A stretch of DNA of 64,000 nucleotides from Leptospira sp. (GCA_034439575.1 JAWXAQ010000005.1:1-64000), one strand, 5' to 3'. Counted from the stretch's first letter, positions 1 to 64,000 are shown. The notes: a model not told the origin generated them from the sequence alone. Made by a program: numbers and translations.

Positions 1-237
1 ATGTTGTAAATGATCTTAGTTCGCAATTGAGTGGTTCCCTTCCGGGCCTGTTACAATTACCGTTTTTCCATCATTGGGAATTCAACCTACACGTCAAATC
101 AAAATCCTATTATTTATCTTTGTTACTGTCTTTTTTTAAGCTTATTTAGGGATCAAAATCTAAGCTGGAAAACAATCTTCTGATAAAAAATTTTCATTAT
201 TATTGCCCAATTTTCGGCACAAACAACCTAGCGAACG

Positions 238-1917
238 CTATATGCCATTTTTCGGCAATTGGAAACTGACGGCTGTTCCTTTCCCATTTTCACTTTTTGC
301 CCAAATTTCTCCATGATGTAAGTTAATAAATTCTTTACAAAGTATAAGACCGAGACCAGTTCCACGTTCTCCCTGCAATCCCACTTCTGAGAAAGGAACA
401 TCAATACGAAATAAATTTTTCAATGTTTGTTCACTCATGCCTATCCCCGTATCTTTAAATTCTAAAACAATATGAGTTCTGGTTTCCGTGATCATGACAT
501 CTATTCGTCCTCCTATGGCTGTAAATTTCAAAGCATTGGAAAATAAATTTCGAATTACCAAACGTATCATAGATTCATCAGCATAAACAAATGCTTGCGA
601 AATCCCTATTACAGATGCGATGATTTGTTTGAGTTTTAATTTTCCTTCAATTTCTTTTAAACTCTCTTGGACAATGTTGATTAGGTTTAAAAGACTCGGA
701 TGAAAAGGCATAGAATTTGATTGAGTTCTAGACCAATCCAACAAATGTTCTAACAACTGATACAATTTTACCGAAGATTCATGTATTTGAGATAGGATCT
801 CTTGCCTTTGGTCGTCCGTATATTTATTATAATCTTCTAATAAAATTTTTGTTATCTGTTGGTATCCGCTCAAGGGATTTTTTAAATCATGCGCAATGAT
901 GGAAAAAAATTTATCCTTAGTTTTGTTTGATTCACTCAGTAGTTTTTCGGAATGATTTAGAGCCTCAATCGCGCGATTTCGTTCCATGATTTCATGCCGT
1001 AACATTTTCGTTCGATCCAAAACTTTTTTTTCTAGCTCGAATTTATCATGTTCAACAATAAGATACAATAATGTAATAAACTCTGCCAAAAGCGTGAAAG
1101 GCACTAAAAACGAAATTAAATAGATATAGGAAACAAAAACATCTTCATAAACAAATGGCCCTACTCTCAATTTTGTCATAATGATGCTAAATAAAAACAG
1201 CTGGAATATCCCAACAGAAACGCCTTTAAGTCGATTAAAATAACCAAGTAGAATCAATATAAAAAAGGAAACAAAGTAGAGAAATGGAATATAATAAACT
1301 ACTACCAAAAGGAGAATAGCCTGAAGTAATAATAACCCAACGAATTTAGATTTCTTTCCATCAAAACCAGGTATCTTCCAATAAAAATATAAAGGTACGA
1401 TGACCAAAATTCCTATTGTATCACCTAAGCTAATTGTTACGAAGACTTGAAAAATACTCTGAATATTTTTATGGTCAAAGTAACCAAACAGATATAGATT
1501 TGAACATAACAACAGTGAAATAATTGCACATGGTATTACTGTTACATATAAGACAAATTTATAAAAATCAGAGGTGGTGAACAGATTATTAACTATGATT
1601 CTGCGCCAAATATAACCAGCGATAGCTGGCTGAAGAGTATCAAATAAAGCCGAAAAACTATCTGCAAGATAAACTTCCCAAACTTCTAAGTGTTTCCCTG
1701 AAGTAAATAGTCCATCAAAATTTGTATAAAAACTTGCGATCCAAATGAAAGGAAGAGCATAGTTACCGAAGATGAGAACGGAAAGTAAGGCAATACCGGA
1801 GGGTAACCATAAAACGGTAAGGTTTCCTGGTTCAAGAGATAGATATGACATCCCCAATTTGGCTGTCACCAAATAGGCGAAAAATAAAATCACTGCGATC
1901 CAGGATTTAACAATCAT
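238..1917 (-). CDS. Membrane sensor histidine kinase with MASE1-like N-terminal domain
   Basis: Multi-TM N-terminus with LWLPSGIAL (MASE1-like); H-box AHDLKNP, N-box NLFSNALKF, G-boxes DTGIGM and GTGLGL. Confidence 0.85.
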   Translation of the reverse strand: MIVKSWIAVILFFAYLVTAKLGMSYLSLEPGNLTVLWLPSGIALLSVLIFGNYALPFIWIASFYTNFDGLFTSGKHLEVWEVYLADSFSALFDTLQPAIAGYIWRRIIVNNLFTTSDFYKFVLYVTVIPCAIISLLLCSNLYLFGYFDHKNIQSIFQVFVTISLGDTIGILVIVPLYFYWKIPGFDGKKSKFVGLLLLQAILLLVVVYYIPFLYFVSFFILILLGYFNRLKGVSVGIFQLFLFSIIMTKLRVGPFVYEDVFVSYIYLISFLVPFTLLAEFITLLYLIVEHDKFELEKKVLDRTKMLRHEIMERNRAIEALNHSEKLLSESNKTKDKFFSIIAHDLKNPLSGYQQITKILLEDYNKYTDDQRQEILSQIHESSVKLYQLLEHLLDWSRTQSNSMPFHPSLLNLINIVQESLKEIEGKLKLKQIIASVIGISQAFVYADESMIRLVIRNLFSNALKFTAIGGRIDVMITETRTHIVLEFKDTGIGMSEQTLKNLFRIDVPFSEVGLQGERGTGLGLILCKEFINLHHGEIWAKSENGKGTAVSFQLPKNGI

Positions 1918-1931
1918 CCTAGAGTCTGTTT

Positions 1932-2690
1932 TTACGGTTTGATTAAATTTGTATAGGCTAATTGAATGTCAGGCGATTTCATAAAGTAAGTTCCGATAAG
2001 CATTGAATCAACCAAACCGACATAGGGTTGCCAATCAGCATAACTTTGGATTCCAGACTCAGCGACTCGAATCACGGATGGGTCAAGTAGAGACGCCACT
2101 TCTTCAATCTGCTTAGGATGAATTTCGAATGTGTCTAAATCTCTAGTGTTAATGCCAATTGTATCTGCCCCAATTTCCAAGGCGGTTCTTATCTCAGATA
2201 AATTATGTGTTTCGACGAGAACTGCAAGACCAAGATCTGTAGCATGTTTATATAATGTTTTCAATGTGTCCTTAGACAAAATTCGTACAATGAGTAAGAT
2301 TGCCGAAGCTCCGAAAGCATAGGCCTCATCGATTTGGATGGGATCTATGATAAAATCTTTTCGAATGACAGGAATTTTGACACTCATTGCCACAGAATGT
2401 AAATCACTAAGGGATCCAAAAAAATAGGATTCGTCAGTCAAAACAGAAATCGCTGCGGCACCATTTATTTCGTAAATTTTGGCAATGGATATCGGATCAT
2501 ACTCGCTTCGCAAAATACCAGCACTGGGGCTACCTTTTTTGCACTCGGCTATAATGGTCAAAGTATCATTTTGTTTCAGACGGGATTTCCAAGGATAAAT
2601 GGGAAGGTTTCTTGAAGGAAAACTTTTACCCTTGAGACGCAAGATTTCCTCTTGCTTGGTAGCTACAATTTTATGTAATACTGGGTTCGT
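1932..2690 (-). CDS. trpC: Indole-3-glycerol phosphate synthase (start uncertain: ACG at 2690 or TTG at 2744)
   Basis: IIAECKKGSPSAG, ISVLTDESYFFGS, RKDFI, GINTRDL, VAESGI motifs. Confidence 0.9.
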   Translation of the reverse strand, partial: TNPVLHKIVATKQEEILRLKGKSFPSRNLPIYPWKSRLKQNDTLTIIAECKKGSPSAGILRSEYDPISIAKIYEINGAAAISVLTDESYFFGSLSDLHSVAMSVKIPVIRKDFIIDPIQIDEAYAFGASAILLIVRILSKDTLKTLYKHATDLGLAVLVETHNLSEIRTALEIGADTIGINTRDLDTFEIHPKQIEEVASLLDPSVIRVAESGIQSYADWQPYVGLVDSMLIGTYFMKSPDIQLAYTNLIKP

Positions 2691-2700
2691 ATCGCCCTCT

Positions 2701-3033
2701 TTAAAATGCTTTGAGGGCTGCTTCTTCTGAATCGTATATATCAAAAAGAGAAGTGAGTTCGATCACATCAAAGATCCTTTTTACCGCAGGTTTGATATTT
2801 GAAATTTTTAAAATTCCTTCCTTGGAATTTAGTTTTCGCAATGTGGAAATACAGGCACGAAATCCAGAAGAGGACATATATTCTACATCTTTCATGTTCA
2901 ATAGAACTTTTCTATGCCCACCATTGTCGATCAGATCCATAAGACCTTCTTCGACATCATTAGCAACAGAAACGTCAAGGCGACCTTCCAAATAGACAAC
3001 TAGCTTTCCATCTTTGAACTCGTGTTTTAGCAC
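2701..3033 (-). CDS. STAS-domain anti-sigma factor antagonist
   Basis: 110 aa; LEGRLD and YMSSSG phospho-Ser motif typical of the SpoIIAA/RsbV family. Confidence 0.9.
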   Translation of the reverse strand: MLKHEFKDGKLVVYLEGRLDVSVANDVEEGLMDLIDNGGHRKVLLNMKDVEYMSSSGFRACISTLRKLNSKEGILKISNIKPAVKRIFDVIELTSLFDIYDSEEAALKAF

Positions 3034-3094
3034 TATAGCACCCGAACCTGATATGATTTTACAAAATCAGCCTTTTTTAACTGACTGTCAATCA

Positions 3095-4474
3095 ATGTTT
3101 TCTTATCTCATCCCAGACAAAAATACCCTACTTCAATTTGATGAATTTCTAGTTTTGGGCGGAGGAATCTCTGGAGAGTCTGCTGGCAAATTACTTAAGA
3201 AGTATGGAAAAAACGTAAGGCTCGCAGATAGTGCCTACCCGAAAGATCAAAACAATGTTTTTTCAGAAATCATTTCGGATAAGGATACGAAACTCGCATT
3301 AGAAAAAACACAAGTCATCATAAAGAGTCCTGGAGTTCTTCCAGATCATCCCATATTACTTGAAGCGAATAAGAGAAACATCACTGTCATTTCAGAAATC
3401 TATTTAGGCAGATTATTCTTCCAAGGAACACTCATTGGAATTACGGGCACAGATGGAAAGTCCACAACAACAGCTTTAACGCATCATATAATCAAAACAC
3501 AATTTCCCAAATCACAAGTAGGTGGAAATTTGGGATTAGCATTCACATCTTTTTGTGATGAGGATTTAGACTTAGTTGTTCTTGAACTTTCAAGTTACCA
3601 ATTAGATGATTCACCTAACTTACATTTAACAAGTTCTTGCATTATCACACTTGCTCCTGATCATTTGGAACGTCACAAAACTATGGAATCTTATGCTTTA
3701 GCTAAATGGAAAATTTTGGACCACCAAAATCCAAATCATATATGTATCACACAAACGAGCGTGTTATCACAATTGCCCAATCACCGAACACCATTTAAAG
3801 GAAAAATGATTTTATTTGGAGAAAACCAAGATATAAAAATTGCATCTGAATCCAAAATCATTACCACTGAAAAAAATTCCTATGATACAAATTCATTTCA
3901 GTTACCAGGTTTCCATAATTTGCAAAATTTGGCAGTGGCAATTGGATTAAGCGAAACTGTAGGTGTTTTGCGGGAAAATATCCAAAAAGCAATTCCAACC
4001 TTCACTGGACTACCACATCGTTTCCAAAAGATAAATCAAACAAATTGGAAAAATAAATCATACAAAGAAGTGCAATTTATAAATGATTCTAAATCTACAA
4101 ATTTCCATAGTATGTTATCAGGCATTAGTGGATATTCGAATGCTACGAAACTTTATCTAATATTAGGTGGAGAACCAAAAAAAGAAAATTTGTATCCATT
4201 TTTTGATAGAATTAAGGGCTTAGATGCTGAAATTTTAATCTACGGCAAAGCAAGAGAATATTGGAAAGAAGACTTTGAAATACAAAAAGAAATCAAAGCG
4301 GATTTTGTAAATACGATTGAAGATGCCGTCATACACATTAAAGAAAGATTAAAGCCAGATAAAAATATTTGTGTGATTTTATCCCCAGCCTGCGCAAGTT
4401 TTGATCAGTACAAAAATTTTTCAGAGAGAGGGGATCATTTTGTTTCTTTGATAGAAACTCACTTCGGAACCTAG
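3095..4474 (+). CDS. murD: UDP-N-acetylmuramoyl-L-alanine--D-glutamate ligase
   Basis: KSPGV, GITGTDGKSTT, ELSSYQL, DHLERH, NDSKSTN, SPACASFDQY; start moved to ATG 3095 to avoid overlapping the divergent STAS gene. Confidence 0.92.
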   Translation: MFSYLIPDKNTLLQFDEFLVLGGGISGESAGKLLKKYGKNVRLADSAYPKDQNNVFSEIISDKDTKLALEKTQVIIKSPGVLPDHPILLEANKRNITVISEIYLGRLFFQGTLIGITGTDGKSTTTALTHHIIKTQFPKSQVGGNLGLAFTSFCDEDLDLVVLELSSYQLDDSPNLHLTSSCIITLAPDHLERHKTMESYALAKWKILDHQNPNHICITQTSVLSQLPNHRTPFKGKMILFGENQDIKIASESKIITTEKNSYDTNSFQLPGFHNLQNLAVAIGLSETVGVLRENIQKAIPTFTGLPHRFQKINQTNWKNKSYKEVQFINDSKSTNFHSMLSGISGYSNATKLYLILGGEPKKENLYPFFDRIKGLDAEILIYGKAREYWKEDFEIQKEIKADFVNTIEDAVIHIKERLKPDKNICVILSPACASFDQYKNFSERGDHFVSLIETHFGT

Positions 4475-4480
4475 TGTTTG

Positions 4481-6487
4481 TTAGCCTTCCAGTCTTTTGT
4501 GCAAAGTTTTTTCATAGACTTTACTTTGTATAAAAATATCCAGAAGATCACCATCGATATGTTGGTCACGCACTTCCATTTTTAAAATATCGAAGGCACG
4601 ATCCAGTGGCACTGCTTTTTTATAAGGGCGATCTTTGTCGGTTAAAGCATCAAAAATATCTGCTATGGCCATCATTTTCGCTTGTACTGGTATTTCAACA
4701 GCTGTTAGACCACGAGGATAGCCACCTCCATTTAATTTTTCATGATGTCCGTGAGCAATGGTCGGTACCATTTTGAGTTCCCTCGTCCAAGGAATTTTAC
4801 TCAAAAATTGGAAGGTATGTTCTACATGAGATTCGATTTCCCTTCTTTCTTCAAAGTCCAATGATCCCTTTCTTATAGACAAAAATCCAAATTCCTTAGG
4901 CATAAGTAAGGAAATTTGATTTCCTTCTGTTGTGAGATAACTCAGTTTCGAAATTTCTTCCAAAAAATTTGAATTTCCTTCTTCTAAAATAGAAGGCTCA
5001 TTTGATTGGCTGATGACATGCACCATTTCCAAAAGTTTTTCTCTTTCCAATTCGTATTCGAGTTGTATCGATTTTTCAAATTCCGCATAACCAGCATTAC
5101 CATGCTTTTTTAAATATTCTATTTTTTTCTGAGAAAGTTTTGCCTCAACGTCTTTTACGATAAAATGAAATCTCCAACGGATTAAATCCAATTCGTAGTC
5201 TTCTAACTTTTTGGCTTTTACTAATACTTTTTCTCTAACCCCTACCTTTCCAAAATCATGTAAAAGCGAAGCGTAACGTATTTCCTTAATTTGAGACGGA
5301 TTAAAATGTATATCTTTAAATCGACCAGCACCAATTCCATTCACAGACTCTGCAAGACCTACTGTGTACTGAGCTACTCGAAAGGAATGACCTGATGTAG
5401 TCGGGTCTCTGGATTCAATCGCGGACACACTAGCTGTTACAAATCCTTCAAAGAGTGTTTCTATTTCATGAACAAGATTGTTGTTTTGAATGGCAACTGC
5501 CGCTTGGCCTGCGACCGCCATTACCAACTCTTCGGAATATTTATCATAATCGAGTACTGAGTCGGACTTTAATTGTTCCAGTGTAAGTTTGGAATGGAAA
5601 TTTTTTTTCCGATTGATCAGTTGAATGACGCCAACCACTTCATCATGATGATCTTTCATTGGAACAACTAACATTGATTTTGAGTAGTAATTACTCATTT
5701 TATCAAAGTCACTATTGAAATGGTATTCTTCTTTTCCTGATAAATCGTAAACGTTTGGAATGTTTAATTGTTTTCCCGTGAATGCCACATAACCAGCGAT
5801 ACTCTTTTTATTTATTGGCAATATAAATTCATCAGAATTTAAGTCGAGAGCGGAAATTTTAAATCTTAGATTTCGCGGATTTCCTTTTTCATCCTTTTCC
5901 ACAAGATAAAGTGAACCCGAATCTGAATTTGAAATTTCTCTCGCAGAATTTAAAATATCGCGAAGTAATTTCGTGAAATCTTTTTCATTGGCTAGGCTAA
6001 TACCAATGCGTGTTAGTTTAGAAATTTCATTTGTGGAAACATTGATTCGTTTTTGAAGTTCAAACTTATCAACGATCATTTGAAGATTCATAAATGCATT
6101 CATGATGGCTTTTACTAAAAAGATAAGTGGTGCATCATCAGGAACGTTTGTAAAAAATAAATCTTCTTCTATGGATAAGGCTTGGAAGCCAGTATAATCA
6201 ATGGGTGCACGAACTAGAAAGGCACTCATGACGGAGGGATGCATTTTGAGATATTGATGAAATTCTTTATGTGATTTTTCAAGTTCGCTTCTTGAAATAT
6301 AAAAAAGTACTTTTGCGATGTTTTGAGATGATTCGAGATCAATCGTTTCCATTTCAGAAACGGATAATACTTTCGCGTTAATTTTTTTAGCGTAGTCAGC
6401 TACCTTTCCTGAAAAGTATGGATCATCTGTAATGATATACTTATTCGTGCGGGAACTGTCTTTTATCACAGTAGATTTATCGACCAT
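4481..6487 (-). CDS. GAF + HD-GYP cyclic-dinucleotide phosphodiesterase
   Basis: GAF domain ([16 protein letters not shown]); [33 protein letters not shown]. Confidence 0.9.
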
Positions 6488-6521
6488 CTATGATTAGATG
6501 TCTATTCTTTTATAAAAAAAT

Positions 6522-7535
6522 TCAATTCTTTCTCTTTTTGGGGAAAAGATACACAAGTGAGGCGACAAGCGCAGAAAGTAAAAAAACGGAAAGTAAAAAA
6601 AGTGTCTGCACCCCTAACATCACCAAGGGGGAATGAAACCAATCTTGACTTTTTACCAATAAAAATGGGGAGAAAACAGCAAGGCTAGCAATCAAGCAAT
6701 TGGGAATAAATAACTCAATCGCTGAATCTGACCAATTTTTATTTGCCAACCAATCCCAAACGAGAGGAACAAAAATACCAATGACAATGGAAATAGGTAA
6801 ATGTATCCAAATTGATTCCGTCATCGTCAAACCATAAAAAGTCGTAGAACTTAAAATGGCCAATAAAGATACTTTTCGTGAATTGTTACTTTTTCTTGGG
6901 ACCAAACCAATCCCAATTAGAAAGGATGCAAAAATAATTATAAATTTGGGAAGGTTTAAATAAATAGATTCCGTATTCAAATTGCTAAACGTTGTTAGTA
7001 AGGCGAGCGGAAGGCCCAAAAGAAAAATAGAACTATGTTTATTTTCGTGTTCTTGGATCGCCTCTTCTCCCTTAAAAAATACTTCAAAAAACCAAACGAT
7101 ACTCCCACTCACAAGAAAGAGAAAGGAAAATTTTCCTTGGTCCAATACATGAATTTCCGAAAAAACGGATTCCTTTACCAAAAAATATAAAAAAGGAAAT
7201 AATAATATTCCCAAAATAAGCATGATAAAAACAAAACTAATATTCGTTAACTTTGTTATGACGGAATTTAAAGCCAAAAGAGAAAATCCCAAAAATAAGA
7301 ATGTGCCATTCAAAAATAGCAAAGTATCACTTTGCGTAAAAAAAGATAAATGAATATTAAAAACGAATCCAATGGATCGAATCACAAACATTACAATGAC
7401 AAAAAAAGCTGAGTTAAATTCCAAACGATTATAATCTTCTGAAAGATAGTAACTACGAATGACTCCCACTACAAAAAGTATAGAAGAGACGAGGGATAAC
7501 AAAACCAGATCCGGGTTTATAAAAATTTCATTCAT
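6522..7535 (-). CDS. Polytopic membrane protein, probably a degenerate ammonium transporter (Amt) family member
   Basis: Many hydrophobic helices; FPFLYFLV..HVLDQG and LGVQ segments echo Amt YPPxAHWVW..GVLDFAG and the C-terminal LGxQ helix. Confidence 0.45.
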   Translation of the reverse strand: MNEIFINPDLVLLSLVSSILFVVGVIRSYYLSEDYNRLEFNSAFFVIVMFVIRSIGFVFNIHLSFFTQSDTLLFLNGTFLFLGFSLLALNSVITKLTNISFVFIMLILGILLFPFLYFLVKESVFSEIHVLDQGKFSFLFLVSGSIVWFFEVFFKGEEAIQEHENKHSSIFLLGLPLALLTTFSNLNTESIYLNLPKFIIIFASFLIGIGLVPRKSNNSRKVSLLAILSSTTFYGLTMTESIWIHLPISIVIGIFVPLVWDWLANKNWSDSAIELFIPNCLIASLAVFSPFLLVKSQDWFHSPLVMLGVQTLFLLSVFLLSALVASLVYLFPKKRKN

Positions 7536-9901
7536 TAGTGTTTATCGCTTAAGGTATATTTTGCGAGGGTATATGGAGGTTCCCCATTTCTATCCAAACT
7601 TTGAAAGTTATGATGAAAACCTCGAATGGATTGATAACCAATCAATGTAAACTTTTCAACACCAGGGCGTTTTAATAAAATGCTACGATTGAAAAAATAG
7701 AGCACTGGATTTGATTTTAAATATTTCCCTATCTCTTTGAAATGAGGTTGGATTTTATCAAAGGTTTCGTAAATATCTATGGAATTTGCAGCACGAATGA
7801 TAATGGTTTTTCCTTCCAATTTTGGTATGTTTCTATTTCTAAATAACCATCTTTTGGTGTCATGATAAGAGTCTTCAAAATTTCCTACACCATCGGCAGA
7901 TATAATTCGAATGTTTGGGAAAGAAAAAAGTGAATCCTTTTTCTCCTGTGGAACTTTTTTGACAAACAATTCAACTTCCGAAGGTAGCTCCCAAAGTATG
8001 ACTTCCATATTCGGAAAATGATAAGCTACAGATTGTGAGGTGATGCCAGGAACATCAGGATTATTTAAGGCAGGCCCAATATCTATGAAAATTACATTTT
8101 GTCCCCGATCAAAAGATTTATTTGAAGGAAACACGGTAGTCTTAAGATAAGCAAGAGCTGGGGAGCCAAAAAAATCTTTCTCCATTAGATCTCTCAAAAA
8201 TTCATTTGTATCTTCTAATCTATTTTCGTATGTACGGGCTCGTATTTCTTCTTCCTGTCCGGAAAAAACATAACGACCTGTATACGACTTGATGATATTA
8301 GATTCCAATTCGGAAAACTCATCTGCATTTGGCCAAATAAAAAATTCTGGGTGCAGATAGCCTTCCACGATCAATTCGAAATTTGAATCGAGAGACACAA
8401 TCTCCGAGTAAGGTGTTATACGAGTATATTGTTTATAATATGATTCAGAAATATCCTTACTCTCTTTGATTATAAATACTTTAGAAAGATTAAACAAAGC
8501 ATTCCTATAATAAATTTTATTCTCAATAGGTAATAGAGATTTTGCGGAAACAATTTCTTCCCAAATCCCTTGGGCAAGATTGAAATTTTTTAATTGGAAC
8601 TCACTTGCTCCCAATAAATTCAAAATACTAAAATTCAAATCATGATTGGTCAAATTTTCTTCAAAGAGTATAGATCTAGACTTTTGCGCATAATAAATAG
8701 CAGAATGAAAGACCCGCATAGAATATTCTAATTTTGCCAAATTATAATAAAATACTGCCTTCTGAAATGGATTAAAATTATTTATATGTGGTTCTAATTT
8801 AAAAAATTCATTTAAAGCTACTTCTTTTTGTTCAAGTTCAGCGAGCAAGAGTGCATATGAAAATTGATTTTCAAAAAATGGTTTTATGTTTTCAAATTGT
8901 AAAGTCTCAAACATCAATTTGGCTGAGTTGAGATAAAAAAGTGCCTCTTCCTTTTTTCCATTTTTTAATAAATAAATACCTATTTTAGAAAGGCACCTTG
9001 CATAATCCAAATCATACACATGACCTTGGATTTCTCTTTCTTTTCTTGCAATTTGAAAGAAATCTACCGCCATACTCTCTTCATTGGCAAGCATGTATGA
9101 TTCTGCTATTTCATAGGCTAACAGATAATCAAAAGGACTCACATCAAATTTATTTTCATTCCATTCCTTCCAAATATCTTTGTAGCTGGAAAATGGTTTC
9201 AAAAGTAAATCCAATTTCAAAGTTTCATATTTTAAAAATTTTGATTTTGGTTTTGCTTTGGATAATAAATTAAGTGCATTATACTTTTCTAATGTAGTTT
9301 TATCCGAACTTTGGGATGATTTATAAACAAGATATTCAGATGCAGAAAGTACATCTGGGTTTAAATCTAATTGTGGTGGATTCCATACGGGAACCAAATA
9401 CAAATACCGATTGAGACGAATTTTCTCATCCAACATATTTAGGTATGCTTTCGTTATCAGAATTGGCGCATTTCCAATTTCTGCCCAAGATACCTTTAGC
9501 ACCGAACCCGTGTATGTTTTATGAAATTTTTGGAAGGAGATACTGGGAGTAAATAAAATTTGTTCGGGTTCAAATTGCACAGAACCAGAAAATATAACAT
9601 CTGCTTTTGATAGAATATCGGTTGATTGCGATTTATTTTCTTCTAAAACCACAAGACCAGACATCTTTCTGAACTCATAATTTACGAGCGCTGAAAGAGC
9701 TTTAATATCTAATTCATTTCCACTCGATGAATTGTAACTTAATGTTGTGAATGAAATTTTTGGGATATTTGCTGGGCTATTGTATGCTTTTGGTTGAGAT
9801 TCTTTTTTGATCGCATCCTGAATTGAATAGTATAGCGGAGCGTATGCGACAGCCGCAAGGAGTAGAATGGTGAGGAGTGAGTTTTTTTGAAAGGAAGACA
9901 A
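7535..9901 (-). CDS. Exported TPR-repeat protein with C-terminal Rossmann-like domain
   Basis: N-terminal signal/anchor; repeated TPR-like helices (YYNLAKLEY, LNLLGASEF, LFNLSKVF); C-terminal VIFIDIGP..IIIRAAN. Confidence 0.65.
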   Translation of the reverse strand: MSSFQKNSLLTILLLAAVAYAPLYYSIQDAIKKESQPKAYNSPANIPKISFTTLSYNSSSGNELDIKALSALVNYEFRKMSGLVVLEENKSQSTDILSKADVIFSGSVQFEPEQILFTPSISFQKFHKTYTGSVLKVSWAEIGNAPILITKAYLNMLDEKIRLNRYLYLVPVWNPPQLDLNPDVLSASEYLVYKSSQSSDKTTLEKYNALNLLSKAKPKSKFLKYETLKLDLLLKPFSSYKDIWKEWNENKFDVSPFDYLLAYEIAESYMLANEESMAVDFFQIARKEREIQGHVYDLDYARCLSKIGIYLLKNGKKEEALFYLNSAKLMFETLQFENIKPFFENQFSYALLLAELEQKEVALNEFFKLEPHINNFNPFQKAVFYYNLAKLEYSMRVFHSAIYYAQKSRSILFEENLTNHDLNFSILNLLGASEFQLKNFNLAQGIWEEIVSAKSLLPIENKIYYRNALFNLSKVFIIKESKDISESYYKQYTRITPYSEIVSLDSNFELIVEGYLHPEFFIWPNADEFSELESNIIKSYTGRYVFSGQEEEIRARTYENRLEDTNEFLRDLMEKDFFGSPALAYLKTTVFPSNKSFDRGQNVIFIDIGPALNNPDVPGITSQSVAYHFPNMEVILWELPSEVELFVKKVPQEKKDSLFSFPNIRIISADGVGNFEDSYHDTKRWLFRNRNIPKLEGKTIIIRAANSIDIYETFDKIQPHFKEIGKYLKSNPVLYFFNRSILLKRPGVEKFTLIGYQSIRGFHHNFQSLDRNGEPPYTLAKYTLSDKH

Positions 9902-9966
9902 TGATTTTGATAATTCTAAAAATATTGATTTGACCCAATATCTTTAGAATTTTGCAAAACTCAAGG

Positions 9967-9988
9967 AAAAAATGGGGGTCACCCCCCA
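9967..9988 (-). terminator. Intrinsic terminator after flgE
   Basis: Minus strand TGGGGG-GTGA-CCCCCA followed by T6, a few nt after the flgE stop. Confidence 0.75.
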
Positions 9989-9992
9989 CCTA

Positions 9993-11387
9993 TTATCGTT
10001 TGAGACCGAGAACTTCTTGGATCATTTGGTCGGAAGTTACGATGGTTCTAGAATTTGCCTGGAACCCGCGTTGTGTCACAATCATATCTGTGAATTGGTC
10101 CGATAGGTCTACGTTTGACATTTCAAGTAAACCCGCATTGATTTTTCCTCTCCCTTGCGAACCAGCTTCACCAATATTTGGCTCACCAGAGTTCATAGAA
10201 AAACTATACATAGTATCGCCTTCTTTGTTGAGTCCAGCTGGGTTTGTGAAATTTGCCATTGCAATTCGTGCCAGTGGTTGTCTCACTCCATTCGAAAAAA
10301 CACCTGTAACCGTTCCGGTATTATCGATAGAAAAAGATTCCATGTATCCCATCGCATAACCATCTTGCTTCACAGCTTTTGTCGTGAAATCAGATGAAAA
10401 TTGTGTAATGCCACCGACAAGTCCCGCTTCACCCAAATTCAAACTAAATTTTTGTTCCGCTGGATTTCCAGGTAGTCGAAACGATACATTTGCTTTCAGT
10501 TTGCCAGTCGTTTGCGAATCCACTCCATCCGATACAGAAATGATTTTTCCATCTGGCGTAAAAGACACTTCTAATTCATTATTGCCTGAAACTTGTGTGT
10601 TCTCACCACCAGTCCCACTAACATCTACTGAAAGTTGAGACGATTCATCCAAATTCATTCTCATTTTCCAAACATTTTCACGTAATTTATAGAATTCTAC
10701 GCCTAGTTGACGGGTATTGCCTTGCTCATCATAAACATTAATGCTTGTAATATGACCTCTTCTTTGACGAGGGTCTGGATCATTTATATATCTTTTGATA
10801 TCATCTTCTGTTGCATCTGGTGGAACAGCGGGAACATTTGCATTAAGATTGGATTGAAAATCCACATTCTGAGTCGCCCGAGCCGGTTCTTTAGAATACA
10901 ATGGTATTACAATATCTTCAACTGATCCAGCTGAATTAATATATTTATTTCCAGTATCATCAAGTCGAGAGTTCCAACCTTGCACCTTTAGTCCGTTTGC
11001 TGGATTCACATAATATCCATTCTTATCAACGTTAAAGGCACCAGCTCTAGTATAAAAAGATTTGTCTCCATCTTTAACGACAAAAAATCCTTCTCCCGAA
11101 ATTGCTATATCAGTATTTTTACCTGTAGTTTGGAGGGCACCTTGGGTCATGATTTTATCAATAGCTGCAATAAGTGAACCGAGTCCAACTTGTTTTGGGT
11201 TAGTTCCCCCGATATTTTCTTTGGGTTCGGATGCACCTTGTAACTCTTGTGAGATCATGTCTTGAAAAGTAACTCGTTCTGTTTTAAAACCATGAGTATT
11301 TACATTCGAAATGTTATTACCTATAACATCCATTCTCACTTGGTGATTTTTTAATCCGGATACTCCGGAGTAAAGCGATCTCATCAT
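9993..11387 (-). CDS. flgE: Flagellar hook protein
   Basis: [44 protein letters not shown]. Confidence 0.97.
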
Positions 11388-11407
11388 ATATTTATCCCTC
11401 TTTTACC

Positions 11408-11434
11408 TTATCGTCCTTTTCTGATTAATCCTTA
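11408..11434 (-). promoter_or_regulatory. Putative sigma28 (FliA) promoter before flgE
   Basis: TAAG-N15-GACGATAA versus consensus TAAA-N15-GCCGATAA. Confidence 0.45.
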
Positions 11435-12084
11435 TAAGCTTCTTGTTTACTGAGTGTATTATTTGGAATTTCTGGAAGTTTCAATTCTTGCGATTTTGAA
11501 TTGATTGGTTCAGAAATTGTCTCAGTTTTTGGCAATGTTTGCAATGGTGCTGGAACAGATTGCCTTTGTGGTTCTTGTTGAATTTTCAATAATTCCGGAT
11601 CAGATATTAAATTCAACTTACTAACATCTATCATGCGACCACTGACTCGCACATAGGTTTTTCCTTCATTATCAAACATGATAGCTCCAGCAATCCCAGT
11701 AACATCTTCGCCAGTCACTAAATCGGGTCCAGAAACCATTTTCCCGACAACCGAATAACTTTGCTTAGATTCCATCCTTTGTATACCCGATGAAATGTTT
11801 TTCATTTGTTCTAACGATGAAAATTGGGCCATTTGTGCAATGAAGTCTTTATCTTGCACCGGATTTGTAGGATCTTGGTGAGAAAGTTGAGTGAGTAACA
11901 ACTTTAGAAAGTCATCTTTACCTAACTCTTTTTGTTTTTCTCTAATCTCAATTCCCTTCAATCCACTCTTCTCTTCTTTGTCCATTTGATCTAAATGTTT
12001 ACGAATGTTGAATGTTTTTTCATTATCGAGATAACGACTTCGTACTGCATTTTGACTGGATAAATCTTGTATTGAATCAGGCAT
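11425..12084 (-). CDS. flgD: Flagellar hook capping protein
   Basis: [35 protein letters not shown]; start set at ATG 12084 after AAAGGA. Confidence 0.93.
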
Positions 12085-12094
12085 CTTATTTCCT

Positions 12095-13777
12095 TTATGC
12101 GAACACTTCAAGTCCGCGAGATTTAACTTCCGATCGCGGTTCTGGATTGGATTCAGAATCATCTTCGGAAATTTCCCGTGAAATGGAATTGGTTTCTATT
12201 TCTTCAGCAAATGAATGTTGATTGAATTTTTTATCTGCCAATGTGGAACCAGTATTATCCCAAACATCAACTAACAAAGATTCCAGAGTTAATCCAGATT
12301 CTTTTAAATTTTCTGTCAATTTGGCAATTTCACTAGTTAAAAGAGCTTTCATTTCTTCTGAGTCGACAATCAGCCTACCTTCTACCTTTTCGCCATCTAC
12401 TGTTACGCGAAGAGATAAACGACCATACTCTTTAGGATTCATAATGATTTCAGCAGTGGATTTGCCATTTTGGACAATATCAAAACGAGCTTGTTTTACA
12501 AGGTCATCTAAATTCTTTTGTAAGTCTTGTTTTGAAGGTAAATTGGACTTTTCTAATTTTACATTTTCAGTGTTACGATTAGAAATTTTTGATTCCCCAG
12601 CGAAAGAAAAACCATCTCTATTGGAACTCTGATTTTTATTTCCAGAACCCGCCGAACTCTCTTCTTTTTGTTGTCCTTGCGTTAAAGAAATAGAATTTAC
12701 TAATATAGCTTCATCTTTGGATTTAGGTTTTTCGTTACTAGGAGATTGTTTTTGATCTAGTTTGGCAAATTCACGATCCTTTACACCTAGGCTTCGTATC
12801 ATTTTTTCATTTGTGACGATTGAATCTATATTTGAATTGTTGTTAGATTCTTGTTTATCATTCACTTTTGCTAGAGATTTCTTTCTGGAAGGAATCTCTG
12901 CTTCGAAGGAAACTACCTTTGAATTGTTGGAAAATGTTTGTCTTTGTTCTTGGACATCGCGATTTTGATGTTCTTGTTTGTTTATATCAATTGAATTAGT
13001 TGATATGTTTATTTTATTTTTCGAAGTATCTTTGTCTGATTTTTCGTTTTTTTGTTTTATCTTTGCGAAGTCACCATAGATCACATTTTCTTTTCTCATT
13101 TCAATTTTGTGATTATTAAAATGTAATGATGTATCTATACCTTTTCCCGAATCTTCTCGTTTGGGAGGTTGTATTTCAGTATGATTCGGTTTAATCTCTC
13201 TTTTCTCTTTTTTAAAAAATGATTCTGCAATTTTTTTGGCATCATCGATAAAGTTAGTTGCTTCTTTCGTTTGCCCTGCATACAATTTGTCATTTGATTT
13301 TATCATGGCAAAAGGAAGGCCGACCCTATCGTTTTTTCCTTCTGATTCTAACTTATGTTTTTCATTTTTTAAATTTTGAAAGGATTGAATGTTATTAAAA
13401 AATTCAGTTCCATAAAAATGCAAATTGTCAAATTTTTCTTCGACTTCCTCTTCTTCTAACGTAGAGACATCATCATGATTTTCTATTTCATTATTATCGA
13501 GGTTTGACTCAGATTTGATCTCCAAATCTTCATTATCCTTGTTAGATTCTTCTTTGCTAACATTAGATAAAGGCTGATAAACTTCCAGCTTTTGGATGGA
13601 ATGGGAATTGGTTTCCACACTCTTTGGAGATTCAATATTTTGGACTAAACTATTGGATTCTTGTTTTAAAAAATCACTGAATTTCGTTACCTGTGTTTCA
13701 GAAGGTTTAATACCATCTAACATAGGTAACTTTAAATCAAAATTCAATAGCTTGTTTGGGTCCCGAGAAATGTTCAT
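12095..13777 (-). CDS. fliK: Flagellar hook-length control protein
   Basis: Long low-complexity hydrophilic region plus C-terminal T3S4 domain ([14 protein letters not shown]); directly upstream of flgD-flgE. Confidence 0.88.
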
Positions 13778-13799
13778 GGGAAATCTCCTTACAAACTAA

Positions 13800-13826
13800 G
13801 AATCGAACTTCCACAGAATTCCTTGA
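13800..13826 (-). promoter_or_regulatory. Putative sigma28 promoter of fliK-flgD-flgE
   Basis: TCAA-N15-TTCGATTC, upstream of AAGGAG RBS. Confidence 0.4.
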
Positions 13827-13947
13827 GACATTTATCTTCTTTCCTTTACGGAGTATGTCTCATTAGAGAAATATTATCAAAAATCAGCAGATTTAATTTG
13901 GTATGAAATACAAAGAATAGATTGACTTAGCCCGATTGTTTGAAAAA

Positions 13948-14020
13948 ATTGTACAAATATCCAATAAATTGGACAAATACTTCGATTTATTGTAAAAATA
14001 AGAGGACAAATGGACAAATA
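13948..14020 (+). repeat. Four phased 12-bp direct repeats upstream of and overlapping the sbp start
   Basis: ATTGTACAAATA 13948, ATTGGACAAATA 13968, ATTGTAAAAATA 13989, AATGGACAAATA 14009. Confidence 0.6.
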
Positions 14021-15062
14021 TACAGAAAAAAGTCAGTTTTTCAGGTTTTCCACAAGAGCTTTGTCTATGTTAGTCATTTGTCTCATTTTTATTTCACTTC
14101 CCCTATTTTCAGAGACAAGTCTACTGAATGTCTCCTTTGATCCCACGCGCGAATTGTATGATGAATTGAATCAAAAATTTTCCGAGACTTGGAAATTAAA
14201 AACAAAAGAAGAAATCAAGATACAACAATCACACGGTGGATCTGGCAAACAAGCAAGATCGGTCATTGATGGTTTGCAAGCAGATGTAGTCACATTGGCA
14301 CTCGCTTTCGATATCGATAACATTGCCACCAAATCTACATTAGTTGAAAAAAACTGGGAAAAACAATTTCCAAACTCCTCTGTTCCTTATTACTCGACGA
14401 TCATTTTTTTGGTCCGTAAAGGAAATCCAAAACAAATTAAAGATTGGGATGATCTCATTAAACCAGGTGTTAGCATCATCACTCCAAATCCAAAAACATC
14501 TGGTGGTGCTCGGTGGAATTATTTGGCCGCCTATGGATTTGCTAAGCGCAAATTCAATTCTGAAGACAAAGCAAGAGAATTTATAAAGAAAATATATCAA
14601 AATACATCTATTTTGGATACTGGGGCCAGAGCTTCCACTACGACTTTCGTGAAACGAGGGATAGGTGATGTTCTTATTTCTTGGGAAAATGAAGCGGAAC
14701 TTGCAATTGCTGAATCAAATAAAAATGGTAAAGCTGATTTTGAAATTGTTTACCCAAAAGAAAGTATCAAAGCTGAAACACCGGTTGCAATTGTCACAGG
14801 GGTGGCAAAGAAAAAGGGTACATTACTTATAGCAAAAAGTTATCTCGAATTTTTATATACGAAAGAAGGCCAAGAAATTGTTGCTAAACATTTTTTTCGC
14901 CCAATAGACGCTTCTGTATTTAAGAAACATAGTTTAAAATTTCCTAATATTAAACTTTTCACCATTCATGAAATTGAGGGCAATTGGTCAGATACTCATA
15001 AAAAACATTTTTCCGATGGTGGATTATTTGATTTAATTTATGTGAATTCGAGCAAAAAATAA
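14010..15062 (+). CDS. sbp: Sulfate ABC transporter substrate-binding protein
   Basis: [43 protein letters not shown]. Confidence 0.93.
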
Positions 15063-15064
15063 AA

Positions 15065-15895
15065 ATGGTTTCGATCCAAACAAAACCTTATACAAAAGTT
15101 CATTTTGGTTTAAGTTTAGGAATTACTGTATTCTATCTTAGCCTAATGGTGGTTATTCCTCTTCTCGGATTGTTTTTTTCCACCGCGAAAATTGGGATCA
15201 CTGGTATTTTTGAAGTTTTTACTGAAGATCGCATACGTGATGCCCTATATTTAAGTTTTTATGTGGGTTTTGTTTCTGCCATTATCAATATGTTTATCGG
15301 ATTCACCTTTGTTTGGGTTTTGGTTCGTTATGAATTCCCTGGTAAAAAATTAATTGATACTTTGGTGGATTTACCTTTTACATTGCCGACAGCCGTTGCA
15401 GGGATTGCCTTGACTACCATTTACTCACAAAATGGCTGGATTGGAAAACTATTTGAACCTTTAGGTATTAAAATTGCTTATACACCAACCGGGATCATCA
15501 TTGCTCTCGTATTTATCGGTTTTCCCTTTGTCGTCAGAACCGTACAACCCGTGTTAGAAGATTTGCCCAAGGAATTGGAAGAAGGTGCAAGATGTCTCGG
15601 AGCCACACCTTTCACGACTTTTAGAAAAGTTATCTTTCCTGAACTCTGGCCTTCAATTCTATCAGGGACGGGCATGGCTTTTGCGCGGGGGATCGGTGAA
15701 TATGGAAGTGTTGTATTTATTTCAGGCAATATACCTGGAAAAACAGAAATCCTACCACTTCTCATTATCACCAAACTCGAACAATACGAGTATGCAAAGG
15801 CGACTGGTATCGCCGTTGTCATGTTAGTGATTTCATTTTTAATTATGTTTTTGATTAATATCTTACAAAATCGAGCTTCAAGGAGATTGGCATGA
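15065..15895 (+). CDS. cysT: Sulfate ABC transporter permease CysT
   Basis: [24 protein letters not shown]-type loop, FARGIGEYG. Confidence 0.93.
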
Positions 15896-16704
15896 ACATA
15901 AAAACATTTTCATTCACCAAATGGCTCTTAATATTTATAGTTTATTTTTTTACTGCAATCATACTTATTTTGCCAATAGTAACTGTATTTCAAGAAGCCT
16001 TGGCAAACGGAGTGGATGGTTATCTTAATGCTCTAAAGGACGAAGATACTATATCTGCATTTTTACTTACAATTAAGGTTTCCGCTATTGCAGTCCCCGC
16101 CAATACTTTGTTTGGTTTTCTTGCAGCTTTTACTGTTACCAGATTTAATTTTCCGGGAAAAAACACGATCCTTACAATTATTGATTCTCCTTTTGCGGTA
16201 TCGCCTGTGATTTCAGGTTTGATTTTTCTTTTGATCTTTGGCAAACAAGGATGGATGAGTGATACCTTAGAACAATTTGATATCCAAATAGTTTTTAACA
16301 CACCAGGTCTTGTCATTGCCACTATGTTTATCACTTTACCATTTGTGGCGAGAGAACTGATTCCACTGATGCAAAGTCAGGGTAAGGAAGAAGAAGAAGC
16401 GAGCCTCTTACTCGGTGCCAATTTTTTCCAAACCTTAAAAAGAGTTATTTTACCCAATGTCAAATGGGGTCTGTTATATGGAATTATTCTTTGTAATGCG
16501 AGAGCCATGGGAGAATTTGGTGCTGTGTCTGTTCTTTCGGGACACATACGTGGCAAAACAAATACATTGCCCTTGCAAATAGAAATGTTGTACAATGAAT
16601 ATAATTCTGTTGGTGCTTTTACAGCTGCTTCATTATTAGTATTCTTATCATTTTTAACATTGTTTCTAAAACTTTTAATGGAAAAAAATATCCAAAAAAA
16701 ATAA
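15892..16704 (+). CDS. cysW: Sulfate ABC transporter permease CysW
   Basis: [30 protein letters not shown]. Confidence 0.93.
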
Positions 16705-16708
16705 TATC

Positions 16709-17773
16709 ATGTCCATCGAAATAAAAAACATACACAAAAACTTTGGCTCCTTTGAAGCTCTATCAAATGTTAATATCAACATTGAACATGGGAAGCTCGT
16801 TGCCCTACTCGGCCCAAGTGGCAGTGGCAAAACTACCTTACTTAGAATTATAGCAGGATTGGAAACACCTGACTCTGGTGAGGTGATTTTTCATGACAAC
16901 AACAATCAATCGTCAAAACTTAGCAATGGAGATGTTGGGTTTGTATTCCAACATTATGCTCTGTTTCGACATATGAATATTTTCGAAAATGTTGCATTCG
17001 GATTGAAAGTTAGGCCTAAAAAAATTCGACCTTCAAATAAAGAAATTGAAGAGAAAGTGAATTCTCTTCTAAAATTGGTCCAATTAGAAAATTTTCAAAA
17101 AAGATATCCTAGTGAATTGTCGGGAGGCCAAAGACAAAGAGTAGCTCTTGCTCGTGCATTGGCCATTGAACCAAAATTTTTATTATTAGATGAACCATTT
17201 GGGGCCTTAGATGCCAAAGTAAGAAAAGAATTAAGAACTTGGTTACGGCGGTTACACGACGAAATTCATATAACGAGCGTTTTTGTAACGCACGACCAAG
17301 AGGAAGCCTTAGAAGTAAGCGATTCTATAGTTATTCTTCGATCCGGAAAAGTCGAACAAATTGGTAGCCCTGATGAAGTATATAACAAACCAAAAACTCC
17401 ATTTGTTTTTCACTTCCTTGGAGATGTAAATTTATTTCACGGTCGCATCCAAGAAGGCAAAGCCATTGTCGGCAATATGGATGTGGATTCTCAAGAGCTA
17501 ACAGGCATTTCTGATACTACTGCGGTCGCCTATGTTCGCCCATACGATGTAGAAATTGTTCGCACAAAAGACCAAGGTATACCCGCTGAAATTCAATACA
17601 TTCATTCAACAGGTAGAAATGTACGAGTGGAATTGAAACGTTTGGATACGGGTACTTTAATTGAATCTGTTTTGGAACAAGAAGTATTTCGCGAAATGAA
17701 TTTACTTCCAGGTGAGAGTGTTTTTTTAAGAATCAAAAAAGCGAAAGTATATGTGGATGATTTCTCGATCTAA
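16709..17773 (+). CDS. cysA: Sulfate ABC transporter ATP-binding protein
   Basis: [33 protein letters not shown]. Confidence 0.95.
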
Positions 17774-17857
17774 ACCAATCGAAGATGGAATTGTTAGATA
17801 ATAACCAATATAGTTTACAGAATATACAATATAGAACACATTGATAAGGGAAATACT

Positions 17858-18592
17858 ATGACAATCACAGAAACACAAAATCTAAACTCTGAACTAGCGG
17901 ATCTCTCCTTAGATAAGTGTCTTTTGAAAATTGATGAGATGTATGGAAAAAAGGCAGTCTTTACCACGAGTTTCGGTTTAGAAGACCAAGCCATAACACA
18001 TGCTATATTTACACAAAACCTCTCGATTCGGGTGGTGACTTTAGATACAGGCCGTTTGTTTCGAGAAACGTATGAACTGCACAGAAACACATTGTTACGT
18101 TATAACAAACAAATTGAAACTTATTTTCCACAAGCCTCTGATCTCGAACCATTTTTATTAAAAAATGGACCAGATTCTTTTTATTCATCCATTGAACAGA
18201 GAAAGGAATGTTGCCATATTCGAAAAGTAATTCCCTTAGAACGAGCGCTTGTTGGTGCTAAAATTTGGATTACAGGAATTCGCAGTGAGCAATCAGGTAA
18301 CAGAAGTGATATGCCAAAAGTAGAACTCGATTCTGCGAAAAATATCCATAAAGTTCACCCTATTCTAAACTGGACTTGGGAAAACACTTGGGATTATATA
18401 CGTAGTAACAATATTCCTTACAACACATTACACGACAAAGGTTATCCAAGTATTGGTTGCGCTCCTTGCACCCGCGCGATTGAACCAGGTGAAGATTTTA
18501 GAGCTGGTCGATGGTGGTGGGAAAATGAAGATACCAAAGAATGTGGTCTCCACTGGGTTGATGGAAAACTTACACCCAAAAAGGCAAAATAA
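17858..18592 (+). CDS. cysH: Adenylylsulfate (APS)-type reductase
   Basis: LDTGRLF, ECCHIRK, SIGCAPCT, C-terminal ECGLH; CC..CxxC marks the Fe-S APS reductase type. Confidence 0.92.
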   Translation: MTITETQNLNSELADLSLDKCLLKIDEMYGKKAVFTTSFGLEDQAITHAIFTQNLSIRVVTLDTGRLFRETYELHRNTLLRYNKQIETYFPQASDLEPFLLKNGPDSFYSSIEQRKECCHIRKVIPLERALVGAKIWITGIRSEQSGNRSDMPKVELDSAKNIHKVHPILNWTWENTWDYIRSNNIPYNTLHDKGYPSIGCAPCTRAIEPGEDFRAGRWWWENEDTKECGLHWVDGKLTPKKAK

Positions 18593-18595
18593 ATT

Positions 18596-19504
18596 ATGAA
18601 TACATATAAAAAACTATCCCACTTACAACAGTTAGAAGCCGAATCAATTTATATCTTAAGAGAAGTGGCGGCCCAATTTGAAAGGCCAGCACTTTTATTT
18701 TCAGGAGGAAAAGATTCAATCACATTAGTTCATTTAGCTTTGAAAGCATTCCGTCCTGGTAAATTTCCTTTTCCACTCGTGCATATAGACACAGGTCACA
18801 ATTTTCAAGAAGCACTCGATTTTAGAGACCATTTGGCTGAGAAAATTGGTGAAAAGTTAATCGTACGCTATGTTCAAGATTCAATAGACCAAGGTAAAGC
18901 TGTCGAAGAAAAAGGAAAATTTCCCAGCCGAAATGGAATTCAGACAGTTACCTTACTCGATACCATCGCCGAATTTAAGTTTGATGCTTGTATTGGTGGA
19001 GCACGCCGGGATGAGGAAAAAGCCAGAGCTAAAGAAAGGGTATTTTCCGTAAGAGATGAGTTTGGTGGCTGGGATCCGAAATTACAAAGGCCAGAACTTT
19101 GGAATATATATAATGGCAAAATTCATGTAGGTGAAAATGTAAGAGTTTTCCCAATTAGTAATTGGACTGAACTTGATGTTTGGGAATACATTCGAACAGA
19201 AAATATTGAACTTCCATCTTTATACTTTTCCCACAAACGAGAAATAGTTTGGAGAGAAAATGTTGTTTTTCCCGTTTCCAAATTTATCACACTTGATGCG
19301 AGTGATAAGGTAGAAGAAAAAACAGTTCGGTTTAGAACCGTAGGCGATATGACTTGCACAGCGGCCGTTGAGTCAGAAGCGAATCACATAGACGACATTA
19401 TACGAGAAATTCAAGTTTCAAGAACAACGGAACGTGGCTCTAGGTTAGACGACAAAAGATCTGAGGCCGCCATGGAAGAAAGAAAACGTGGAGGTTATTT
19501 TTAA
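18596..19504 (+). CDS. cysD: Sulfate adenylyltransferase subunit 2
   Basis: FSGGKDS, GGARRDEEKARAKER, RFRTVGD. Confidence 0.96.
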   Translation: MNTYKKLSHLQQLEAESIYILREVAAQFERPALLFSGGKDSITLVHLALKAFRPGKFPFPLVHIDTGHNFQEALDFRDHLAEKIGEKLIVRYVQDSIDQGKAVEEKGKFPSRNGIQTVTLLDTIAEFKFDACIGGARRDEEKARAKERVFSVRDEFGGWDPKLQRPELWNIYNGKIHVGENVRVFPISNWTELDVWEYIRTENIELPSLYFSHKREIVWRENVVFPVSKFITLDASDKVEEKTVRFRTVGDMTCTAAVESEANHIDDIIREIQVSRTTERGSRLDDKRSEAAMEERKRGGYF

Positions 19505-20736
19505 TGGATATGTTACGATTTATCACAGCAGGAAGTGTGGACGACGGAAAGTCTACATTGATCGGGCGATTGCTTTATGATAGTAAATCTGTATTCCAAG
19601 ACCAACTTGATGCGCTAGAAAGAGCAGAACAAGTGAACGGCGAAATCAACTTAGCTTTGTTAACCGATGGTCTCAAAGCAGAAAGAGAACAGGGAATCAC
19701 GATAGATATTGCATATAAATATTTCTCCACCCCAAAAAGAAAATTTATCATAGCGGATGCACCAGGACATATCCAATATACCAGGAATATGGTGACGGGT
19801 GCCTCTAACTCAGACTTAGCGATCATCCTCATTGATGCACGTAAGGGGGTGATTGAACAAACTTATCGTCACTCTTATATAACATCCTTATTGCGAATTC
19901 CCTACGTTGTGGTCTGCGTCAATAAAATGGACTTAGTCGAATTTTCAGAAGCTAGATTTGAAGAAATTAAAAAACAATACTTAGAATTTGCCAAAGATCT
20001 AAACATTAAATCTATCGAATTTTTGCCTATCTCCGCATTACGAGGAGACAATGTTGTTGATCAATCTAAAGATATGCCTTGGTGGAAAGGAAAAACCTTG
20101 CTCGGATTTTTAGAAGAAGTAGAAATTGAATCTAAAGAAGAAGAAACTCATCCTCGTTTCCCAGTACAATATGTGATTCGTCCGCAAACTACGGAGCATC
20201 ACGATTACAGAGGTTATGCGGGGCAGATCCGTAGTGGGGAATTTAAAGTTGGTGACGCTGTTACTGTATTACCTTCTGGATTAAAATCAAAGATCAAAAA
20301 AATTGATAGTTATGAAGGAAATTTAACTATAGCGCATGCTCCTATGTCGATCACGATCCTACTTGAAGATGATATCGATGTCAGTCGGGGTGATATGATT
20401 GTCCCTTCAAATAATGAACCAAAAGTATCACAAGACTTATCAGCGGATATTTGTTGGATGGATGCAAAGCCTTTGTTAGTTGGAAATAAGTATTTATTTC
20501 GTCAAACCACCGGAGCCGTAAAATCTGCGGTAAAAGAAATTAGTTTTCGTGTAGATACACAAACTCATAATAAACTAGATGTTACAAATTTAGAATTAAA
20601 TCAGATTGGTAGAATTGTTATCCGAACTGCAAAGCCTATCGCCTACGATTCTTATGCGGAAATCAGAGGGACTGGAAGTTTTGTCTTAGTAGATGAAGGT
20701 ACAAATCAAACCGTAGCCGCTGGGATGTTACTATAA
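19504..20736 (+). CDS. cysN: Sulfate adenylyltransferase subunit 1 (no fused APS kinase)
   Basis: GSVDDGKSTLIGRLL, EREQGITID, DAPGH, NKMD; ends at TVAAGMLL. Confidence 0.96.
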   Translation: MDMLRFITAGSVDDGKSTLIGRLLYDSKSVFQDQLDALERAEQVNGEINLALLTDGLKAEREQGITIDIAYKYFSTPKRKFIIADAPGHIQYTRNMVTGASNSDLAIILIDARKGVIEQTYRHSYITSLLRIPYVVVCVNKMDLVEFSEARFEEIKKQYLEFAKDLNIKSIEFLPISALRGDNVVDQSKDMPWWKGKTLLGFLEEVEIESKEEETHPRFPVQYVIRPQTTEHHDYRGYAGQIRSGEFKVGDAVTVLPSGLKSKIKKIDSYEGNLTIAHAPMSITILLEDDIDVSRGDMIVPSNNEPKVSQDLSADICWMDAKPLLVGNKYLFRQTTGAVKSAVKEISFRVDTQTHNKLDVTNLELNQIGRIVIRTAKPIAYDSYAEIRGTGSFVLVDEGTNQTVAAGMLL

Positions 20737-20868
20737 GAAGAAATCGTATCTATAATATCATGAATACGATTTAATATTTAATTTAATTAATACTATCAAT
20801 TTAAGAATTAAAGTTAATTTCAAAGAACAATTTTGAGTACATTTTATACAAAGATTTTATTTTGAAAT

Positions 20869-20915
20869 TTACTTCTAAGTATAAATTTACCTGTAGTCTA
20901 TATACTTAGAAGTAA
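20869..20915. repeat. Perfect 15-bp inverted repeat next to the cysI stop (possible terminator or 3' hairpin)
   Basis: TTACTTCTAAGTATA-17 nt-TATACTTAGAAGTAA. Confidence 0.6.
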
Positions 20916-20922
20916 CATCTGA

Positions 20923-22593
20923 CTATTTAAGAATTCCTGATTTATAAATAAAATCACCAAAAGATTCTTTGGCATTGCGTTCTTTCGAAAACTTTCCGAG
21001 TAATAAATCAAGTTCATTTAATATTTGTTCTTCGGTGAGATTGTCTTTAAATTTTTGGTTCAATCTAGTCCCTTCCCAATCGGCACCGAGATGAAGGTTG
21101 TATTTTCCGTATGCAGTACCTACAAGCCCAATCTCAGCAATGTACGGTCTAGCACAGCCATTGGGACAACCTGTCATTCGAATGGTGATAGGTTCATTCT
21201 TCAGACTATATTTCATTAAGATACCTTCTATCTTATCAACAAGAGTTGGTAGATATCTTTGTGCTTCTGCTAGTGCCAAAGGACAAGTGCTAAGCGCGAC
21301 GCAAGCCATAGAATTTTTTCTTATCGGTGAGGCTTCAAGAGTCTTTTTTGTAATTCCATATTTGTCCAGAATTGATTCGATTAAGGTTTTATCTTTTGGA
21401 AGGATATCTGACAAAATCAAGTTTTGATTGCAAGTAAATCGAAACATAGCTCGTCTAGTTTTCGAAACTTCTAAAAGTGCAGTCTTTAATAAATAATCCG
21501 CTTCATCCAATACTCTGCCGTTTTCTACGAACAAAGTATAATGCCAGTTACCTGCTTTATCTTGCATCCAACCGAATTCATCGGTTCTTGTATTAAACTT
21601 AAAATCTTTTGGAGGTAAAAATGTAATTTCTGATCTCTTTTCAACTTCTTTTTTATAAAAGTCTACACCTACACGGTCCAAAGTATATTTCAAACGAGAG
21701 AGTTTTCTATCTTCTCGATTTCCATAATCTCTTTGAACTGTTACAATTTCATATACTACTTTTAAAATATCTTTTTTGGGCACATAACCAATCACAGTTG
21801 CCAAACGAGGATACGTCTCAGTATTTCCATGAGTTGTTCCGAGGCCACCACCGATTGCTACATTAAATCCCTTCAACTCATCATTTTCGATAATAGCGAT
21901 AAGTCCGATATCATTTGTAAACACATCCACGTCGTTATGTGGTGGAATTCCAATCGCAATCTTAAATTTTCTTGGAAGGTAAATATCTTTGTACAATGGA
22001 TCAACTGGCTCTTCTTTTTCCGCCAATTGTTTTTCATCTAACCAAATTTCATAATAAGCTCTTGTTTTTGGAAGCAAATTGCGACTAATTTCGCCCGCAT
22101 AACTAAAGACTTCTTTGTGTAATGGTGACGCAGTAGGATTTGAAGTACAAGTAACATTCCGATTCACATCACCACAAGCCGCGATAGAATCCAAAAAAAC
22201 TTGATCAAAGGCTTTGATCGTTGGCTTGATTTGGGTTTTTAAAATTCCATGTAATTGTACTGTTTGGCGAGTTGTAATTTTAATTGTACCAGTGGAATTT
22301 TCGCCCGCAACATTGTGAAGTGATTCCCAATGCACAGGTCCAATCATACCACCAGGAATTCGCAAACGGATCATAAAAGAATGCAAACGATCTAATTTTT
22401 TCTCTGTTCTTTCTTCGCGTCGGTCCCTATCATCTTGTTGGTACATACCATGAAACTTTAACAAAAGTTGGTCGTCAGATCTAAGTGATCCAGTATGTTC
22501 ATCTTTTAAACTTTCTATCATTGTGCCACGTAATCCGCGGCTTTGTCTTTTTACTCTTTCAGCAAGTGTTTCTTTTTTTTCAGGGGTAGACAT
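20923..22593 (-). CDS. cysI: Sulfite reductase hemoprotein subunit
   Basis: KFHGMYQQDDRD, LPRKFK, ACVALSTC..GCPNGC siroheme/Fe-S ligands. Confidence 0.96.
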   Translation of the reverse strand: MSTPEKKETLAERVKRQSRGLRGTMIESLKDEHTGSLRSDDQLLLKFHGMYQQDDRDRREERTEKKLDRLHSFMIRLRIPGGMIGPVHWESLHNVAGENSTGTIKITTRQTVQLHGILKTQIKPTIKAFDQVFLDSIAACGDVNRNVTCTSNPTASPLHKEVFSYAGEISRNLLPKTRAYYEIWLDEKQLAEKEEPVDPLYKDIYLPRKFKIAIGIPPHNDVDVFTNDIGLIAIIENDELKGFNVAIGGGLGTTHGNTETYPRLATVIGYVPKKDILKVVYEIVTVQRDYGNREDRKLSRLKYTLDRVGVDFYKKEVEKRSEITFLPPKDFKFNTRTDEFGWMQDKAGNWHYTLFVENGRVLDEADYLLKTALLEVSKTRRAMFRFTCNQNLILSDILPKDKTLIESILDKYGITKKTLEASPIRKNSMACVALSTCPLALAEAQRYLPTLVDKIEGILMKYSLKNEPITIRMTGCPNGCARPYIAEIGLVGTAYGKYNLHLGADWEGTRLNQKFKDNLTEEQILNELDLLLGKFSKERNAKESFGDFIYKSGILK

Positions 22594-22602
22594 ATGATAA
22601 CC

Positions 22603-24363
22603 TTAATATACATCCTTCTTGTATCGACCAGCTTCTTCCAATGTGCTTAGGAAATCTTCCGTTGATTGGTTGGTTTCAAAAGTGCGTTTTTCTAATATTT
22701 GTAGGAGTCTCTTTTCGACATCTTTACTCATTGGATCTTTGGAACCGCAAACATATATATAAGCTCCATCTTTGATCCAATTTAATAATTCATCTGCATT
22801 TTCTTCCATACGATCTTGGACATATACTTTCTGTTTGGTGTCTCTAGAAAAAGCAGCATTTAGCTTCTGTAAGATGCCCGTTTCCATTAATTGCAAAAAT
22901 TCTGATTGGTAATAGAAATCAGAAACAAAATTTCTTTCTCCAAAAAATAACCAATTTTTTCCCGAGGCTCCATCAGCATCTCTTTCCCATAAAAAGGAAC
23001 GAAATGGCGCAATCCCAGTGCCAGGACCAATCATTATTAAATGTGCGTCTGGAGGTGGAAGTCTGAAATTCGGATTTTTCTGAATATAAAACGAAACTGC
23101 TTCTCCTTCATCAAAGGCAGAAAGGTATCCAGAACATAGACCTTCTTTTTTACCCAATTTTGTTTCAATGTCTACTTCTGCGACAGTTAGGTGGATTTCA
23201 TTTTCACCGTGTGATTTCGGTGAGGAGGCTATGGAATAGTATCGCGGTACCATTTGCTCCAAAATTTCAAAAACTTTTTCTGAAGGAGTATTTTGATTGA
23301 GTGGATAATCGGTTAATAAAACATCTAAATCGACATTTTTCAGATCTATCGTTTTACCTACTAGGTCTCCATATTTTTGAATCACTCTGGCTGGTAAATT
23401 TCGTATCGATACTTTATTTTTTAGTAAATCTTCCGCCATCCAAGTTTCATTCGCAAACACGATCCGATCTTCTTTACCTAATTTCAATAAACTTAGAATT
23501 TGATTTACGTCTTGCGTCGTATTTTTTGGAAAAAACCCAGCACTATCGCCGGGTTCATATTCTATAGCTTGAGGAGTTATGATTTCAATATGCCTAGTCG
23601 ATTTACTAGCACCTATATCATTTAACACTATATTGGCGCTAACTTTACCTTGATAAACTATTCGTTTATTGGAAGTTGGTTTTGCCACACTTTGAACGTT
23701 CTGCGTTTGGCCATTGGATATACTCACTTGGCCAAAACTTGTTACAAGAGATTGAAACCAAGGGATAGCAACTGTATCAATATCCAAATCACATTTCCCG
23801 AGAGGAATGATACGGTTTCCACCAAGATTGTTTAAGAGTGAATCAACATCTTCTCCCGTTTTACAAAAAAGAGGATATGATGTATCACCTAATCCTAACA
23901 CAGCGAAGTTTAGATTTTCAAAATGAGGTGTCCGATTTTTAAGAGATTCGACAAAATTTTTCGCACTAGCTGGAGGATCTCCATCTCCGTGGGTCGCAAT
24001 GATTACGATAAGATTTTTTTCGGAGTCAAATTCATTTGCTTTATACGTTTCGGTATTTTTTAATTTTACGTTGTGGCCAGCATCTTTTAATTTTTTAACA
24101 AAGGAAGTGGCTAACTTTTTGGCATTGCCAGTTTCTGTCCCATAAACAACTGTCAGCTGAAGACTACCTCCACCGGTAAGAGCAGAAGTTGTTACCGTAG
24201 TGGGAACAACTCTCTCACTGGGCACATCCGACGGAATGCTGGAAAGGGTTCCAGGCATTGGTTGCATCATAGCAGATAAATAGCCGTTCATCCAGACCCA
24301 TTCATCTTTTGTGGATTCTTTTAAGAGCTGAAAAAACCTGTTCCGTTTTTCATCAGAGAGCAT
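22603..24363 (-). CDS. cysJ: Sulfite reductase flavoprotein subunit
   Basis: Flavodoxin YGTETGNA, RYYSIASS, GPGTGIAPF, YKKDVY. Confidence 0.93.
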   Translation of the reverse strand: MLSDEKRNRFFQLLKESTKDEWVWMNGYLSAMMQPMPGTLSSIPSDVPSERVVPTTVTTSALTGGGSLQLTVVYGTETGNAKKLATSFVKKLKDAGHNVKLKNTETYKANEFDSEKNLIVIIATHGDGDPPASAKNFVESLKNRTPHFENLNFAVLGLGDTSYPLFCKTGEDVDSLLNNLGGNRIIPLGKCDLDIDTVAIPWFQSLVTSFGQVSISNGQTQNVQSVAKPTSNKRIVYQGKVSANIVLNDIGASKSTRHIEIITPQAIEYEPGDSAGFFPKNTTQDVNQILSLLKLGKEDRIVFANETWMAEDLLKNKVSIRNLPARVIQKYGDLVGKTIDLKNVDLDVLLTDYPLNQNTPSEKVFEILEQMVPRYYSIASSPKSHGENEIHLTVAEVDIETKLGKKEGLCSGYLSAFDEGEAVSFYIQKNPNFRLPPPDAHLIMIGPGTGIAPFRSFLWERDADGASGKNWLFFGERNFVSDFYYQSEFLQLMETGILQKLNAAFSRDTKQKVYVQDRMEENADELLNWIKDGAYIYVCGSKDPMSKDVEKRLLQILEKRTFETNQSTEDFLSTLEEAGRYKKDVY

Positions 24364-24633
24364 GTTTGGTTATCGTTCCTTTGACTTTTATGTGTCGTTT
24401 CCAGCAATGAGTTGAAAGAACTCAAAATTTCCAGTAAAACGTCCAAAAAGTCCGATAAATTGAACGATCGACCCCGTAAACGTACAGGTAAACCAAAAAA
24501 CTGCCTGATTTGTAAAAAATATTGTCCATTTATCTAATTTTTCGTTACTTTTTAGGACAACGTCAAAACAAAACCATTCCCATTTCAAGAGAAACTCTTG
24601 ACGATTCCAAATTACAATTCAGGTTCAATAGAG

Positions 24634-25410
24634 ATGCCTTCCCTACTTAAAGATTCTACTTTTGTGTCCTTTGTGAGTGGCGGACCTGGTCCTTTGGATC
24701 TATTGACATTACGTGGACTTGAACGCATCAAAAATGCCCAAGTGATTCTTTACGATGCCCTACTCGATCCTGATTTTTTGACCATTTTCCCAAACGATGC
24801 GATTTGCCTGTATGTAGGCAAACGCGCAGGTCTTCATTCTAGAACACAAGATGAAATCAATCAGTTACTTTTATTTTATGCTATGGAAGGAAAAAGAATT
24901 GTTCGGCTAAAAGGGGGAGATGCTACCATCTTCGGCAGATTAGGTGAAGAGATACAAATCCTCAAAGAAAATCATATCAATTTTGAAATCATACCAGGGG
25001 TGAGCTCTGTGACTGCAGGAATCAGTAGCATACAATCATCACTTACACTCAGAGGAATCTCTCGCCAAATCATAATTCTTGATGGGCATACTATTCTGGA
25101 AGATAACAGGAGTTGGGTGGGTATGGAAAATTTTCTCGGAACCATAGTCATTCTAATGGGTACACAAAAAATAAAAGAACTTTCTATGATACTTATCTCA
25201 AAAGGAATTCCTGAAAATACGCCCATTGCTTTGGTTGAAAATGCATCGAGCCATATTTCATCTGCGAATTTTTTCACACTTAGAGAAGCGAGCCTAAATA
25301 GTTTTGCTAAAAGTAGCACAGGACCTGGAATTTTGTATGTAGGTGAAGCGCTACGGTCTGCCATGGAAGAATTGAAATTAGATGACAAAACGATATCCAG
25401 CCTTTCTTAA
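24634..25410 (+). CDS. cobA: Uroporphyrinogen-III C-methyltransferase (SUMT half of siroheme synthase)
   Basis: GGPGPLDLLT, YDAL, VRLKGGD, PGVSS; start ATG 24634 (TTG 24598 alternative). Confidence 0.88.
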   Translation: MPSLLKDSTFVSFVSGGPGPLDLLTLRGLERIKNAQVILYDALLDPDFLTIFPNDAICLYVGKRAGLHSRTQDEINQLLLFYAMEGKRIVRLKGGDATIFGRLGEEIQILKENHINFEIIPGVSSVTAGISSIQSSLTLRGISRQIIILDGHTILEDNRSWVGMENFLGTIVILMGTQKIKELSMILISKGIPENTPIALVENASSHISSANFFTLREASLNSFAKSSTGPGILYVGEALRSAMEELKLDDKTISSLS

Positions 25411-25972
25411 CCTCAAAGATGCAAATGTACTCATTGTAGGTGGTGGACTTGCCTGTCTTGAAAAACTGACTGGGTTAGAAAATACCGAAGCAAATATAAG
25501 TATCATTACAATCGAACTAAATCCAGAAGTTAAAAAATTTGTAGAAAATAAAACTAACATAACGACAATAATACGAGAAGTCAAGGATGTTGATTTAGAA
25601 AACCGCGATTTGATATTTCTTGCGACAAACAATTCAGAAATCAATGCAAAATTTAGAAAGGTAGCAAATCAGTTAAAGATTTTGACAAATTCCGTAGATG
25701 ATCCAAACAATTGTGATTTTTATTCAGCTTCACTCATTGATTTAGGTTCAGTGTCTTTTGCCATTTCCACCGATGGGAAATTTGCAGGACTAAGTGCCGC
25801 CTTACGTAAATTATTCGAAGAAATTATGCCCTCAGAAGATACAGAACTGTTTCAAAAAATTTATGAGATGCGCGCGGGTTTAAAAAAACGAATCCCCGAT
25901 ATGAATGAAAGAAAAAAAGTTTTAAAAGATATTATATTTAATTTAGAATCAAAATATTTTAATAAAGAATAA
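25382..25972 (+). CDS. Precorrin-2 dehydrogenase / sirohydrochlorin ferrochelatase (CysG N-terminal/SirC type)
   Basis: YPAFLNL..VLIVGGG, NSVDDP..CDFY, AISTDG. Confidence 0.88.
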   Translation: MTKRYPAFLNLKDANVLIVGGGLACLEKLTGLENTEANISIITIELNPEVKKFVENKTNITTIIREVKDVDLENRDLIFLATNNSEINAKFRKVANQLKILTNSVDDPNNCDFYSASLIDLGSVSFAISTDGKFAGLSAALRKLFEEIMPSEDTELFQKIYEMRAGLKKRIPDMNERKKVLKDIIFNLESKYFNKE

Positions 25973-26025
25973 TATCTCAACCATCTTTTATTCTAAAAAT
26001 ACTTCAATAGTTCAAAACCTAAGGA

Positions 26026-26694
26026 TTAAAATAAATACAATTGGTCATCAATTTGTTTTTTATTTTTTTTAGTTTTTGTCCATAACTTCTTATAATTAAA
26101 TCTTTCATTTGAAAATTTTTGTATCAGCGCTATTGGATTTTTTGTACCATCATTTAACCAGCGCAAGTATTCATTTTTCTCTATGAGTGCTGGTTGACGA
26201 TGATGAATTTCACTTATTTTTTGATTGGCTTCTGTCGTGATGATCACAAAACAATCATTTTTTTTTCCGAAAGAATCTACATAAACTATGTCCAATCCAG
26301 CAAACGCGAATACTTCGTTATGTGAAGGGAAGATTTCATATTTTTCCGTCGTGAATGGATCTACTTCTTTCCATTCAAAGTAGGATGTCACTGGAATTAG
26401 TATGCGTTTTTGATGTATCGCCTTTTTCCACAGAGGAGATGTTTCCAGTCTTTCTATGGTAGCTACATTGATCTGATCAATGGGTTCACCTTTTGAGGGA
26501 AGATTTTTGACTCCCCAGGTTTTTGCTTCGAGTGCATTTTTATTGTTTTTTCGAATGACCACTTCTTCGACTTTGGATGGATAAATTTCCTTTTCAATTT
26601 TTAGATTTGAATCACGGATGGTATCTTCAAATTCCAATTGAAACTGTTCTATCACTTGAGAAGATGATGCATTCAAAGCATAACGTCCGCACAT
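26026..26694 (-). CDS. SRAP (YedK/HMCES family) abasic-site protection protein
   Basis: N-terminal MCGRY with Cys2, YFEWK Glu and IHHRQP His. Confidence 0.92.
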   Translation of the reverse strand: MCGRYALNASSSQVIEQFQLEFEDTIRDSNLKIEKEIYPSKVEEVVIRKNNKNALEAKTWGVKNLPSKGEPIDQINVATIERLETSPLWKKAIHQKRILIPVTSYFEWKEVDPFTTEKYEIFPSHNEVFAFAGLDIVYVDSFGKKNDCFVIITTEANQKISEIHHRQPALIEKNEYLRWLNDGTKNPIALIQKFSNERFNYKKLWTKTKKNKKQIDDQLYLF

Positions 26695-26707
26695 GGTTCA
26701 TTTATCT

Positions 26708-28969
26708 TTAATAGAAAGATAAAATCAATTGGTTTTGTCTAAGATTTGTAAAAAATATATCATCAAACAAATGTTCTGCAACTTCCTCGAATGCCTTTAT
26801 CAAAAGTTCTCTATAAAATGGGATATATAGTTTAGGGATGAGAGTTTTTCCCAAAAGAGCTTCCTCAGATAAATATTCTTTAGCACCATATTTATTGTAA
26901 ATCACGAGGTATTTTATTTTTTCTCCGGGATTGATATCTATATTTAAATCCTTTAATTGTGATACACTTTGGCGTGAGGAACTATTGACTTTGTATTCGT
27001 CCAATTCTTTTGATATGGTTCTTTTTAAGAGTAATTTGTTAAAGGGAACTTCATTCTTTTCTAAGATCGCATCGTACTTATAAAATAATGTTTGGTATTC
27101 ACTATGTTTTTTTTTAAGTTCAGATACGGAATCACATGTTTGAAACAATGTTAGGAGATCATGCTGAAACTCTTTAATGAATTCAGGGATATCTTTTCTA
27201 CGACAAAAAATCCCTCTTAATTTTAATTTTCCATTTTTGAATTTTCCAAAATATCGATTCACGACTCCAATTTTCGGATCTTGCTTTGAGGCTGGAAAAA
27301 AAAGCCATAAATATTCTCCTTCAATCTTTAATTCAATTTTTGTTTGATCACTAATTTTTTGGCAAAGTGCTAAAATATCTATTTGATTGATTTTTTCATC
27401 ACCATAACCAGAAACAAACAATGAATCGGTTATCATATGTAACACTAATAAGTTGGCATCTTCGATAATATCTTTTGCTATAAGTAGGACTTCTCTTCCA
27501 ATCGCCGTCACAGATTCATGACTTTCTAAACGACCAAATTTTGCATTGCGGTAGCCTAAATAACCGAAAGATGTGACTAACACCCATTTAATGGCATTTT
27601 CACGTGCTTTATAAGTATTTGATTCTATCTGTTCAAGTTGCTTTTTATAAAACTTACGACGAGCGATTAAATTTTCTATTCCTTCCGAAACCACACCTCG
27701 CCTTTTTGCACAAATATAATAAGTTGTACCTGGGATATAGGTTTTGTTAGGTTCTTTTTCGCAACATAAACAATTTACGGTTTCTGGGCTAATATTATAA
27801 TGAGACATGATTGATGGATACATTTGTGCAAAATCAAGTTGAACAATATTTTCGAGAATCACACCTTTTGACATATCGGGTATACTTACCAATCCGCCTT
27901 TATCCACTCTAATTAATTCATATAGTGTTTTTTCACTTTCAATAGAAGATTTTTGCCAAGGCACAAGGTAATCGTGTTTTAATGCGACTGCCGTTTCTAT
28001 ATTTGTGAGTGCTGTGCCAGTGCTTGATCGTGCCATTCTTTGTATGGGAATGCGACTTAATCTTGAGAGTTCTATGATCCCTTGTAAAAAAGATTCTTTA
28101 AAAATAAATGAATTGTTACTATCTATATGGAGTCGCCCGAATAAGGGATAACTGGAAGCTCGAAAAATTACCTGCCCATATGTTTCGAAGGAGGTTCCTT
28201 TGTTTGTGATCTTTCTGATCGTCGAATTTATATCTCTATCAAATAATAATCTGAAGTTTGATCTTTGGGCTAAGTTAAATAAAAAAGGAAAAATGGATTG
28301 GTCACCAAAAGAACTCAACACTATGTCTGGATCTTTTTCAAATAGTATAACATTGATTCTTTGCAATAAATCTTTGGGATTTTGGAAGTACAATTCTTCG
28401 CAGAAATTTTCTCCAGAACGAAAGACTAATGGGTTTTTTGGTGAATATCCAATGCGGTGGTTTTCTTTATAAGAAATTTCTAGATATGAGAGTTTTGGAT
28501 AATCATAGTCATAACTAGCAATATCGCTCACCGAACGTATGTTACTTATTTTATTGTTTTCATATTCCAAATTAACAATGCCGAAGGGAAATATTTTTTT
28601 TTCGGAGAGGTAGGCGGTTGTGATTTCTATATCGGAATGAAAGATTTCTAATTTTTCATAAAAAGCATAAAGTTTTTGATAAATGGTTTTTAAAACGGTT
28701 GGTTTTGATAAATGGATTTTTTTAACAGAAATCCAATTCCCGCCATAGAATGATTTTTTTTGCACGACTGAGATTTCTCCGTGCAGTGCATTTAATTCTT
28801 TCAGTCGCTCGATAAACTTTTTTTCATATGATTCGGACCCCTTTATATAAATCGTTGGGTAATAGAAATCGGTAAAACATCTAGTTTCAGTTTCACTCTT
28901 TACCCAAACTATGATTTGTTCTTCTACATTATAGATATCAAACAGATACCCTTCAAAGTTTTGAGACAT
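26708..28969 (-). CDS. B-family DNA polymerase, PolB2-like group
   Basis: Motif A LDFAQMYPSIM, motif B KWVLVTSFGYLG, motif C HMITDS, LKLRGI; DKGGL before motif A. Confidence 0.88.
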   Translation of the reverse strand: MSQNFEGYLFDIYNVEEQIIVWVKSETETRCFTDFYYPTIYIKGSESYEKKFIERLKELNALHGEISVVQKKSFYGGNWISVKKIHLSKPTVLKTIYQKLYAFYEKLEIFHSDIEITTAYLSEKKIFPFGIVNLEYENNKISNIRSVSDIASYDYDYPKLSYLEISYKENHRIGYSPKNPLVFRSGENFCEELYFQNPKDLLQRINVILFEKDPDIVLSSFGDQSIFPFLFNLAQRSNFRLLFDRDINSTIRKITNKGTSFETYGQVIFRASSYPLFGRLHIDSNNSFIFKESFLQGIIELSRLSRIPIQRMARSSTGTALTNIETAVALKHDYLVPWQKSSIESEKTLYELIRVDKGGLVSIPDMSKGVILENIVQLDFAQMYPSIMSHYNISPETVNCLCCEKEPNKTYIPGTTYYICAKRRGVVSEGIENLIARRKFYKKQLEQIESNTYKARENAIKWVLVTSFGYLGYRNAKFGRLESHESVTAIGREVLLIAKDIIEDANLLVLHMITDSLFVSGYGDEKINQIDILALCQKISDQTKIELKIEGEYLWLFFPASKQDPKIGVVNRYFGKFKNGKLKLRGIFCRRKDIPEFIKEFQHDLLTLFQTCDSVSELKKKHSEYQTLFYKYDAILEKNEVPFNKLLLKRTISKELDEYKVNSSSRQSVSQLKDLNIDINPGEKIKYLVIYNKYGAKEYLSEEALLGKTLIPKLYIPFYRELLIKAFEEVAEHLFDDIFFTNLRQNQLILSFY

Positions 28970-29228
28970 CGTTTGACTTTAATTTCTCAACTTGGTTTTT
29001 AAGATCGTTTAAATCTGTCTTTAACTCGACTAAGGCGGAAAGTAAGATCGTCTCTATGGAATAAGGATTGGAAATCATGACTCCTGCGACCAATTGCCTT
29101 TTGGCAATCCGCATAATTTCATCGAAAGCTTCTTTGTGTTTTTTTGCTAAGCCTCGTCTAAAATCTTTAAACCTTTCATCAGCGAGTGATTGGATTTGCC
29201 GAGAGTAAGGAGTGATCGTCCTGCCCAT
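28953..29228 (-). CDS. Small alpha-helical PolB2-associated protein (arCOG07300-like)
   Basis: MGRTITPY..FRRGL..FDE..NP..LLS pattern recalled from archaeal PolB2 partners; GGAGG RBS before ATG 29228; overlaps both neighbours. Confidence 0.7.
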   Translation of the reverse strand: MGRTITPYSRQIQSLADERFKDFRRGLAKKHKEAFDEIMRIAKRQLVAGVMISNPYSIETILLSALVELKTDLNDLKNQVEKLKSNDVSKL

Positions 29229-29766
29229 AAATTCCTCCATTATTTTGCGTGATCATATTTGGAATTTGAATCACCTTTCCAATTTTTTGTAAATTTACTA
29301 GATACTGTAAGTAAGTCGCATCATCTTTTGGTGTAGATTCAGAGAATACAAAAGGGATGTTCATCTGGACGAGACGTTCCAGTTTTTGTGTGAGTATTTT
29401 TAATAAGTGTATACGTTCGTCTTTTTTTACATCGCCGTCAAAGAACTGTTTGGAGGGAGCCAAAAAAATATTGATCCTGGAATGTTGGTTACTTTTTACC
29501 GAGCTTGCAGAAATAGATGTAAGTAAATCTAGGAGTTGGTATGGCGTAAAAGCTCTTTGAATTGTAATGTTATGCAATGCGAAAAAATCCAATCCCCTTG
29601 TTGCTTCCGCGATTTGATATCCTCGTAAACGTATGGCACAATCGATCACATGAACTTGAGCACGACTTGCAAGAAGCATTTCAATCAGAGAGTGGGCGAG
29701 TGAATTTGCCTTTCTGCCAACAACAATGGTATTGATGAAATTGGCAGGAATTATATCTGGAACCAT
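29179..29766 (-). CDS. Inactivated RadA/RecA-like protein
   Basis: VHVIDCAIR and NITIQRAFTPYQL resemble RadA core strands; Walker A eroded to VGRKANS. Confidence 0.65.
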   Translation of the reverse strand: MVPDIIPANFINTIVVGRKANSLAHSLIEMLLASRAQVHVIDCAIRLRGYQIAEATRGLDFFALHNITIQRAFTPYQLLDLLTSISASSVKSNQHSRINIFLAPSKQFFDGDVKKDERIHLLKILTQKLERLVQMNIPFVFSESTPKDDATYLQYLVNLQKIGKVIQIPNMITQNNGGIYGQDDHSLLSANPITR

Positions 29767-29853
29767 AAAATGATGATCTTACCAGACAGGAAAAATGTAA
29801 ACAAAAATATGCTTAACGCAAGAATAGTATATTTACGAAAAATTGCGGATTAC

Positions 29854-29866
29854 TTGTAATTTACAA
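29854..29866. promoter_or_regulatory. Palindrome upstream of the PolB2 cassette, candidate operator
   Basis: TTGTAA-T-TTACAA, about 90 bp before the first gene of the cassette. Confidence 0.35.
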
Positions 29867-29926
29867 AACGAAACAACCTATCCAATTATGTCGCTTCAGA
29901 TACTTGGAACACTATTACAAAGCTCT

Positions 29927-30535
29927 TTACTCCTTAAATTTCACTTTAACTTCCGTTAAGGGAAATTCATTTTCCCACATCCCTGCCATTGGCACATTGA
30001 TCACGATTTTATTTGGTCCGTCATTTCTTGCTGTCCAATCACCAGCTATCCTCTGTTCTGTGAAAGAAACAGACTTGATTGGGAAAGGGAAAAAAATCTC
30101 AAATTGGATATGTTCGGCAAGAGTATTGAAACGCATCAAATCATCCCGCTTTTTGGCTTCTGCGACAATAGAGGAGATATTCCCTTTTTCGATATTTAAA
30201 GTTCGTAAAAGTGGGGAACTTTGACTCGTGTCAATGGCGATCACAAAATTCGAAAACTCATCCCCCTCTTCTTTATAGAGATAAAATTTGAGTCCAGGTG
30301 GTATAATCTTTGTGATGTCTTTGAAAGTATAATGCGATTCTTTGATCACAAGTTCGGTTTCGGCAATGGGTGTTAAACCACTACCCAGACTATTTGCCGT
30401 GTTTTTGGTTTTGATGCGCTTTTCAAAGATTTGAAGTTCGCCCGAAAGATCAGACTTCACATTGATCTTGATATTCCCACCTGCGCAAAAATGGAAAAAT
30501 ACCGAAATGGAAATGATAAAAAAGAAATTCCTCAT
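29927..30535 (-). CDS. Hypothetical lipoprotein
   Basis: MRN + hydrophobic stretch + FHFC spirochaetal-type lipobox. Confidence 0.65.
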   Translation of the reverse strand: MRNFFFIISISVFFHFCAGGNIKINVKSDLSGELQIFEKRIKTKNTANSLGSGLTPIAETELVIKESHYTFKDITKIIPPGLKFYLYKEEGDEFSNFVIAIDTSQSSPLLRTLNIEKGNISSIVAEAKKRDDLMRFNTLAEHIQFEIFFPFPIKSVSFTEQRIAGDWTARNDGPNKIVINVPMAGMWENEFPLTEVKVKFKE

Positions 30536-30554
30536 TTGACAATTCTTTCAGAGG

Positions 30555-32150
30555 ATGGGCATTCCGTTCATCGAAAAAATGATTTATCCAAAACAATTTC
30601 CATCGCATACACGAGATATTTCCAGTGAGCACCATTTTTACCGAAGATTTGAAAGGGAAATGGATGGAGAACAAAATGTATACTATTCTGTGACACTCAT
30701 TACACCAGATGTCCCGATGCGCGAAATTGATTTTGTAGTCGTAAGTCCTTACGGAATTGTCTGCATCGAATTGAAAAATGGTCGTTGGAAATTAAATCGA
30801 GGTAAATGGCAATTTTATAATGTAAGAGAACGCGAATGGAACTATGTAGAAGGGAAATCCTATGACGGTCCCGTATCGCAATCCAGTTCCCAAATAACAT
30901 TACTTAAAGAGTTTTTAAAAAATCATAATGGACTAGAAGATTTTTTTCCAGATTCCTATTATGATGCAGCAATCTTCTTTCTTAAAAATAATAAAAATGA
31001 TTTTTATCTAAAAGATAGAAACGCTCCTTGGATTTTTGGCAAGGAAGATTTAGAAAATGAAAGTATTTCCCTCCAAGAAATTATTAATAAAATACAAGAT
31101 ATAAATCATCGAGAGCCTCTTGATAAAAAAATTATACAATCAATTCACGATGTCCTTGTAAAAAATCTTAACTTTATCTCAGGCATTACAAAAAGAACCA
31201 AACAAAATGATGAACGTTTGGTATCCCTCACGAAAGAACAATTTTCCCTCATTTCAAGCATCATACAAACAGAAAGATCTATGGTCTTTGGAGTTTCTGG
31301 ATCTGGAAAATCACTGTTAGCTGGTGAATTAAGTTTAAAATTATCTGAACAAAATCAAAAAACACTTATTTGGCAAGGTTCCCTCTCTCTTTATCAATTA
31401 TGGAAAAATGAAATTGATGTTATGGATGAAAGACATCGACCGATGATCATTCATAATATAGAAGACATAGCACATTTAAACTATGAATATCTAGTGATGG
31501 ATCAAATTGATGATTGGATCATAAATCATGATCTGAAAGATTTACTTTTTTACATTCCTGAAATTTTTTGGAAAAAACAAAAATGGAGTCTATTCTTAAA
31601 TCGAAAACTCAAATCTTCATCAAACCCAATTCTTAATTTTTTAGAAACAAATGTTCAAAAATCTTGGGATATTTTGAGAAATATTAGAAATTCTCCAGAA
31701 ATTGCAAATTTTGCGAATTTGATTAATGCGGGTGATGGAGGCGATTCAGTTTTAGAGACATTAACAGATGTTCAATTAGTTTCCATGACAAATAGTGACA
31801 GCATTATCGAAAAATTAAAATGGTGTTTTGGTTATGCGAAAAAAATTCTCGACCTTGTTACAGAAGATATCATTGTATTATGCCCTAATGAAGAATATAA
31901 AACACAAAATCCCGAATTATTATTATTTTTAAAGGAACATGCAGTGACACTCGTTACGCTAGAAGAATATTCTGGTTTAGAAGAAAGTTGCGGTATGATA
32001 CTTGGTTTTGCAAATTGGAACACACAAAAAACAAAAAATGATATCTCTGAAGCCGTATTGCACTTCAGAGACCTAGTCTGTATTTTGTATGATGAAAAGG
32101 AAGAAACCTCCATCAAACAAGCATTAGAAAAAAAAGGCTCTGGCCCGTAA
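30555..32150 (+). CDS. NERD nuclease domain fused to a degenerate P-loop helicase-like domain
   Basis: EIDFVVVSPYGIVCIELKN (NERD); Walker A GVSGSGKS; NIRNSPEI; Walker B region MDQID. Confidence 0.75.
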   Translation: MGIPFIEKMIYPKQFPSHTRDISSEHHFYRRFEREMDGEQNVYYSVTLITPDVPMREIDFVVVSPYGIVCIELKNGRWKLNRGKWQFYNVREREWNYVEGKSYDGPVSQSSSQITLLKEFLKNHNGLEDFFPDSYYDAAIFFLKNNKNDFYLKDRNAPWIFGKEDLENESISLQEIINKIQDINHREPLDKKIIQSIHDVLVKNLNFISGITKRTKQNDERLVSLTKEQFSLISSIIQTERSMVFGVSGSGKSLLAGELSLKLSEQNQKTLIWQGSLSLYQLWKNEIDVMDERHRPMIIHNIEDIAHLNYEYLVMDQIDDWIINHDLKDLLFYIPEIFWKKQKWSLFLNRKLKSSSNPILNFLETNVQKSWDILRNIRNSPEIANFANLINAGDGGDSVLETLTDVQLVSMTNSDSIIEKLKWCFGYAKKILDLVTEDIIVLCPNEEYKTQNPELLLFLKEHAVTLVTLEEYSGLEESCGMILGFANWNTQKTKNDISEAVLHFRDLVCILYDEKEETSIKQALEKKGSGP

Positions 32151-32492
32151 GCCGGATTCTGTTTTATGCGATCATCTATCTTATGCTCTCTACCCACAAC
32201 CTGGCGGGACAGCTCATAACGGTTGCTTACTTGAGATTGCACATCGGAGGGTTTACCTTGCCTTATTTTTTACAAAATAAGCGGTGGGCTCTTACCCCAC
32301 CATTTCACCCTTACCAAATTCCAAGTTTTAAAATTGGAATTTGGCAGTATTTTTTCTGTTGCACTTTCCGTATACGATCGGTCACCCTTTCGCATCCCGA
32401 GTGTTACTCGGTCCGATTGTCCCCTAGTGTCCGGACTTTCCTCCCCTTTATTTATAATATTATATTTAAAGAGGCGATCGCTCAGCCAGAGC
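32137..32492 (-). ncRNA. rnpB: RNase P RNA
   Basis: Minus strand contains GAGGAAAGTCCGG and ACAGAATCCGGCTTA; P1 helix GCTCTGGCT/GGCCAGAGC closes the ends; T-run follows. Confidence 0.96.
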
Positions 32493-32590
32493 TAAGACTA
32501 TTTTTTTTAAATAATTTTGTGAGTCGAGACGATTAAACACTTGGAAATGGCATGATCTATGCAATGATATGTATATTAGCGAGCTTATAA

Positions 32591-33046
32591 ATGAAAATTA
32601 GAAGATTCAACATGCAGATTGCACTTTTACTCGGAGTTTCGCTTAATTTGTACGCAGTCCCTGTGGAAGACAAAGCCATAGACGAGATTCTGAATGAAGT
32701 TCGTTTGTCCCGCATTCCCAAAATTATTGAAGTTTTGGAAGAAAAAGGGAACAAAGCTCTACAAATTGATGATTTGAAAAATGCCAAAGAGTATTTGCGA
32801 AAGGCATTGGTTTTAAAACAATCCATCGGAATGAAAGATACCGAAGGTAGTGCCAGCATCATCACAAAAATTTCGAAAATCGAAACCAAACTTGGAAATA
32901 ACTGCGAAGCAACAAAACTATCCAAATTGGCCAAAAGAATCTATCGTCAAATCGGCGTTAACTTCGGAGCCGTTTCCTTTGAAGAAACACCGGTAAAACC
33001 CGAAGCAACCAATTGCCCTGAAAATCTTACTTGGCTTAAAGACTAA
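32591..33046 (+). CDS. Secreted TPR-like hypothetical protein
   Basis: Signal peptide; AKEYLRKAL and AKRIY TPR-like helices. Confidence 0.6.
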   Translation: MKIRRFNMQIALLLGVSLNLYAVPVEDKAIDEILNEVRLSRIPKIIEVLEEKGNKALQIDDLKNAKEYLRKALVLKQSIGMKDTEGSASIITKISKIETKLGNNCEATKLSKLAKRIYRQIGVNFGAVSFEETPVKPEATNCPENLTWLKD

Positions 33047-33444
33047 GATTCTTTTTTCTTAAAGCCAAGAGAGAGAGAATTCACACAATACCGAAGCCCA
33101 GTCGGTTTTGGGCCATCTGGAAACACATGACCTAAATGAGAACCACACTTACTACAATGAATTTCCGTTCGACGCATACCAATGGTCTCATCAACTTCTT
33201 CCTCGATAGCATCTTTGGATACGGCTTGGAAGTAACTCGGCCAGCCACTCCCCGATTCATATTTTGCCTGGGAACTAAATAGTTCCTGCCCACAACAAAT
33301 ACAGAGATAAGTACCTTCCTCCAAATGTTGGTAGTATTCACCAGAAAAAGGTCTTTCTGTCCCTTTATTTTGGGTCACATGGAACGCCAAAGGAGAAAGG
33401 CGTTTTTTCAGTTCTTCTTCTTCGAGTTTGATCTTGTCTTTCAT
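33043..33444 (-). CDS. msrB: Peptide-methionine (R)-S-oxide reductase
   Basis: GTERPF, CICC, GSGWPSY, CSKCGSHLGHVF, RYCVNS. Confidence 0.96.
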   Translation of the reverse strand: MKDKIKLEEEELKKRLSPLAFHVTQNKGTERPFSGEYYQHLEEGTYLCICCGQELFSSQAKYESGSGWPSYFQAVSKDAIEEEVDETIGMRRTEIHCSKCGSHLGHVFPDGPKPTGLRYCVNSLSLGFKKKES

Positions 33445-33548
33445 TTTGTTTTAGACACTATTTAAGAATTTTGTTTCAGAAGAATCCACCCCTTTTTCGT
33501 GACTGACAGGAAGGCCCCTCGTCTTGAATTTGAAATAAGTATCAGATT

Positions 33549-34403
33549 ATGATTCCCGAATTTCATTTATTCCACGACATTCGCAAGGAAAGACCCAAAG
33601 ACGAGCTTCCCAATTTGTTTACGTGGAATACTTGCCAGAGAACCCTTCGCTTTAGTTTTAAAGATCTTTCGGAGAATCACTCAGAGGATATCGGAGAGCA
33701 CATTACTGGGATTCATGCCTTCGCACTACTTCTTGAAATCGTATGTGGTCTGCACTCTCGCCTTTTTTGCGAAACAGAAATTCTGAGCCAATTTTTAGAT
33801 CGATTCAAAGATTCTAAATTTGAAGAAAATTCCGACAAAGAAAAGATACTTTATTTAAGAGATCTGACTAGTAAGTTTGTGAGTGTAATACGTGAAAAAC
33901 ATATCAATCCCATCTTACTTACATCATATGGCCAATTATTAAAAAAATATATTTCGATAAATAACAAAATAACCATTTTTGGAACAGGAAATTTAACTGA
34001 GTCACTTATCTTTGATTTACAAAAACTAACTAATAACATACGCATCATTGGTAGAAATCCAACTGCCTTAAAAAATTTAAACAAAAAATATGAAGTTACA
34101 ACTCATCGCCTAGAAGAAGAATTAGAAGAGTCTGATGTTTATATCATCGCAACACCTACTTTTTCGGAAGATAAATTGAAATCTTTAATCCATCAAACTC
34201 TAGTTATAGATTTCCGCGAAGAATCTGAACCACATTTTTTTAAAACAGAGAATTATCTTACGATTCACGATCTATTAAAAAATCAAGAACTTACTGCCAA
34301 AGAAATGGAAGATCTTCGTTATAAACTTTCTCTAAAGATTACGGAAGAAGTTAAAAGTTTTGCATTGGCATCATCAATGTTTGATGTTTCATCAAAGGTC
34401 TGA
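33549..34403 (+). CDS. hemA: Glutamyl-tRNA reductase-like protein, copy 1 (divergent)
   Basis: TCQR catalytic motif, CGLHSRLFCETEILSQF, FGTGNL. Confidence 0.7.
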   Translation: MIPEFHLFHDIRKERPKDELPNLFTWNTCQRTLRFSFKDLSENHSEDIGEHITGIHAFALLLEIVCGLHSRLFCETEILSQFLDRFKDSKFEENSDKEKILYLRDLTSKFVSVIREKHINPILLTSYGQLLKKYISINNKITIFGTGNLTESLIFDLQKLTNNIRIIGRNPTALKNLNKKYEVTTHRLEEELEESDVYIIATPTFSEDKLKSLIHQTLVIDFREESEPHFFKTENYLTIHDLLKNQELTAKEMEDLRYKLSLKITEEVKSFALASSMFDVSSKV

Positions 34404-34404
34404 T

Positions 34405-35928
34405 GTGGATACAATACGGATAGGTGCCAGATCTTCTACCCTGTCGAAACTCCAAGCAATTTCTGTCGGTCAAAAGTTGATCGAGAAAAATCAAAATTTG
34501 AAAATCGAATATTTCTTTCGTGAAACCTTGGGAGATAAAAATTTAGAAGCCCCCTTACAAAGTTTAAGTGGCCAAGGTGTTTTTACTCGCGAATTAGAAG
34601 ATGATTTACACACAAATAAAATAGATCTCATCGTTCATTCATGGAAAGATTTGGATTTAGAAGAAAGGCCAGGAAGTAGTATATTCTCTGTTTTGCCAAG
34701 AGCTGACCAAAGGGATCTAATACTTTTCAAACCAGAAATAAAAACATGTTCAGAAATCCAGATTCTAAGTTCATCACCCAGAAGAACGTACCAATTACAT
34801 TCTTTTTTGAAAGATCACCTTCCGCTATCGTTGCGATCAAAAGATATAAATTTTGTTTCGGTACGAGGGAATATACAAACGCGTCTTAAAAAATTCTTTA
34901 ATTCAGAATCTACGGGAATCGTCATCGCAAAAGCTGCTATCGATCGTTTGCTGACTCCTATTCTTTTAAAAGAATATAAGGAAGAGTTTCTCCGCACATC
35001 AGAATTTGTAAGGGAGTCATTAAATCAATGTTTGTTTATCATTCCTCCACTTTCCATTTGTCCCAATGCACCAGCGCAAGGTACTTTGGCCGCACAAATT
35101 AGAGAAAATGATGAGAAATTAGCTAATTATCTCAAAGAAATTCAGGATATGGAAACAGAAACTTGTTCTGTCAAAGAAAGAGAAGCGCTTAGAAAATATG
35201 GAGGCGGTTGTCATCAAAAAATCGGAGTGAGTTATCTGATTCGTCCATACGGGACCATTGAATACACCAATGGTGAAACGGAGGACAATATACAAATTTC
35301 AGAGCGCAGAATTTTAAATACAAAGATTCAAAAATTTCACAGATCAGAAGTTTGGCCACCTAATGCAAAGATGGCGGGAAGGCAAAGAGAAAGATTAGAT
35401 TTTAAAATTCCTCCAAATTCCAATTTTTTTGTAGGAAGGGGTTATGCTTTTCCATCCGATTTAATCATACATTCCCCAAAACAAATTATATGGACAGCGG
35501 GCCTTACCACTTGGAAAGATTTAGCAAATAGGGATGTCTGGGTAAATGGAACAGTCGATGGTCTCGGTGAAGCGGAACCAATTGGCATAGATACTATGTT
35601 AGGCTATAAAGCAAATTTTGTAAAACTCTCACATGCAGACTCTGATTCTAATTTTAGTCAATACCCTCTTATTTCTACATACCGAGTTTCTTCCCCTGAA
35701 ATTCCTTCCGATTTTGATCCTTCGAAAATCAAAGCCGCTTTTTGGCGAAGTAGCACGGAATACGAAATCATTACAAAAAAATATCCCGAACTTAAAAGTG
35801 TGATTCATTTTGTCGGTCCCGGTTCCACATATACTAAACTAAAGCGAGAATTAGGTAAACAAGCAGAATCCAGGATATTCGTATCTCTTTCCTATGAAGA
35901 CTGGCATGCAGAAAATACTTATGAATAA
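34405..35928 (+). CDS. hemC: Hydroxymethylbilane synthase with long C-terminal (HemD-like) extension, copy 1
   Basis: IGARSSTLS, HSWKDL, SSSPRR, VRGNIQTRL, GGGCHQ; GTG start at 34405 after AAAGG. Confidence 0.85.
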   Translation: MDTIRIGARSSTLSKLQAISVGQKLIEKNQNLKIEYFFRETLGDKNLEAPLQSLSGQGVFTRELEDDLHTNKIDLIVHSWKDLDLEERPGSSIFSVLPRADQRDLILFKPEIKTCSEIQILSSSPRRTYQLHSFLKDHLPLSLRSKDINFVSVRGNIQTRLKKFFNSESTGIVIAKAAIDRLLTPILLKEYKEEFLRTSEFVRESLNQCLFIIPPLSICPNAPAQGTLAAQIRENDEKLANYLKEIQDMETETCSVKEREALRKYGGGCHQKIGVSYLIRPYGTIEYTNGETEDNIQISERRILNTKIQKFHRSEVWPPNAKMAGRQRERLDFKIPPNSNFFVGRGYAFPSDLIIHSPKQIIWTAGLTTWKDLANRDVWVNGTVDGLGEAEPIGIDTMLGYKANFVKLSHADSDSNFSQYPLISTYRVSSPEIPSDFDPSKIKAAFWRSSTEYEIITKKYPELKSVIHFVGPGSTYTKLKRELGKQAESRIFVSLSYEDWHAENTYE

Positions 35929-35936
35929 ATTCGAAA

Positions 35937-35977
35937 TGACAGTCCTGTGACACAGGGGAAAAAAAATTTAGTATAAT
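35937..35977 (+). promoter_or_regulatory. HemR-type box (TGACA-N6-TGACA) and sigma70 -10 element
   Basis: TGACA-GTCCTG-TGACA at 35937-35952; TATAAT at 35972-35977, 6 nt before the hemA copy 2 ATG. Confidence 0.75.
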
Positions 35978-35983
35978 TAGATT

Positions 35984-36868
35984 ATGTGGTCTAGTTTGGT
36001 ATTAGTACATAATGATCATGAAAATAGAATAAAAACAGAATTTCCTAATTTTGTATCATGGCATACTTGTATGCGATCTATATATCTAAGCGATGAACGT
36101 TTGCTAAGCGTTGATATCAAAAATAGATTCTCAGATGAATACCAAATTTTTTATGGTTACGATGCCTATTCTTTTTTGATTCAAATTGTATGTGGACTTC
36201 ATTCTAAACTTTTCGGTGAATCCGAAATCCAAGCACAATTCTGTGATTCATTTTCTAAAGAAAAATTGCCCGATAATTCTTTATCCGCATTTTTACTAAA
36301 ACTTCGTGATCAAATATTAGAACATACGAAAATTGTAAGAACTAAATTTTTGATTGGAATCGGAAAACAAAGTTATGGTAGTTTAACAGAAAAATACATT
36401 TCAAAATACAATCGTATAGATTTGATTGGCACTGGAAATTTGGCTGAATCCTTATTGCCCTATCTCAAAACTAAAAATAGGCAGGTTAATGTTTTCGGAA
36501 GAAACAAAACACGTTTAAACTCATTAAAAGAAATATTCAATATCCAGACTTTTGATCTCGAAGACTACATTCCAAATCCAAATCCTGTTATCATTGCGGT
36601 AACTGACATGGATGAAAATAAAACTAAACTTTTTCATCTATCAAATTGTATCATTGATTTTAGAGAAAATTCAAAAACAAACTCTTTAGTCAAATTGAAA
36701 AAATATATTCCATTCACTACTCTCTTAGGTTCGATTCGGGAAACAAACATTCTGATCCGAGAATTAAAACCAAAAATCGAATTATTAATCGCTGATTTGA
36801 CTGAATTAAGGCAAGATGAACAGACTCATTTCATGAATGGTTGGGAAGATCTAACACACGCATGCTGA
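35984..36868 (+). CDS. hemA: Glutamyl-tRNA reductase, copy 2
   Basis: TCMR, CGLHSKLFGESEIQAQF, IGTGNLA. Confidence 0.82.
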   Translation: MWSSLVLVHNDHENRIKTEFPNFVSWHTCMRSIYLSDERLLSVDIKNRFSDEYQIFYGYDAYSFLIQIVCGLHSKLFGESEIQAQFCDSFSKEKLPDNSLSAFLLKLRDQILEHTKIVRTKFLIGIGKQSYGSLTEKYISKYNRIDLIGTGNLAESLLPYLKTKNRQVNVFGRNKTRLNSLKEIFNIQTFDLEDYIPNPNPVIIAVTDMDENKTKLFHLSNCIIDFRENSKTNSLVKLKKYIPFTTLLGSIRETNILIRELKPKIELLIADLTELRQDEQTHFMNGWEDLTHAC

Positions 36869-38016
36869 TACGAATTGGTTCCAGGGCTTCTACACTGGCA
36901 AAAATACAAAGTTATTTGGTCGGGAAGGCACTCATCGAAAGTAATTCAGATATAAAAATTCAATATACTTTTTTAGAATCTCAAGGTGATAAGGATTTAG
37001 AAAGCCCCTTATGGAAAATATCTGGTCAAGGAATTTTCACTAAGGAACTCCAGGATAAATTATTTTCGAATGAAGTTGATATGATCGTACATTCATGGAA
37101 GGATTTGGATTTATTAGAAAGAGAACATACTGAAGTTATCTCTGTATTAAAAAGAGAAGATGCACGCGATATTTTGTTAGTTAAAAGAAATTACTTGAAT
37201 AGCAACATGGAAAAGATTTCCATTATGACATCTTCACCAAGGCGCGGATATAATTTAACACCATTTATACGTAAATATTTTCCTAATCCTTATTCAAATT
37301 TGGTAACAAATTTTGTTTCCGTAAGAGGAAATATTCAAACACGACTTCGAAAATTTATAGAATCAGATAATATTTGTATCATATTAGCGAAAGCGGCGCT
37401 TGATCGTTTGTTGTCCTCTAAAGATTTAGATACAGAGATTTGCGAATTAAAAGAAATACGTTCCTACATTCATTCAGTATTGCAAAAATGTTTATTTATG
37501 GTTTTACCTTTGTCCGAAAATCCAAGTGCACCCGCCCAAGGTGCCATATGTGTGGAGATTAGAAAAAAAGATGAAAAAATTCGAGAAACCTTACAGACAT
37601 TAATTGATATTGAAACGCAAAGGAATGTATCAGAAGAAAGACAAATATTAAAAAAGTATGGTGGTGGTTGTCACCAAAAAATCGGTGTTAGTGTGCTTAC
37701 TTCAAATCAAAACAAAATTCTTTCCATTAAAGGTGAGACCGATCAAGGAGAAATACTAAAATATATAGAAATAAATAGATCGAGACAAAATAAAAAAGAA
37801 TTCATTTTATCTCAAGAGTTCCAAAACCAAAAAACATTGGATAAAATTCATTACGATCCTTCTTGTCAAATCCTCTGGACGAATGATTTACCAATATGGG
37901 AAACACTTGCCAAAGAAGGGATTTGGGTTCATGGTAGTAATGAAGGATTTGGTTTTGATACAACTCACATAGATAAAATCATGCCCAATCCTCGTTCATT
38001 AATAAGTATTTCCTAA
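36862..38016 (+). CDS. hemC: Hydroxymethylbilane synthase, copy 2 (C-terminal extension truncated)
   Basis: IGSRASTLA, HSWKDL, TSSPRR, VRGNIQTRL, GGGCHQ; ATG at 36862. Confidence 0.85.
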   Translation: MLIRIGSRASTLAKIQSYLVGKALIESNSDIKIQYTFLESQGDKDLESPLWKISGQGIFTKELQDKLFSNEVDMIVHSWKDLDLLEREHTEVISVLKREDARDILLVKRNYLNSNMEKISIMTSSPRRGYNLTPFIRKYFPNPYSNLVTNFVSVRGNIQTRLRKFIESDNICIILAKAALDRLLSSKDLDTEICELKEIRSYIHSVLQKCLFMVLPLSENPSAPAQGAICVEIRKKDEKIRETLQTLIDIETQRNVSEERQILKKYGGGCHQKIGVSVLTSNQNKILSIKGETDQGEILKYIEINRSRQNKKEFILSQEFQNQKTLDKIHYDPSCQILWTNDLPIWETLAKEGIWVHGSNEGFGFDTTHIDKIMPNPRSLISIS

Positions 38017-38024
38017 CAAAATAT

Positions 38025-38981
38025 ATGACAGCACAAAACCTACGAAGAACTAAATCACATTCTACATTATTATCATTATCAGATTCGGGATCATTAAATT
38101 ACAAAAAAATGATACAACCTCTCTTTTTGGTCGAAGGAATAGATAAAAAAGAACCTTTAGCGGGACTAACAAATGTTTTCCGAGATACAGAATTTTCTAT
38201 TTTAAAACAAATTGAAGAGGATTTAAAAAATGATATTCATCAATTTATCTTATTTACGATACCCAAAGAAAAATCAGATCAAAAATTCTCATCGGAATTT
38301 TATAGTCGTACTATTGGAAAGATCAAAAAAGAATTTCCGGAAATATTTCTTTGGCTGGATACTTGCGTCTGTTCTGTGACGACACATGGTCATTGTGGAC
38401 ACTTAGATGAAAATGGAAAAATAGACAACGAAGCCTCCGTCAGTAGATTATCTAAACTTGCTCTCCTATTTGCTGAATCAGGTGCGGATGGAATCGCTCC
38501 GAGTGATATGATGGATGGAAGAGTATTAGCACATAGGAATATTCTAAATCAAAATGGTTTTTCTCATATTCCGATTATGAGTTATTCCACAAAATTTAAA
38601 AGTAATTTTTATGGACCCTTTCGAGCTGCTGCAGATTCCTCTCCCAAAATGGGTGATCGATCGTCCTACCAATTGAATATAAATGATAAAAATCAAGCGA
38701 TTCTCGCATCCATTCGTGATGCAGAAGAAGGTGCTGATTTTCTGATGCTAAAACCTGGATTGACTTCATTAGATTTGGTGGCACCGATCAAAGAAGCCAC
38801 CTTATTACCTTTAGGAGCTTTTCAAGTTAGCGGTGAATATGCGGCGATTAACTTACTAGCTGAAAATGGTTTTTTAGAAAGAAAAGATGGAATCGTAGAA
38901 ACTTGGAATGTTTTCCGAAGAGCAGGCATATCCTTTCTGATAACTTACGCGGCAAGGGAAGCTAAAAAAATATATTTATGA
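38025..38981 (+). CDS. hemB: Porphobilinogen synthase
   Basis: [12 protein letters not shown] Zn site, [26 protein letters not shown]. Confidence 0.95.
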
Positions 38982-40258
38982 AATCAGACGAACTTTTCGA
39001 AAGAGCCAAATTAGTTTCCCCAGGTGGAGTTCATTCACCAGTTCGATCCTTCGCATCTGTCGGCGGAAACCCTGTCTTTTTTAAATCCGCTATGGGTGCA
39101 CACCTAACTGATGTTGATGGAAAAGAATATATAGATTATTGCCAAAGTTTTGGTCCATTGTTATTTGGTCATCGTCATCCAGAGATTGCAGAAGTAGTTC
39201 GCGAAACAATTGAAACAGCGTGGTCGTTCGGTGCTTGTGAACCCTATTCACTCGCATTGGCAGAATTCATAGTTTCAAAAATTCCATTTATTGAAAAAAT
39301 CAGATTTGTTAATTCAGGAACCGAAGCTGTCATGAGCGCATTAAGAGTCGCCCGTGCAGCAACAGGTAGATCCAAAATATTAAAGTTTGATGGATGTTAT
39401 CATGGTCATTTAGATGCCTTACTTGTCAAAGCAGGATCTGGTTTAGCAGGACTTAGCTCTAGTGATAGTGCAGGAATCGGGGAAGAATTAATCCAAAATA
39501 CTCTTGTTCTCCCCTTAGATGATGATGAATCATTGATTCAACTTTTTGAAAGAGAAGGAAAAAATATTAGTGTGGTAGCTATTGAGCCTTTACCAGCTAA
39601 CTATGGATTATTGCCACAAAGGATTGAATTTTTAAAAAATATTGCGACCTTAGCAAAAAAATATGGTACCTTACTTCTGTTTGATGAAGTCATATCTGGT
39701 TTTCGAATGGGATTCCAAGGAATGGCAGGACTTCTTGGTATTGAACCGGATATAGTTTGTTATGGCAAAATCATCGGCGGTGGGTTTCCAGTGGGCGCTT
39801 ATGCAGGTAAGGCGATTTTTATGGACTTGGTCGCCCCGCAAGGTAAAGTTTACCAAGCAGGTACTCTTTCGGCAAACCCACTTGGCATGAGGGCTGGACT
39901 TGCCACTTTATCAAAAGCCTGGAAAGAAGACCCCTATCCACTTATTGCCGAATCTACAAAATTTCTCACATCAAACTTAACTTCCATAATCAATGAAAAA
40001 TCAGACTTCGAATGGGAATCTGTAAATGAAGGTTCATTATTTTGGTTAAAACAAAAAACAAATGAACAGATTCGGAAAGTCTCTTCCATCCCTAAGGGTC
40101 ATAAAGAAAATTTTGCGAAATTATTTCACGCTTTATTAAAAGAAGGAATTTATTTAGCACCTAGCGGATATGAAGTGGGATTTTTATCTACAGCCCATAC
40201 AAAAGAAATTTTATCTGAGACATTGGATAAAACAAGAACAGCTATGAAAAAATTATAA
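38978..40258 (+). CDS. hemL: Glutamate-1-semialdehyde 2,1-aminomutase
   Basis: [38 protein letters not shown]. Confidence 0.96.
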
Positions 40259-40259
40259 A

Positions 40260-41315
40260 ATGCAAACAAAAACTCAATTAGAAATAATCAATCCCCGATT
40301 TTCAAACGCCATTCAACAAATACCCCAATCAATCCCACCTATATGGTTTATGCGTCAAGCTGGAAGATACCATTCCCATTATAGAAAACTTAAAGAAAAA
40401 TATTCATTTTTAGAACTTTGCAAAAAACCAGAACTCGCCGCAGAAGTAGCATTAGGTCCTGTAAAAGAATTCGGTTTTGATGTTTCTATTTTATTTTCAG
40501 ATCTTCTCTTTCCTCTGGAAGCTTTGGGAATGAATCTCGAGTATGCACCCGGACCCAAACTTTCTTTCAATATACAGAATATTAATCAAATTAATAATCT
40601 TCTCCCTATTGAAGAGGCAATTTCCAAATTAGAATTTCAAAAATCAGCCTTACAACTAACGAGAGAAATCCTTCCAAAAGATGTATCCTTAATTGGGTTT
40701 ATTGGTGGACCTTGGACTTTATTTACTTATGCCGCAGAAGGAAAACACGATGGGAATCTAAAATTTGCTAAATCACATCCAATTTTAGTTGAAGCATTTT
40801 ATGAAAAAATAATTCCTTTATTGAAAAAGAATATCACATTACAAATGGAAGGTGGAGCTGAAATAGTCATGATCTTTGATACTGCCGCAGGAGAACTTGA
40901 CTTTCATTCTTTCCACAAATATGTCATAGGGCCATTAAAATTATTATGTGAAAATTATCCTGGAAGAATTGGATATTATGCAAAGGGAACTACAGAAATA
41001 CAAATGAGTTTACTCAAATCAGTGAATGGTCTTTCGGGTTTTGGAATCGATCATAGATTTGATTTATCAAGTATGCTATTAGATCAAAATCGATATGGAT
41101 TTCTTCAAGGAAATTTTGATCAATCTTTACTATTTATGGAACGAGAGGACTTAACTAAAGCCTTAGATATATATTTAAAACCTATTCTTAGCTTATCAAA
41201 ATTAGAAAGAAAAGGATGGGTCGCAGGACTCGGACATGGTATATTGCAATTCACTCCAGAAGACAGCGTTAAATTGATAATTGATACAATCAGAGAACGA
41301 TGCGATGTTAACTAA
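40260..41315 (+). CDS. hemE: Uroporphyrinogen decarboxylase
   Basis: PIWFMRQAGRY, FSDLL, QGNFD, LGHGI. Confidence 0.95.
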   Translation: MQTKTQLEIINPRFSNAIQQIPQSIPPIWFMRQAGRYHSHYRKLKEKYSFLELCKKPELAAEVALGPVKEFGFDVSILFSDLLFPLEALGMNLEYAPGPKLSFNIQNINQINNLLPIEEAISKLEFQKSALQLTREILPKDVSLIGFIGGPWTLFTYAAEGKHDGNLKFAKSHPILVEAFYEKIIPLLKKNITLQMEGGAEIVMIFDTAAGELDFHSFHKYVIGPLKLLCENYPGRIGYYAKGTTEIQMSLLKSVNGLSGFGIDHRFDLSSMLLDQNRYGFLQGNFDQSLLFMEREDLTKALDIYLKPILSLSKLERKGWVAGLGHGILQFTPEDSVKLIIDTIRERCDVN

Positions 41316-42654
41316 ATCAGATCTTCTCAAGAAATATGATATCCCTGCACCAAGGTACACTAGTTATCCGACAGTACCTTATTGGAAAAATAATCCAACA
41401 ACTGAGGAATGGTTAAAATCTTTAGAATCAAATTTAGAAAATCCAAAAAGTGAAATATCATTGTATGTTCATATTCCCTTTTGTGAAACTCTATGTACTT
41501 TTTGCGGATGTAATACTTCTATTACAAAAAATCATAACGTGGAAGAAAGGTATGTAGACGCCCTTCTTTCTGAAGTGGATCTTTATCAAAAAAATATACC
41601 TATTCTGAAATCTAAACAATTGCGTGATTTGCATTTAGGTGGTGGTACACCCACTTTTCTTTCGGAAAAAAATTTAGAAAGACTAATCAGTGGGATCTTA
41701 TCAAATTTCAAACAATCACCTAACTCTGAATTTTCTTTAGAAATTGACCCGAGAAGAACAAGACTTTCGCAATTGGAATTGTTGTACAAATATGGTTTTA
41801 GACGAATTAGTCTTGGCATCCAAGACTTTGATCCACACGTTCAGAGATTGATCAATAGAATTCAACCTTTTGAAATCACACAATCTATTACAAATGGAGC
41901 ACGTAATCTAGGTTATACATCTGTAAATTTTGATTTAATCTACGGATTACCAAATCAAACCTCTAAATCAATTCAAAATACCATGATTCAAACACTATCT
42001 CTAATGCCAGATAGGATCGCATTTTATTCCTATGCACATGTCCCTTGGATCAAACCTTCACAAAGATTATTTACAGAAGCTGATCTGCCAGGAGCTGAAC
42101 AAAAACGGGAACTATATGAATTAGGCCGATCTATTTTAGAAGATAATGGATATATCGAAATAGGGATGGATCACTTTGCACTTAAACACGATAAATTAAC
42201 AATTGCTCATAAAAACAAAACTCTTCACAGAAACTTTATGGGATACAGTAGCCATAAAACAGATATTATGTTGGGTATTGGTACTTCTGCTATCTCGGAA
42301 ACTGAAGATTTTTTCTTTCAAAATATTAAATTGGAAGTAAAATATAGACAAAGTTTAGAAAAAAAAGAATTACCAAATTTGAGGGGTCACAAACTAACAG
42401 ACTCAGATAAATTAAGAAAAAAATTAATCATAGAACTTATGACAAATTGGGAAGTAGAAGTTCCCATTACCCTTGTAGAAGATTTAAAAAATTATCTATC
42501 GACTCTTGAAGATGACAAATTACTTATTTGGGATAAAAATAAACTCAAAGTCACAGAACAAGGGAAACCTTTTTTAAGAATCATTGGAACAGCGTTCGAT
42601 GAAAATTTTCGTGAAAGTAAAAAGGAGTCATCCTTATTTTCTAAGGCCATCTAG
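41305..42654 (+). CDS. hemN: Oxygen-independent coproporphyrinogen III oxidase
   Basis: PRYTSYPT, HIPFCETLCTFCGC radical-SAM motif, GGGTP, RNFMGY. Confidence 0.95.
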   Translation: MLTKSDLLKKYDIPAPRYTSYPTVPYWKNNPTTEEWLKSLESNLENPKSEISLYVHIPFCETLCTFCGCNTSITKNHNVEERYVDALLSEVDLYQKNIPILKSKQLRDLHLGGGTPTFLSEKNLERLISGILSNFKQSPNSEFSLEIDPRRTRLSQLELLYKYGFRRISLGIQDFDPHVQRLINRIQPFEITQSITNGARNLGYTSVNFDLIYGLPNQTSKSIQNTMIQTLSLMPDRIAFYSYAHVPWIKPSQRLFTEADLPGAEQKRELYELGRSILEDNGYIEIGMDHFALKHDKLTIAHKNKTLHRNFMGYSSHKTDIMLGIGTSAISETEDFFFQNIKLEVKYRQSLEKKELPNLRGHKLTDSDKLRKKLIIELMTNWEVEVPITLVEDLKNYLSTLEDDKLLIWDKNKLKVTEQGKPFLRIIGTAFDENFRESKKESSLFSKAI

Positions 42655-43899
42655 TTGAAACCACCAATAATCGTGATTGGCGGTGGAATCAGTGGCCTTG
42701 TAACAGCATACCATGCGCAAAAAAAAGGACAGAAAGTTATACTTTTTGAAAAAACAGATCATTTAGGAGGATTCATTTCCACAAAACATACTGCATACGG
42801 TCTTGTAGAAACAGCCGCTAATGGTTTATTGTTAAATGAAAATATTGAATCCCTATTCAAAGAATTAAATTTAAAGTTCATTTTTCCGCAAGCACAAGCA
42901 AAACGAAGGTATTTTTATAAATTAGGGAAAATATTTCAATTCCCTTTCAATTTTTTTTCATTTATTCGTGCTATATTTGGATTTTTTTTTATCGATGCTT
43001 ACCCAAAAGATGAGGAAAATCTATGCAACTATTTTAACCGTATCTTAGGTTCTGATCTCACTTCCTCTGTCATTGAACCGGCAATTGGTGGAATTTATGC
43101 AGCTAAATTAGATCAACTTGATCCTCGCATGGTATTCTCTCAAATTAATTGGAAAAAAAATAGAAGTCTTTTCAAACACATTCTATCTCGAAAAAAAGGA
43201 AACAAAACACTCGGTCTAATTTCATTTCAGCATGGAATGGGAGAACTCGTTTCTGCATTAAAAAATAATTTAGGACCTAATGTAAGTATTCATCTAAATA
43301 CGGATGCTCCTTCCCTCGCTACTCTTCAAACTAAGTATAAAAATCCAATCATTCAAATTTGTCTTTCCTTGAAATCTTGTGAATCTTATATACGGGAAAA
43401 TTTTCCATCAGCATTAGATTTTAATAAAAATATAAATCTTTCGTATCTGACAATTAGTAGTATCACAAATTTCTATCAAAATCGCCTAACCAATAAATCA
43501 GGCTTCGGAATTTTATTTCCACAAGATCAAGGTATATTAGCATATGGAGTGATCTTCAATTCGGATATTTTTAAAGATCGCACAGTCAATGAAACTCACC
43601 ATTCTGAAACTTGGATTTATGCAGGAAATTTTTTGGATGAGCTGAGTGAGACAGAAATATTAGAGTTTCAAATGAAAGATAGAAAATTGATTAATCAAAA
43701 TCAAGAAACACCTATCGGAAGCTATATCACTAATTGGAAAAATTCGTTTCCGATCTATGACAAAAATTTATGGGAATGGAATTTATTTTTAGATCGATTG
43801 GAAAATTCAAGCGAACTTAATGGGTATCAACTAAAATTTAAAGGAAACTATCGTAGGGGGATCGGTCTTCGTAATTTAATCGAGATGGCATCCAGCTAA
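42655..43899 (+). CDS. hemY: Protoporphyrinogen oxidase (HemY/HemG flavoprotein type)
   Basis: IGGGISGL..FEK..LGG FAD motif, GGIYA, GFGIL; last gene of the hem run. Confidence 0.8.
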   Translation: MKPPIIVIGGGISGLVTAYHAQKKGQKVILFEKTDHLGGFISTKHTAYGLVETAANGLLLNENIESLFKELNLKFIFPQAQAKRRYFYKLGKIFQFPFNFFSFIRAIFGFFFIDAYPKDEENLCNYFNRILGSDLTSSVIEPAIGGIYAAKLDQLDPRMVFSQINWKKNRSLFKHILSRKKGNKTLGLISFQHGMGELVSALKNNLGPNVSIHLNTDAPSLATLQTKYKNPIIQICLSLKSCESYIRENFPSALDFNKNINLSYLTISSITNFYQNRLTNKSGFGILFPQDQGILAYGVIFNSDIFKDRTVNETHHSETWIYAGNFLDELSETEILEFQMKDRKLINQNQETPIGSYITNWKNSFPIYDKNLWEWNLFLDRLENSSELNGYQLKFKGNYRRGIGLRNLIEMASS

Positions 43900-44973
43900 T
43901 TTTTCACCGCCATACTTTTTGCACAAACATACGTTATATACTTTTCCTTCATGGCTTTCAAGAATTAATTTCGCTAGAAATTCTATAAAAGGAGGATAAA
44001 TACCTAATGCTGGAATGCGATGATAAGAACCTGCACCTGCCTTTAATGCGATCTCTTTAAGTTCCACACCGATTTCTTCTAGTGTCTCTAGATGATCACC
44101 GACAAAACTTATTGGATAAACAACAATGTTTTTCCTTTTTCCACCTAATTCGCGCAAAACGTCTTTTGTGTTCGGTTCTGTCCATTTAGCTCGACCTACT
44201 CGACTTTGAAATGATAAATGATGGCTCCCATAAAAACCTAAAGATCTCAATTTTGTTAAGATGTTTTCAATCATCTCATTCAATTGAATTACATACATGT
44301 CTCCTTTATCTATCAATCGCATCGGAATACCATGTGCAGAAAAGACTAAGTCTACATTTTGCCAATTCAGAATTGAATTTGGAGAATCAAAATGAGGATA
44401 ATCCATCTCATTTAAGTTATTTGTAAAATAATCATATATAAACTGACTAGTAATGTTAATAAACCTGGAATCTAGTCCAAAGGGTTCAATCCAACCTTCA
44501 TTGGACATTGGGCATACGCCTGTTAAAGATTGGTAGATAGAAGCAGTTGAAAGTACCGTGGATCTAGAAAATTGAGGGTACAATGCTAAGTGAATATTAT
44601 CTTTATTTGGTTTATTACTTTTGTTTACAAAGTCTTTGATATTGGGTGCGCCACATGCCATGAGAATATTTCCAGACCAATTATCACCCGTCATTTGATC
44701 TAAAACTTCTTTAATCCCAATTAGTTGTTTATTTGTTTCATCAAACAAGGGAGATCCGCCGCCATAACCCATAGAAGCATATGTTTTTTTTACTTTTTTA
44801 GTTCTAGTCTTTGCAATGAAAATGGCTAATAATTTTCGTATCGGTTCCCATAATGGTAAATCAAAAACATATGGATCAAGAAACAGATCCAATAGAAATT
44901 TTTCAATTTCATTTTCATTCCTTGGGCCACCTAGATTCAAAAGAGTAAACGTTTTAATTTTTGTTTGGTTCAT
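43876..44973 (-). CDS. hemH: Ferrochelatase
   Basis: LLNLGGP, GGGSPL, LYPQFS, FSAHGIP, FQSRVG..W, DHLETLEE; start ATG 44973. Confidence 0.94.
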   Translation of the reverse strand: MNQTKIKTFTLLNLGGPRNENEIEKFLLDLFLDPYVFDLPLWEPIRKLLAIFIAKTRTKKVKKTYASMGYGGGSPLFDETNKQLIGIKEVLDQMTGDNWSGNILMACGAPNIKDFVNKSNKPNKDNIHLALYPQFSRSTVLSTASIYQSLTGVCPMSNEGWIEPFGLDSRFINITSQFIYDYFTNNLNEMDYPHFDSPNSILNWQNVDLVFSAHGIPMRLIDKGDMYVIQLNEMIENILTKLRSLGFYGSHHLSFQSRVGRAKWTEPNTKDVLRELGGKRKNIVVYPISFVGDHLETLEEIGVELKEIALKAGAGSYHRIPALGIYPPFIEFLAKLILESHEGKVYNVCLCKKYGGEKLAGCHLD

Positions 44974-46855
44974 AAGATACAAAGTCACACTGCGGATATC
45001 TAGAACAAAAATAAATAGTTTTTCCGTTTTTAGAAAATTTACTTCTTACTTCCCCGCTCCCACATATTGGACAAATTGATTTCTGAATACTTTCCTTTTT
45101 TTCTGTAACAAATGTTTGGGCTTTAGCATCCTTGCTTTTTATTGATTCTGCTTTAGTAGGCTCAGTGGAATATTTACCTTTTTTTAATTTTAAAACTGTT
45201 TTATAAAAAGAATCTATGAGTTGAATTTTATCGCCAATTCCGTTGGCTAGATCATCCAATGAACTTTCCATATTCTTTGTGAATGTTTCACCAATTAACT
45301 CTGAAAAGTTATTAATTAAAAATCCATTCACATTTTCACCTAATCTAGATACACCTAACCTAGATTTAACTTCCAATATATACTTACGTTTTTTTAAAGT
45401 TTCTAAAGTTTGAGAATATGTAGATGGTCGTCCAATCCCAGTTTTTTCCATCTTAGCGATAATTTGACCTGGAGTATATCTTTCCTTAGGTGATGTTACT
45501 TTATTCTCAACTAAGAATTTTTGGCAAGGGAATACATCTCCGATTTTGATTTTAACTTGTTTCTTTTCTAATAACTTATCAGAGTTATAAAAATCTTTAT
45601 AACCATTTGAAACTACTTCCCTTTGGATACGTTTCCACTTTTCTCCCTTAGATTCAAAGATAAAACTATGATCAATACCTTTTTCAGGAGCCAGTAAACT
45701 CGTCATTAGTCTTTGCCATATTAAATTATAAATTGCAGATTCATCTTTTGTTAAAAATTGTTTGATTCTCTCCGGAATTAATCTAGGATCAGTCGGGACA
45801 ATGGCTTCATGAGCATCTTGTGCATGTAACTTTGATTTGTTAGCCGTCTGATTTATTATCTCAAGTTTCGGAAAGTTTTCCCTAAGATACTGCGTAGCTA
45901 ATTTCTTTTTTGCATCTGAAACCCGAGTAGAATCAGTTCGCATATAGGTAATCAAACCAAATATCTCACCATTCACTTTTTTTCCCTCATATAAGGCTTG
46001 GGCAATTCGCATCGTTTGCGTGGGATTTAAATTTAAAACTTTAGCGGCTGTTTCTTGCAAACTTGCAGTCGTAAATGCTCGAGGTGCATTGTTAGTGAAT
46101 TTTTTTGTTCCCATTTCAATCGATTGAAATGGAACTTCCTTTTTAAGAGAACCATCTGGATTCACTTTAAAAAGTTCTAATAGTTGATTAGATTTCTCTT
46201 TATTTAATCTGCCTTCTTCCTCTTCTAAAAGATAATTAAGTTCCCACTCACCATCTTTTGTATTTATGATAGCTTTTAAAGAAACGTATTCTTCGGGATT
46301 AAAATTTCTAATTTCAATTTCGCGTTCACATAACCATTTCAATACGGCGGATTGAACTCGACCAGCAGACAAACCTGATATTTTTAAAACTTTCCATAAA
46401 ACAGGTGAAATTTCAAATCCAAATATACGATCGATCAGTCTTCGACAAACTTGAGAATTAACTAAGGAAATATCGATATTTCCAGGCTGTTTTAGGGATT
46501 CTAATAATTCTTTTTTTGAAATTTCTTTCAGACGAAGTCGAAATTTTTTGGCTTTAACAGATCCCAGTTCTTCTGAGATATGCTCTGCGATCATCTCTCC
46601 TTCCCGATCTGGGTCAGAGGCGATATAAATGACATCAGCATTTTTTGCTTTAGTTTTTATAGAAACAAATAATGTTTTTTTACCTTTTAACCATTGATAA
46701 ACGGGAGTAAAATTGTTTTTAAAATCAATACCATATTCTTTTGGGGGAAGGTCCTTGAGATGACCTTTGGTGGCAAAGACTTCCCAATCTTTATCTAAAT
46801 AAGATTGAAGAGCCTTTGCCTTTGTGGGAGATTCGACAATTAGAAGTTTGGTGAT
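44954..46855 (-). CDS. topA: DNA topoisomerase I, full length only from a non-canonical ATC start
   Basis: In-frame upstream extension ITKLLIVESPTKAK..GHLKDLP..ASDPDREGE; SAGRVQS, catalytic ITYMRTDS, GIGRPST, C-terminal Zn ribbon. Confidence 0.9.
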   Translation of the reverse strand: MTKLLIVESPTKAKALQSYLDKDWEVFATKGHLKDLPPKEYGIDFKNNFTPVYQWLKGKKTLFVSIKTKAKNADVIYIASDPDREGEMIAEHISEELGSVKAKKFRLRLKEISKKELLESLKQPGNIDISLVNSQVCRRLIDRIFGFEISPVLWKVLKISGLSAGRVQSAVLKWLCEREIEIRNFNPEEYVSLKAIINTKDGEWELNYLLEEEEGRLNKEKSNQLLELFKVNPDGSLKKEVPFQSIEMGTKKFTNNAPRAFTTASLQETAAKVLNLNPTQTMRIAQALYEGKKVNGEIFGLITYMRTDSTRVSDAKKKLATQYLRENFPKLEIINQTANKSKLHAQDAHEAIVPTDPRLIPERIKQFLTKDESAIYNLIWQRLMTSLLAPEKGIDHSFIFESKGEKWKRIQREVVSNGYKDFYNSDKLLEKKQVKIKIGDVFPCQKFLVENKVTSPKERYTPGQIIAKMEKTGIGRPSTYSQTLETLKKRKYILEVKSRLGVSRLGENVNGFLINNFSELIGETFTKNMESSLDDLANGIGDKIQLIDSFYKTVLKLKKGKYSTEPTKAESIKSKDAKAQTFVTEKKESIQKSICPICGSGEVRSKFSKNGKTIYFCSRYPQCDFVSYEPNKN

Positions 46856-46868
46856 ACCTTACTCCGAA

Positions 46869-47783
46869 TTAAACAAACAATCCATCTACAGACAAATATC
46901 TTTCTCCCGTATCATAGCAGAAAGTAAGGACCTTCGATCCCGCAGGAATTTCTTTTAGTTTTTTTGCAACAGCTGCTAAACTTGCTCCAGAAGAGGCGCC
47001 GATAAAAATTCCTTCTTTTTTTGCTATCGTAACGGCCATGTTAAACGATTCGTCTTTTCCAACAGTAATGATCCCATCCAATAATTCTGTTTTACAATTT
47101 TTTGGGATAAAGCCTGCCCCAATTCCTTGCAATGGATGCGGGCCTGGTTTTCCACCGCTTAACACTGGTGAGCCTTCTGGTTCTACAGCAAATACTTGTA
47201 ATTTTGGAAATTTCTTTTTTAGAATTTCTGCACAACCAGAAATGTGTCCACCTGTACCTACACCAGTAATCAAGTAGTCCAATCCATCTGGGAAATCTTT
47301 CGCAATTTCTTCAGCAGTAGTCTTTCTATGAACATCAATGTTCGCATCGTTTTCGAATTGTTGTGGCATCCAAGCATTTGGATTTGAAGCAACCATTTCA
47401 GTCGCTTTTGCTATCGCACCAGGCATTCCCTTTTCGCGAGGAGTGAGTTCAAAATTGGCACCATAAGCGGCCATGATACGTCTGCGTTCTATCGACATAT
47501 GTTCCGGCATAACGAGTGTAATAGGGTATCCTTTAACACTTGCAACCATGGCAAGACCAATGCCCGTGTTTCCCGATGTCGGTTCGATGATAATAGAATT
47601 TTTTGTCAATTTGCCTGACTTTTCTGCATCTTCAATCATAGCGAGTGCGATACGATCTTTGATGGATCCACCTGGATTTTGTCTTTCTAACTTCAACCAT
47701 ACTTCATGACCTTCGCCAAAAAGTCGGGACAAACGAATGTGTGGGGTATTGCCTATAGCATCCAATATGCTGTTAAATTTCAT
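46869..47783 (-). CDS. cysK: Cysteine synthase A
   Basis: [34 protein letters not shown] 47783 after GGAG. Confidence 0.95.
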
Positions 47784-48058
47784 AATAACTCCGATAGAGA
47801 TAATACTAGAAGGAAATGAGTTTTTGTCCACGAAGAAAATTTGGAAGATTCCCTAGTTCTTCAAAAAAAGAATGAATGAAAATTACTATATGATATATAG
47901 GAAGTTTCAGAAAATCAATTCAACGTTAGTCGACAAATATTGTAACTAAAAAAATCAATTCCAGGAAGTGATAACACGAAATCCTTGAACCAAATTTAAG
48001 TTATGTGCAAATTTGAAACTACGGTAAGTGAAAAATTAAATTTTTATAATGCTAAATA

Positions 48059-48607
48059 CTAATTTTCTTTTAATTTCTCAGCGACTTCTTTGAGTTTTTC
48101 TGAAAGGTCTCCGAGAGTTGTGGATTCTTTTTCTTGCAATGAGAGAGAAAATTTTTCCAAATCTTTTTGGATCTGTTCCTTTTTTTCACTGGCTCTCGAT
48201 GCCATTTTGCGAAGCAAATCTTCACGATAATTGCTAAAATCTGCTTCTTTCAATTCACCGAGATCCACCATGGATGTCACAATTTTTTCCAATCGTTCCG
48301 AAGTCAGATAATTAGCGCCAATGCCACCAAGGACTAAACGCTCAAACAAACCGGAAATATCACGACCCGTTTCGCGAATTAGAGAGGTAAGCATAAAATT
48401 TGAAAAGTCTTCGTTTCTTTGTCCGAGACTGACTTTTAAAAAGGTTTGGCCAAGAATTTTAGGGGTGATGTCTTCCCCAGTCATATTATCTAGCACTTTC
48501 ACTTCTTCACCGCCAATGATCATCTTAGCCACATCTTCAAGAGTGATGGTGGAACTGGTTTCCGGATCATATAGCCGTCTATTGGCGTATCGTTTTAGAA
48601 GCTTCAT
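48059..48607 (-). CDS. PhaR/PhbF-like DNA-binding domain protein
   Basis: [23 protein letters not shown]-terminal motif. Confidence 0.8.
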
Positions 48608-48666
48608 TTGGGGGACGTAATTAAAATGTCTTTTCGTAAGCAGGGGTCAACTAAAATACAATCTGA

Positions 48667-49554
48667 ATGGTTCCCCTCTTTGGTGCAATACTCACTTCTT
48701 CTGAAAATGAAGCAAGTATGGAACTTCTTCTCTCCTTTCTCCGCTACCAAGGACTTAAGGCCGATAGTGTCAATGCCAAGAATTGGAAAGACAAAGACGA
48801 GGGAATCCGCGTATTTTCAAAACCAACACCAATGCTCGCCGCCGAATTATTGGAATGGAGTATTGAACCATTGTTATATGGCAATTTTACTGATGCGGAA
48901 TTAGAGGCATATTTTGATATAGGTGTAGTCCAAAACTGGAAAGAACCCATCACATCCCTCTTTCATATGCCAATTTTTATGTTAAAACCTGGTTCTGTTT
49001 TTTGGTCAATTTGTACGGGACATCCAAAATTTGATCGTATTTTATCATTTATACTTAGAAGTTTTGGACAAAACGTATCTGTCGAAGGAGAATTCAGTCA
49101 CCTAATTTCGAGAATACGAACAAACCCTGTGAATATAGTTATTTTTGATTGGGATCAAAAATATGATGGTATTAAAAATCAAATTTCCAAATTAAAAACC
49201 TTAAAGGAACAAAAAGAATTTTTGGTCATAGGTTTAAAAGATTTTGGCCGAGACAATCTGTACCGTGACTTAGCTTATGGGATCACAGAAATTTCACCCT
49301 CTTTATTTTCTTATGGAGAAATAATCGAAGTTATCGTAAGATCATTTCCGATTTTTCCTATTCGGACTCAGAATAAAAATGAATCAGAGGATTTCAAAAA
49401 AATACTTTTTGAGTTTCAAGAAAAATCAAAACCGGTTCGTTATTCTGTGGTTGAAGACCGTATCCGAATTGGACAACAAGAGGAAATGGAAACTCAAATT
49501 CATTCATTGACTCAAATTTATAGATGGTTGTTTAAAAGATCATTCCATAAGTAA
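48667..49554 (+). CDS. Hypothetical protein, possibly with a degenerate receiver-like domain
   Basis: 295-aa ORF; VNIVIFDWD segment. Confidence 0.55.
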   Translation: MVPLFGAILTSSENEASMELLLSFLRYQGLKADSVNAKNWKDKDEGIRVFSKPTPMLAAELLEWSIEPLLYGNFTDAELEAYFDIGVVQNWKEPITSLFHMPIFMLKPGSVFWSICTGHPKFDRILSFILRSFGQNVSVEGEFSHLISRIRTNPVNIVIFDWDQKYDGIKNQISKLKTLKEQKEFLVIGLKDFGRDNLYRDLAYGITEISPSLFSYGEIIEVIVRSFPIFPIRTQNKNESEDFKKILFEFQEKSKPVRYSVVEDRIRIGQQEEMETQIHSLTQIYRWLFKRSFHK

Positions 49555-50316
49555 AAGATCATCGCTTGAGAGTTGGGTGGCTCCTCGATTGGGAAAAGCT
49601 TGTTCAAAAAACAATGCCGCCAATAAATCAAAATCTTCATCCTCAACAAAATTTTCTTTTTCCCACAATTCATTACGACGTTTGATAAGTAAGGATACAG
49701 TCGCATCCTCTAATGAAAAATCTATTTTAGCGCGATTCAATTCTCTAATAAAATAATTTAAATTATAAATTACGTAATCTCTAAACAATCGCAAACTTGC
49801 GAGAGTGGGTTCATACTTTAACAAGGCTTCCGTGAGATAACACGCCGTTTTGATTTCTTCTGTATTTTTATTTTCCTTAAAATTCCAAAATATCAAACTA
49901 ATAGTTTCTAACATTGATTTGGAACTATGATAACAACTGAGGATAAATTCTTTTTCGGTCTCGTTTTCGAAACTATACTTCCAAATATCAACAATGCGTT
50001 TTTCTGCTATTGCATTTTTGAGTTCGAGATCATAACTTTCGTTTGTTGGGATCGGATCAGATAATTTGATAAACAAATACTTTGTTTCGTAGGCAAACCG
50101 TGATTCTTTGGGGATATAATACTCTATCCAAATCGGTTCTTTATAATAATGAATCGCTTCACTGGGACTTAGGTCTGGAGTCACCTTTAAAGATTTTAAT
50201 TTGCGAACATCATCTGTTAAAACCTTTTTACCTTCAATGCGAGTGCGGCTACGTTTGATTTGCCTTAACTCAGATTTGTTGAGTAGAGGTTTCGGTTTAA
50301 AAGGTTGGCTCTCCAT
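49540..50316 (-). CDS. Hypothetical protein
   Basis: 258-aa ORF in an operon-like run; no motif recognised. Confidence 0.6.
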   Translation of the reverse strand: MESQPFKPKPLLNKSELRQIKRSRTRIEGKKVLTDDVRKLKSLKVTPDLSPSEAIHYYKEPIWIEYYIPKESRFAYETKYLFIKLSDPIPTNESYDLELKNAIAEKRIVDIWKYSFENETEKEFILSCYHSSKSMLETISLIFWNFKENKNTEEIKTACYLTEALLKYEPTLASLRLFRDYVIYNLNYFIRELNRAKIDFSLEDATVSLLIKRRNELWEKENFVEDEDFDLLAALFFEQAFPNRGATQLSSDDLLLME

Positions 50317-50334
50317 ACATATATAATCGTCAGT

Positions 50335-50838
50335 TCACAAAACTTGCGTAAGAAAAGATCGTATCCAAAAGCTAAACGGATTGATGATACCCGTATCAAA
50401 AAACAAAACTTCACCTTTTCCATTTAAAAAAATAGTAGTGGGAAAGGCAGAGACCCCAAAGTCCCTTAAAATTTCATAATTCCCGTGTAAAACTGGATAC
50501 TTGATATTGTGGGTCGTTACATATTCTGATAACTCTTTACTTTCTTCATCTTCAACAACAGAAAGGAAAACCGTATCCTCACCTATCAATTTCAAATTTT
50601 GTTCTAAAATAAAGGAATAAGCCTTACATACACTGCACCAAGTGGCCCAAAAATAGACGATCTTTGGTTTGTTTTCCCACTGTCCTTGTTCGACAGGAGT
50701 GCTTGCGAGGGAATCTATGGGAATCCTAGGATGGGTGCTTTTTCCCCGAAAAAGAGCAAAGCCCAATGTCGCAGAAAAAAACATAAAAAAGGCCAAAGCC
50801 ATTTTTGCAGGATACGGCCAATTTTTCCAAAAGATCAT
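50335..50838 (-). CDS. Membrane-anchored TlpA/ResA-like thioredoxin
   Basis: FWATWCSVC, AFPTT cis-Pro; N-terminal TM; start ATG 50838. Confidence 0.85.
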   Translation of the reverse strand: MIFWKNWPYPAKMALAFFMFFSATLGFALFRGKSTHPRIPIDSLASTPVEQGQWENKPKIVYFWATWCSVCKAYSFILEQNLKLIGEDTVFLSVVEDEESKELSEYVTTHNIKYPVLHGNYEILRDFGVSAFPTTIFLNGKGEVLFFDTGIINPFSFWIRSFLTQVL

Positions 50839-50848
50839 TTTATGCCTC

Positions 50849-51748
50849 TTAATGTAAGACAGGTGTAGAGGTGGAAAAGTTACCAAACATCAAAAAGAGT
50901 ATCAAAAGAAACCAAAGAAAGCCAGATACCAAGACGGCTCGGTCTGTTAAAATGGCCTTCGTCGGGTCGTGACCCATGTTCTTTATATATATAATATAGA
51001 GGCTACGAAATATCGCATACACAACGATGGGAACTGTATAAACCATATGTTCCGTTCCAAGACTCTTGGCTGTGATCGGACTGACCGTATACATTACATA
51101 ACTAACCAATGTTAATGTAGCGACAACCCCCATCATCAAATCCAAAAATTCGACGGAGTATTCTTGTAAAATTTTCCGGTGTTTGCCTGCATCCGATTTG
51201 AGAATAGTGATTTCGCCTCTTCGTTTAGAAAATCCCCAAAATAAGGCTAACATAAATGTGCAGAGAAGTAACCAGTCAGAAAATTGAACATCTATGACCA
51301 TGGCGCCAGCTATCGCTCGCAAAACAAATCCTATGGAGATACTCATTACATCCAAAATAACTATATGTTTTAGAATTTTACTATAAACAATGTTAAATGC
51401 TAAATAAAACAAGGTCAAAAAGAAAAATGGTTTTGAAAGAAGGTAAGCTCCAATCAAGGCAAAAGGCAGTATAACACCTGTTATCGCAAGCGCTAAGCCT
51501 GAATCAAGAGCACCACTGGCAAGAGGTCTATGTTTTTTTTCTGGGTGTTTTGAGTCTTCTTCTCTGTCTAAAAAATCATTGAAGACATATTGAGAACTAG
51601 CAACTAAGGAAAATAAAAAAAATCCCAAACTGACTTTGGTGAGCGAAGGTACATCAAAAATTTTTTTGGAAAAAATCAAACCCGCAAATAGGATCACATT
51701 TTTGATCCATTGCGGGAGCCTCATTAATTTGATGTAAAGTAATATCAC
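50849..51748 (-). CDS. UbiA-family polyprenyl-phosphate phosphoribosyltransferase
   Basis: QWIKN, NDFLDREED..HPEKKHRPLASG, GFVLRA, KRRGE. Confidence 0.85.
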   Translation of the reverse strand: MILLYIKLMRLPQWIKNVILFAGLIFSKKIFDVPSLTKVSLGFFLFSLVASSQYVFNDFLDREEDSKHPEKKHRPLASGALDSGLALAITGVILPFALIGAYLLSKPFFFLTLFYLAFNIVYSKILKHIVILDVMSISIGFVLRAIAGAMVIDVQFSDWLLLCTFMLALFWGFSKRRGEITILKSDAGKHRKILQEYSVEFLDLMMGVVATLTLVSYVMYTVSPITAKSLGTEHMVYTVPIVVYAIFRSLYIIYIKNMGHDPTKAILTDRAVLVSGFLWFLLILFLMFGNFSTSTPVLH

Positions 51749-52773
51749 TATTTGAATTTCTTGGCTATTTCAATATGTCTTATTCTTAATTGTGCTTTTG
51801 TAACGCCTTTGATTTCAGGCAATCTAACATGAAAAAATGGATCTCCACCGATTGTTTCCATCTCAATGGACTGGCCAACTATAGATTTTCCAGCCATCTT
51901 GAGTTCACTGATCACACCATAACTCATTTTATCTTTTGGCAATAAATCTTCAGCCCAAACAAATTCATGGGTATAAACATTTTTTCCTTTTGCATCAAAA
52001 AATTTTAAATGTTGTAAAGCAAGTCGGATGCGAGCTTGTTCTGTCGGGTCAATGCGAACTTCCGTTACATCAACTGCCTTTGGCAAGGTCAAATCGTAAT
52101 CTACCCATTCCCCTTTTTTATCAATTTGGATTTTGGAAGCAGATGCATTTTGATCCAAAGGTCCAGGTTCAACTTTGGACATAAAATATACTTTTACTTC
52201 TGTACTTAATAAATCAGGGTATTTTATCTTTCTATAAAGTATGGTGGATGAAATAGAAATGATTAGAAATAATACAAAACCACCTTGCAATCGCAGATAC
52301 AATTTTTGATTTGATAATGGAGTCTGTAACTCCGTCCTTTTCATTTTATTGAAAAAAGATTCAATAGATGCGAGTAAGGAATTTAACTTAGATTCTAAAT
52401 CTTCCAAATGGTTTAAGTCAGTACTAACTTCCGATTGTGCCAATGCTAAAACTTCGGGAAATTTTTCGTAGATTTTAATAAGAGTTTCATTGCCCAAAGT
52501 TTGAATGTCAGAAGACCAATCTTTTCCTAGGTTAGTTGATGGTTTGTTGCAATAAGCTAAACCAAGATTGACTAAATCCAAAGCTAACAGGCGAGAGATG
52601 ATGGTAGACTCTTCGATTTTTCCGTTCGCATTTAGTAATTCTACAGATTCCAAACGAGAAAATGCTTTTTCAAAAAGAGAAGATATTTGTGTTTTTTTCT
52701 CTTCTTTTCCAGCTTCTTCAGCGCTAAGTGTGGGTTTTTTAAAATTCAGTTTAAATAAATCAGAAATTGCCAT
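51748..52773 (-). CDS. Hypothetical membrane protein with C-terminal beta-rich domain
   Basis: Single TM; beta-strand pattern with VRIDP. Confidence 0.55.
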   Translation of the reverse strand: MAISDLFKLNFKKPTLSAEEAGKEEKKTQISSLFEKAFSRLESVELLNANGKIEESTIISRLLALDLVNLGLAYCNKPSTNLGKDWSSDIQTLGNETLIKIYEKFPEVLALAQSEVSTDLNHLEDLESKLNSLLASIESFFNKMKRTELQTPLSNQKLYLRLQGGFVLFLIISISSTILYRKIKYPDLLSTEVKVYFMSKVEPGPLDQNASASKIQIDKKGEWVDYDLTLPKAVDVTEVRIDPTEQARIRLALQHLKFFDAKGKNVYTHEFVWAEDLLPKDKMSYGVISELKMAGKSIVGQSIEMETIGGDPFFHVRLPEIKGVTKAQLRIRHIEIAKKFK

Positions 52774-52830
52774 AATTGTTCCAGTCTTTGCAGACTCTTA
52801 GAGAAACTACAGACAGTAAAGTAATTTTCT

Positions 52831-54360
52831 CTAACCTACTTGGATCTTAACGCCATCATCTGTTGTGCCCATCTTTGGAACACCCGAATGCCCAGTGGCC
52901 GCAATCAATATGGTAAATATGCCAACCCGACCAACATACATTACAAATGCATAAATTAATTTTTCAAAGTCTCCCAATTGGGAAGTTAAGTTTAGTGAAT
53001 AACCTACTGTCGAAAAGGAAGATACGAGTTCAAAAAAAATCACATGTAGAGCATGTTGATTTCCATCCATGATTCCAAGCAAAATAAAAGTTCCAGCTAA
53101 CGCGAGTGTGGCTAAAAAATACACACGTATGGCAATGGCTACAGAATTTTTCGAAATCACATCGCCAAATAACATAACTGGTTTTGAAGGTTGAATTACG
53201 TTTTTTAAATAGGCAAGTAGTAAGGCAAAAGTTGTAATTTTGATACCACCAGCTGTTCCTTGAGGACCACCACCGATAAACATCAGTACGGTGATAATTA
53301 TGATAGAGGCGTCTGACAAATTTCCAAAATCCATAGTGGCAAATCCAGCAGTCCTTGCACAAACGGAGACAAACAATGCATTGGCAAATTTTTCCCAAAA
53401 AGTCAAGGGATATAATGAATGTGGGTTTCCGCGTTCCAAAAAGTATACGCCTAAAGTACCAGCACTGACTAAAATAAGTGAGCCATATACTAAAAGTTTA
53501 GATTGAATGCGAGTGGATTCACCTTTCAAATGGCTATTGTAATTTTCAATTCTACCTTCAAGGTAAACAGATAAAACCGTGGGAACGAGTAATAATTTCG
53601 GAATCTCGCCTGTTTTGAGTGTTTTTTTCATCATCAGAGTTTCTGTAACAATTTCAATGCGATCAACGACTTGAAAGATAATGGTTAATAAAACTTTTTC
53701 GAGTAAAATGATGACTGGAAATCCAATCCCACCAAGAATCACAAGCCCACTAACAATGTAGAGACAAAGTGGTTCATGCCGAAAGACACTCAAGTCATCT
53801 AATATAGAAAATCCAGCATTGTTAAAAGCAGAGACTGCCGTAAACATAGAAAAAAACCATCTCGAATTGGAACCTTCTGCTCCATCTGGCATATGAATGT
53901 ATAGCCCAATGGCACCTAATAGTTCTAATACGATCGAAATATTGACAATGGATATAAGGATGCGATTGACTTCCCCTGTTTGCATAGAGCGAGAACTTGC
54001 CTCGTCTTTGTCGATCGCGGCAACGACAAAAGCATTGAACTTAGTATTTCTAGAAATCCCTTTTACGATTAGGAACCCTATGATTACCGTAAAACTGATA
54101 ATCCCGAGACCACCAACTTGGATGAGTAACATGATGATCCAATGTGTGGAATGATTCAATGCACTGAGAGCTACTGGCGAAAGACCAGTCACACAAATGG
54201 CGGAAGCCGATAGGTAAAAGGAATCGATATAGGAAATTTCGCCCGATTCATTGGCATAAATACAGACGGATCCGATAAAGATTGCCGTTAAAAAACCAAG
54301 GCAAACTACTCGGGCAAAGGACATGGTGCGAAAAAATCGCCTAAGACGTGATAAAGTCAT
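52831..54360 (-). CDS. ktrB: Trk/Ktr potassium uptake membrane subunit
   Basis: Four filter glycines CVTGL, NNAGF, RTAGF, STVGY; TAGGIK; MYVGRVG; start 54360 or 54366. Confidence 0.88.
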   Translation of the reverse strand: MTLSRLRRFFRTMSFARVVCLGFLTAIFIGSVCIYANESGEISYIDSFYLSASAICVTGLSPVALSALNHSTHWIIMLLIQVGGLGIISFTVIIGFLIVKGISRNTKFNAFVVAAIDKDEASSRSMQTGEVNRILISIVNISIVLELLGAIGLYIHMPDGAEGSNSRWFFSMFTAVSAFNNAGFSILDDLSVFRHEPLCLYIVSGLVILGGIGFPVIILLEKVLLTIIFQVVDRIEIVTETLMMKKTLKTGEIPKLLLVPTVLSVYLEGRIENYNSHLKGESTRIQSKLLVYGSLILVSAGTLGVYFLERGNPHSLYPLTFWEKFANALFVSVCARTAGFATMDFGNLSDASIIIITVLMFIGGGPQGTAGGIKITTFALLLAYLKNVIQPSKPVMLFGDVISKNSVAIAIRVYFLATLALAGTFILLGIMDGNQHALHVIFFELVSSFSTVGYSLNLTSQLGDFEKLIYAFVMYVGRVGIFTILIAATGHSGVPKMGTTDDGVKIQVG

Positions 54361-54490
54361 ATCCAATGGTTCTCTTAATAAATCCTAGGATTTAGCCTGC
54401 CATAAAAAGCCCAAGTACTTTACAAAACAGCTCAATTTGGGAATTTGGTAGAATCACAACGAATATTTATATAATATTTTCGGGGAAACT

Positions 54491-56608
54491 ATGACCTCAA
54501 CCACCGCCACAAAACGCGATCCAAAACTAGAGAAAATCCGTAATATCGGAATTTCAGCCCATATTGACTCGGGTAAAACTACCCTTACAGAACGTATTTT
54601 ATTCTATACGAACAAAATCCATGCCATCCACGAAGTTCGTGGTAAAGACGGTGTGGGTGCGACGATGGATAGTATGGATCTGGAAAGAGAAAGGGGTATC
54701 ACGATCCAGTCTGCAGCTACGTATTGCACTTGGAAAGATATCTCCATCAACATCATTGATACCCCAGGCCACGTAGATTTTACGATCGAAGTAGAAAGAT
54801 CTCTCAGAGTTCTGGATTCTGCGATTATGGTTCTTTGTGGTGTGGCAGGTGTGCAATCCCAGTCGATCACAGTTGACCGTCAGATGAAACGATACGGTGT
54901 GCCTCGCGTTGCCTTTATCAACAAACTCGATAGAACTGGTGCCAACCCATGGCGAGTGATTGAACAACTCAGAGAGAAACTTTTTCTAAATGCTCACGCA
55001 GTACAGCTTCCCATTGGTCTAGAAAACGATCTACTTGGGATCGTAGACTTAGTAGAAATGAAGGCGTATTATTTTGAAGGTCCGAATGGACAAGACATCA
55101 AAATTACTGACATCCCTGCTGAAATGTTAGAACTCGCGAATGAAAAACGAGAAGCACTTCTTGATGCCGTTTCCTTATTTAGTGATGAACTCACGGAAGA
55201 AATGTTAGAAGGAACAGTTACGGAAGCACGCGTTAAAGAAGCGATCAGACGTGGTGTGATAGCACTTAAATTTGTTCCCGTATTTATGGGTTCCGCTTTT
55301 AAAAACAAAGGCGTACAAAAATTGTTAGACGGTGTTTCTGATTACCTAGCTTGTCCTTACGATATCGTAAACAAGGGTAAGGAACTCGGAAACGAAGAAA
55401 ACGAAGTGATAATGGATTCAGATCCAGAAAAACCACTCGTTTGTCTAGCTTTCAAATTGGAAGATGGAAGGTATGGTCAGTTAACTTATGTTCGAGTTTA
55501 CCAAGGTAGACTTGAAAAAGGTATGACGATCTATAATTCATCAAATAACAAACGTCATAATATTGGTCGTCTTGTGCGCATGCACTCAAACGATATGGAA
55601 GACATCACCAAAGCAGAAGCAGGCGATATCGTAGCTCTATTTGGAATTGATTGTGCTTCTGGAGATACTTTCACAGACGGTAAAGCGAAAGTGACTATGG
55701 AATCAATGTTTGTTCCTACTCCAGTAATTTCACTTACAATCGAATGTAAAGAATCAAAACAACTTCCAAACTTAGCCAAAGCTCTTAACCGTTTCACAAA
55801 AGAAGATCCTACCTTCCAAACAGAAATGGACAAAGAATCAGGCCAAACCATCATCAAAGGTATGGGTGAACTTCACTTGGAAGTTTATATCGAACGTATG
55901 AAACGTGAGTATGGTGTGGATCTGGTAACTGGTGCTCCTCAGGTGGCGTATCGTGAAACCATCACTAAAGAAGCAGAGTTTGATTACACTCATAAAAAAC
56001 AAACGGGTGGACAGGGACAATTCTCGCGCGTTGCAGGATTTATGGAACCGATTCCTTCTGAAGAAGGAAAGGATTACGAATTCGTTGATAAAGTCGTCGG
56101 TGGATCTATCCCTCGCGAATACATCGGATCTTGTGATAAAGGATTTCGTTCTTGTTTGGAAAGAGGATCACTGATTGGCTTCCCAATTATCGGAGTTCGT
56201 TGCGTCATCAATGACGGAGCTTATCATGATGTGGATTCATCTGATATGGCCTTCCAAATTGGTGCTCGTTATGCCTTCCGACAAGGATTTCAAAAAGCGG
56301 CTCCCCTCATTCTTGAACCTATCATGAAAGTGGATGTAGAAGGACCGACTGAATTCCAAGGGGCGATCCTTGCTTCTATCAACCAAAGACGAGGTATGAT
56401 CTTAAACACAACAGAAGAGAATGGCTATGCAAAAATTGAAGCAGAAGTCCCTCTTGCTGATATGTTCGGGTATTCTACAGTTCTTAGATCTTCTACACAA
56501 GGTAAGGCGGAATTTGCTATGGAATTTTCTAAGTATTCCCCAGTTCCAAGAAACGTAGCAGAAGAATTGATGAAAAAATACAAAGTCAATAGCAGAGACG
56601 AAGAATAG
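54491..56608 (+). CDS. fusA: Elongation factor G
   Basis: [42 protein letters not shown]. Confidence 0.97.
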
Positions 56609-56635
56609 TCTTCTTCAGCGTGATATGATTTTTGG

Positions 56636-56660
56636 AAAGGCGGGTTCTCCCGCCTTTTTT
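56636..56660 (+). terminator. Intrinsic terminator after fusA
   Basis: AAAGGCGGG-TTCT-CCCGCCTTT followed by a T-run. Confidence 0.88.
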
Positions 56661-56766
56661 ATTGCCTTAACGATTTTACAAACAGAAAGGATGGATTACT
56701 TTCCGAAAAATCATAGGTCTTGGTCGAATGTATGTCGATATTATAAGGGCGATTGGCGTATTATCT

Positions 56767-57438
56767 ATGAATCCTTTTCAGATTATTTTTTATGTAATTT
56801 TTACGATTTTCATTTTTCCTTTAAGTCCGATGTTCGCAAAACAAATTGGAAAAGAAAAAACAGAAAGTAATAAAAATAGCAAAACCTATCGCGTGCAAGC
56901 AGGTGATAGTTGGTGGGGAATTGCCAAAAAATTCCACCTGAGTGTTTCTGAATTAACATCCCTTAATGGTCGGACTGAAAAAGAAGCCCTCTTCCAAAAT
57001 GAATTGCTTAGAATTTCAGGACAAAGTGTATCCAAAGAAGAATTCAAAAATTTTAAACCAAAAGAAAGACCAAATTACCCTCTCCCCTTAAAAGAAAAAA
57101 TTGAACATGCCTATTCTGAAATCACACACCAACCCAGGAAGGGAATTGAATTTGCCAAAGTGAATTCAGCTTGGGTACGAGCCACTCTCCCTGGAAAAGT
57201 GATAGGTATCGATTATATGGATGGATATGAAAACTACGTCATTTTGGAACATGAAAATGGATGGTTTTCTGTTTACGGGAATCTAGAAAGAGTCCAAGTA
57301 GTGGAAGGACAAACGCTTTCCGCAAAAGAAAGAATCGGTACTCTCACAAAAAATCGTGGCCTCTATTTTCAAGTGAACCAAAATAAAAATGTCGTGAACC
57401 CTTCCTTATTTCTCCAAGACGGATTTAATCTAGAATGA
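56767..57438 (+). CDS. LysM + degenerate M23 domain protein
   Basis: Signal peptide; YRVQAGDSWWGIA LysM; M23-like VILEH..YGNL..V.EGQ. Confidence 0.82.
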   Translation: MNPFQIIFYVIFTIFIFPLSPMFAKQIGKEKTESNKNSKTYRVQAGDSWWGIAKKFHLSVSELTSLNGRTEKEALFQNELLRISGQSVSKEEFKNFKPKERPNYPLPLKEKIEHAYSEITHQPRKGIEFAKVNSAWVRATLPGKVIGIDYMDGYENYVILEHENGWFSVYGNLERVQVVEGQTLSAKERIGTLTKNRGLYFQVNQNKNVVNPSLFLQDGFNLE

Positions 57439-58676
57439 CTAGTTTACGAATCATTAATGCACTGATTTCAGAAAATGGAATCCTTCAAAATGTCAATTTA
57501 GATATCAATGATACATTGATAGAATCTATTTCGCCTAACACCGCAAACAAAAATCTAGATTTAAATGAAAAAATTCCGCAAATTGATTTAGAAGGAAAAA
57601 TCCTCTATCCAGGTTTTATCAATTCACATGATCATTTACTCGCAAGTTTTTTACCCAAAGTTGGGGGCACAAACAAACTTGTTTCTTGGCTAGCGTATGA
57701 CAATTTATATAAATCATCTGCTGTTTTTGCTGAAAGACAACAGATCGACATAGAGTTATTATACTATTTAGGTGCGTATAAAAATTTATTTGCAGGTGTC
57801 TCAAGTGTTCACGATCATATCCCACATCATATCCAATCGCCTTTCCTTTCTTCTCTGCCTATAAAATTGCTGAGTGAGTATTATCTCTCCCACTCCATTG
57901 GAAATTATAGTTTAGGATGGGGTGAGGGTGCGGCTCTTGAATACAAACTCGCAGAACAAAATAACAAACCTTATGTGACTCATCTAGGTGAAGGTATAGA
58001 CGAAGATTCTATAAGTTCACTAAGGAAATTGGAAAAAGCGGAAGCTCTTGGTCCCAATTGTGTACTGGTTCATTGTTTACCATTTGGACCGAGAGAAGTT
58101 GAAATAATTGCAAAGGCAGAAGCCTCTGTCGTATGGTGCCCTACTTCTAATTTACATATTTATGGAAAGACCACGAATATAAAATTATTTATGGATGCGG
58201 GGATTAATATTTGCTTAGGAACTGATTTTTCTCCTTCAGGTTCTACCAATTTACTAGAAGAATTGAAGTTTGCTAAATCAATTTTTCATGAATTGTATGA
58301 TGAAGACATTGATGATCGTATTCTTTTGGATTGGATTACGAAAAATCCATCGAAAGCATTCAAATCACCTAATATAGGTTCTATCGCTACAAATTCATCA
58401 GCCGACTTTGTGATTTTCGAAAGTCACCCTAAAGGATCAGAAATTTCAATATCTAATCAAAGTTCGAAACAAATTGATTTGATGATCGTAGACGGAAGTC
58501 CGAGACTGGCATCTTCGAAGTATAAGAAACTTTTTTCTGACCTATCCATTGAATATGAAGTCATACAAATTGATGGTGTAGAAAAAATAATCGCAGGATC
58601 TCCCTTGTCATTATTAAACCAAGTTTCTGCCAGTATAGGGTATAAAAAGGAATTGGCTTTTTTACCTATTTTTTAA
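57435..58676 (+). CDS. Amidohydrolase-superfamily protein (deaminase-like)
   Basis: PGFINSHDH, THLGEG, LVHC, WCPTSN, LGTD. Confidence 0.87.
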   Translation: MTSLRIINALISENGILQNVNLDINDTLIESISPNTANKNLDLNEKIPQIDLEGKILYPGFINSHDHLLASFLPKVGGTNKLVSWLAYDNLYKSSAVFAERQQIDIELLYYLGAYKNLFAGVSSVHDHIPHHIQSPFLSSLPIKLLSEYYLSHSIGNYSLGWGEGAALEYKLAEQNNKPYVTHLGEGIDEDSISSLRKLEKAEALGPNCVLVHCLPFGPREVEIIAKAEASVVWCPTSNLHIYGKTTNIKLFMDAGINICLGTDFSPSGSTNLLEELKFAKSIFHELYDEDIDDRILLDWITKNPSKAFKSPNIGSIATNSSADFVIFESHPKGSEISISNQSSKQIDLMIVDGSPRLASSKYKKLFSDLSIEYEVIQIDGVEKIIAGSPLSLLNQVSASIGYKKELAFLPIF

Positions 58677-58701
58677 AAATGAAACGCTAAAGAGGAATAC
58701 C

Positions 58702-59757
58702 TTGTCTGGCCCTATCGTTCGAAATTACAAAGGCGGTTCGATTGTCTACTTTGAGAAAGACAAGGCGGAAGATATTTTTGTCCTTCAAAAAGGCAGAGTA
58801 GTTCTTACATTCACAAACATCAATGGCGTAGAGTTAAAAGAAGATGTCAAACTCGGTGAGTTCTTTGGCGTCAAAAGTGCCATAGGAAGATACCCCAGAG
58901 AAGAAACAGCCCAAGTGATTGGAGCTGCGACCGTTCTCGTTTTTAAGGTACCTGAATTTGAAAAATTCGTCGGGGATAAAACTCACCTCATTATCAAAAT
59001 GCTCAAGGTCTTCTCTAGCCAATTGCGACAAGTTCATAGACAAGTCAGAGAAATTTTAGGCCAAGGGGAAGCGAAAAACCCTGCCTTTGAATTAATGAAT
59101 GTTGCGGAAGTTTTTTATAAAAATGGAAATTACGAACACGCTGCCTATGCATTCAATCAGTATCTTAACCATTATCCTGACGGTATGTATTTGGATAGGG
59201 CAAAACAATTACAAGACCTTGCCACCAAACGCACACCATTCCCTCTCACTATACCTGAGTTAGTCTACAAGCCTGAGCCTGGTGCGAATTCTGGCAAACT
59301 CCAAGAGATGTTAAAAACTGTACCATCCTCAAAAGATAGACCGACTTCAACAGTTGATCCAAACTCCATACAGTCGTTATTTGATCGTGCTTCGACTTTG
59401 TTCAATGCATTAAAATATGAAGAAGCGGCTGAGATTTATAAAACTCTTTCTAGCAGAACAGATTCTGTGACGCAAGAAGAAGAACAAATGGTTGAAAATT
59501 CATTATTTATGTTAGGGAAAGTTCTATACAAATCAAAAGATCACCCTGGAGCCATTGGTTTATTTTCAAATTTTATCAAAAAATATCCTAAAGGCCAATT
59601 ATTGAAGGAAAATCTTTACCACCTAGCACTCGCTACTGAGGCGAATGGGGAAAAAGACAAAGCCATACAGTTTTTCCAAAAAGTAGTGAGCATTCCCCCA
59701 CTCGATGATAGCATTTCCGAAGATGCGAAGAAAAAACTCAAAGGAGGCAAATCATGA
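58702..59757 (+). CDS. Cyclic-nucleotide-binding + TPR protein
   Basis: GEFFG..PREETA cNMP fold; TPR repeats ([16 protein letters not shown]). Confidence 0.82.
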
Positions 59758-60398
59758 ATGACCAAATGTTAGAAGCAATGTTTGGAAAGTTTGGGAAAGT
59801 TTATGAACCAAATGATGTGCTCTTTTGTGAATATGAACCTGGTAATGATTTCTATTTGATCAAAGAAGGTAAGGTTAAAATCACAAAGACGATAGGAAAC
59901 TCGATCAAAACCTTAGACATATTAGAATCAGGTGATATTCTAGGAGAAATGGCAATTTTAGAGGAACAACCTCGCTCTGCTACCGCCATTGCCGTAACAG
60001 AAGTTAAAGCACTCAATTTCAACCGTGCCAACTTTGAAATGCTTATGACAAAAAATCCAGCCTTGGCTATGAAACTTTTGCACATATTTTCATCGAGAAT
60101 CTATGATCAAAAACGTAGATTGATGATACTACTTATGGATGATATGATTGGAAAAGTCTGTGATGTGTTTGTTATGTTATACGAAAAACAATACACAAAC
60201 GACACATATAATGAAATTATACTCAATGCATCTGTTGATGATATTGCCAATTGGTGCGGACAGCCAGTCGGTGAAGTACAGAAAGTGATCATGCAATTTG
60301 TGAAAACTGGCAAATTAGATTTATATCCAGATAAAATAGTTATTCACAATATCAACGATTTCCAAAGGATTGTGAATCAGAAACGTAAACCTACGTAA
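59754..60398 (+). CDS. Crp/Fnr-family regulator
   Basis: [16 protein letters not shown] cNMP pocket; C-terminal HTH-like region. Confidence 0.85.
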
Positions 60399-60404
60399 AT
60401 CTTC

Positions 60405-60477
60405 GCTCCCGTAGCTCAGGTGGATAGAGCACTAGTTTCCTAAACTGGGGACACAGGTTCGAATCCTGTCGGGGGCA
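60405..60477 (+). tRNA. tRNA-Arg(CCT)
   Basis: Acceptor GCTCCCG/CGGGGGC, D-arm GCTC/GAGC, anticodon loop TT-CCT-AA, T-loop TTCGAAT; CCA not encoded. Confidence 0.95.
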
Positions 60478-60478
60478 A

Positions 60479-61396
60479 ATGCTCATGACAGAACCAACAA
60501 ACATCTTACACTTCTTAAAAAAATCCACAGAATTTCTCAGTAAGAAAGGCATACCTTCGGCACGCATTGATGCGGAGTGGATACTTTCTGATTTGTTATC
60601 ACTTCCCCGAATCAAACTATACTCTCAGTTCGAAATGCCTCTTAGCGAAACAGAGATAAAAATTTATCGAGAGCGGATCATGGAAAGGGGCAAAAAGAAA
60701 CCAGTTGCCTATATCATTGGCAAAAAAGGATTTTACCATTATGAATTTTTCGTCAACGAACATGTATTAATACCAAGACCCGAAACTGAAGAGTTAGTTG
60801 ATTTCATTTACAAAAATAGAACTACAATTCTAAAAGATTTCATAATTGAAAAAAATTCTGAACCACAAACCCAAAGCACCAAACCAATTTTAGTTTGGGA
60901 TCTTTGTTCGGGTAGTGGTTGTATCGGAATCAGTATCGCTAAACTTCTTCCAAATTCAATCATTACTCTAACTGATATTTCCGAAGAAGCACAAACTATT
61001 TCAAAACAGAATGCTACGAGCTTAGAAGTCATAGAACGATGTCATTTTTTTACTTCAGATTTAGATAAATCATTACCCACTGAACATAAGTTTGATTTGA
61101 TTCTATGCAATCCACCCTACATACCTATGCATGAAAAAACGGAAATTATGAGTGATGTATTGGATTTTGAACCTCACTTAGCTCTTTTCGTAGAAGATTT
61201 TGTAGCTTTCCATAAGGAATTATTAAAAATAATTTGGCAAAGATTAAATCCGTCAGGCTTTATCATGATGGAAACCCATCCGGAATATATTCACGAATTA
61301 GAAAAAATAGGAAACGAACTTGGATTTCATAATATTTCTAAAATTAAGGATAGTTCCAATAAAGAAAGATTTTTGATAGGAACAAAACCAAATTAA
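60479..61396 (+). CDS. prmC: Release factor glutamine N5-methyltransferase
   Basis: PVAYIIG, VLIPRPETEEL, DLCSGSG, NPPY; start 60479 or 60485. Confidence 0.93.
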   Translation: MLMTEPTNILHFLKKSTEFLSKKGIPSARIDAEWILSDLLSLPRIKLYSQFEMPLSETEIKIYRERIMERGKKKPVAYIIGKKGFYHYEFFVNEHVLIPRPETEELVDFIYKNRTTILKDFIIEKNSEPQTQSTKPILVWDLCSGSGCIGISIAKLLPNSIITLTDISEEAQTISKQNATSLEVIERCHFFTSDLDKSLPTEHKFDLILCNPPYIPMHEKTEIMSDVLDFEPHLALFVEDFVAFHKELLKIIWQRLNPSGFIMMETHPEYIHELEKIGNELGFHNISKIKDSSNKERFLIGTKPN

Positions 61397-61842
61397 GAAC
61401 TGATATAATTTTCAATTGCCGTTCTAATTTTGAAACTCAAAAAATATAAAGTCTTTTCATCTTCGTTTGTTAGTTGCTTTTTAAAAATTTGATCCGCTTC
61501 AATGACAATAGGAACTCCTTTTTCCCAATTCTCCGTTCCTTTTTTCGTCATAAAAATACCATAAGATCTCTTATCTTCAGAAGAAATCTTTCTTTTTACC
61601 CAACCTTTTTCTTCCCAATTATCGACTAACCTTGATATGGTAGTTTTATCTCTGACCAATTGTTCGCTCAGAACTTTTTGAGTGATCCCTGCACTTAATA
61701 CGACGGGCATTAATTGCATCCAATCTTCAAATCGTAAGGTTGGTAATTTTTTTTCAAATTGTTGCGTTAAATATTTTCGCATCAAAAGCAAGGTTTCGCT
61801 TAAATGTATGCCCAAATAGGAGGAAAAAGGATTCACGAACAT
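61393..61842 (-). CDS. MarR-family transcriptional regulator
   Basis: DKTTISRLVD..E.KGWV.R...EDKRS winged helix. Confidence 0.88.
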   Translation of the reverse strand: MFVNPFSSYLGIHLSETLLLMRKYLTQQFEKKLPTLRFEDWMQLMPVVLSAGITQKVLSEQLVRDKTTISRLVDNWEEKGWVKRKISSEDKRSYGIFMTKKGTENWEKGVPIVIEADQIFKKQLTNEDEKTLYFLSFKIRTAIENYISS

Positions 61843-61880
61843 AAATTTTCATATAATAATTAAATTTTCAATAACTTTTT

Positions 61881-61921
61881 TAGTTGCATAATACATCCAT
61901 ATAGTTGTATAATGCAACTAT
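61881..61921. promoter_or_regulatory. Tandem MarR-type operators overlapping a sigma70 promoter
   Basis: ATAGTTGTATAATGCAACTAT near-perfect palindrome at 61901-61921; weaker copy at 61881; TTGCAT-N18-TATAAT. Confidence 0.7.
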
Positions 61922-62788
61922 ATGGAATGGACTTATAACACTATTGAACATGAAGGATTTGAATTTCAAATTGCCAAAAATAATAAACAAGGCCCAGATA
62001 TTCTAATTATTGGAAGCGCTATCTACTACCCGAGGGTGATCTCAAAAGAATTGGCCGAAAATTTTTCGATCCATTGCATCGATCATAGAGGTTTTGCCAA
62101 AAGAATCACCGATTCTAAGGAGAATGTCCAAGAATATAACTTAACAAAAATTATAGAGGACATTGAAATAATTAGAAAGTTAATTGGACTTCAAAATTTT
62201 ATTTTATTGGGTCACTCAGGTCATGGTTATATGGCTTTGGCCTATGCAGCTATATATCCTATTTACATATCACATTTGATTCTCGTATCGACAGGTCCAA
62301 GTCATGGAATTCATTTATCTGAAAATCAAAGATATTTTGAAACTTTTGCCTCCAAGGAAAGAAAAGAGAAACATAAATCTCTCCAAGAATTGTTTAAACG
62401 TAATATTGAGGAAAATCCAATTGATTTTTTTAGGCATTATTGTGTAAGCCAAGATGCATTAGGATTTTATGATTTACGAATGGATTCAAATGATTTTTGG
62501 GATGGAATCGTCACTAACAAATTAGCATTTGATCATTTGTTTGGGGAAACTTTTGCAGAGATAAAAGTTGAAGATTACTTAAAACAAATCAATATTCAGA
62601 TAACGATCGTTATGGGTAAATTTGATTTTCAGGTAGCGCCTTATTATACTTGGGATCCAATATTGAATAATTTTCCAAATGTAAAATTTAAAGTTTTTCA
62701 GAAAAGTGCTCATTTGCCTTTTTACGAAGAACCTAGTGAATTTAAAAACCAAATAATAAATCCTATAATTAAAAAGGTAATCCTTTAA
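61922..62788 (+). CDS. Alpha/beta hydrolase
   Basis: DHRG, nucleophile elbow GHSGHG, GKFD, SAHLPFYEEP. Confidence 0.87.
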   Translation: MEWTYNTIEHEGFEFQIAKNNKQGPDILIIGSAIYYPRVISKELAENFSIHCIDHRGFAKRITDSKENVQEYNLTKIIEDIEIIRKLIGLQNFILLGHSGHGYMALAYAAIYPIYISHLILVSTGPSHGIHLSENQRYFETFASKERKEKHKSLQELFKRNIEENPIDFFRHYCVSQDALGFYDLRMDSNDFWDGIVTNKLAFDHLFGETFAEIKVEDYLKQINIQITIVMGKFDFQVAPYYTWDPILNNFPNVKFKVFQKSAHLPFYEEPSEFKNQIINPIIKKVIL

Positions 62789-62889
62789 AAGGTAAAAGTT
62801 CTAAAACAAAAATACGAACTTTTTGGGAAAGAATTTTTAATGTGGTGGATTTAGACGGAATATTATGTTAAGAGGGGGATGATGAATTG

Positions 62890-62930
62890 CCCACGAGCCA
62901 CACCCCTCCACCCTGACTCGGGTGGGGGAC
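62890..62930. repeat. GC-rich REP-like hairpin element between convergent genes
   Basis: CCCACGAGCC..CCTCCACCC-TGACTC-GGGTGGGGG, sharply GC-rich against background. Confidence 0.45.
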
Positions 62931-62951
62931 TTCACTGCCGCCTAGCGCGCG

Positions 62952-63935
62952 TTACGCCAGCATTCCTTTAACTTCTTCTCTCTCTTCTTGTAGTTCCTTA
63001 TGTGTAATGTCGAATTTTTCTTTTCCGAATGCATTGATCTCAAGTCCTGATACGATTTCAACTTTCTTTCCATCTGAACGAAGCGGATATCCAAAGATAA
63101 GACCCTTATCTACTCCGTATTCACCGTTCGAATGGCATGCGGCACTAAACCAATCCCCAGCCTTCGTTGGCGTAACGATATTATGAACCGTATCCACTAC
63201 GGCATTGGCGGCCGATGCAGCTGAAGAGGCACCACGGGCTGCGATGATAGCCGCACCGCGTTTTTGAACTGTAGAAATAAATTCACCTCTCAACCACTCT
63301 TGGTCAGAAATCGCATCCGTAGCAGGTTTTCCTTTTACTTTTGCATTATAAAAATCAGGGTATTGTGTTGCAGAATGATTTCCCCAAATGGCAACATTGG
63401 AAACATCTTTAACTAAAACTCCCGCTTTCTGAGCTAATTGGGTTTTAGCACGATTTTCATCAAGACCTGTCATCGCAAACCATCTGTCAGACGGGATACC
63501 TTTTGCATTGTTCATTGCAATCAGAGCATTCGTATTACAAGGGTTACCTACAACTAAAACTCTGACATCACTATTAGCATTTTTTTCAATGGCTTTTCCT
63601 TGGGTTGTAAAAATACCACCATTGATTTTTAATAAGTCCCCGCGTTCCATACCTGCTTTTCTTGGTACGGAACCAACTAGAAGTGCCCAATTGATGTCCT
63701 TGAATGCTTCGTCGATATTGGAAGAAACAGATACTTTTTGCAATAATGGAAATGCACAATCGTCCAATTCCATGATCACTCCTTTTGCGGCTGGAACAGC
63801 TTGCTCTAATTCGAGTAACTGAAGTTCAACGGCCGTATCAGGTCCAAACATTTGGCCCGAAGCAATTCTAAAAAGAAGTGCATATCCAATTTGACCTGCT
63901 GCACCTGTAACTGCTACTTTAACAGTATTTCCCAT
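62952..63935 (-). CDS. mdh: Malate dehydrogenase
   Basis: [31 protein letters not shown]. Confidence 0.96.
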
Positions 63936-63954
63936 ATATAATATTTCTCCTAAA

Positions 63955-64000
63955 TTATTTGTTTAATTCTTTTTGAATGATCTCATCAAAATTTTCGAAC
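63955..64000 (-). CDS. 3' end of a gene entering from outside the window (…[14 protein letters not shown])
   Basis: Open frame ending in TAA just before the mdh RBS; too short to assign. Confidence 0.4.

Follow-up and report, generated by a model that had tools for sequence, protein, structure and literature searches.

Within the 64,000-nucleotide stretch of Leptospira sp. DNA analyzed here (GCA_034439575.1 JAWXAQ010000005.1:1-64000; hereafter the window), a four-gene cassette is most probably a PolB2 mutasome operon of the bacterial kind that has SRAP as a co-transcribed fourth gene; it belongs to a second, horizontally mobile Leptospiraceae lineage of such operons and is present in the genome of this free-living Leptospira as a 3.95-kb insertion (we put the probability of this reading at roughly 0.85). 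The system is an already described one, not a new one: the bacterial iRadA-PPB2-PolB2 operon was reported in silico by Makarova, Krupovic and Koonin in 2014 (PMC4104785), and the available text of Timinskas, Timinskas and Venclovas, 2025 (PMC11791011), also an in silico study, covers the operon order, the MGRT arm, the clamp motifs and the neighboring lexA and SRAP genes, the latter as an enriched neighbor. Here we add the distribution of the operon in two lineages, the mobile SRAP-bearing clade, the insertion, a LexA-box-like site and the clamp-type tails of two of the proteins.

Organization of the cassette and its insertion site

The features of the locus are as follows (coordinates are those of the window):

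25973..29926, strand not applicable: inserted segment, bounded by the stop codons of two convergent genes, cysG-N (25382-25972) and LBF_1134 (29927-30535)
29812..29827, minus strand: LexA-box-like 16-mer CTATTCTTGCGTTAAG, start at -61 relative to the iRadA ATG
29773..29801, minus strand: promoter-like site, TTTACA, 17-nt spacer, GATCAT (9/12 in a consensus scan, by pattern match only)
29179..29766, minus strand: iRadA (ORF 1, listed as 29766..29179), 195 aa, RadA/Rad51 fold lacking Walker A and the N-terminal domain
29240..28953, minus strand: ORF 2 as listed, small ORF of 95 aa
28953..29228, minus strand: PPB2 with corrected start, 91 aa, MGRT..., GGAGG 5 nt before the ATG
26708..28969, minus strand: PolB2 (ORF 3, listed as 28969..26708), family-B polymerase of 753 aa with the C-terminal tail NQLILSFY
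26026..26694, minus strand: SRAP (ORF 4, listed as 26694..26026), PF02586 protein of 222 aa; Lys-rich linker, C-terminal tail DDQLYLF

The original prediction described four co-oriented, tightly coupled genes, and the ORF listing reproduces its spacing exactly: overlaps of 50 and 17 nt, followed by a 13-nt gap. The predicted length of 91 aa for the small MGRT protein was likewise borne out, since a GGAGG Shine-Dalgarno sequence located 5 nt ahead of the second ATG of the small ORF places the start of PPB2 at 29228, which gives the 50-nt overlap with the iRadA gene. Terminator-like sites were not detected on the minus strand within positions 25900-30000. Pfam recognized DNA_pol_B (PF00136, E 9.4e-31) in the 753-aa protein and SRAP (PF02586, E 8.2e-36) in the 222-aa protein, and returned zero matches for both small proteins, iRadA and PPB2. 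The order iRadA-PPB2-PolB2, co-oriented and adjacent, recurs in the surveyed loci; with homologous and syntenic genes at dozens of other loci, the cassette is far beyond a set of chance ORFs.

The insert is a bare cassette of 3.95 kb between cysG-N and the LBF_1134-family gene. In four of the five relatives examined (G003, G004, G013 and G020) these two genes abut and the site is empty, and the fifth (G036) carries a different insert of 1.3 kb at the same place. The GC content is 0.31-0.34 inside the insert vs 0.36-0.39 in its flanks; a search for direct repeats flanking the insert found none.

The LexA-box-like 16-mer has one mismatch to CTnnACnnnnGTnnAG, the published LexA1 consensus of L. 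interrogans (PMC4756842), a species from a different branch of the genus. All 14 of its fixed positions agree with a site at the genome's own lexA gene, where the 16-mer stops 1 nt short of the ATG, and the pattern CTATTCTTNNGTTAAG occurs only twice in the 4.1-Mb genome, at the cassette and at lexA. Nine of 12 loci of this lineage, the window counted, have box-like sites between positions -61 and -63, and the background frequency of 120-nt windows with at most one mismatch to the LexA consensus is 49 in 5000. Judged by the L. interrogans consensus, the operon may be under LexA control; a search of RNA runs found none that contains this locus. In the same genome, recA has no full box (its best site has two mismatches, and a 16-mer bearing the half-site has three), and the best site of dinB, at -130, has two mismatches; given the lack of a clear box at these two genes, the cassette site could belong to another regulator or be shared with lexA for another reason. 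The box-like site is located upstream of the promoter-like site rather than over it. The -10 element of the latter ends 7 nt ahead of the iRadA ATG, and a TGTTTAC element is kept upstream in other loci of the lineage.

The polymerase, iRadA and PPB2

By sequence similarity, the nearest kin of the polymerase appear to be archaeal PolBs rather than Pol II of bacteria or the PolBs of phages, the groupings that would have contradicted the original prediction. The best NCBIfam match is an archaeal-type model, NF004416, "type B DNA-directed DNA polymerase" (E 3.7e-109; 366 bits, below its cut-off of 516 bits), while the Pol II models reach at most 69.5 bits. Sequence matches in the PDB are led by PolBs of Pyrococcus, Thermococcus and Sulfolobus (E 9e-38 to 1e-22), and E. 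coli Pol II is named in none of the 60 matches listed. The only phage match from outside Leptospira is weak (23% identity over 30% of the query), and the nearest plasmid-borne relatives outside Leptospirales are haloarchaeal type-B polymerases with 27-33% identity. The scan of a collection of genome contigs with the polymerase returned only Leptospirales-type loci, and for the single haloarchaeal outgroup sequence, no match to iRadA or PPB2 was found beside the polymerase gene.

Motif A of the polymerase retains D379, Y384 and P385, ITD replaces DTD in motif C (I513-T514-D515), and D244-R245 is present. PF00136, the preference for NF004416 over the Pol II models, and the ITD and D-R motifs described for PolB2 agree with the predicted family-B enzyme, which is assigned here to the PolB2 type by its motifs and by similarity searches. 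In a reference-free alignment, the ExoI position, the one exonuclease motif mapped, is occupied by D11-I-Y13 and holds no glutamate; the enzyme may lack proofreading. It is the only family-B polymerase in the host genome, which also encodes one Y-family polymerase, its sole IMS-domain gene being located away from the cassette at C16:26568.

The RadA-like nature of the 195-aa protein, to which Pfam is silent, was seen through fold prediction. In a Foldseek search with its AlphaFold2 model (pLDDT 84.9, pTM 0.79), the listed top matches were all Rad51, RadA, DMC1 or RAD51 paralogues (E 3e-6 to 2e-5, TMq 0.49-0.63), and a profile search of PDB sequences matched RadA 4a6p (E 0.0038). The Walker A position reads VVGRKANS, and GK[ST] is absent, as expected from the proposal of a RadA-like protein with no working Walker A. 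In PPB2, the N-terminal arm MGRTITPYSR has M1, G2, R3, T4, Y8 and S9 invariant in all 18 aligned Leptospiraceae homologues. The model (pLDDT 81.4) consists of a free arm (residues 1-7) and three helices (8-26, 29-47 and 57-90), and its comparison with the PDB gave no significant fold match. The arm and the three-helix model fit the description of PPB2 in the available text of PMC11791011, the identification being made against that description; the small partner of PolB2 was in this sense correctly recognized.

The departures of these proteins from canonical forms could also mean that iRadA, PPB2 and PolB2 are relics or regulators without catalytic activity, as PolB2 was viewed earlier, which bind stalled forks or the clamp and synthesize no DNA. 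Isoleucine (I513) takes the place of the first DxD aspartate, motif B departs from the textbook form, the RadA paralogue has no P-loop, and inactivation was proposed in the text available from Makarova et al. 2014 (PMC4104785). Nevertheless, the metal-binding residues D379 (motif A) and D515 (motif C) show no variation across the 12 aligned sequences, and all four ORFs are intact and have been conserved between lineages that share only 44-74% identity. Moreover, Dpo2 of S. islandicus, with the same substitution, is presented as a robust polymerase in the available parts of two reports (PMC8764526; PMC11791011). We therefore regard the loss of DNA synthesis as very improbable and favor a working mutasome polymerase.

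Two lineages, mobility and the SRAP gene

A PolB2 match is present in 40 of the 41 genomes of the genus and in 100 of the 114 examined for the family Leptospiraceae, whose PolB2 operons fall into two lineages. The locus in the window belongs to a single clade of 13 loci with SH-like support of 100 (FastTree, 101 rows). The sister, common lineage is chromosomal, occurs in most Leptospiraceae and tracks the structure of the genus in the tree. Four Leptospira phage records, all LE1-like, match the polymerase and carry PolB2 of the window's lineage at 57-58% identity; two of them, L030 and L031, were retrieved for the tree, and both bear all four genes and fall within the 13-locus clade. A phage-integrase-family gene adjoins the cassette at four loci (L013, L014, L016 and L030), and the genomic context of the cassette differs at every locus examined.

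These associations, together with the insertion in this genome, would also be expected if the polymerase module were replication or maintenance gear of LE1-like phage-plasmids that copies the DNA of the element and has no part in host damage tolerance, the window holding a stranded piece. We find this explanation hard to credit, because the sister lineage is chromosomal and follows the genus tree, the enzyme has neither the first aspartate of motif C nor the ExoI glutamate, and the cassette travels with iRadA, PPB2 and SRAP rather than with genes for a primase, a helicase or a terminal protein. No other phage gene accompanies the cassette in the window, as judged from ORFs, Pfam and NCBIfam. 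In addition, the predicted-prophage locus tags given for two such records in the prophage table of PMC4758666 exclude the cassette genes, so that, as far as this table goes, the cassette looks like cargo. The mobile mutasome operon thus remains the preferred reading.

The fourth gene encodes the only SRAP of the host genome. Its PF02586 match, the residues C2, E107 and H164, invariant in all 28 aligned SRAPs, and the matches in the PDB, namely YedK and relatives, corroborate its proposed identity as an abasic-site cross-linking protein. In 10 of the 13 loci that make up the lineage, SRAP is a co-oriented gene no more than 30 nt away, and in two more it is found within 1.7 kb; at the remaining one (L017), no SRAP was found within 6 kb, so the gene is dispensable for keeping the other three. 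The predicted extension of the cassette with SRAP holds for its presence, but it is a trait of one mobile Leptospiraceae lineage and not peculiar to this genome.

SRAP and PolB2 might be mere neighbors, co-located as SOS cargo with no mechanistic coupling. Of the 41 genomes of the genus, 37 encode an SRAP, in most cases at a distant place; the 12 common-lineage loci sampled from genomes all lack one within 6 kb, L017 does without it, and in the available text of PMC11791011 the association is described as "enriched to some degree". On the other hand, the 13-nt gap contains no terminator-like site, and the position is kept in 10 of 13 lineage loci although SRAP identity drops to 35-43%. A SRAP gene directly downstream has also arisen or persisted outside the clade (L071, L072 and L078), and clamp-type tails are found on both proteins. 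On balance, mere co-location seems to us unlikely, and a functional association of SRAP with the operon is preferred.

The C-terminal tails read QL(L/I)xxF in PolB2 across the mobile lineage and [Q/N/D]xxLF in Leptospira cassette SRAPs, and the beta-clamp consensus quoted in PMC11791011 is of the QL[SD]LF type. Structure prediction of DnaN with SRAP residues 186-222 scored 0.59 vs 0.01 for the best of three controls, which lends weak support to a possible docking of the SRAP tail on the clamp. Of 80 solved complexes, 58 attain the mark applied, as do 2 of 110 mismatched pairs; with scores of 0.60 or less, only seven of the solved complexes do so, together with both passing mismatches. The pass may also stem from predictor memory, as clamp-peptide complexes have already been solved. 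The runs had at least 85% of contacts in common, with a partner pLDDT of at least 43. Our literature search returned no report of a bacterial SRAP with a beta-clamp motif.

Proposed mechanism and comparison with known systems

By homology with Sulfolobus Dpo2 and from the published models, the operon would act as follows. DNA damage would trigger LexA cleavage and derepression of the operon. PolB2, one iRadA and a PPB2 trimer would assemble, with the MGRT arm between PolB2 and iRadA, and the complex would be recruited to the beta clamp through the PolB2 tail. Presumably devoid of proofreading, PolB2 would extend primer ends opposite lesions or mismatches, placed there by the single Y-family polymerase of the genome or by the replicase, and damage would thereby be tolerated at the cost of mutagenesis. 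SRAP would hold on to the clamp through a tail of its own, cross-link via Cys2 to abasic sites in the single-stranded template and prevent breakage. Through SRAP cross-linking and PolB2 extension, the cassette is proposed to supply both shielding and extension activities. The original damage-tolerance reading agrees with the published model for the operon, and each of the four components is as it had claimed.

A more elaborate version, which we offer as speculation and hold to be quite unlikely as a whole, makes SRAP a working fifth part of the mobile mutasome. The SRAP and PolB2 tails would each occupy one pocket of the same beta-clamp dimer, and an abasic site in single-stranded DNA would be cross-linked and shielded, then passed or extended from by the PolB2 complex, presumed to be proofreading-less. 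LE1-like phage-plasmids and integrase-borne islands would spread the package between Leptospira species, as plasmids spread mucAB, and its arrival in this genome would have displaced the PolB2 operon as well as the SRAP that had been resident there.

To our knowledge, Sulfolobus is the only host in which PolB2 mutasomes have been tested, and none from a bacterium has been examined experimentally. Leptospiraceae carry them almost universally, and saprophytic Leptospira, being culturable and genetically tractable, would be a practical bacterial model. In the mobile lineage, a complete putative B-family mutagenesis module moves together with an abasic-site protector between species on phage-like replicons, which bears on the acquisition of stress-induced mutagenesis. 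The statement that no spirochaete PolB2 locus has been experimentally characterized stands as far as our literature search goes, and neither "Leptospira" nor "Spirochaet" appears in the main text of PMC11791011.

The closest counterpart is the bacterial PolB2 mutasome as presented in the available text of PMC11791011. The two have in common iRadA, PPB2 and PolB2 and their arrangement, the sole one reported there for bacteria, as well as the MGRT arm, a DxD motif altered at its first aspartate, the D-(K/R) motif, a C-terminal clamp-type motif, a putative link to LexA control and a nearby SRAP. They differ in that the locus studied here has a LexA-box-like site only and no lexA gene as in the neighborhoods reported there, the operon has SRAP as a fixed fourth gene in translational proximity to the polymerase and belongs to a mobile lineage (LE1-like replicons, integrases, insertion), and the clamp-type tails are on PolB2 and SRAP, whereas that text places them on iRadA or PolB2. 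Dpo2 (PolB2) of Sulfolobus islandicus, described in the available text of PMC8764526 as an active, exonuclease-free extender of mismatches and lesions, and damage-inducible according to literature cited in PMC11791011, is likewise a family-B enzyme in which the first DxD aspartate is missing, and its gene, too, is accompanied by those for an inactive RadA and a small helical protein, a likeness judged by description; it lacks proofreading, as the enzyme studied here may. Dpo2 is, however, archaeal, uses PCNA where the locus studied here would use the beta clamp, and is under other regulators.

The E. coli Pol V mutasome (UmuD'2C-RecA) and ImuA-ImuB-DnaE2 resemble the cassette in the SOS-type mutagenic tolerance proposed for it and in combining a polymerase, a RecA-fold partner and a clamp motif. 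They are analogues only: their polymerases are of the Y or C family and not of the B family, and Pfam and NCBIfam gave no homologue of their subunits in the window and no Y-family or DnaE2 polymerase domains in the four proteins. Relatives such as mucAB and rumAB are plasmid- or element-borne too. The SRAP protein shares with HMCES and YedK the catalytic Cys2, Glu and His. Human HMCES binds PCNA via a C-terminal PIP box, and the clamp-type tail of the cassette SRAP suggests a bacterial parallel to this PCNA-tethered protein, with the difference that the SRAP gene here is in an operon with a translesion-type polymerase.

Composition and layout of the four-gene cassette

Four open reading frames, all located on the minus strand, make up the cassette:

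29766..29179, minus strand: iRadA, a RadA-fold protein lacking the P-loop, 195 aa
29240..28953, minus strand: PPB2, a small MGRT-arm protein, 95 aa as listed from the first ATG
28969..26708, minus strand: PolB2, a family-B DNA polymerase, 753 aa
26694..26026, minus strand: SRAP, an abasic-site cross-linking protein, 222 aa

The small ORF contains two in-frame ATG codons, and a GGAGG sequence is located 5 nt 5' of the second one, at position 29228; therefore, PPB2 begins with MGRT and is 91 aa long, with an overlap of 50 nt between its gene and the iRadA gene. The remaining junctions are a 17-nt overlap (PPB2/PolB2) and a 13-nt gap (PolB2/SRAP), and no minus-strand terminator-like sites were detected in a scan of positions 25900-30000. 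The co-orientation and tight coupling of the four genes, with the same two overlaps and gap as in the original prediction, are confirmed by the ORF listing and the position of the Shine-Dalgarno sequence, and the four-gene operon is genuine and intact.

The polymerase and the SRAP protein were assigned to the Pfam families PF00136 (E 9.4e-31) and PF02586 (E 8.2e-36), respectively, and the two small proteins (195 aa and 91 aa) had no match in Pfam. The nearest NCBIfam model for the polymerase is NF004416, "type B DNA-directed DNA polymerase" (E 3.7e-109), with a score of 366 bits that lies under the curated 516 bits, and the Pol II models of the same collection scored at most 69.5 bits. PolB2 retains the motif A residues D379, Y384 and P385 and the motif C residue D515, with motif C reading I513-T514-D515 where DTD is expected; it also carries D244-R245, and its ExoI position is occupied by D11-I-Y13. 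The structural model of iRadA, built from an alignment of 45 homologues (A1), has a pLDDT of 84.9 and a pTM of 0.79, and the top matches listed by Foldseek for this model were all Rad51, RadA, DMC1 or RAD51 paralogues (E 3e-6 to 2e-5, TMq 0.49-0.63). RadA also ranks first for the sequence profile of iRadA (E 0.0038); at the Walker A position the sequence is VVGRKANS, and GK[ST] is found there in no member of alignment A1. In PPB2, the residues M1, G2, R3, T4, Y8 and S9 are invariant among 18/18 homologues. In its model (pLDDT 81.4), a free arm at the N-terminus is followed by three helices, of which the third is long, and a fold search against the PDB returned nothing significant, the best match (E 2.5) being uninformative. 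The residues C2, E107 and H164 of SRAP are invariant among 28/28 aligned SRAPs. Taken from Pfam, NCBIfam, the fold model and the motifs, these data bear out the component identities proposed earlier: an inactive RadA, an MGRT partner, a PolB2-type polymerase and an SRAP protein.

Polymerase lineages, mobility and the insertion site

Relatives of the window polymerase were identified in 40 of the 41 genomes of the genus, the sole miss being a 67%-complete genome, and in 100 of the 114 genomes of the family (96/108 among those of good quality). By identity to the window polymerase they fall into two classes: most copies share 44-50%, and a rarer class shares 56-100%. The rarer class is present in 11 genomes (G000, which is the genome of the window, G004, G020, G032, G048, G065, G077, G082, G095, G098 and G104), eight of which also carry a common-class copy; it occurs alone in G000, G032 and G048. 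Proteins of L. meyeri and L. bourretii, cultivable carriers of this lineage, show 72-74% identity. A FastTree phylogeny was built with 101 rows from 108 loci, leaving out three duplicate contigs and four short matches. The rarer class forms a single clade of 13 loci, which includes both fetched LE1-like phage records, and the common Leptospira class forms a clade of 36 loci, whose internal order tracks the genera; both clades have a support of 100, given as local SH-like values from a quick method rather than bootstraps. The root of the tree is one long haloarchaeal branch, and thus the direction of transfer was not inferred from it; a scan of the collection for archaeal loci returned only Leptospirales-type relatives.

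The genes flanking the cassette differ at every locus of the window's clade. A phage-integrase-family gene encoding ~220 aa adjoins the cassette in three loci (L013, L014 and L016), as does an annotated integrase in the LE1-like phage record L030. All four Leptospira phage records with a match are LE1-like and contain the window's polymerase lineage at 57-58% identity, and each of the two records examined carries all four cassette genes. The cassette locus tags in these records fall outside the prophage ranges predicted in PMC4758666, and cargo of LE1-like replicons is the more fitting name for the cassette. In other genomes, the genes near the cassette include those for a SIR2_2-domain protein and for a DUF6908 protein (L001:3516-4811 and L018:4591-5007, both on the minus strand), which fits variable islands.

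In the window, 3,954 nt separate the cysG-N gene (25382-25972) from a gene of the LBF_1134 family (29927-30535). These two genes abut in the genomes G003, G004, G013 and G020, and a different insert, encoding a 359-aa membrane protein, occupies the same place in G036. The GC content drops to 0.31-0.34 inside the inserted segment, and neither a target-site duplication nor terminal or border repeats were found at the cassette edges. The 15-mer AGCGACATAATTGGA occurs at window positions 29881-29895 (minus strand) and at L029:1718-1732 (plus strand), each time on the edge nearer to LBF_1134 of an insert in this intergenic site. The two inserts are unrelated, being the cassette in G000 and the membrane-protein gene in G036, where the 15-mer has the opposite orientation. 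The 15-mer is unique in G000, and a dif-like reading of it was not supported. The operon of the common lineage is absent from its syntenic place in G000 (C12:77322-84000, the 77-84 kb region of contig C12), where no polymerase is present, and G000 has no match to the genes that relatives carry to the right of this place. Therefore, the resident operon seems to have been lost from this genome, with only the mobile one retained.

Further along the window, a full-length bacterial RNase P RNA (RF00010, 241.8 bits) is located on the minus strand at 32132-32493, which accounts for the 74-85% identity of this "intergenic" piece in relatives and renders spurious two of the listed ORFs, 32183-32536 and 31832-32242. 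A plus-strand gene outside the insertion (30555-32150) encodes a 531-aa protein with an N-terminal NERD domain (E 2.1e-14), a weak P-loop/helicase-like middle and faint likeness to the N-terminal regions of two defence kinases, MAD6 and PglW; it occupies the corresponding position in G003, G004 and G013, with no match in G036.

Upstream motifs and predicted LexA control

The LexA1 consensus derived from ChIP-seq in L. interrogans is CTnnACnnnnGTnnAG (PMC4756842). In G000, CTATTCTTCTGTTAAG lies upstream of the lexA gene (C12:127898), with its end 1 nt ahead of the ATG, and the cassette has CTATTCTTGCGTTAAG 61 nt upstream of the iRadA ATG. Across the 4.1-Mb genome, the 14-position pattern common to these two sites has no other occurrence; two further sites have 1 mismatch, and 46 in all have at most 2. 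Only 49 of 5000 background windows of 120 nt contain a site with at most 1 mismatch to the consensus. Box-like sites are positioned at -61 to -63 in 9/12 clade loci (window included) and at -53 in two more; since these loci are kin, the positions demonstrate conservation and not independent support. In the common lineage, CTATACATATAAATAG is found ~21 nt before the ATG with 2 mismatches. Against LexA control speaks that upstream of recA in G000 there is a half-site-like sequence only, that a LexA-box search at dinB of this genome gave no good site, and that a promoter-like site obtained by scanning sits downstream of the LexA-box-like site of the cassette. Judged by similarity to the L. interrogans LexA1 consensus, LexA control of the cassette is likely, and the operon is probably a member of the SOS regulon.

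Several other candidate motifs were considered. For the older Leptospira SOS box, TTTGN5CAAA, the window contains 10 sites versus 6.0 expected, none of them upstream of the operon, and the ChIP-seq consensus was preferred. The palindrome TTGTAAATTACAA at about -100 has 2 copies in the genome and is not conserved at other loci. TAAGCA-N6-TGTTTA, which is unique in the genome, was rejected as an operator; it is better described as combining the box's right end with a -35-like TGTTTAC. The GACATAA sequence precedes 30/91 PolB2 operons versus 154/5000 background windows, as well as lexA and recA. Its extended form GACATAA[TC] has 192 copies in G000 (for example, C12:127864, C33:94627 and C7:227437), 72 of which lie in the 8% of non-ORF DNA, upstream of 40 genes including dnaN, lexA and recA. 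In view of this concentration, a reading as a damage element was rejected, and GACATAA is probably a general -10-type promoter element of this organism; a dif-like (Xer) reading of the motif was rejected as well, since one half-site only is present at the cassette.

SRAP linkage, clamp-type tails and relation to known systems

In the window's clade, 10 of 13 loci have an SRAP gene that is read in the same direction as the polymerase gene and lies at most 30 nt from the polymerase stop codon. In the other three it is 738 nt downstream (L031, an LE1-like phage record), 1,659 nt downstream and cut by the contig end (L003), or absent within 6 kb (L017). For the common class, 12 loci taken from genome handles were inspected, and all of them lack an SRAP gene within ~6 kb. 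Among 79 other contig loci outside the clade, in 7 of which the sequence downstream was shorter than 900 nt, SRAP is directly downstream in three (L071, L072 and L078) and on the opposite strand, 2.3 kb away, in two more. SRAP is encoded somewhere in 37/41 genomes of the genus; in G000, the cassette SRAP is the sole SRAP and the cassette polymerase the sole family-B enzyme.

The polymerase C-terminus is NQLILSFY, with a lineage consensus QL(L/I)xxF, and SRAP ends with a Lys-rich linker followed by DDQLYLF. The cassette SRAPs end with [Q/N/D]xxLF and the more distant aligned SRAPs, with one exception, do not. A complex of SRAP residues 186-222 with DnaN, both entered as alignments (A2 and A3), was predicted with a score of 0.59, against 0.01 for the best of three controls; at least 85% of the contacts recur between runs, and the partner pLDDT is at least 43. 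In the benchmark, the mark was passed by 58/80 solved complexes and 2/110 mismatched pairs, and the passes at or below 0.60 comprise only 7 of the 80 solved complexes and both mismatches. As clamp-peptide complexes have already been solved, this pass may result from likeness to them, and the model tentatively suggests that the SRAP tail could dock on the DnaN clamp. A literature search for a clamp motif on bacterial SRAP found no paper. At 29179-29228 (minus strand), the last 16 codons of iRadA share bases, in another frame, with the conserved MGRT..PYS arm of PPB2, and the same junction is present in L013-L019. The dual-coded iRadA tail ends with the clamp-like motif (S/T)LF in 7/10 loci of the mobile lineage and reads SLL in the window and the two relatives nearest to it; dual coding with the PPB2 arm may shape this tail.

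Archaeal PolB2 was described together with an inactivated RadA and arCOG07300 by Makarova et al. 2014, who also noted PolB2 in "several bacterial genomes" and lexA inside some operons (PMC4104785). Timinskas et al. 2025 introduced the partner names iRadA and PPB2, gave the bacterial gene order as solely iRadA-PPB2-PolB2, described the MGRT arm as the key interface, offered an explanation for the D(K/R) motif, placed beta-clamp motifs on iRadA or PolB2, and listed lexA, SRAP and DUF72 as enriched neighbours (PMC11791011). Feng et al. 2022 reported that Dpo2 of S. islandicus is active and exonuclease-free and that it extends primer ends which are mismatched or lie opposite a lesion (PMC8764526). 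The mechanism of the window operon would follow these known systems by homology. The interpretation of the locus as a damage-tolerance operon was correct, its features matching the published operon; however, the system was already catalogued in these accounts (PMC4104785, PMC11791011). The window operon shares with the bacterial PolB2 mutasome operon the family-B polymerase with a replaced first motif-C aspartate, the iRadA core without ATPase motifs, the PPB2 protein with its MGRT arm and the gene order; it is probably also damage-induced and apparently without proofreading. New relative to these accounts is that PolB2 operons are nearly universal in Leptospiraceae, that a second, mobile lineage bears SRAP, and that SRAP has a clamp-type tail.
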